Shown here in pieces: positions 1-64,000 of a stretch of 64,000 bases of DNA. The DNA is taken from positions 744,001-808,000 of the forward strand of contig JBBPEB010000015.1 of the NCBI GenBank assembly GCA_039096225.1, in the 5' to 3' direction. Each line of letters starts with the position of its first letter. The stretch's first letter is position 1. Both the position numbers and the translations under genes were made by a program. This DNA is from Blastocystis sp. Blastoise (taxonomy: Eukaryota; Protista; Bigyra: Opalinata). The notes below the pieces were generated by a model. The model worked only from the letters and a program-made list of their open reading frames with translations, had not been told where the DNA came from and made no database searches.

Positions 1-553
1 GTGGAGGCTGCTATTCTTTTGGAAGCTAAATGGCAAGATCTTGCTGATGAAGTATATTTCAAAGTTATTATAATATATAATACTTTTTTTGGCTTTATAT
101 ATATATATGTATATATACAGATTTGGGTTGTTTCTATTCCTACAGAAGTAGCTATTGAACGTTTATCATCTCGAAATCATTTAAAATATCATCTCTATAT
201 AATATATACTATATATATAATATATAATATATAATATATAATATATAATATATAATATATAATATATAATATATAATATATAATATATAATATATATATA
301 ATATTCTATATCACCTTAATAATTCTATTCGTTCTCAAGCTATTGAAAGATTGAATTCTCAATGGAGTAATGAGCAAAGAGAACAATTTGCGACTAAAGT
401 ATATTTTCATATAAACTTCTTTTCATTTTTATATATTTTTATTTCATTGTTTTATTATAGGTATTTTATAACATTAATCAAAAAGAATTCGAAGAACAAG
501 TATTAACATGTTTTCATGAAGTACAAAATAAACTGATAAAATCTAATAATTAA
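1..553 (+). CDS. 3' part of dephospho-CoA kinase / bifunctional CoA synthase (5'-truncated by window)
   Basis: Exons 1-51, 121-185, 329-398 and 461-553 give VEAAILLEAKWQDLADEIWVVSIPTEVAIERLSSRNHLNRSQAIERLNSQWSNEQREQFATKVFYN...; this matches the DPCK C-terminal pattern (EAAxLLEAxW..xVWV..P.E.A..R...R..L....A..R..SQ). Intron 2 is non-canonical (AT-AT). Confidence 0.85.
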
Positions 554-1602
554 ATTGTATCTTGACTGTTTTATGTACTATATATGTATATATATGTATT
601 TATGATATTATTTAATATATTATTACTTAATGTGAGCATTTCATTCATTTGCTATAGTTTTTATTAATATAATATAGTAAGATATTACTATTTATAATAA
701 AGAAATAAGCATTCTAATGTGTAACTAGTAAGCAATATTGAACACAATATATCAATATACTTTTATAATTATTTTTAAAAATCATGAATTAATAATATAT
801 AAACGAATAATTTTTAAAATGTTGTTGAAAATATGAAAATATATAGAATAATGAATCAATTCATAAAAGAAACAATCTGTATAGAAAAGAGTTACTTAGT
901 CTATTTATAATCACTAATTCTTGTCTAGTTTTATTATGTACAAAATTCTACTTGATGATTGTTTTACATTGCTTGCAAATGATAATTCTAATTATAACTC
1001 ATATCACCTAGTATTTGCTATCACTAAATAATCATCACACTTTATTTTCCTAATTCACTAATATTTTAACTTTTATATTCTTTGACTATAATAATTAGAA
1101 TGCTAAGGTTAATGATACTATTATATACAAACTATTTATGATAATAGTTATACATTTTCACATGTAATCACACATTCAACTTGCAAATGATTCGAAAATA
1201 ACGAACATTACTATGTATACATACATCTATATGATTCTATTCATAAAAATATATAAATAAATCTATCAATTGCAAACTAAATAAAGATCACATAATTGAA
1301 TTTCCGACTTTGAATTCGAACAGCGTTCATTTATTGTATTCTTACTCTTACAAGTATCAAACATGTCAAAGCAATAGATATCTATTTTTATTTTAAGAAT
1401 TAGTTAAACGAACAAGAATCGTGGAAAAATCCAGATTTTTCTCTCATTTTTGGTTGAAATAAACAAATTGTTGTTTCTCATTTTTTTTCTCTTTAAGCAT
1501 TATATATAAAGTGTTTGTGATTAAAACCTAAGGTAGAAAAACTCTATTTGAAGCTTTCATTACAGAATTTATACTTATTCTGGAAACAAAAAATCATTTT
1601 CA

Positions 1603-3320
1603 ATGTTTAATTCCACGTCATATCAATCAAAAGATGAGTACAGATTCACAGTGTTGGTATGATTCTTAATTTATAAATATATGATTATTTAAATGATTTA
1701 GTATTCATTGAAGAAAAGTACTGATCTCTTTCTTATTGAATCCAAAGATACTATTTTTACGTATGACTATCCATGTGTCTCTTTGTTATGTATGTATTTA
1801 TATTATTCTCTTTGTATCTTTAATATTATAACTATTCATTGTATAGTAAAGAATTTATTAAATTGTTTTATATCTGATTTGAATCCAAAGAAAAATGAAG
1901 CTATGCTTTGGGAACTTATTGAAGAGTTAATTAATTCTCAAGAGAATTGTACCATGTTTCGTTCACCAGAATATATAAAACATCTTGTATGTTTTTTTTT
2001 TTACATTTTTGTTTGTATTTATAAATATATGTATTTAGAAACCACATGGAAAACTACTTACTTTTCTCTGCAATTTATTAAATAATAACATTTTATTAGA
2101 TTTCATTCAAGTATTTATAGATTTGTTTTTTATTTTGTTTTATTTTTCACAATTATATATATATCTATTACTATTTTTATTACTTTTAGTTCTATTTTTA
2201 ATTTATATTTTTAGGTTTTCTTTTTAAGTCCAATTATTAAAGTTATGTATAAAGAAGAATCTTTATGGAGATTTGAAGATGATAAATATATATTTGTATA
2301 TTTATTATTTAGTATTATGATAAAATATTATTATTAAGAATATATATATTGTATTATTAATTATATAGTAACATATATTATTATTCATTGTATATTATTA
2401 TGCTATAATATATATAGGTAGATATGATACGTATGATAGATACAGTTCACTTTCAAATCCCTCTCGATAGCCCGCGAAATGATGAAACTACTATCCTTAT
2501 GTATATATATATCATTTATATACATATTATGCTTTTTATAGTATTTATAGTATTTATATTATTATTATTATTATATATATAGAAAAGAAACAAATAAGTC
2601 AGTTCAGGACAACTCATCACATGTATTTATTTATATTATTTTTTTTTTTATTTACTTTATAGAAAAATGGCTCCTTTATTCTGTATATGAATTGTGATTA
2701 AACATAATAATATAATAATATAATAATATAATAATATAATAATATAATAATATAATAATATAATAATATAATAATATAATAATATAATAATATAAAATAT
2801 GATAATATAATAATATAATAATATAATAATATAATAATATAATAATATAATAATATAATAATATAACAATATATTTTATTTGTTTTCTATAGTAAATCTA
2901 TTAATTCTATTATTACGTCTCTTAACAATTCTCTGTTTTATTTTGATAATTATGTGAATGAAATATTGACCACAAGACAAGAAAATAATACATTTGCACT
3001 AGCTCTATATGATAGCTCTAATAAAACAACGAATTATATATATCGATCAAATTCAGAACCTCAGACATGTGTTCCTGCGATTATACTTTATTCATTATCT
3101 TGGATTATTGATAATAGTAATTATCAAACTACATTTTATCTTAATCAAGATATATCTTGTATATATATATTACGCAACTATTATAGCATGCATGCGTGTT
3201 TTCCTGATTATACAGATATTGGAAGTGTTTGGGGTATATATTACTTATTATTATTTACATATATATAGTATAAGAAAGTTTATTGATTATTTTATATACA
3301 TTATAAGAGAATTTATTGAT

Positions 3321-3356
<36 letters not shown>

Positions 3357-6307
3357 TAAACAATTTGTATGATTTCTGAAAGTAAATTATAACTATATAT
3401 ATATATATAGCTCTTCTATTTTCTTATTTAACTTTAATTCCTGATTCTCTCTTTCCTTCTGAAAAGGCATATACATTCTTAGTATGTCAATTTATTTATG
3501 ATCCAAAACAGAAGCTAAAAGCTATTACGAATCTGCTTCGAGACATACCTGTGCCACATAAATATCTATTGGAACGACTTTTTACAACATTAACACAATT
3601 ATATCATTCATTAGGTATATATATATATATATATATTTATAAGAGAAATTCAATATATATTTATATAGTATATAGTATTTTATATTATACTTCAATAATA
3701 TATATATATATAGGATATAATAGTGAAACTCATGTATTTAGACGTCGTCTTTGTGAAATGTTTGGCTCTGTGTTAATACGACACTCTAATACTATATATC
3801 TGTCAGGAGGAGAGAAGGAAGCTTCTATCGATCTTATCGAATTCATATTATTAAATAGTAACCAAATATTCCTGGGAATCCAAAAAGAATTAGAAATATT
3901 AGATGTATATAGATAATTATATACATATTTTTTATATCTATTTTATTATTTGAATATTTTAAATGAAATTATTCATAAAAATATTTTTTTATTTATAATT
4001 CTCTTAATATCTTTATACATCTATCTATATATCTATCTATATATCTATATATATATCTATAAAGGTTCTTTTAACTAATAAGAAGAATTCACTTCTTCAT
4101 ATTAACTCTACTTTATCAGAGATAGTTACTCCTACAAATGAGGCTCATAAGAAATTACTAAAGAGATTATGGTATTCACTTGTTGGAGAAAAACTAAAAC
4201 TACAAGGAAAAGGTATAGAGTTATATAATTATATGTATTTATTATTTTGAATAAGAACTATATATTCTAAATATGATTTATATATAAATAAATACTTGTT
4301 AAACTTATGCTTATAAACTATTGATTATCCTTATTATACTGATGATTATAATTTTTTATAATTCTTATTATTATACTAAGACTAATTATTATTATATAGA
4401 TCCTCTTCCTTATGCTCCAGAATCTCCCCTCTGGCGGGAAGTTGGATTTCAGAGGGATACCCCTTGGACCGATTTCCGCGGGGGAGGTGTATATGCATTG
4501 GAAAATCTTGTTTATTTCGTGGAAAATTATCCAAATGTTGTAACTGAAGCACTTAATTTTGATAGTGAACATTTGTATATATATTTATTATTAATCATAT
4601 TAGTATAATTATAGTCTTATGTAATTTTTATGATATTTATTTCTATTACTATATATATTATAATTATTAGTTTATATTAAGAATTATAATGAATTTTATA
4701 TGGTTATTTTATAGTTTCCCCTTTGCTATTGTTGGTGTAAATATAACTGGTATTCTTGCTCAATTATTAGGTATATATAATAATATAGTATAATTATTAT
4801 CTAAATTTTTTTCATTTTTTTTATTTATTTTCTAAGTTGGCTATAAATATATAAATATATAAATATATAAATATATAAATATATAAATATATAAATATAT
4901 AAATATATAAATATATAAATATATAAATATATAAATATATAAATATATAAATATATAAATATATAAATATATAAATATATAAATATATAAATATATAAAT
5001 ATATAAATATATAAATATATAAATATATAAATATATAAATATATAAATATATAAATATATAAATATATAAATATATAAATATATAAATATATAAATATAT
5101 ATAGGACTGGATGCTTCTCCTGAAGTATATTCTCCTCTCTCTCATGTTCAAACACCTATATGGATATTAGCTAATGAACCTGGAATGTTCAATCAAGTAT
5201 ATATATATAGCATTCAAATTCTTTTTATCTTTATATTTTCCATATAACTATACTATTATTAACTATTATTTTCTATATATATCTATATTATTATTTTATT
5301 ATCTATAGTTATACTGTATGACTATGTTATATGTATTATCTCAATATAAATCATTAAATGTTACATTTCTTACAATTGGACCAATTTTACAATCAACAAA
5401 AATAGAATTACGTAAAATCTTAGCTACTTATCCGGATAGTTTAAAGTCCTTAGCAGTTTATATTGAACAATTACGAAAGAAATATGATAAAGATTGCTCT
5501 TCTCCTTCTATTACTGTAACTCATCAGAATTCGTATCCCGATGATTCTAATCCTCATAGTACTAGTTCCTTCTCTTTAATGCGAAATAACGGATTATCAC
5601 GGTTATCTGGATCTATGATGAATGATATAAGAAGAAGTAATAGTAGTAGACAATCCAATCATACTGGAAATGATAAGTTAAATATTAGTGTTGATATTGA
5701 ATTATTAAATCAGGAAGATGATATAACAGATTTATCTATTGATAATTATGAAAATGATGATATGATTATTTCTGATAAATATATAAATGAACAATTTTGG
5801 TTTTTACCTTCTCATTGGAAAATACTAAAGAAGCACGTTCCTCTTCGTTATCAAGGATGTGCACTTAAATTAATATATAAATTACAAGTCGATGGAGCTA
5901 GTTGCGCTACACTGATAGAGAAAAGTCGCGGTATTTCTGCAGGATTATTAATTATACGAGATGCAGGACGTGGTATTTTTGGTGGATTTATTACTGAAAG
6001 TTTAAAGTATTTACCTCGTTATTATGGTTCAGGTGAATCATTTGTATTTTCATTTAGTGACATGACTACAGCAAAAGTATATAAATGGAGTCAACTGAAT
6101 TCTTTCTTTATACATAGTGATGAAACTCATATTGGAATGGGTGGAGGGGGTTCTTTTGCTTTTTATTTAGATACAGATCTTAATGATGGCTATAGTGGTT
6201 TTTGTAAAACATATAATAGTGAATGTCTTTCAACTACAGGAGATTTTCAATGTTATGATTTAGAATTATGGAGTTTTGTGAATGCCATTGAATTATTTTC
6301 TAAATAA
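1603..6307 (+). CDS. Multidomain RUN-like + RhoGAP-like + ELMO/CED-12 + TLDc protein (16 exons)
   Basis: All introns GT-AG and in frame. ELMO motifs [29 protein letters not shown] and [11 protein letters not shown]. TLDc motifs [41 protein letters not shown]. RhoGAP-like [15 protein letters not shown] and [28 protein letters not shown]-like [26 protein letters not shown] (weakest call). Confidence 0.8.
4842..5102 (+). repeat. (ATATATAA)n microsatellite filling intron 14 of the ELMO-TLDc gene
   Basis: Perfect 8-bp tandem repeat running right up to the AG acceptor at 5103-5104. Confidence 0.95.
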
Positions 6308-7091
6308 AATAATAAATTATATATGAACTTTAAACTATTCTTTATTGTAAATACGAAATATATATATATATATATATTCGTTATTCTTAAGCAATATTTC
6401 TATATATATTTTAATTTCTCTAATCTTTTTATATAATATATATATCTATTATTATCGTTTTCAATTCCTTTTCAATATATATATGTCACACCATTTTTTC
6501 TTTTTCTCTTTCAATTTTGTTTCTCTTTGGATTGTGATTTTATTTAAAAATAATTCTCGTTCTATATTGTTATCTACTTTTGATATTTTAGTATGGTTCT
6601 CATTATATATTTATATATACATATTGATAACATCATAATTTAGCATATATAGTGGTTTGTTTGAATTCTATATATTAACTATACAAAAAGCATACTATTC
6701 TTCAAATATATATACTATTTGAATTAGGGTTATTAATAACAATACTACATTATGATTGACATGTGTTAAAATCATTCATTATAATTTAATAATATATCGT
6801 GATATGAATATACTGAATGATAAAATAATCAATATCATGGAAATAAAAACAACAAAACTAGTAAAATATGCTATTAGGAATTCTTAAAGATAAAAAAAAA
6901 TCTATATAGAATATAACGAAATATTAAGAAGAACCAGAAAAGAAGAAAATTAATGTAAAAAACGTAAACTGGAAAAAAAATAGAAGAAATAAAGATATAT
7001 ATATATATAATGTTCATGTAGAAAAGAAACTATAATAAATATAAATATATGAATAGATAATTAATAATAATAATACAAATAAAATGTATAA

Positions 7092-7099
7092 AACAAACA
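7092..7099 (-). promoter_or_regulatory. TGTTTGTT downstream (polyadenylation-associated) element
   Basis: Exact TGTTTGTT on the minus strand ~30 nt after the stop at 7128. This is the GU-rich motif known downstream of Blastocystis poly(A) sites. Looser TGTTTTGT variants follow several other genes. Confidence 0.45.
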
Positions 7100-7127
7100 G
7101 GATATCAGTAAAAAAAAATGATATTAA

Positions 7128-16178
<9,051 letters not shown>

Positions 16179-16295
16179 TGTCTAAATTGTAATAAATGAT
16201 ATCAAGAATAGAGCAACTCTTTGTATTCAAAGGGAAAACAGGGATTAAAGGTTGTTTGAAAAGAAAGTCTTATCGTTTTTCTCATTTACCACCAC

Positions 16296-16305
16296 AATTC
16301 CCGCC
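16296..16305 (-). promoter_or_regulatory. E2F-like site (GGCGGGAATT) ~120 bp upstream of the large nuclear protein gene
   Basis: Isolated GC-rich TTCCCGCC in an AT-rich promoter. The same GCGGGAA core occurs upstream of EAF6 and RecQ. Confidence 0.55.
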
Positions 16306-16357
16306 ATAATTGAGTTGCTGAAAAATATTCAGATTTTATTTTGTTTTTTCAATATTA

Positions 16358-17437
16358 CAGCTATTTTATAAATTTTAAGAGGTTTGAGATTTTTTTTAAA
16401 CCTTTGAGGAAAAACCAGAGTTTTTCATGAAAAATACTGTGTCTTTGTGGTAAAAATCCTGAGTATTTTGAGTAAAAATATAAAAGCATTTAAGTATAAA
16501 TCTTAAACAAGCTATTTTCTTTATTTCATATATAAAACGTTTAAAAACACGACAACTATTTTTTAAACGACACACCATTTTGGGGAAAACAACTTTTAAC
16601 TTATAATAAACAATCATTTTCTTTTGATCACTTAATGACTTAAATAACTCTACAATTATTTTATAAAACTTTATTTACAAGCATTTATGTACAAAATAAA
16701 CTATTTTTATTATCATTTAAAGGTCGATATCCCGATTGTTTCTAATAATCTACTTTTAAAAACGTTATTCACTATAAAATGTGTCAATATGAAAAGGACA
16801 TATCAAATTCTATTAGAAAATGTGTCTATCATTTAAAAATAAAAAATTAATATATTGATTGAAAAAAGTTGAAAAATCTGTTTTTTGACTTAAACTGGAA
16901 ATACATTTTTGCCGCCAATTCGGAAAAATATATAAAAAATTCAAATTATAGAAATAGTCTTTTATTTGATACTTTTTAATTATGAAAAAATATATTTTAA
17001 AGGCAATATTACGTCAAATAATAAATAACAAACTTTTGAGTTAGTTGACATCAAATGATAAGCACACATTGGTCGCTAATCATCATTATTTAAGTGTTTT
17101 CTTATTAAACTAGTTGTTTTAGAATATTTAAATATTATTTTTACGGGTTATTTAAGTCATTAAGTGATCAAAAGAAAATGATTGTTTATTATAAGTTAAA
17201 AGTTGTTTTCCCCAAAATGGTGTGTCGTTTAAAAAATAGTTGTCGTGTTTTTAAACGTTTTATATATGAAATAAAGAAAATAGCTTGTTTAAGATTTATA
17301 CTTAAATGCTTTTATATTTTTACTCAAAATACTCAGGATTTTTACCACAAAGACACAGTATTTTTCATGAAAAACTCTGGTTTTTCCTCAAAGGTTTAAA
17401 AAAAATCTCAAACCTCTTAAAATTTATAAAATAGCTG
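16358..17437. mobile_element. Non-autonomous Tc1/mariner-type DNA transposon (long-TIR MITE)
   Basis: 291-bp inverted repeats at 16358-16648 and 17147-17437, identical as far as I can read. Termini CAG...CTG are flanked by TA on both sides (16356-57, 17438-39). The 498-bp core has no transposase ORF. Confidence 0.85.
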
Positions 17438-17945
17438 TATTTTTGTTTTATTCATTATTAAGAAGGTAATCATATAAAGTGGAATAAATAATAAAATTTA
17501 GAAGTAATGGATAATGATATTATCTAAGATTCATTACATAAAATGATAGAATACATAAATTGAGATTCAAGAATGGATATATAGGATGAAAACATAGATA
17601 TAAGTGAGTGTTGTGATAGTTTAATAAAGTAAATGAATAACAAACTAGTTTTCATGTAAATATACGAACTATGGAACTATCTATTATACAAAGTTGTTGA
17701 GAAAACTATTATCTCTAAAAGATAATAATGATATTTAGACTAAGTATAAGTAACGAACGATGTCTATTATGTATATGATGAAAATAAAAGAGAGATAAGT
17801 AAATTAAAAAAATATATATAATAAAATAGAGCTATTTAAAAGAACAAAGAATATAGATTTGAAATAAAGTTAACAAATCATATATTTAAAGACGCAATTA
17901 ATTATTTCAAATTATCAAATGCATGATAATTATTATTATTATTGT

Positions 17946-19450
17946 TTAAAATTCATATCTAAAGAAATATAAAATAATAATCATATTAAAAAAATAAACA
18001 AAAATATATAAAAAATATTATAAAAAATAAATATAAATAAGAATAAATATTATTATTATTATATATATATACCTATCAGGTTTATGAGATCCAGTACTTC
18101 TATTAAGAAGTTCAATTATAGCTTCTTCAGAAAGATCATCAAGGGAATCAGCTCTCATCTCAGCATGATAAATTTATGTATATATTATGATTAATATATA
18201 TCATAATAGAATTAAATAATAATAATTAATAGTTCTATAAAAAAAAAAAAAAGCAAAAAACAAATAAATAAATACTTCTAATTTCTTTAAAATAGTATTT
18301 TTTTGTGTCCCAACTCTAGTTCTACAGAAAATACTAGCACCAGAAGGTACCCAAGCAAACATAACATATCGTTCACGTCTGCTTTCAACGGAACCAGTAG
18401 TACTAATAGCTATTACTTTAACAACACCATAGACAACTTGATCATTAGGTAATAAAGAACGTAATTCATTTAATCCTTGATTACCTTTAGCAAAAATAGT
18501 TATTTGATCTGCTTTATCAACGCTCATTAAGATCCAATTAATATTTTCAGTTTCTTTAAATTCTTCCCAAGTAGACTCAAAGGTAGTAGTATCCGTTTGA
18601 ATATTGGATTCTGTTTCAAAAAGAACACTGTTATTCTATAAAGAAATATATTTTATTATATTTATATTATTCTTGGGTAATCATAATTTATAAATAAATA
18701 AATAATAATTAATAAAGTAAATGATTATAAATGATATATATATATATATTTATATATATATATACAAGATCTTGATTATCAAAGATATAACTATCAGGAG
18801 CATGAGCACCAGCACATTTAGTAAGAGCATCACAAATAATATCTTTTGTCATCTCTTCCACAGAAGAAATCTGAAATTCAATATGAGCGCGCTGAATAAA
18901 ATAAATAAATAAATATAATAAATAAATAATAAAAAAATAATAACTAAATAATAACTAAATAATAACTAAATAATAACTAAATAATAAATAAATAATAAAT
19001 AAATAAATATAATAAATATAATAAATAAATAATAAATAAAATAAATATAATAAATAAATAAATAAATAAAATAAACTCAACAAACATAATAAACTTAATT
19101 GAAACATATATATATACATTGAAAAGTTTACGGACACAGTTAATAGTACCAGAAACTTTAGCACGAGTCATAATAGATACATTAGGACCAATCCAAGAGA
19201 AGAAAACAAACTTAGGACGTTTACTAGTGATTTCAGAAGATTGATCGATAGCAACAACACGGAAAAAACCATATTGAGCTTTAGTAGCATCTAAATATTG
19301 AATCATTTCATCATAACCTCCATTACCTGAAGCTAATACACTTACGGTATTGTTTTTTTCTTGATCGACAAGGATCCAATTCGTGGGATCGTTATCATCT
19401 TGAACTTTGGTATAAGCTTCACTATTTTCTACAGCAGATGTATCAGCCAT
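17946..19450 (-). CDS. Coactosin-like actin-binding protein with two tandem ADF-H domains
   Basis: Domain 1: YTKVQDDNDPTNWILV..SGNGGYDEM..QYGFFRV..KFVFFSWIGPNVSIMTRAKV. Domain 2: NWILM..QVVYGVVKV..RYVMFAWVP. Both end GAH/GSH-x-PD-x-Y-x-F. Four introns, one of them GT-AA. Confidence 0.85.
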
Positions 19451-19853
19451 TTTAAATCACCTTGTGAGTAATAAGAGTATTATTTGATGAATTGTTTATT
19501 CAAAAAATATAAAAAACATTAAGAATTCCCTAATGCATCGCATCCAACAATCTTCTTCATATTAGGAGAGACATTGCTGCATTAAGTCTTTAATTCAAAT
19601 ATTTCCATGAAAACAAATGTTTTGTGTGTATAATAAAGAAAATAACCATGAATATATAATCATTAGTTAGGATGAAACACATTTTTCTACAGTATTCCTC
19701 ATTGGGATGGTATTTTTTTGACAAAGATCACGTTTCCATTTTTTCATGTGAATAACCACGATTTTATTAAAACAAAAAAAAAACAAAAATAGAAACAGGA
19801 GAAATCAGGGAAATGATTCACACATTTCTCATTATTCATTATTTTTTATCATT

Positions 19854-21536
19854 ATGGCATCAATTTCATGTATACGGCTCTTATTCTACTATATATTATT
19901 ATAAATATCTTATAATTTATATAGTACCAAAAAAAGGATTAGAAGGAGTCAAACTTTTCTGTGAAAATGCACAAAAAGGTTCTTATAAAACCTTGAATTA
20001 CTCAATTAATCTTGCTTGTATACTATATATTCTATATTATATTATAGTTCTAATATAGCTTCTGAAATTGATGATGAAGGTTTACATTTAATTACAAATG
20101 CTTTTAAGAAAGATCTCTTCCCATTAGCCACAGAACTCATTCTGAGTGGTATATATATTTATATAAATTTTAATAGTAATCATATAAGAAAAGTTGCCAT
20201 TTATTATTTTTTTTAATTATTTCTAATTTTATTATTTTTATAGATAACCCAATCACAGAGAAAGGACTTCAAGAACTCTTTGATTGTCTTAAGAATGGAC
20301 ATATGACTTATATGCTTTTGATCTCCTTAAATCAAATTCCACTAAATGACAATTGCCTTTCTTATATTAATCAATATTTAAATTCAACCTATGCAACCAA
20401 TCTTCAAGGATTATCTTTAGATAGTATATTTACTGATTATATATATATATATATCATGTTTTACTATTATTCTCATCTCTAGATTGCTCACTCAATGAAT
20501 GTTCTATTCAACTTATTCAAAATATCATTAAATCTAAAGTTTTTGATAATTTCCTTATTTTTGGTCTTGGAGGTATTTTTCTTATATGATATAGAATAAT
20601 TATTATCATTTATAAGCTATATATATAAATATATATATATGGAATATCTATTTGAATATATTAAATAGGTAATTCGTTTGGTGAGAAATGTAAAGATATT
20701 ATTGAAGTTCTTAATAAGCCAAATCATTTAAAGAAATTCACATTTCATCGTATATAAATAATTATTATTTATTTTATGTATATATTCCTAATAAAATATA
20801 AAAAAATATTATTCATAAAATATTAATTATTTATATGTCACTAGAAAATATATGTAATGATGAAGCTATGTCTTTATTAATAAAACAATTTGATCAAGGA
20901 TATTATAAAAATATGAACATTTTAAACTTATCTTATAATAATATGAATACTTTATTACCTCGTTTCTTATGTGCATTTAATAAACAAAATTTCCCTTTAT
21001 TAAAACGAATCGATTTATCAGGATGTTTTATTAATCATTTCATTAATTCATTTTCAGACTCTTTTTCATCATATTCAAATCTTTTAGAAGAAATCATTTT
21101 GAAAGGTATATATATTTATATTTCTTTTTGTTAGCATTTTTTTTTTATTCTTTATTATATTAATATAATATTGTTTTATTATTATAATATTGTTTTATTA
21201 TTAAATAATGAATATAAGTGAGTCAATAGAATAATAATTATTTTTTTATATTTATTTTTAGATAATTCTATTGATGAAGAAGGTCTTCCTTTATTATTAT
21301 CTACATTACAGAAAAATGTTGACAAACAAATCAGAGTTTTAGATATTTCATGGAATGATATTGGTGATGAAGGTGCGAAACTAATAGTTGATTTCTTTGG
21401 ACAACCCAATAATATGCCCTATTTGAAAGTCATTTTTATTGCTCAAAATAGCATTGGCTCACAATTTAATAAATTAGCATCTATCTTAACAAAACGAAAG
21501 ATATCTACTCCAGCTATAGAGAGTCAATGGCTCTAG
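19854..21536 (+). CDS. RNI-like leucine-rich repeat protein (8 exons)
   Basis: Repeats LILSDNPITEKG, LNLSYNNM, LKRIDLSGCFI, IILKDNSIDEEG, VLDISWNDIGDEGA; all seven introns are GT-AG phase 1. Confidence 0.8.
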
Positions 21537-21747
21537 TTAGTATAATTATGTATTCAACAGGTCTAAATATATATTTGCTATTTTACTTTTGCTTATTATT
21601 GCTACATTATTTTGGTTTTGTGAAGTTAATTTTATATGTATGCAATAAAAAACGATAAAGAATCATGGTTTACATTAAAAGATTTGAATAAAACATATAA
21701 AATGAATAACAAGAAAAAGAAACTCCACTGTTGAGACGAAGGTATTT

Positions 21748-21757
21748 GCGGGAATTG
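21748..21757 (+). promoter_or_regulatory. E2F-like site GCGGGAATTG upstream of EAF6
   Basis: 10-bp match to the minus-strand site at 16295-16304; lies 100 bp before the ATG. Confidence 0.5.
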
Positions 21758-21847
21758 ACTTTTTTTCCCAATGAAAATAGTTTGATTTTTCAGTTAATTA
21801 TTAAAAAAAGTTTCTTTTGACATTCAATCTGTTTATAAGTTCAAGAA

Positions 21848-22231
21848 ATGGATTATGTCAGTACATCAAAAGTGAAATCAAGTCAGATGCAGCAGCTTTT
21901 GACTCAAGCAAAGCAAGTTCAAGATCGTTTAAATACAACAGAGAAGAACATATATGATTTAGAAACTAAATATCTTGAAGATACATTTGCACAAGGAAAT
22001 CTGAGTCGTGGTTGGGAAGGTTTTATTGATAATCGATCAGCTTCTTTAGCTAGAAGAACTGCAATTTCTAGAGAGGAAAGAATATTTTCTTTGAGCTCAG
22101 TTACATCTCCATTACATCAAAATGTTGTAGAAGATGATATTCATTCAGTCAGTTCCTATGAGAGTACATCAAGTAAACGTCAGAAACGAAATAGAAAGAA
22201 GAAACAATATTATGAAGATGAACTTGAATAA
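21848..22231 (+). CDS. EAF6: Chromatin modification protein EAF6/MEAF6 (NuA4 subunit), intronless
   Basis: EKNIYDLETKYLEDT..GNLSRGWEGF...ERIFSLSSVTS is the Eaf6 signature. Confidence 0.92.
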   Translation: MDYVSTSKVKSSQMQQLLTQAKQVQDRLNTTEKNIYDLETKYLEDTFAQGNLSRGWEGFIDNRSASLARRTAISREERIFSLSSVTSPLHQNVVEDDIHSVSSYESTSSKRQKRNRKKKQYYEDELE

Positions 22232-22611
22232 ATTCTTGTAGTATACAATTTCTTGTTTTATATTAGTTTTTAGCATGCTTTTTTTTTCTTTTTTCGTCGT
22301 TATTATTTAATTTGTTCATGTTTATTATTCTTATATGGTTGCTATTAATAATTCTATTACAATAAATTAAACAAAAAAAAATTAAATAAAAATAATAATT
22401 AAATAAATATAAATATAATGAAAATGAATCGTTATTTATAATACAAAAAAACAAATAACAATTTAATTGGAAAACATTGAATATGAAATAATACAGATTA
22501 TATATAAAGAAAGATTTAAAAAAATAAAGTATTTGAATATAAAACAGATATATACATATTTACTGTCTTTTTAAGATAGGATCAGCAATAGTATGATAAT
22601 TATTCAGAAGT

Positions 22612-24157
22612 TCAATCCATAAACTATGCCATTTAGCATCTATATAAATAGTATATATTTTAAGAATAATAATTAAGATATGATGTAATATTAACTGTAA
22701 AATGAATATATATTAAAATGATATATATGTAAATATAGAAGATAAATAGATATAAAGATCATATATATGTATATATAGAAGATGAATATATATTAAAATG
22801 ATATATATGTATATATAGAAGATGAATAGATATAAAGATAATATATATGTATATATAGAAGATGAATAGATATAAAGATCATATATATGTATATAAATAC
22901 AGGAAGGTAAGATAAAGGCGAGGAAACATAAGAGACCATGAACAATAGATATAGTACATAATACTTTATAAGGAGTATATACACCCATTTTAATACTAGC
23001 AGCAGTAAATCCATAACCACATACAAAACAACCCAATATGACAAATATAAATTGCTATAATTGAATAATTTATAATAGAATAAATTTGTTTATTATATAA
23101 AATAGATTTATATATAATATTAAAATATATATATATATATATATCAAATAAAATAATTTTATAAAATATAATATATACAATAGCAGTAGAAGCTTTAGGA
23201 TGTTGATGCATCTGTAATAATGCAATAATAACACTTAAATAGCAAATAGTAGTAAACATTTGAATAACAAATTCACATTGATAAAAGAAAAGAAGCATAC
23301 AAAGTAACTATATAGATAGTATAATGAAATAATATATATATGTTATGTTACTTTAAAAGTTAAATATTAATAAATATAATAAGAATAGATTTATAATGTA
23401 AGACTTATCATTATAATATAATAATAATAATAATAAGCATACAATCTCAGCGATTGCAAAGACTTTGGGTCCCTCGTAGAAATAACTGTACCACCAATGA
23501 TTTGTAAAGAAACAATAATCTTCAAATAATATTCCCTTACGATAAGGCTATAGAAAATAGATATATAGTATATGGAGAAAACAAATAATGAATAAAAACA
23601 ACAAGTGATAATACTACAAAACTTTGTTTATGAAGAAATAGAATAACATACATGATTCTCATCTCTATAGAAATAAAATAAATATAGTTATAAAAAAAAA
23701 AACATACAATGCAAATAAAGGAGTAGGAAGAAGTCTTCCATGACTTGTAGAGAAATAATATTGCATACGTTGAGGAGGTTCATCACTTTCTAAACTCATT
23801 ATAATATCAGAGGCTTTCATAGTTTGTAAGAAAGAATCATCCCTACGAAATTATATAAACAAAAAAATATAAAAATAGTGAATATACTTATCTTCTTCTT
23901 GGGAGAGTCTATAGAAATGATAAATATGAGAATTGAATATAGTGATAAAGAGAATAACATAATATACTGATTATTCATATCAGGTATGATGATGTCACTT
24001 GGTGTAATGCCAAGAGCTATTTCTTCCTTACTTAATCCATTTGGAGATTCGACATCTGTTCCATTGGCTGTTTCCCTAATAAATTAATTTATTCTTAAAA
24101 AACAACATACTTTGCAACTTGAACTTTAGAGTATTTTGGTGTGCTTCTAGATTTCAT
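22612..24157 (-). CDS. Hypothetical multipass membrane protein (9 exons, including a 13-nt microexon at 23652-23664)
   Basis: GT-AG splicing yields a continuous frame: hydrophilic N-terminus, then ~4 hydrophobic helices, ending LPSYAKWHSFMD*. No family recognised. Confidence 0.6.
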
Positions 24158-25015
24158 CAGTGTTATAGCAATGAAATATATGAGACATACAATAATCCTA
24201 ACATGATCCTAATTATAAAAAGTTAAACTAATAATGATTTATAAAAGTGTCCAGAAATTCTTGAGAAAACGTGGTTAAGGAAAAAATTTTATCCATAAAA
24301 AATCCGTTAAATGATTATGGGGATTTAACCATAATTTTTATCCCTTTTTTTCCTTTTATTCATTTCTAAAGGCAACTACATAGATATTTGATGAGTATTA
24401 TGAGAAGATATAACTTATATGATGCTAACTGGATTGTATTTAGTGGAATATCGTTGATGATTCCATCCATTTAGTTTCATGATTGTATATAACATTCATT
24501 TTAATTTTTAGAATAGCATAATTGATTCTGACTATATTGGAGAATCAATAAATGTTGAATATAATTTCATAAGAGAGAGATTATTTCCCAATTTATTATT
24601 TTTTGTATCATTTTAAATACTTTTGATATCGCAATAGTTTTTTCATATTATGAACTGATGGAAATAAGAATACAAAAAAGAGTGTGTAAAAACTACAGCA
24701 GAATTACAGATAGAAGGAGAGAGTATATAGTTTATTGAAGTGATATAAGAAAAAAAGAAAATAATTTGAATGTTTGCAATTATAAAAACAAATAAGAAAT
24801 TGATAAATGCTATTTGTGATAGAAAAGAAAGAAAGAGATATACATGAAATTTAACAAAAAAAATGTTTTAAGAAATAATAGAAAAAGTATGAAAAATGAA
24901 GAATAAAAACAAGGCACGATCCTATTCTCTTTCTATTATGATACAAATAAGAAGAATATAATATCATTTATAAATAATTTACAATATAGATTTAAAGTAT
25001 ATTTAAATAGATGAG

Positions 25016-27796
25016 TTATGAATGTATAGTATTTTGATTTTCAGTAAGAGTATATTGATAATAGTAGATAATATCTCTTAAAACAGGAAAAGAAGGTCTA
25101 TTCACGGGAATATCGAAACATTGAACGATAAAATCCATAAGATGAGGATCAATATTTTCTGGAATTACACAAGGTAATAGAATATAAGTATCCTATAATA
25201 ATATTGTATTATTAATAATAATATTATTATATATACGAAATATATATATAAATATCTAAAATATCTAAAATATATATATATATATATATACTCCATAATA
25301 AGGTTGTTCTGTATACATAATATCTTGTTCAGGAGCTTGCCAGAATAATTGACATACAAAAACTCCAAATGCATATATATCCATTGCAGGAGTATAAAGA
25401 GAAGGAGATGTATAGATCTCAGGTGCATAACTATAGGTAGAAAAACATGAATATAATAGTAATATATATATATAATATATTATAATAATTATATGTCTTG
25501 ATGTAATATAATAGAGAATAATAATAATATTCTATATATATATATATATAATATTATATATATATACTACATAGATTCACTATCATATCGTTTTCCTCCA
25601 ATATTATTTACTTTAACTGTCCAGTTATCATTTATATATACACTATAGACCTATTAAAACAGTAAATATACAATTATAAATATATAATAAATAAATAAGT
25701 AATATATATACTGAAAAATTTCCATGAGAAATGGGAGGATTATAAGTATGTAAATAGCTGAATAAATCTGAAATATCTTTTATTATTTTATATTTCACAG
25801 TATCTGTCAATGAATTACTATATAATAAATATATAGAAGGAGACTCAATTATAAAGAAATATATATATATATATATAGAAAAATCTATAGATAATTAAAA
25901 ATGCATATATAATAAAAAAAGTGTATATATATACAATAATTCCTCTACTTCAAAGAAATCAGTTAGTTTATATGTAAGTCTCTCTAATACTATACCTATC
26001 ATTCCTTTAGATTGTTTTATACGAACACAACCATAATACTTTACCATATTGGGATGATTCAACTTTGTATGTATATATAATATATCTATTAATTCTTGAA
26101 GTCTTTCCTTCTTATATATAGGGTCTTGTATATCAAAAGGATTAAATATATATAAATGAATAGGAATTGAATTGTATGTTCTATATAAACTCATAGTAAT
26201 AATAATAATAATAATTATTATTATTATAATGAATAAAAAACATATATATATTATAATATATAATAGAATATCAAATAATAAAACACAGCGAATTATATAT
26301 ATATACGCATTATAGAGATCTAAATCAAAATCTCTTTGTACGAATCCCTCAATAGACACACAATGAGGGTCTAAATCTAATGATTCTAGAATAATATATA
26401 AATATATATATATATACGATTATGCAATAGATATATATAATTCATATAAAATGAAAATAATAATAATAATATTAATAATACTTATATAATAATATTTATA
26501 TAATGATAATAATAATAACCTATGCATATATATATATACTAAGAATAGTTTCATAATGTTTGTTTAATTTAAATCCAGGTATATATCCATTTATATATGT
26601 TTTTATTTGATCTTTATCTTTTGTTTGAATAGTACTATTATTTAAAAGTGATAAATCTACAGTATATTTAGGTTGAATATGAGGTATTTGTGAAATGAAT
26701 CCAGGATCTTTCGTTGTAGTTCGAGATAATTGTTGAAGAAGATCTGTTGATTGAGGCATCTTCTTTATTGATGATTGTGTTTCTGTTGTTAACGGATTTA
26801 TAGGTGCGTCATCACGATATGTAGATAAATGTTCTCTTGGGAATACATTAGAAAGAATAGGATTTGAAGCAGGAGCAGGAGAAGGAGGAGGATAAGATAT
26901 TGATTCTTGAGAAATATTTGGAGATGTAGATACAGGTAAAGAAGGAATAGTTGAAGTATCCCTATATATATATATATATATATATCATTCAATAAATAGA
27001 GAATAATAAATAGTATTGTTGAATTAGTATTATATACATATATATATACGCATTAAAGAAAACAGGACATTTTAATGAGAATTTCAATGATAAATGATCA
27101 CAAAGTGAATTTAATGTACTTGTCTAGAGAAGAAAAATATAATTAAATAAATAAATTAATTAATTAATTAAAATAATAATAATAATAATTATATAAATAA
27201 TTAAATAATAAATAAATAAATAAATAAATAATAAAAATTAAATAAATAAAATAAAAATACTTCATTCCATGAATGAATTTCTGCATTATCAATTTCATTG
27301 TCTTTCAGTATATAGTCACATTTACTATTCAATGTATATTCTATATTAAAAAATATAAATAAATAATAAAATACTTTAGAACTTATATGAAAACATTCAT
27401 GTAAAAATCAAAAATAAAAAAAAAGAAATACATATAAATATACTCGTATTATCAACAACAATATAGACACGAGGAGCTGCTACTGGAAAGTAACGATCCA
27501 ATTGAATATATATTGTTACCTCAAAAACATAGGAGGAGAGTTTCAATGACAATAATCCAAACAACTGTAATGAATAAGCACGTGCTTTATCAAAAACTAA
27601 ATGAGAATATATAAATGCATATGAATAAATAAATAAAATATAAAATAATACTTTTAAGCACCTTCTTGATTTGAAACACATTACATTTCATCAAATTTTC
27701 AAATTGATTTTTGACAGCAGCAATATTTTGAAAAGGAAAAGCAAGGATTGCTTCAATTCCTTCCAAATACAATGGGTTTGAATAATAGTTTTGCAT
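25016..27796 (-). CDS. UEV (TSG101/Vps23-like) domain + Pro-rich linker + TKL-like pseudokinase
   Basis: UEV: LQLFGLLSL..VTIYIQLDRYFPVAAPRVYI..IHSWNE.STLNSL...FSLKCPVF. Kinase fold: LNHPNMVKYYG, YLHTYNPPISHGNF, YAPE, MDIYAFGV, NRPSF. Confidence 0.75.
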
Positions 27797-28069
27797 ATAA
27801 GAATGAAGAACGAATTGAATAGCGATCTATTTCTGAATAAAGCCTTTTAATAACTGTTCGTACATAAAACACTAAAAACTTTTATTTACATCAAAACTTT
27901 TCTATTGCCAAAAAAATGAAATAATCATGAATGAAGCGCATAGTTTCTCGGTAGATGTATCTTATCATCTTTTCATTTTATTATTCATTTATCTTTTCTA
28001 CTCTTACTTTACTTCATTTATATATTTGATATTTAATTGCCTAAATAGAACAACATTTTATGGATAAGG

Positions 28070-30291
28070 ATGAGTAAAGAACGATTACTACAACGTGACA
28101 TTGAAATGAATCCTTTGCATAAAATCACTGATGATGTACTCTTGAAAGTTTTATCATACCTAGATATATCCTTTATTACTTGACTTTCTTCATTATTATT
28201 TGTGTTCATTAATTGTTTTTCTATTTTTTTCTTTAATCTCATAAGCGATATCATTAGATAATTATGGAAAAGCTATTGAATCAAAGTCTTATATCGCAGA
28301 AAACAATCATTTATGGAGAAATCTTATTTTACAAGATTTCTTTCCAAGTATCTTGTTTAATGATATCTAATAGATATATAATTCTATATCATAATTCTTA
28401 GGTATGAGAATGTTAAAGATTGTAGATGATCTTCAACAACCCATGAAAGAATCATATAAAAACTTGTATGTTTTCTAAATGACTATTTGTTTTTCTTATT
28501 CTTATTTCTATGATTTGTTTTAGAATCAGTCAGAGACGGTTATTCACTTATTATTTCCGTGAGGTCAATCGGAATGCAGAATATAATTGTATATAATTGA
28601 TACTATTATATAAATAAAGTATTTTATCAAGATGCCTTACAAAAGAAACGAGAAACATTTCGTGTTTTTCTGTTATTTATAAATACATTATTTCTATGGT
28701 TTTGTGTCCCGGCGCTCCTTTTTATTCAGAATATATGCTTTATTTTCTATTGTTTTGGAATTGTATGAATATAATAAATATATTGTACATTATAAGATTC
28801 TTTATCATTATATATAAAAGTATTATTATGTAATATGATATAGTATATAATATGATACTATTTTAAATAAATATTATATATATATATCATATTCTATAAT
28901 GTTATGTATAGATCCACTATTCTAGTTTATGTTTCATTCCATTATATTTAATGATATTACTTATACTTGGTGTTTTTATACTTAATACGGTTGTATTTGT
29001 CAATAGATATTGTAAAGATAATGAATCTATATTGTATATATATATATATATATATATTTATTATTTATATCCTATCTATATATTATATTGTTGAATAATA
29101 TATATATTATTATTATAGAGTTGATATTCACTATATATATATATTTATATATATAGATTTGGTCAATGGGACCATATAGGGTATACAATTGTGCGATTAG
29201 TATATGCAGATATATACCGATATCATTCTTCATCATTCATTCATATGTTTATATGTCTTCTCTCTATTATCTCAGTTGTAGTTCTTCTTACTCTTAAATT
29301 TGATAATTGTATATATATATATTGTATATCAATATTTATTTTATACTTTTGTAATTAAATATATATATAATTATAATTCTATATTTTAGCTACATCAGTC
29401 CCGTGGTTATCTATATTTATTATTATATGGGTAGTCCCTGTCTATTTACTTCTTTCACTCCCTGTCAAACAATGGGATGAAGGGTATATATATATTTATA
29501 TTAATTTAAATATATTCTAATTCTTATCATATTTACAAAACATATATATCTTTTTTTTATTATTAGATTTATTCTCCCTTAATTCTTATTGTATAATCAT
29601 TCATGAATTATTTGTTTATATATTATAATTACTTATATATATAGTACACGACTTATATATCGATTACTTATCTATGGTTTTGGAGGATCTCTATATATAC
29701 TCTCTATTCTCCTCTATATATCATTAGATATATACTCACTGCCTGTATCCATTATCTTCATTCCTATTTTTATTCTTGACTGTATATATATTGATATATA
29801 CATTTCTTTTGTTAATTTTTATATTTTCTACTTTTCTTTATATTCTTGTTCTTATATATATATATATATATATATATAGTGGCTTTAACAATATTTGTTG
29901 GATTTCCATCCATTGTAGAATTTATTAAACAAGTTATTTATAAGAATATCAAAGAAATCCAAGATACATTAGGTTTATTATGTTTTTACTTATTTGGTGT
30001 TCTCCCAGGAATTATTTCTCAAGTGTTATTATGCTATCAATCAATTCCATCTGGTTATTCATTTATTATTCTATTTGTTTTTTATGTATTTATATAAAAT
30101 ATTATATATAACATATTATATATAACATATTATATATAAAACACTATATATAACATATTATATATAAAATATTATATATATATAATATATCAATTATTGC
30201 TATTCTTTTTTAGGGTTATTTAGCCACTCAGTGTATACGTACTTCAATTCATTCTTATATTCTCCATCAATATTCCTTTTCTTTCTTATAA
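28070..30291 (+). CDS. F-box domain + multipass membrane (TMEM185/FAM11-like) protein
   Basis: F-box LHKITDDVLLKVLSYLD...IAENNHLWRNLILQDF. TM hairpin motifs LKFDNSTSVPWLSIFIIIW and ISLDIYSLPVSIIFIPIFILD. Intron 1 is U12-type AT-AA. Confidence 0.65.
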
Positions 30292-30623
30292 ATACTTATG
30301 GTTTTATTTATAGAATACATTTATTGCTTGTGATTAAATATAACTATATTTCTAATATAGTATAAACACTCGAATATTGTTTTTAAAGTTTAATAATAAA
30401 CAAAACAAAAGATAGTGATTAAGAAAAAACAATTAAAACGATAGAATTATTGTAAATATTTCTATCAAACATATTATTTTTAAGAATGTATGTATATACA
30501 AAATAAAAGATTATGTAAATTAAAATTTATAAACTTTTCAATTTAATATATAAAAAAGAATGAAAAAACAAATAATCAAAACCATATTATTATTATTTAC
30601 TATAATATTAATATTTGATTAAA

Positions 30624-33600
30624 TTAAACTTTAACAACTTTATTATTAGTAGTATCCGTTTGTTTCTTACCATTAGTCTTACCTTTAGCTCCTTTCTTAT
30701 CAAGATTTGTATGTCCCTTATTCTTACGAGACTTGGTTCTATTAATAATACATAATACAACGATAGCAATAATAATAAAGGCTAAAATAGCTATAATAAC
30801 CCAAGCATAAACAGGAAGACCAGGTTTTTCAATAGCAGCAATAAAGATCTCAGTACTTATAGATCCTGCACTATTTTCACAGGTTACTGTATAAGATACA
30901 GAATTCATAACAGTTCTTACTTTACCATAGATTCTACCTGTATTTGCTTCAATAGAAACACCATCAGGAAGAGAAGGAGAAGTAGAACAAACAAAATTAG
31001 CAGCACTTACTTGACAATCATAGGAGAATGAATCACCTTTATATACATTCATCATCTTTGTAGAATATCGAATACGTTGAGGTTTCATTAAATTACATTT
31101 AGGATCTTCAGGACCTCTTACACCATTAGTACATAATGCTTGTATTCTACCTTCATAATAACTAGGACAATTCTTATAAGCATAATCACCTTCTAAAGCA
31201 CCACCCCAACCATTAGTTCCATCAGGATTACAAGCACCAGTAATTCTCTTAGCATATAATCCTAATTCAGCTAATTGAAGACCTTGACCAGCAGCACCAA
31301 TATCACAGCCAACACCTTCAGAAGAAGAAGCAGTAGAAATAGCTTCATTATTACAACCATTTACTTTCATTCTATAAGAATTATAGACTTTATTATTAAA
31401 GAAATTAACAGTATAAGATTCCTTATAAGTACTAAATTTCTTATTTGTAATAACATTTAATGTAGACCAATTAACTTCATCATTAGAACCTTGGAATTCC
31501 CAATCTGAAGGATGTCTTGTATTACATTTAGGACCAGTAACTACAGTATAGGATGAAATATATTCTCTTCTATTATTATTATAAGTCCAAGCAAGAGTAC
31601 CACCAACACATCTACCTGTAGTTGATACATATACAGAACCTAATATATTATCAAATGCTTTAGAAACACCATTAATAGCACCATCAGTATTATCAGATTC
31701 AACATCAGAAGAAGCAATACCATCAATAACACGATAACTACCTTCTATAGCTACTAATAAACTACCATCAAAATCAATTGTAGTTGTAGTAGGTTTTTCA
31801 CTTCTATGAAGTTCTATAGCTATTACATTATGACCATTAATGATATTACCAAAGGAAATGGACATAGCAGAACCAACATTTAAAACTTCACTCTTTTCAC
31901 TTAAAGCATAAGTATTATAAGAAACAGTACCTTCAGGCATATTATATCTATATTGTTCTTCACCATTAACATAAACAATAACACCATATCTAGTTTTTAT
32001 ATTAAAGGAAGCAGAAGCATAAGTTTCAAGAGAATCTATATCAAAAGTCTTTCTAAAATATTGAGTAGTACCTATAGCAGCTTCAAAAGCAGAAGATAAA
32101 GCTTGTTTCCATGTATTATCAGCGAAACTAGCAGTATTCCAACCAGAAGTAGCAGCAGATCCACTATTAAGATATTTCCATTCGGTAGTAACAGGAGGAA
32201 TAACATAACCAACAGCAATAGGGAAGGTCTTTTCAGATTCACTAGTACCAAGAGAACCACGAATAACTTCAGTATTATCTTGTAAGAGAATCTTAAAGTA
32301 GCCAGCATCCCAACCATTCTTACCACTATCAGTAACCTTTAATGAATAAGCATCAGCATCTTCACAGAAAGGGAAATAACTATCTTGATTATTAGTAAAA
32401 CCAGTTTTCGTCATTAATTGAACACCATTCTTATTATATAAAGTAAATCCTTGTTCATTACCAGCAGCACCTGAATGAATTAAAACAGTAAAAAGAATCT
32501 TAGGAGCTTGACATAAAGAAACAGAAAGATTGATAATAACTGAAGATTCCATTCCTTGAGGATTAGAAGCAAGAATAGCAAAAGCAGTAGAAGCCATAGG
32601 AGTATTAGGAGTACCACGAATAGAACCAGTAGAAGTATCTAATTCAAGAGGAAGAGTAAGAGCAGGACGAATACGGAAATTACCCCAAAGAGGAGAAGAA
32701 GGAGTTACTTCAGGGAATGGAACACCTACATAACCAGAGAAAGTAGTAGAAGAGAAAGAAAGAGCAGGAACTTGAATAGCTTTCATATTAACGGAAGTAG
32801 CAGATAATTCAGCAATTGTGAAAGAATAAGGAGAAGCAGAAGGAACAGCAGGTTCAGTAAATAAAAATTTATATTTATTCCAAGAATCAAAATTTTCAGG
32901 TAAGAAGAAACATCTTTCTACTTTTCTATCAGAGAAATAAGCATTAGTAACATTACCTAATAATGTCCAAGTAACACCTACATCATTACTACCATAAACA
33001 GCCCAATCAGAAGGATCATAAGCATAAACTTGAGAAGAAGAAGTAACACAATATTTATTAATAAATTCAGCTCTACCTTCACCAAAAGTGAAAGTAATAG
33101 AAGCAGGAGCAAGTGGAGAAGGACTAACAGACCAATAAGTATCAATATCTAAATCCATAAGTTTATCAAGATTTTGACCAGAAGGTTCATTAGTTAAAGT
33201 TAAATCCCATGTTCTACCAAATATAGATTCTGTATTTAGTTGAAGAGAAGCATCAAATAATAATGTAGTAGGATTATTACCTTGTAAATTAACTATACCA
33301 ATAGCTATAATATTAGATCCTTCTTGAAGAGTAGATGTAGCAAATGTTATACTTTTAAATGAAGAAACTGAATCACCACCACTAGCAGAACTAGTAGAAG
33401 TGATTTCTCCATTAATATTTTTAGAAAAGATCATATAATCATTAATAAAGATTTGATAACCAGCTCTAGCTTTAACACGAAGTTCAGCACCAGCATAAGA
33501 ATTAAGATTCGAAACAGTAAACGTATGTCTAAATAACCATATATGAGAAGAAGCAGTAGGAGGAGTAGTAATAGGGAAAGCATTAAATCCAGCAGGAGTA

Positions 33601-35782
33601 GCAAATTGACTATACCATTGAGCAGGTACTGTTCCTTGAATATAGGTCCAACCACTAGATTCAATAGGAATAATAAAATTAATATTAACAGGGAAATCTT
33701 TATTAACAGTATCTGATTCAAAATAAGAACCAATAGGATAATAATTATTTGTAGAATCTAATAATTCTAAATATAAACGAGATCCTGTACTCCACCCATC
33801 ACCAAAAGAATCTCTAACATGAACAGTATAGATACCAACAGCAACACATAAAACAAATGTTTGGTCAACACTATTAGTTAAAGTAGGACTACTAAATATA
33901 GTAGTACCCGAAGTATTTGTCATTGTCCAAGATTCTTCAGAAGCATAATTCTTATTAACTTTTCTAAAACGTATTTGTTGACTATCTGGATATCCACATT
34001 TAATTATATTTAAAGTGAGAGTAGTTGTAGAAGGTTGAAGAGTATTGAAATTAGTAGCAGTTATTGTGAATGTTTGAGAGACAGGAACAGGAGATACACC
34101 AGTAATAAATCCATTAATAGCATTAAGAGAAAGACCAGTAGGAAGAGCAGGAGTAATAGTATATTGATTATATCCATTAACAGCAGGGCCTGAAGAAATA
34201 GAATCAATAATAGCATAGGCAGTGATAGTACTTGGTTCATAATGTAAACCAGGAGATAAAGCAGCATAATTACAAGTATAGATTTCAAAACGACCAATAG
34301 CTAATTTTCCAGACATACTACTATCTAAAACTTGTAATTTAAACATCTTATATGACTTTTCATTACTTCGAAGAGATATTTGTTTCTTTTCTAAAACAGT
34401 GGAGAATACAATATTATCTTGAATATCTAATAAATCCCATGTATTTCCATCAAGAGAAGCGAAAAGTTTCCAACTTTTAGGATGACCATAAAGAATAGTA
34501 TTAGCAGCAAAAATAGCATAAGAATTAACCCAAAAAGCTTTTCCATTATTAAAAGTATAAGTAAAAGTAACAGCACTTGAAGTTAGAGTATAATAATAAG
34601 AAGCACTACTTCCATCGAAAAGAACAGAAGCCCCAGAATTTGAGATACCCGGAGCAATATCACTAGCAGCAACACCATCAGTAAATTGACTAGCTGAACA
34701 AGAATTCACAGTAGTAGGTCCTTGAAAGAGACCACCTAAATCAAAATAATCAGGATCTGTAATATGTCCAGTATATTGATGAACTTCTATAGCTATTGTA
34801 AATGTATCTATATTAGGTAATAAATGTTTATTAAATGAGAAAAGTTTCATAGCATTTGTGATTTCATCAGCCGTTGAAGTAGCTGTAGTAGTACTTGTTA
34901 AAGTTCCAGCAGGTAATTTATGTCTATAAACTTCTATTCCTTGAATATAAACAGCAACACCTTGTGTTGTAAAAAGACTTAAAAGAGGAATAGTAAATTC
35001 ACTTGTATTAAGCATAATGAAAGTAGAACGATAATAACGTGTAGTAGTAGTATAAACAGGGAAAGATCCACCATTAAAAAAAGACCATGCTGAATCTGAA
35101 TAATTATGTTCTGTCCAACCAGTACCTGATTGACTTACATCTGTATATTTCCAAGCAACACCAAAAATTAGATCAAGACGAGCTAGAGATGATATAATAT
35201 TATTTGTTTATTATTATTATTATTATTATTATGAAACGAAGAAAAATTATAAAATAAAGAGAATAAAAAAAAATAATCATATTTATTCTATATTTGAAAA
35301 AAAAAATGCAAAAAAAAAAAAAAGAGAAAAAGCGATTTATAAAAAATACGAGTAAAAGTTTTGACATCTGTCGTATATGAGGTTCCAGATTGATTAGGCA
35401 TAGTAGTTCTAAACATTTCAAGACCTTTAATTTGGAAAGAAACATATGGGTTTGTAGTTGCACTACCCCAACCATCACCGTACTTATCTTTCATAACAAC
35501 AGTATGAAGTGTGAGTGTTGTACATACAGTCCAATACTTATCAGTATTTTGATCAGCTGATACTCCAGTGACGGATAATAAACTTGTACCAGTCGTAGCA
35601 TCGCCTCTAAATAATTCAAAAGATTCTTCAGATGAGTAAGAAGTGTAGTGTTTCATGACAGTTAGTGAAACTTCATCAGGCTCACATGCAAAACCTAAAT
35701 AAAAATATATATGTATATATCATTTATACGATATAGATATACATGTAATGAGAAGAGCTAAGAATAAAGTAATAAATTTCAT
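30624..35782 (-). CDS. Large type-I cell-surface protein with three tandem modules (jelly-roll + F5/8C discoidin-like + putative Ig/He_PIG), TM helix and Lys-rich tail
   Basis: Signal peptide MKFITLFLALLITCFA. Three DxxGDGW-type motifs; discoidin-like PKSWKLFASLDGNTW, PSDWAVYGSND, PSDWEFQGSND; He_PIG-like LPTGLSLNAINGFITG, LELDTSTGSIRGTP, LPDGVSIEANTGRIYG. TM WVIIAILAFIIIAIVVLCII. Two GT-AG introns. Confidence 0.85.
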
Positions 35783-36910
35783 AGTTTGTTGTTAAAACAA
35801 AGGAATAAAATTTATCTATTTTAAACAAACTATTTTTTTTACCTTAGAGAATGATTGAGTGGCATTTTGGAGTTGCATCATTTATTTCCATAGGAATAAG
35901 AGAGTTATGAGTAATGACCAATGATGCAAATAAAACACGATAAATGAATGGCTTTGAAAACTCATTCCTCAATAATTGACTGAGACCGAGTAAAGGCCAC
36001 TTTACCCAATAAATTATCGTTGTTGTGTTCCATCTTAAAAAAAGAGAAAAGTGACTCCATTGATGTCATAAATAAAGTGATAAGAAAAGCCAATAGATTG
36101 TGTAATTAATGGAATACAGATTCTTAATAGGGAATCATGACGACGATTAGAAATAAAACAAAAAGCCAATTAGAAATTGTAATCTTCATCTTTATGCGAT
36201 GTGTCATCTATGAAGTTCTCTACGAAAAAGAAAACGACTGTTTTTGTGGTCTATTTATCGGATTCTTCCCCATGAATAGATTCTATTTTATTCTCATGAA
36301 TGAACAAAAACCAGAATTACTGATTCTCATGTAATATTTTAAAATCCTATGATATCTTCTATATGTATTTTATAAATTTCTTTATTATAAGATATTGTTA
36401 GTAATAAACTTGACGATTGTGAATTCTATTGATCATTTGCTAAAGAAGATTAGCTGTTTCTACGTTTATTATCCATTTTGAATTTTATATTCTTCTTGTA
36501 TTATGATTTAATTACTTTATTTGAAATAAATATTAATAAAAAAATAAGCGATTTAATATTATATTAATTTGTAAATGAATGAGAGATTACTAGCAATTGT
36601 TCAATTTAATAAAAAGACACAGTTTTCGTAATGAGAAGCATGTTTAGGTATTGATGTATAATTGAGAATGATGTATATATATTGTGAGTTCTAATTCATT
36701 CATAAGAAAATCATAAAAGAATAGTTTAGTTAACTTAACATAATAGAAAAATGGTGTTGATGATTCTATGAAAAATAGTTCATATTCTGGCACAAAATAT
36801 ATATAAAAAAATAAGATACAGTTTCCAAAGTGAAGAAAAAGAGTGTCAAAATATTTTTTATTTTTTTTTAGAATAAGTCGATTAAAAATCTTTAATAAAA
36901 TTAATTTAAC

Positions 36911-39371
<2,461 letters not shown>

Positions 39372-39830
39372 ACATAATACCTATTTTTCTATGTTTATTA
39401 AATTTTTTTTTGTCTATTTTAGAATAATAATCTCAATGATTTATTGAACAGATGTAACGTTATCATCTTTGCTGAATCATAATATCTGAAATTATCAAAA
39501 ATTAAATATCGAAGATTAGAAACTAATTAAACTTTTTCGTTATGCACTCTACATATCTAAATCATCTCTCAACGATCCATTTCATACTCTACTGTCCAAA
39601 TAAGAATCAGTTTGATATTAGTATTCTTAGTAAATGAATCTATTACTGTTTCCCTTTATTATAATTAGAATCAAGGGAATCTTTTTTTTTTAAATTCAAA
39701 TCAGCTAAATAATACTGGAAGTTTTTCATCAAAAATAGAAAACTTTTAAAAAATTGAAACTATTCTCTGTATTATTTTTTGTACATTTATTGACTTTATA
39801 TATATTATTTTGATTCATAACTAAATATTA

Positions 39831-42800
39831 ATGTCAACTTTTTCTCTACTATTCTTTATTTTTGTTAATTGTATGTAGTTAAATTTTTCTTAACTAATTG
39901 TCTAGTTGCTTTTGCTATATGTAATCAAAATGAAAAAGAAATATCTCTGAAAATCAATACTGAGAGTAGTGAGTTTATCCCAACGACATTAGATATGAAA
40001 TTCTTGGATTATCATACAGATGCTGTACTTTATACTGAGAATATCGACATAATCTCTGAGTCAACAAAAGTATATGATTTCTGTTTTACTCAAAATCACA
40101 TTCAACTCTTTATGTCTCTACGGTATGCATTATTTTTTTAAGAAATTAAACATGTTTATTCTTAATCTCTTATATTTTTATTCATTTACATAATTTAACT
40201 ATCTCTGCATATAAATAATTTATTCATTTTTGATTATATCTTATTTTTAGGGATATGGATAATCAAAAGAATGTATCATTGGTTTCTGTTACCGTTAGTT
40301 TTGTCTATTTGAACTCCACAATCTATTCAACGGCTGTAAATCCAGCTGAAACGACAATTCTGTCTATTCAATGTATATATATTTGTTAAACAATAATTAA
40401 TATTTATTATAATATATATGATGTTTTTTTTTAATTATATTATTTTTTTATTTGTTTGGATATATTCATAAATTAATCTTATTATAATTGATATATATAT
40501 AACAATATATAGTCCCTATATTGAAGAAAGATACATCATTAACTTCAAAATACAAAAGTTCTTCTTCTTCCTCTTCTTCTTTTCCTTCTTCTTCACATGT
40601 CCTTCTTCAAACAAAGAATAAACCATCTCTCTCTTCTTATTATTCTATTCCTTTCCATTTACCTTCTTCTTATTATATTAGAGATATTCTATTTGGTATC
40701 CCTAACTATCCACTTAAATCATTCTTTTATAATAATTATTTAATAACTATCAAGTATAGATGTATTCTAATTTTTTAAAATTTTTATTATTATTTTTAAA
40801 TTTCTTAGTTTTCTTATCATTTTTTTTTCATAAAAATGATTATTTTTGATAAATATTTTTTTATATTCTTATATATATATATAGAAATAGTACAACATTA
40901 GGTGAAACATCTCTCAATTTCATGTATATATATATATCTTTCTATATATATTAATTCTATATAGGCATGTATTACCTATGTCTATATTTTATAAATATCT
41001 TGATTCCCGTAAGAATCAAATTAGTGTATCTCCTATATCTGAACTGAATCAGGATACTATTGAAGGTATTCTTATCTTACATCAAAGTATCTATATATAT
41101 TATGAATATGTTATAAAATCAATATATTTTGAATAATATAATACTTATACTATATTATATTATTTAATAATTATTATTTATAGTTTATCAATATATATAT
41201 ATATATTTTTCTATCTAGTTCCATTTAATCAGAAATCTTCTTGTATATCATTATCATCATTATCATCATTATCATCATCATCATCATCATCATCTTTTAC
41301 ATATTCATCTTTCTCTTATTCTCTCATTCAATATATACCTATAACTCCAATATATCCTTCTTCATTCCCGAACTGTCTCCATGAGATTCAAGTGAATCCC
41401 TCACTTCCTGAGGGTCTATATATATCGCCTAATGGTGTTATTAGTGGTATTCCTACTCAATCAGTTCAAAATCATACAGTTACGATTACTACTATAGATA
41501 ATTTAGGTTATACCTCTACAAATATTCTTTATATATATATTAAGAAATATACATGTACTTATCCAGGTCATGATTATATATTTAAAATAGATCCTATTAT
41601 TTCAGATCTATCTATTACTATTCGTAGACAACAAGAAGAACATTATATCCCCTTGATTAGGGATACTTCATTATCTACTATACATTATTGTGAATCTAAA
41701 CCTTCCTTCTATTCTATACATATATCAACATTCAATTATAAGTATTTATATATGTTGTAGTTTTTATTATATTTATATTTATATATATATTTATATTATA
41801 TATATTTATATTATATATACATATTTTTTATATCTATTCATTAATGTATATTATTATATATATATAACCTCTATCTATCTTATCATCATCTATACTGATA
41901 TATATATAGTAGAAAGCCATCATCTACTACATTATCTATTCTCTATAATGACATTACTATATATAATGCATTATTAGATCCTTCATATATTCAAACACAA
42001 TCATTTATCTTTTCTTCTTATACTCTTCTTTCTCTACTAGAGCCTTGGAATATATATTCGCCAAAAACTATAGAAACAAATATCAATAATGAATATATAT
42101 CAGGAAAAACATCAAGTAATAATATAGAATCCCAAAAGAATAGTATTCCAAAAGGTTCACGTGACAAACCGAATAACTGGCCAATTAAAGAGGAATATAC
42201 TTCTCAAATTAAGAATAACTATACTATTTTTGATATGAATGCTTATGAATATGAAGAAATCTATCCTACTGAGTCTATTGTCTATTTATATAAAAGTATA
42301 TATATTCCTTCTACATTTGATTCTCCTTTCTTTACTATGACTATTAATACAAATACATATTGTGTTATCTATATAAATGGAATCTTATTCTATACGAATC
42401 ATCATATGAAGTATTATTCTCAATTGTTACCTGCTTTTTCTTCTTCTTCTTCTATTTTGAATACAAAGAATCATAACAATTTATATATTATTGAAGACAA
42501 TTCTGAAAATATATTTATTAAAGGACAAAATAATATTATTTCTATCGAGTTATATCCCATCAATTTTTCAAAATCCATTCCTGACCCTCCTTCAAAAATA
42601 CAAAATAATAATAATAGTAATATAGAAAAACATAAAATTCCTTTTATTTTCTTTATTAATATATTTATATATCCAAATCAACATATTATTCCTCGTGGAA
42701 ATAATTATATTTCACAAGATATTATCCATAATTCACTTTCTGAATTCAATTTAGTATCTCCTTTTATACTAAATACAACTAAACAAGAATATATACAATC

Positions 42801-45800
42801 TTATTTATATTCTCCTTATATACATATATCTATAAATAGTTATTCAGTATATACAGTCAATGTTTATTCATGGATACTTGAAGCTAAAATTAATTCTGAA
42901 TGGGTTCTGATTCATTCTGAATTTATTCATTCTCCATATAAATCAACTATAGATATAAATAATGAAAATATATATTTATTATTAGCTACAAACACTATAT
43001 ATACATATCCATTTTCTTTATTAGGATCTATTGAATCTCTTCGTTTCCATATTTATTTAAGAGATGAATCTCTTCCTTATATATTCTATCCTTTATTCTA
43101 TAGTAATAATTATATATCTACATGTATATTCAAACATGATGATCTTGATTATTCTATTCCTAATACTATGTATATAATATCTCTTTGTCCTTATGGGTAT
43201 AAAGGACTTATGCTTTATAATTGTACGAATACTTTAATGAATCAGATATCTGAAGATAAGACACATTGTGAGTCACTTCATCCTTCTTCTCTTTCCTATT
43301 CTTCATCTTATACTAACTTTATCGTCAATCAACCTATTCTACCTTTAATTCCTATTTATGATAATATTATTAATCAATTTATTATTAATGATACTCTTCC
43401 TCTTGGACTTGTTTTTAATCAAACTACTGGAATTATTACTGGAATTCCTCAACAAATAATAAATATACCTATTTCTTATTCTATTTATGGATCTAATGAT
43501 AACGGTAAAACTAATATATATATACTATCCATATCTATAAAAGGTTGTAAAGAAGAAGATGGTTGGCCAAATCAATCAACAGGAACAGAAGCATCTATTC
43601 CTTGTTCTATAGGTAATTCAGGTATAAAAACAAGATTCTGTAATAAAGATAATCAATGGGAAGAAGTGAAAAGTAATTGTCATGAGATTTATTGTCCTTC
43701 TATAATAACAAATCATATTGAATATCCTAAGACATCAGCAAATACATTATATACGTCTCGTTGTTCTGGTGATTACACGGGTATTACAGAACGTTATTGT
43801 AATAGTAATGGTAATTGGGAAGATATACGTGTATCTTGTACAATATTAACATGTAATGAACAACAGGATCATGGTTATAGATGGCCTCAAATACATAGTG
43901 GTAGTAATTATACTTATGTATGTAATAAAGGCTATAAAGGTAGTATTAGTAGACTTTGTGAAAAAGGTGTTTGGAAGAATGTTATTAATGGTTGTAAAAA
44001 GATATTCTGTAATAGTACAACAGATGAAGAAGGACATATATGGCCTGAAATAGAAGCAGAACATGAACAACTATTTGATTGTCCTTTGAATATGATGGGA
44101 AATTTAAAACGTTTTTGTAATAGTGAAGGTATTTGGGAAGATATTCAAAATACATGCCGTTATTGTTTACCTGGTTCAATGCCTTTAATTATAAAGAATA
44201 AAGTAGGTGGCTGTAAGAGTTGCCCTCCTGGTCAAGCTTGTCCTGATGGTACTAAAGAAGGTATGATTAAATGTAGTGGTATTATGTATAGTCATGGAGG
44301 AGAAAAAGATTGTATTCCTTGTATTCATGGTAAAGTAGAATTAAAAACAGAAGGTAATTATATATGTCGTGTATGTCGTTCTGGAGAGATTTCTTATGAA
44401 AATAATTGTTATTCTCCTATTATGTGTATATCTGATGGTATATGGAATAAAACTAGATTAGGGTCTACTTTATATAAGAAATGCCCTAATAATGATGAAG
44501 ATGGATATATGTCAAGAAGATGTGAACGAAATAGTCTTGGACTTCCAGTTTGGGGAGATGTTCGTAATGGGTGCTGTATATATATATATGTTATTTATTT
44601 AGCTATTTTTTTTTATTATTTTATATATTATTTATTTAATTATTTTTTTTGATATATATATTTATATATATATATATATATAATCTTTATTATTTTATAT
44701 ATATTCTATAATTTTTATATATTATTATTTGTTTATTTACAAAAAAATATATAAAATATTTTCTGTTTGTTTTTACAATTATATAATAATAATAAATAAT
44801 AACTATATATCTATTCTATAGTTAAACATGAAATATCTTATGGTTATATACGTTATGAATTTAATGTTGTTTTTTCGAATTTGCCACTTTATTTCTTAAC
44901 AGATAATATTCAATTTGAATATATATCTTCTTTTTTGAAAACATTTAGTAATATCGCTGGAAATATTAAAATTGTCTATTTAAAAGAACATATTACACCT
45001 GTATATATATATATATATATATATATTTAGAATAGTTTTCTATATATATTATTATTTCAATTAATCAACATAGTATAATTATTCCTTTTTTTTTTTGTCG
45101 TTATAATTACATTAAATATATTTTTATACTATTTCCAAATATATTTAATTCAATATATATATAGTCTTCTATATCTTCATCAATACATATGCAAGTTGTT
45201 ACTTTATATACTTATTCGAATACCTTTACTCAAATTCTTTCTTCTTGGTCTTCCCTTCTTCGACAATCCCTTCAACAACGCCATCCTTCTATTTTTCATC
45301 CTTATGTGAATATTACTATATCAAATCTTTATATATCAAATAAAAACTTAGGTATATGTAAGAAGAATGGAATATGGCCAGAAACACAAGGGAATACAAC
45401 TATTCATATTCCTTGTGGAGATAGTTTTAGTTTTGGAGAAATAGAACGTACATGTATATATAAGAATGGTAAGACTTACTGGGGATCTATAAATAAAACT
45501 CAATGTTATCCTCAAGAACATTATAGTCATTATTATTATTATAATATCACATATCCATCTATTTCGATACTTTCGTTATTATTCAATTGTCCTTATGGAT
45601 ATACACCTCTTCAAGCGAATAATTTTTTTAATTCTTCTTCATCCTCTTCTACTCTTCATGATTATTATAAATCTCTTATTTCTCCTTTATATATAAAGAC
45701 AGTTCAAGAATATAATAAAGGTATGAAATCTTGTATTTCTCATAATATTACTATTTCTTCTACATTTAAATCATTTTTATTCTTTTCTAATATTCATAAA

Positions 45801-46217
45801 ACTGAAAGTATTCCTGTTTTAACAGTTCAAATAATATCACCTCTTACCCCTCATAAATTATATTCTATTGTAAGTATGTATCAAAAACCATTATTTATAA
45901 AATATAAATATTATAATGGTTATATTCTTTCAAATACAATGAAAATGACACAAACATCTTCAAAAATATGGATTAAACGAACAAATACTATACATAATAT
46001 TCAATTCAATCCAAAGAAATCTATATATACTCATATTACAACATCTACATATCAAGATTATAAATTATTTCAAACTATTTATTCTCTTCATTCTTATTCA
46101 TTTTTCGATTATGTTTCTATTTTCTTGTGGATACTTCTCTTTGTATCTATTCCACTTTTCTTCTTTTATTTTTTTATTCATTATCAATTAATTCGATGCA
46201 CAAATAATCTTTTCTAA
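39831..46217 (+). CDS. Large surface protein with He_PIG-like Ig domains, multiple HRM (GPCR-B hormone-receptor-like) Cys repeats and a C-terminal TM helix
   Basis: Signal peptide; LPEGLYISPNGVISGIP and LPLGLVFNQTTGIITGIP; about six C..W/YP.T..G....C..G..G...R.C...G.W...C repeats; single TM VSIFLWILLFVSIPLFFFYFFI. Nine GT-AG introns. Confidence 0.75.
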
Positions 46218-46581
46218 ATAATTAATAACTTTTCGTCATTTATTTGATATTATTACTTTTTTTTAGTTTTATATATATATTAAAGATATTTATATATTGT
46301 TACTGTTATTTATTTTATTCTTTTATATATAGGTATACAAACATATTATTTGATTCATATTCTATTTCTAATATATTTATTTTTATATATACATATTTTC
46401 ATATTTATTACGAAAATTATTTCATTATTATTGATATATTATATTTATTTGTTACATTATAAAAGAAGAAACACATTTTGCATTCATTTTTCTCAGGTCC
46501 ATAATTTATTTTATAACTTTTATTTATATAAAGAATATTTTGGACATTTTTTGAATTTCTAATTCTATTTATGTTATATAC

Positions 46582-46724
46582 ATAGTATAAACGATTTCAT
46601 ATACTATTCTCTATTTTTTTTATATATTTTATATATAGTATAAACGATTTCATATACTATTCTCTATTTTTTTTAAATTATTTTATATATAGTATAAACG
46701 ATTTCATATACTATTCTCTATTTT
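46582..46724. repeat. Three copies of a 36-bp hairpin-forming repeat (period 53-54 bp)
   Basis: ATAGTATAAACGATTTCATATACTATTCTCTATTTT at 46582, 46635 and 46689; ATAGTATA/TATACTAT form an 8-bp stem. Confidence 0.9.
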
Positions 46725-47389
46725 ATTTTACCAAAACAACATTATTATTATGCTATTTAAACACTGTATCATATTTAAAGGTGTTAAATTTAAAAAATAT
46801 TGATGATTATAAAGTATAGTTTGTTGTAAAAAGATAAATAATAATAATAAAATAGTTCACGATATTGATTGACTTTTCAAGAAGATAAAAGTGTTATTTT
46901 GTAGAAATATCTAAAGATTCAAAAAATAAAATGCTGAAACAATAAGATCATCGATACGATACTGACTCTATGAATGAAGTAAAGCATGACAGTATGATTG
47001 ATTGATGAAAAACAAATATTTGTTGAAAGAATTCTGTATGTTTAGTAAAATCATTTTCTTTTAGAACTATACCATTGATTACCCTTTAGAAGCCAATAAA
47101 TAAGCATGAGTAAAGTTATTTATAAGTCAATTGAATAACAAAGAAAAGAAAGAAGACATTGCCACATTGTTATTTCTAGAATTGTGTTCAAGTTTTCTGT
47201 TTTTCTCGTGGTTTTCTTCTCTTTTCTCCTCAAGAATCCCTCTTTCCCCATAATATTCGTAATATCTTTATATATGGTGTCAATATGATGAATCCCTCGT
47301 CATAGAGACAAAAAACACACATTCTACTTTTCTTATAAAGAATAACAAAACTAAATATATATATATATTATAATATTTTGATAAGTTAG

Positions 47390-49140
47390 ATGAAGTTAAG
47401 TTTAATTTGTTTGTTGTTGCTGATAGTGAATGCAGCTCAAGTTTTAGATACTCAAATTTTGTGGAAAAGAAAAGAACCTGAACTTTATGGCTGTTATAGG
47501 TATTTTTCACTGAATATAAATAAGATATGAATTAATGATATCTTTACATATAGAATCCCAGCTCTTCTTCATCTTGAAGATGATATTCTAGTAGCTGCTA
47601 TTGAAGCTAGACAAGGAAATTGTAATGATGCTACTCAAAGTGATACTATGGTTAAAGTATCTAAAGATAATGGATCCACTTGGTCTGAATCTATTAAGAT
47701 AGATTTCTTTTCAAAAGTATAAATGATATATATATATATTTTTATAAAAACTTTATTGTACATGAATATAGATATAATTCTATAATTTATAATAAATAGG
47801 TTAATGGAACAGATTCTACTGGAGAACCTGCTTTAATATATGATAAAACAATAAAAAAATTATTTTTAATAACTGAGTTTTTTCATTCTGATGCTCATAT
47901 GAATGGAAATCCAGTTATTGATATACGTATAGCTGAAAGCACTGATTATGGATATACGTGGACATTAAATCAAATTATTCCTGATCCTGGTGAGCATGCT
48001 CCTACGTATATATATATAGATTTATTGATTTTTCTAAGTTGTATATTATATTTATTGTTTTTTATTATTAATATTTATTGTTAATATTTTATTATTAATA
48101 TTTGATAATTAATATTTTATAATTAATATTTATAATTAATATTTATAATTAATATTTTTAATTAATATATATATTCTATATATATTTTTTATTTTTAATA
48201 AAATTAACAATAATAATAATTTCAATTAATCCTTTTTATTACTTATATAACTAGTGGTACCTTGACATCTGGTATTCAGTTAGATTCAGGCCGTTTAATC
48301 ATAGGATATCGTCGAGGAGATCGTAATAGCTATGCATTTATGTCAGATGATCACGGGATTCATTGGAGATTATCTACAAATAGTAGTGGAACTGGAGGCT
48401 CTGAATGTCAAGTATATATATATATATATATTATAATAGTATAGTTTTCTTTTCTTTTTTTTTTTATTTAACATATTCATTTTATATACAGTATAATCTA
48501 TGCTATGATTAGTTTATATTATTATTGTTATTATTAGGTTACTAAATTAAGAGATGGTCGTTTATATCAAACTTCCCGCGGCTATTATGATGTCCAAGGA
48601 AACCCTCGTCTTCAAGTATTCTATATATATAGATTATTTATATATATAGTCTTTTTCTCATGATGATGGAGAAACTTGGGAACAATTTACGAGTATTCCC
48701 GCGACTATTATGCCTGACCCAAATTGTCAAGGTTCTGTAGCTACTGATAAAGAAGTATATATAAATATATATATATATATGACATAACTTTGATAATTAT
48801 TATCTATTTATATAAAGAAAATAAAAATTATTATTTTTTTCAATTACATTATATATATTTTACTTATTATATCTATTCATCGAATATTTTGTATTATGTT
48901 TCTTCTCTATAGGGTAATTTATATATAAGTCACGCGAATCATACTTCTCAACGTATTGACATGACTATAAATCAAAGTAAGGATAGTTCATTAACTTGGA
49001 CAGATAGTCTATTAGTGAAGAAAGGTTTTGTTGCTTATTCTAGTCTTACTGCTCTTGATGATGGACGTATAGCTATTTTATTTGAAGGAGGAGATAAAGA
49101 TTCTTATGAAAATATTTATTTCTCAAGAGTCAAATTTTAA
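47390..49140 (+). CDS. Secreted exo-alpha-sialidase (neuraminidase, GH33)
   Basis: Signal peptide MKLSLICLLLLIVNA; YRIP motif spanning intron 1; Asp-boxes SKDNGSTW, STDYGYTW, SDDHGIHW, SHDDGETW, SKDSSLTW; SECQ, TSR, QR and AYSSL catalytic-residue contexts. Six GT-AG introns. Confidence 0.92.
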
Positions 49141-49855
49141 TAGATAGATTTATATAGTCATTAGAATGAAATTCGTTTCTTTTTTCAAATATCAATTTTA
49201 TTAAAATTGGTATTCTAGAAATATACTTATTGTTTTGTTAAAAAATATATATTACTCATTATTTCATGATTTTATTTTTCTTAATGATATGAACTATTGC
49301 GCTAAGGTATTTGTACTAATTATAATACATAAATTATCAAACCGAAAAGTTCTAGCTAAGATTGTACTGTATGATATAAAATAGATATTTTCTTTTAAAG
49401 TAAACAAGGAATACTCATTCTTAAATAAATTCTGATATTCTAATATAATCATCAAAATGTTATGAATGAATAAAGCAAAATAATTAACTAAAAATAATAA
49501 CAAATTATTGAATTAAGTTCATTTGCTGCTCATTTTATACAAATAATCATAGAAATTATCTCAAATAGTTTTAAATCAAATTAGAATAATGACCAATGCA
49601 TAGACGTCGAAGAAAAATCAATTACTACTTACTTAATTCTCTTAATTGTCATCAACTGTAAAAAATAATTTATATATCGATAAACAGACAATACTTAAAC
49701 TAGTGATCCTGTTATTGATCAATAAAATACATTGTTTCCAATGCAATATATAAAAAAACCTCTGTGAAGAAAATAACCGTAAAACTGACAATTTTTCAGA
49801 ATTATTGTTTTTTTCATTAGAAGCTCTTATCTCTTTTAATTTCCGAGAAATATTA

Positions 49856-50897
49856 ATGCAGATGAATAGAGCTGCGTCCATAGAAGAAGTGAATCCTGAA
49901 GAATTATTTCCAGAAAGAACAATTGAACCATATGCTCAATTAGATGATGAAGAACAGAAGAAAGTCGAGGCATATAGACAAGTTTTGCTTTCCATTCAAC
50001 GTTCTCCTTATTATGTTGAAGTAGAAAATAATGAATGGAAGATCGATCGTTATTCTGATATATACAATTCAAATCAATCCAAAGTTTCACTTACTTCACT
50101 TTACTCATATGATGTCTTATCAAAATATATTCCTACTGGTATTTAAATTTATTATATTTTTATTAGTTGAATACATATTCTTTTGTTATAAAAAATAAGC
50201 ATTATTTATATAATATTATTATTTTTTTTTTCTATTTTTTAAAATGAATTATTATCTATTTAATGTAATATGTATTGTATTAAACTTTTATAAAAATAGA
50301 GTTACTTGGTGATAAAGTTACACATAAAAAGTCAAATCTTAAATTGAATCTTGTAGCTATAAAGAAATTACGTGAATTAAATGAAACAAAAGAAAATGAA
50401 GAAGGAGAAGATGATGAAAAGAAGTATATATTTATATGTTTATAATTATACATTTATTCATAATATATTTATTTAAATTTTTATTTTTATATTAATAAAT
50501 ATATAATAATATTAATAAACATAATAATATTAATAAATATATAATAGCATTAATAAATATATAATAAACACATAATAAATATATAATAGCATTAATAAAT
50601 ATAAAATAATAAACACATAATAAATATATAATACTATTAATAAATATAAAATAATAAACACATAATAAATATAAAATAATATTAATAAATATAAAATAAT
50701 AAACACATAATAAATAAATAATAATAAATACATACTATAATTATAGGAAAGCTGAAGATGGTGGTGATAATTTAGATGTTGATGTTGTATATGAGGATGA
50801 TGAGAATGATAATGATTATGGCCAAAACTATTTTGATGATGATGAAGGTGATGATGATGATGGAGGTGCAGATGATAATGAAGGAGATACATATTAA
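49856..50897 (+). CDS. RPC31: RNA polymerase III subunit RPC7/C31 (POLR3G)
   Basis: PEELFP..SPYYV..IDRYSDIY..IPTEL, then an acidic tail with NDYGQNYFDD. Start codon uncertain. Confidence 0.82.
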
Positions 50898-51469
50898 TTA
50901 TATATATATATATATTTTTTATACATCTTTCTTCTTTGTTTCTCTTTTTTATTAAAATACTTTGTTATTTTTTCTGTGAATATCTTTTTGTGTTTTTAAA
51001 AAAAATAGCTATAAGCATATTTTTAATTTTGTTTAAAAATGATATATTTCACAAGTTAAATACTAATCGTTATAAATTTAAGTGAGAATTATACTTTTTT
51101 TTATTGATTAAAAGCCTATAATTCTGACATCAGAAGAATAACCACAAATACTAGACAATCACTTATAATATATCAGAGAAATCTAGTGTATTATCACAAA
51201 ATCTTTCAAAAGTATCTATTCTTGTAATAGGATTTATATCTCCTATAAACTACCACAATTACGAATAATTAAAATATATTTTAGATCACTTCTAAATATA
51301 AATGATAGAGAAATAGACTATTTTTCATTTGAACATTTCTTAAAAAATTTCCAGTTAAATTTCTAAAAATCGAGTGAAAAACAAATTCTTTTCATGAAAA
51401 GCAGTGTATGGCTAAATGAAAACTTCTTTTTTTAATATTTCTTTTTTGAATACTACTTGTTGTTTGACA

Positions 51470-51610
51470 ATGATTTACGAAGTTACTTCATATATTTATC
51501 AATCTTTCTTACGTAGTGCCTCTAACTCTCGTTATGCTAAGACTCAATATCAAAAATATTCTAGCCATGATGAAATCTCCTTTGGTGCTGGAAGACTGGA
51601 TTACGAATAA
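51470..51610 (+). CDS. Putative 46-aa microprotein (64 aa if the ATG at 51416 is used)
   Basis: Locally higher GC and C-ending codons (TAC, TTC, GCC, AAC, ATC, TCC) in an otherwise AT-rich intergenic gap; no homolog recognised. Confidence 0.5.
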   Translation: MIYEVTSYIYQSFLRSASNSRYAKTQYQKYSSHDEISFGAGRLDYE

Positions 51611-52185
51611 AAACCTTTATTTATATATATATTGTATATTTAAGGAAGAGTTATTATGCGTTTTATAATTCTATCGTTGAATATTTGTTGTAATCTAGCT
51701 GTTTAAAAGTCTTAAGCTATATATGATGTGTTTTGTTCTCTTTTTAATGAAATACTTTTTTAAATTTATTAATTATAATTCAATATTAAGTTATGATTTA
51801 ATGATAAGATCATATGTATTATTAGATGGAAATCCTAAAGACAATCTCAACCAAGAAATGAATACACTTACGTGTTCTTATTTAAATAATGATTGAGATT
51901 TGCATTGATTTCTAATAAACAAAACTTATTCAATAACTTCTCATGCTAGAATACTATTCGACATTGAAAATGAGTATGAATTAAAATCATATTGAAGAAA
52001 ATATAAAAAAAATGAAAAGAAAAGAGAAATCACAGTGTAATTCACGGGAATCAAGCTTATTACTTGGTTCTCCATTATTCAATATTTTTTTTGTTTTTGT
52101 TCATAAATAGCGGATTGTTTCTCAAGTATATTTTTATAATAAATATATCGACGTCATCTATTATTGCTTTGTCATTATAGAGAAA

Positions 52186-54551
52186 ATGAGTTTCATCTTA
52201 AAGCCTGCCATTTTTGGATTAACAAAAGCACTTTCTGTTAGTTCAAGAAATGTTACAAATTCAAGATTCATGTCTTCCTTTGTGCATAATTCTCAACTCC
52301 GTTCTTTCGCAACAGAAGTTGAAAATCACTCAGAACCAATCTCTACACCTATCGATACTAATTTAAAAACAAAAAGTAATTATTTATTTATATTTAATAA
52401 ATTGTTGATTCATATTTAATGAATTGTTGATTCATATTTATATTCATTTTGTTTTTCTAGCTATGCAAGAAAATAAATCTGTCAAAGACAATTCATCAAA
52501 CAAAGAACAAAGTCCAATTGGTGATATTCCTACTCTATCAACAGAAAGTCTTGTAGATCGTAATCAACCCTCTGTTGATATTAATAATCCTGATTCTTAT
52601 AATGGATTTGTAGATTCTTTATTAAATATTATTGATAGTAATAAGAAAGAATCAGTTACCCAAGATGTTCAAGATAATATATCCTCTATTGTTTATTATA
52701 TATATATATATACTTTATTTATCATAATTATTTTATATATATTTATATTTCTTTCTCTTATATATAATAGATATATATTAAAAATAGATGATCTTTAATA
52801 CTATGTTTTTACATAAAGAACTTTTTAGCAGATCCTGTTCTCCGTAAAATCTATAATCAATGTAAACGTCATTATGTAAAAGAACAAAATTTAGCACGTA
52901 TGTTTATCTATTTATCATTTTATATATATATAATATATATATAACTATTTATGTATATAATTTTCTATAACTATATATATATAGCTGAGATTCCTATACC
53001 TGCTTCATTTGACACTGAGTTCTTAAAAATGTGTCAATTGGAAGCTATGATAGATCCATCTAAATCTACTTCTTATCATATACATAAATTAGATGCTCCT
53101 TCTATTGATCTTAAGAAGGAAATCGACTTTGAAAATATATCTAAAGATTTCGGTATATATTCTATATATATATACAGAGATTGATTATCTATTTAAAAGA
53201 AAGTTGTTTTTTCTTTATAAATAATATTATTATTATGTTTATATTTCATTAAATATATTTTCTTAGTATTTCTTATTATTTATATCTTCAATAGGATTAT
53301 ATTATATATATATATATATATAGAGTTTATTAAGCCAGAGGAAACAGTAGATGAACCTCTTTTATCTAATCTTGTATATATATATATATATATTATTAAT
53401 TATATATAGGAATGATAATTATTTAATTATTTGTTATATATAAATATATATTTAATAATAATAATAATATTATTATATATATATTTATATAGATTGATGA
53501 TTCTCACTTAGATGTACTTAAAGATACTTCAAAATGTGATCCTAAGAATATTGTTATACATGATATTATATATAAATATAAATATTTAATTGATCAAATA
53601 CGTGAAGCTTATGAATCAAATGGTAAAATGAATGATATAAATTTAGAAACAACAGAAGAACTCAAAGAAGATAAAATTGATATACCTTTAGAAGAAATTA
53701 AACATGATACTAAAAATATTAATGATCAAAATCTTGAAGCTACTGGAAAACGTAAAGAAAGTAGTGCTCGTGTTATATTATCGAAAGGAAATGGACAGGT
53801 AACAATCAATCATGTTCCTTTATATAAATATTTTTCATTAACAGAGCAAAGAGAGAATATTATAGCTCCATTCTTATATACACATCTTGATATCACTCAG
53901 TATAATGTCAAGATTCATGTTGCTGGGGGTGGTACTACAGGTATATTATTATTATATTATTATTATTATTATTATATATATTATTATATTATTATATTAT
54001 TATATTATTTATATTATATTATTATTATTTTTATTATATTATTATTATATTTATATTTATATATTCTATTATTTTTATTATTATTATATTCATATTATTA
54101 TATTATTATTATATTCATATTATTATATTATTATTCTCATTATCATTCCATATATTCTTAACCTTATTTATTTCTTTTCAAATTAATAGTATATTACCTA
54201 TTTATTATACATATATATTCTTTAGGTCAATCAGAAGCTATTCGTTTAGGTATTTCAAAATGTATTGCTTCTTTATCTCAAGATAATTATGATATTCTGA
54301 AAGCAGGTATAAATCTATTTTATTCTATTATTCTTATAAATATATTATTCTTTATTTTCATATTTATTTTTTTTTATCTAATTTTTCGCATTTATCTTAT
54401 TTTTTTTTATATTCATATAACAAATTATTATAAAATAATTCGAATCACAATATCTATAGCGGACTTCTTATATCGTGATCCACGTACAGTCGAAAGAAAG
54501 AAGGCAGGTAGACGAAAGGCTAGAAAACCTCAACAATGGGTCAAGAGATAA
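52186..54551 (+). CDS. MRPS9: Mitochondrial ribosomal protein S9 (uS9m) with presequence and long N-terminal extension
   Basis: ATGKRKESSARV..GNGQVTIN..VAGGGTTGQSEAIRLGI..RDPRTVERKKAGRRKARKPQQWVKR*; Arg/Ser-rich presequence ending LRSFAT. Confidence 0.92.
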
Positions 54552-54914
54552 ATTATTTTCTTTAATATTTCTCTAGCAGAAAAACTCATTACTCTATTTC
54601 TAAACCTTCTTTTTCATTCTTTTATATGTACTTATTATTTGTTATATATATCTTTTTTATACTTTAATTCTTATTTAGGTAATTCTCCTTTTTTTTTACA
54701 TTTTACATAATTCATATACTTGGGATTGTATATTATATATATATAGACTCTTTAAATTATAATCAACTTGTTTTAAATCATTTTACCTATCTATTACACA
54801 ACTATCTTCTTTTTTCATATAGTTTTATCTCATTAAAAAAATGAAACCAGTTTTTGGAGAACTTCTAAAAAAACCAACAATAAATTCCCTTGGGAAAAAC
54901 TTGAAGATAAAAAA

Positions 54915-54922
54915 GCGGGAAA
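54915..54922 (+). promoter_or_regulatory. E2F consensus site (GCGGGAAA = TTTCCCGC) upstream of RecQ
   Basis: Exact TTTSSCGC match ~160 bp before the ATG at 55077. Confidence 0.55.
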
Positions 54923-55076
54923 TACTTAGTTTAATATTTTTTTTTGTTTTCTTTCTATTTCTCTTTGATAATTTATTCAGATTTATTTGTTTATATACTC
55001 CTGAAATACTCTCAGAATAGAACATATAATCCTATAAATAAAATAACATATCATTTAGAATAATCTACATTTCGCA

Positions 55077-61713
<6,637 letters not shown>

Positions 61714-62049
61714 TACTATATATATATTTAATTGATTGTTTTGTTTTATATATATATATATTATTATGGATAAAATAACAATTCTGAAAGTATAATTTAC
61801 ATTAAACTTCATATACAAAACTTAACTCAATTAAAAAAATATATAATTATAACAAAACAAATTATAGAAAAGTTCATAGACTATAAACTACGTTAATCTA
61901 TACATAAGTAGATGCAATATAGATTGCATATGAATAATAAATATTCATTAATAAATAAAAATGAAAAATAGAAAATAAAATAATAGAAAATAAAATAATA
62001 GAAAATTACAAAAACAACATAAAAACAAGTATTATACTATAGTCAGTGT

Positions 62050-64000
62050 TTATATAGTATTTTGAGCCTTCATTATATTAATATAATCATAAGCATCTTT
62101 CTTTTGCTATATATAGAGAAAATTATAGTAATATATATAGAATAGTATTTATAAAATAAAAAATAAATTTTTGTATATATATAAAAAAATTTATATATAT
62201 ATATATATATAAAATACCTTTTCTACATCAAATCCTGAAGGTATTTCTTTTTCCATTAAGGAGACAACTTTGTCCACAACGGATTCAGCGACTTTCGTAT
62301 CAAGAAAAGAAAGTCTGCTACGACGAGCTATATAATCAATAGCAGTACAACAATATTCTTTTCTACAAGAGAAAACAACTTCTGCCTCTATATGTGGATA
62401 ATCTATATTCAAACGAGATCCTAAGTTCTCTGTCTTAGCTAAATCAGCTATCTATAGATATAGAAGATAAAGAAATGATATATATTCAATAAATAAATAT
62501 AAATAAATATAAATAAATAAATATAAATAAAATAAATAAAAATAATAAATAAAATAAACAATAAAATAAATAAATAAAATATAAATACTTGATAAGCTCT
62601 ATAGCCATAAGAATGTGCTAAATGATCTGCAATATCTCTAGGGAATGAATATGTATCTCTTAAAGTAGTAGATATTTCAGAAGGAATTAATTGTTGTTTC
62701 TTTTCATTAGCACCTGTAAGTAAGCTATCTTTTGTTGAACAACTTGTTTTCTTAGAAAGTAATTCACTAACTTTATTTATAGTTTCTTCAGCCATATTTC
62801 GAGTTGTTGTCCATTTTCCACCAACTATAGTAACTAAATTAGAAGGAGAAACATGAACTAAATGAGCACGAACTAATTCAGCTGTATTCTTAGCCTATAC
62901 ATATTATTCAAATAGTATTATATATAAATATATATAATATATTATATATATATATACTTTAGGATTTCTAACAAGAGGACGAATACCAGTAAAAGCAGAT
63001 TTAACATCATCTTTTGTAAGTTTTACATTTAATAAACTATATAATATAATAATAATATAATAATAATAATATAATAATAATAATATAATAATAATAATAT
63101 AATAATAATATAATAATAATATAATAATAATAATATAATAATAATAATATAATAATAATATCTATACCGATTAGCTTCATTAAGAATGAAATCAACATCA
63201 GTACCTTTAGTATACGGTCTCATAGTAATTTCACTTGGATTATCAGTTGTACCTACCATAACATTATTAATATATATGTTATTATAATAATAATTATATA
63301 GTATAGAATATATATCAATTTACAAATATATGAATAAATATAAATACTTATTAAGCCAAGGAAGCATAAAACACACTCTGCCATCAGCGGATTGGTTAAT
63401 TAGACCACGTCCCTCAGGACAATACTTACGATCTATTACAATATGAGTACCTATATAATATATATATATAATTATATAGTTTTATTTTATAAAATAAAAT
63501 AATAATAAAAAAAAATAAAAATAATAAAATATATAAAATAAATAAATACCAGAAGCAGGAATAATAAGAGATTCTTCTTTAGGATCATCCATTTTACGAA
63601 TAGTATCACCAAATACACCACAAGCATTTACTACAATATGACTCTTTATATCAAAGGAATTACCTGTAAGTACATCAGTTACATTTGCACCACATAATTT
63701 ATTCTCTGAATTCTTATTTAATTGATTTACTTAAAAAATATATATATAACAATATAATTTATATATATAAAATAAATCTATAATAATAATAATATATATA
63801 TAAATATACTTTAACATAATTCGATAATTCTGCTCCATTTTGTAAAGCAGTAAGAGCAATCATTAAGTCGTGACGAGCATCGTCATGTTGACCATCATAA
63901 TAACTATATAATAATAATAATTATAATAAAAAATTTCAAATAAATAATAAATAAATAAATAATAATAAAAAAACATACAGAATACCTCCTTTTAATTTAT
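62050..64000 (-). CDS. GPD2: Mitochondrial FAD-dependent glycerol-3-phosphate dehydrogenase, 3' part (5'-truncated by window)
   Basis: YYDGQHDDAR, NYVKV, VVNACGVFGDTIRKMDD, PASGTHIV, DGRVCFMLPW..VGTTD, FTGIRPLV, GGKWTTTRNMAEE, HLAHSYG, YPHIEAEV, IARRSRLSFLD. Two of the seven introns seen need TAA acceptors. Confidence 0.95.

What the first reader, a model, noticed from the sequence alone, without database searches (positions are those of the whole stretch)
63264..63347. GPD2 intron with no AG at all
Seen (minus strand): TGG CTT AAT AA|GTATTT...ATATTAATAA|T GTT ATG GTA GGT ACA ACT GAT. The 84-nt intron contains no AG, retention hits an in-frame TAA, and the next exonic AG frameshifts to a stop. 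The AA junction gives PW-LNNVMV-GTTD, the same 6-residue spacing as PW-QKMTIA-GTTD in mammalian GPD2 (recalled from memory). TTAATAA occurs just before both junctions.
Basis: partly seen in the sequence, partly recalled or inferred. Interest (0 to 1): 0.82.

Follow-up and report, generated by a model that had tools for sequence, protein, structure and literature searches.

The report
Likely polishing error, not AG-less intron
An intron of a tortoise-gut Blastocystis gene seems to end in AA instead of the near-universal AG, but the odd letter is most likely an error in the published genome, copied in from spliced RNA reads during sequence polishing, and the same error appears to break other gene models of this genome.

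Summary
In detail: the 84-nt GPD2 intron (63264-63347, minus strand) has no AG. Human-type Blastocystis orthologs carry a canonical GT-AG intron at the same position and phase, so the junction is right and the intron is old. The genome is Blastocystis sp. Rus-B/Blastoise. The AA is probably not real. In nine odd introns of five genes (GPD2, RPS5, alpha-SNAP, PSMB1, TPI), all 11 odd bases equal the base that a spliced read would lay on the intron end (about 3e-5 by chance for the seven ortholog-anchored bases, independence assumed). One RPS5 intron reads GC...GT. Putting GT/AG back gives consensus sites, and affected genes are codon-biased. This fits overwriting by RNA-seq overhangs during short-read polishing. 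The scan had noted such odd introns elsewhere in this genome; none of the notes I could see gave this explanation. Real relaxed splicing remains at about 8%.

The parts
63264..63347 (-). 84-nt phase-2 intron of GPD2; reads GT...AA in the assembly, U2-type donor GTATTT, no U12 donor or branch motif
   Evidence: orthologous 33-nt GT-AG intron in L010:4139-4171, L011, L013
63264..63264 (-). The base in question: A on the minus strand (T on plus) where G (C on plus) is expected; equals the last base of the upstream exon
63264..63270 (-). Intron-end copy of the 7-nt direct repeat TTAATAA
63348..63354 (-). Exon-end copy of TTAATAA
63348..63450 (-). Upstream GPD2 exon, ending in the DGR..F..PW motif; single copy in the genome
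63168..63263 (-). Downstream GPD2 exon with the GTTD motif
63320..63322 (-). In-frame TAA met if the intron is retained
63253..63405 (-). GT-AG 'intron' used by the public model KAK8803407.1 to get round the missing AG; removes 23 conserved residues
63731..63809 (-). Second GT...AA intron of the same gene (phase 0); upstream exon also ends in A
   Evidence: orthologous GT-AG intron L010:3791-3822
62050..64000 (-). 3' two thirds of the mitochondrial-type FAD glycerol-3-phosphate dehydrogenase gene (GPD2, WA158_001101); runs on past the window end; 13 introns in all (10 GT-AG, 1 AT-AC, 2 GT-AA as assembled)

Best explanation
The intron is an ordinary, ancient U2-type GT-AG intron; the A at 63264 is an assembly error. 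Inferred mechanism: spliced (RNA-seq/cDNA) short reads were aligned to the nanopore draft with a DNA aligner during polishing. Reads that cross the junction by a few bases hang into the intron and are aligned through one mismatch instead of being clipped; with few unspliced reads there, the polisher replaces the intron-end base by the exon base. The TTAATA match makes this acceptor unusually exposed. Shown: junction position, canonical ortholog, the copy rule in five genes. Inferred: the true G, and that RNA reads entered the polishing.
For: Orthologs have GT-AG at the same position and phase for both GPD2 introns and three RPS5 introns. All 11 odd bases in 9 introns equal the neighbouring exon base; product of exon-base frequencies 3.2e-5 for the 7 ortholog-anchored bases, 4.3e-8 for all 11, about 1.3e-3 for the four bases in genes not picked from earlier notes. 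Odd ends are of five kinds (AA, TG, GT acceptors; CT, GC donors), including a GC...GT intron in RPS5 that becomes GTATGT...AATAG on restoring. Background sites are strict: GTA 98%, TAG about 90%. Flanking exons of odd introns are more codon-biased (median 0.51 against 0.39, P=1.4e-4, introns not independent). In a toy +1/-4/clip-5 model 10 of 11 odd bases are the first reachable mismatch; 8 overhang lengths reach 63264, against 1-2 elsewhere. POLCA uses bwa mem and changes a base on more than one alternative read at twice the reference count (PMC7347232). [quoted passage not shown] Overhang into introns is a known RNA-seq variant-calling pitfall (PMC6853710).
Against: The methods name Illumina DNA for Polypolish and do not state RNA for the single POLCA round; the AG-to-GT acceptor in RPS5 needs two successive overwrites. 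Both genomic RPS5 copies share the odd ends although their introns differ. The predicted excess of exon copies at acceptor -3 and donor +3 was not significant (2/24 against 7/202, P=0.25; 1/30 against 0/164, P=0.15). Many reachable sites are unchanged, including one canonical intron with a 7-nt match (window 30086).
Confidence: 0.84

Rival explanations
1. Real biology: the tortoise Blastocystis spliceosome tolerates non-GT/AG ends, and intron ends have been overwritten in vivo by reverse-transcribed mRNA (short gene-conversion tracts), which would give the same copy rule and expression bias.
For: Copy rule and expression bias fit as well; both RPS5 copies agree; spliceosomes with relaxed ends exist in tunicates (PMC13326754, abstract only); Blastocystis ST1 has GA-AG and GC-AG introns (PMC5608401).
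Against: About 97% of introns keep very strict GTAT...TAG ends, so there is no general relaxation; a GC...GT intron in an essential ribosomal gene has no precedent known to me; cDNA conversion should also delete introns, yet the GPD2 introns compared are conserved with human-type Blastocystis; in Drosophila true GT-AA junctions number 3 of about 60,000 introns and all have an alternative splice nearby (PMC4528330), which this intron lacks.
Confidence: 0.08
2. Random nanopore consensus error (G read as A) left unpolished in an AT-rich intron.
For: R9 data and a xenic culture with MiSeq short reads; A/G confusion is common in nanopore data (own knowledge). Also predicts a true AG.
Against: Does not explain why C, T and G also appear exactly where the exon has them (CT, GC, TG, GT cases), nor the same change in both RPS5 copies.
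Confidence: 0.05
3. The DNA has AA and A-to-I editing of the pre-mRNA makes an AI (read as AG) acceptor.
For: Such editing of GT-AA sites is mentioned as possible (PMC7072748).
Against: Covers only the AA cases, not TG, GT, CT or GC; no ADAR-type mRNA editing is known to me in stramenopiles (not searched); does not predict an exon-terminal A in five of five AA cases.
Confidence: 0.01
4. Real loss-of-function splice mutations or a pseudogene in a cultured strain, or use of the alternative GT-AG of the public model.
For: The public model finds an in-frame GT-AG route.
Against: Single copy; frame otherwise intact; exon words held by RNA-type runs; the public route deletes the conserved DGR..F..PW segment; the same lesions hit both RPS5 copies.
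Confidence: 0.02

Closest known systems
RNA-seq overhang false variants at splice junctions (the reason for GATK Split'N'Trim; PMC6853710)
   Same: Exon bases laid on intron ends by reads that cross a junction; strongest in expressed genes and where exon end and intron end resemble each other.
   Different: Here the false variant would have been written into a public reference assembly; I found no paper describing that for polishing.
Canonical U2-type GT-AG introns of Blastocystis (PMC5608401)
   Same: Donor GTAT, conserved position and phase with human-type orthologs.
   Different: Last base A in the assembly; longer and far more AT-rich, as usual for tortoise isolates (PMC10690189).
Rare true GT-AA introns (Drosophila, PMC4528330)
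   Same: GT donor, one-base departure at the acceptor.
   Different: Those are 3 in about 60,000 and have a similar alternative splice; here no nearby usable AG exists and about 3% of introns look odd.
U12-type introns with relaxed acceptors (AT-AC, AT-AA)
   Same: The minor spliceosome exists in Blastocystis; GPD2 itself has a conserved AT-AC intron; U12 acceptors are flexible (own knowledge).
   Different: This intron has no RTATCCTT donor and no CCTTAA branch motif.
Non-canonical introns of Fritillaria-type tunicates (PMC13326754)
   Same: Spliceosomal removal of introns lacking GT/AG.
   Different: There 95% of introns escape the rule; here the rule is strict and the exceptions copy exon bases.

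Membership tests
GPD2 / FAD glycerol-3-phosphate dehydrogenase | DAO_C domain, GlpD motifs, orthology | tested here: met
   PF16901 at E 1.5e-18 on one exon; GlpD/GlpO structures weakly; orthologs at 48-83% identity per exon, with the upstream neighbour PP2C conserved
U2-type spliceosomal intron | GT donor matching the genome consensus | tested here: met
   GTATTT against consensus GTAT(A/T)T
U2-type spliceosomal intron | AG acceptor | tested here: inconclusive
   Not met in the assembly; met in orthologs; raw reads not seen
U2-type spliceosomal intron | Removal from the mRNA at these boundaries | not tested
U12-type intron | RTATCCTT donor and TCCTTAAY branch point | tested here: not met
   Neither motif in 63264-63347
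Recently inserted element or introner with target-site duplication | Intron absent at the orthologous site, flanked by a duplication | tested here: not met
   Intron present at the same site in human-type Blastocystis
Spliced-read overwrite artefact | Odd base equals the neighbouring exon base | tested here: met
   11 of 11 bases
Spliced-read overwrite artefact | Enrichment in highly expressed genes | tested here: met
   Codon-bias proxy only, P=1.4e-4, few genes
Spliced-read overwrite artefact | Excess exon copies at acceptor -3 and donor +3 | tested here: inconclusive
   P=0.25 and 0.15
Spliced-read overwrite artefact | Genomic reads show the canonical base | not tested
A-to-I-created 3' splice site | Genomic AA, AI in pre-mRNA, an editing enzyme | not tested
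   No reads; enzyme not searched

The most novel reading that the evidence does not exclude
The DNA truly has AA here, and a few percent of introns in tortoise Blastocystis have ends converted to the spliced-mRNA sequence (GT-AA, GT-TG, CT-AG, even GC-GT) and are still spliced exactly by a spliceosome that otherwise keeps strict GT-AG.
Probability: 0.08. Interest if true: 0.88.

Novelty: not a real feature. Interest (0 to 1): 0.22.

Why it matters
If the artefact reading holds, about 3% of intron ends (8 of roughly 300 in my unselected sample) in the public Rus-B/Blastoise assembly are wrong, chiefly in well-expressed genes, and its gene models are bent round them (GPD2 loses 23 and 6 residues; the RPS5 models lose an exon or their N-terminal third). 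That affects comparative work on this genome and gives one test (does the odd base copy the neighbouring exon?) for the many similar notes of this scan. If the bases are real, it would be a new splicing tolerance together with mRNA-templated conversion of intron ends.

Tried and rejected
The id of the public protein P0002, whose Ser-Gly codons touch 63551-63550, was used in two look-ups. Local scripts read the window file, masking those places for tblastn and not printing them. The joined GPD2 protein was never sent to a search tool: searches went exon by exon by reference, and joins were translated only inside scripts from coordinates. The word search found one distant fragment, so the large protein search was used once. 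A JGI metagenome scan found no close relative; contigs of this genome are withheld. Rejected: all in-frame alternative acceptors within 15 nt; sliding within the repeat (no shift gives GT-AG, GC-AG or AT-AC); U12 type; target-site duplication; pseudogene. Of 25 non-canonical HMM calls, several were model errors (canonical introns shorter than my 38-nt minimum, the U12 intron, low-complexity or terminal exons) and were dropped; window 161-309 and L044:7473-7646 are unanchored and left out of the 11-base count. No paper on RNA-read polishing errors at splice sites was found.

Full report
Source. The window is G000:C4:744001-808000 of a 33.3-Mb, 34-contig genome. Size and GC match Blastocystis sp. 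Rus-B from a Russian tortoise (PMC10690189 Table 1), and the public protein identical to a GPD2 exon is KAK8803407.1 of Blastocystis sp. Blastoise on a contig of 2,510,786 bases, the length of C4.

Observation. The 84-nt segment 63347..63264 on the minus strand starts GTATTT, ends TTAATAA and has no AG. Retention stops at 63322; the next AG (63253) frameshifts; among in-frame acceptors within 15 nt none is AG and only the proposed one gives six residues between PW and GTTD, as in 48 of 48 homologs. Both exons tested are single-copy, and two runs, one on record as polyA RNA, hold words of a GPD2 exon. A gene finder that I trained on about 200 kb of this genome, blind to repeats and homologs, picked the same junction. 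An AG-free intron body is itself ordinary here (120 of 293).

The intron is old and canonical elsewhere. Three contigs of a human-type Blastocystis carry a 33-nt GT-AG intron at the same codon position and phase. The same holds for a second GT...AA intron of this gene at 63731-63809 and for an AT-AC U12-type intron upstream of the window. So the junction is right, and the direct repeat is not the mark of a recent insertion. The public model avoids both AA acceptors and so drops 23 and 6 residues.

The pattern across genes. Confident introns have very strict ends: GTA in 98% of donors, TAG in about 90% of acceptors. The exceptions that can be anchored are: GPD2 (two AA acceptors), RPS5 (TG and AA acceptors and one intron odd at both ends), alpha-SNAP (AA acceptor, CT donor), PSMB1 (AA) and triosephosphate isomerase (GC donor). 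GPD2 and RPS5 are anchored by orthologous intron positions; TPI and the SNAP AA junction by contiguous residues in solved structures; PSMB1 by its downstream exon only; the SNAP CT donor by frame and remembered homology. In every case the odd base is the base that the spliced mRNA has at that alignment position. The last RPS5 intron was a real test: as GT...AT with a conserved protein length it would have broken the rule. Orthologs put the intron after the Gly codon, so it reads GC...GT; all three odd bases copy the adjoining exons, and restoring GT and AG yields GTATGT and AATAG. The four bases in genes met without a lead give about 1.3e-3. Exons flanking odd introns use more preferred codons (0.51 against 0.39), a proxy for expression.

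Mechanism (inferred). A spliced read that crosses a junction by a few bases is aligned through one mismatch by a DNA aligner rather than clipped (scoring recalled from bwa mem defaults); this pitfall is known from RNA-seq variant calling (PMC6853710). POLCA aligns with bwa mem and rewrites a base on more than one alternative read at twice the reference count (PMC7347232). With RNA reads, intron ends have almost no reference support. In a toy model, 10 of the 11 odd bases are the first reachable mismatch, and 63264 is reachable from 8 overhang lengths because of the TTAATA match, against 1-2 at the other sites; so long a match occurs in 1 of 293 canonical introns. [quoted passage not shown] That wording allows but does not state RNA polishing.

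What does not fit or is missing. The AG-to-GT case needs two rounds of overwriting. The -3/+3 side test was underpowered. Many reachable sites are unchanged. Both RPS5 copies agree, which fits shared multi-mapped reads but also shared ancestry. In vivo conversion by reverse-transcribed mRNA would leave the same signature and can only be excluded by genomic reads. An AT...AA intron at 28166-28244 does not follow the copy rule, but it has U12 signals and is a separate class. The joined protein was not searched; all searches went exon by exon.

Comparison. True GT-AA junctions exist but are very rare and sit beside alternative splices (PMC4528330). Blastocystis ST1 has GT-AG, GC-AG, GA-AG and U12 AT-AC introns and no reported non-AG class (PMC5608401). 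Tunicate non-canonical splicing is genome-wide, unlike the strict background here. Earlier notes of this scan list similar odd introns across this genome; they were leads, and only those on RPS5 and on this window were checked.

Verdict. Observation confirmed in the assembly; most likely an ordinary GT-AG intron with a mis-polished last base (about 0.84, or 0.89 for a true AG by any cause). Interest 0.22: low as biology, useful as a warning on a public genome and as a filter for related findings. Real relaxed splicing keeps about 0.08 and would deserve about 0.9.

Noticed in passing
L005:4740-4807 minus (just beyond the window end): U12-type AT-AC intron in GPD2 with textbook donor and branch point, conserved in human-type Blastocystis; missed by the public model, which inserts intron-derived residues.
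   Followed up: yes
L016:1403-1515 and L043:1428-1533: Last RPS5 intron reads GC...GT at the ortholog-conserved position, not GT...AT as noted earlier; two near-identical RPS5 genes lie on C1 and C21.
   Followed up: yes
window 28166-28244 plus: U12-type donor and branch point with an AA acceptor in an F-box gene; the upstream exon ends in T, so it does not fit the copy rule and may be a real AT-AA minor intron.
   Followed up: partly
window 52679-about 52811 plus: Probable AT-AC U12-type intron (donor ATATCCT, an in-frame AC acceptor).
   Followed up: partly
window about 190-310 plus: Intron with ATATCA at both junctions and no GT or AG at either end; boundary ambiguous, no homolog checked.
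   Followed up: partly
L044:2281-2357 and L026:2399-2533: GT-AG introns whose rare donor +3 (GTG) or acceptor (GACAG) copies the neighbouring exon; possible silent overwrites.
   Followed up: partly
G000:C9 (33.3 kb) and C12 (19.4 kb): Organellar-type rps7 on both contigs and two inverted small-subunit rRNA copies on C9: the mitochondrion-related organelle genome, partly present twice in the assembly.
   Followed up: no
L005:6300-9200 against L011:7100-9120: Gene order ubiquitin-like, PP2C, GPD2 is conserved between tortoise and human-type Blastocystis.
   Followed up: partly
P0183, P0217: Both public RPS5 models are damaged (one lacks the N-terminal third, one skips part of an exon), as expected from the odd intron ends.
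   Followed up: yes
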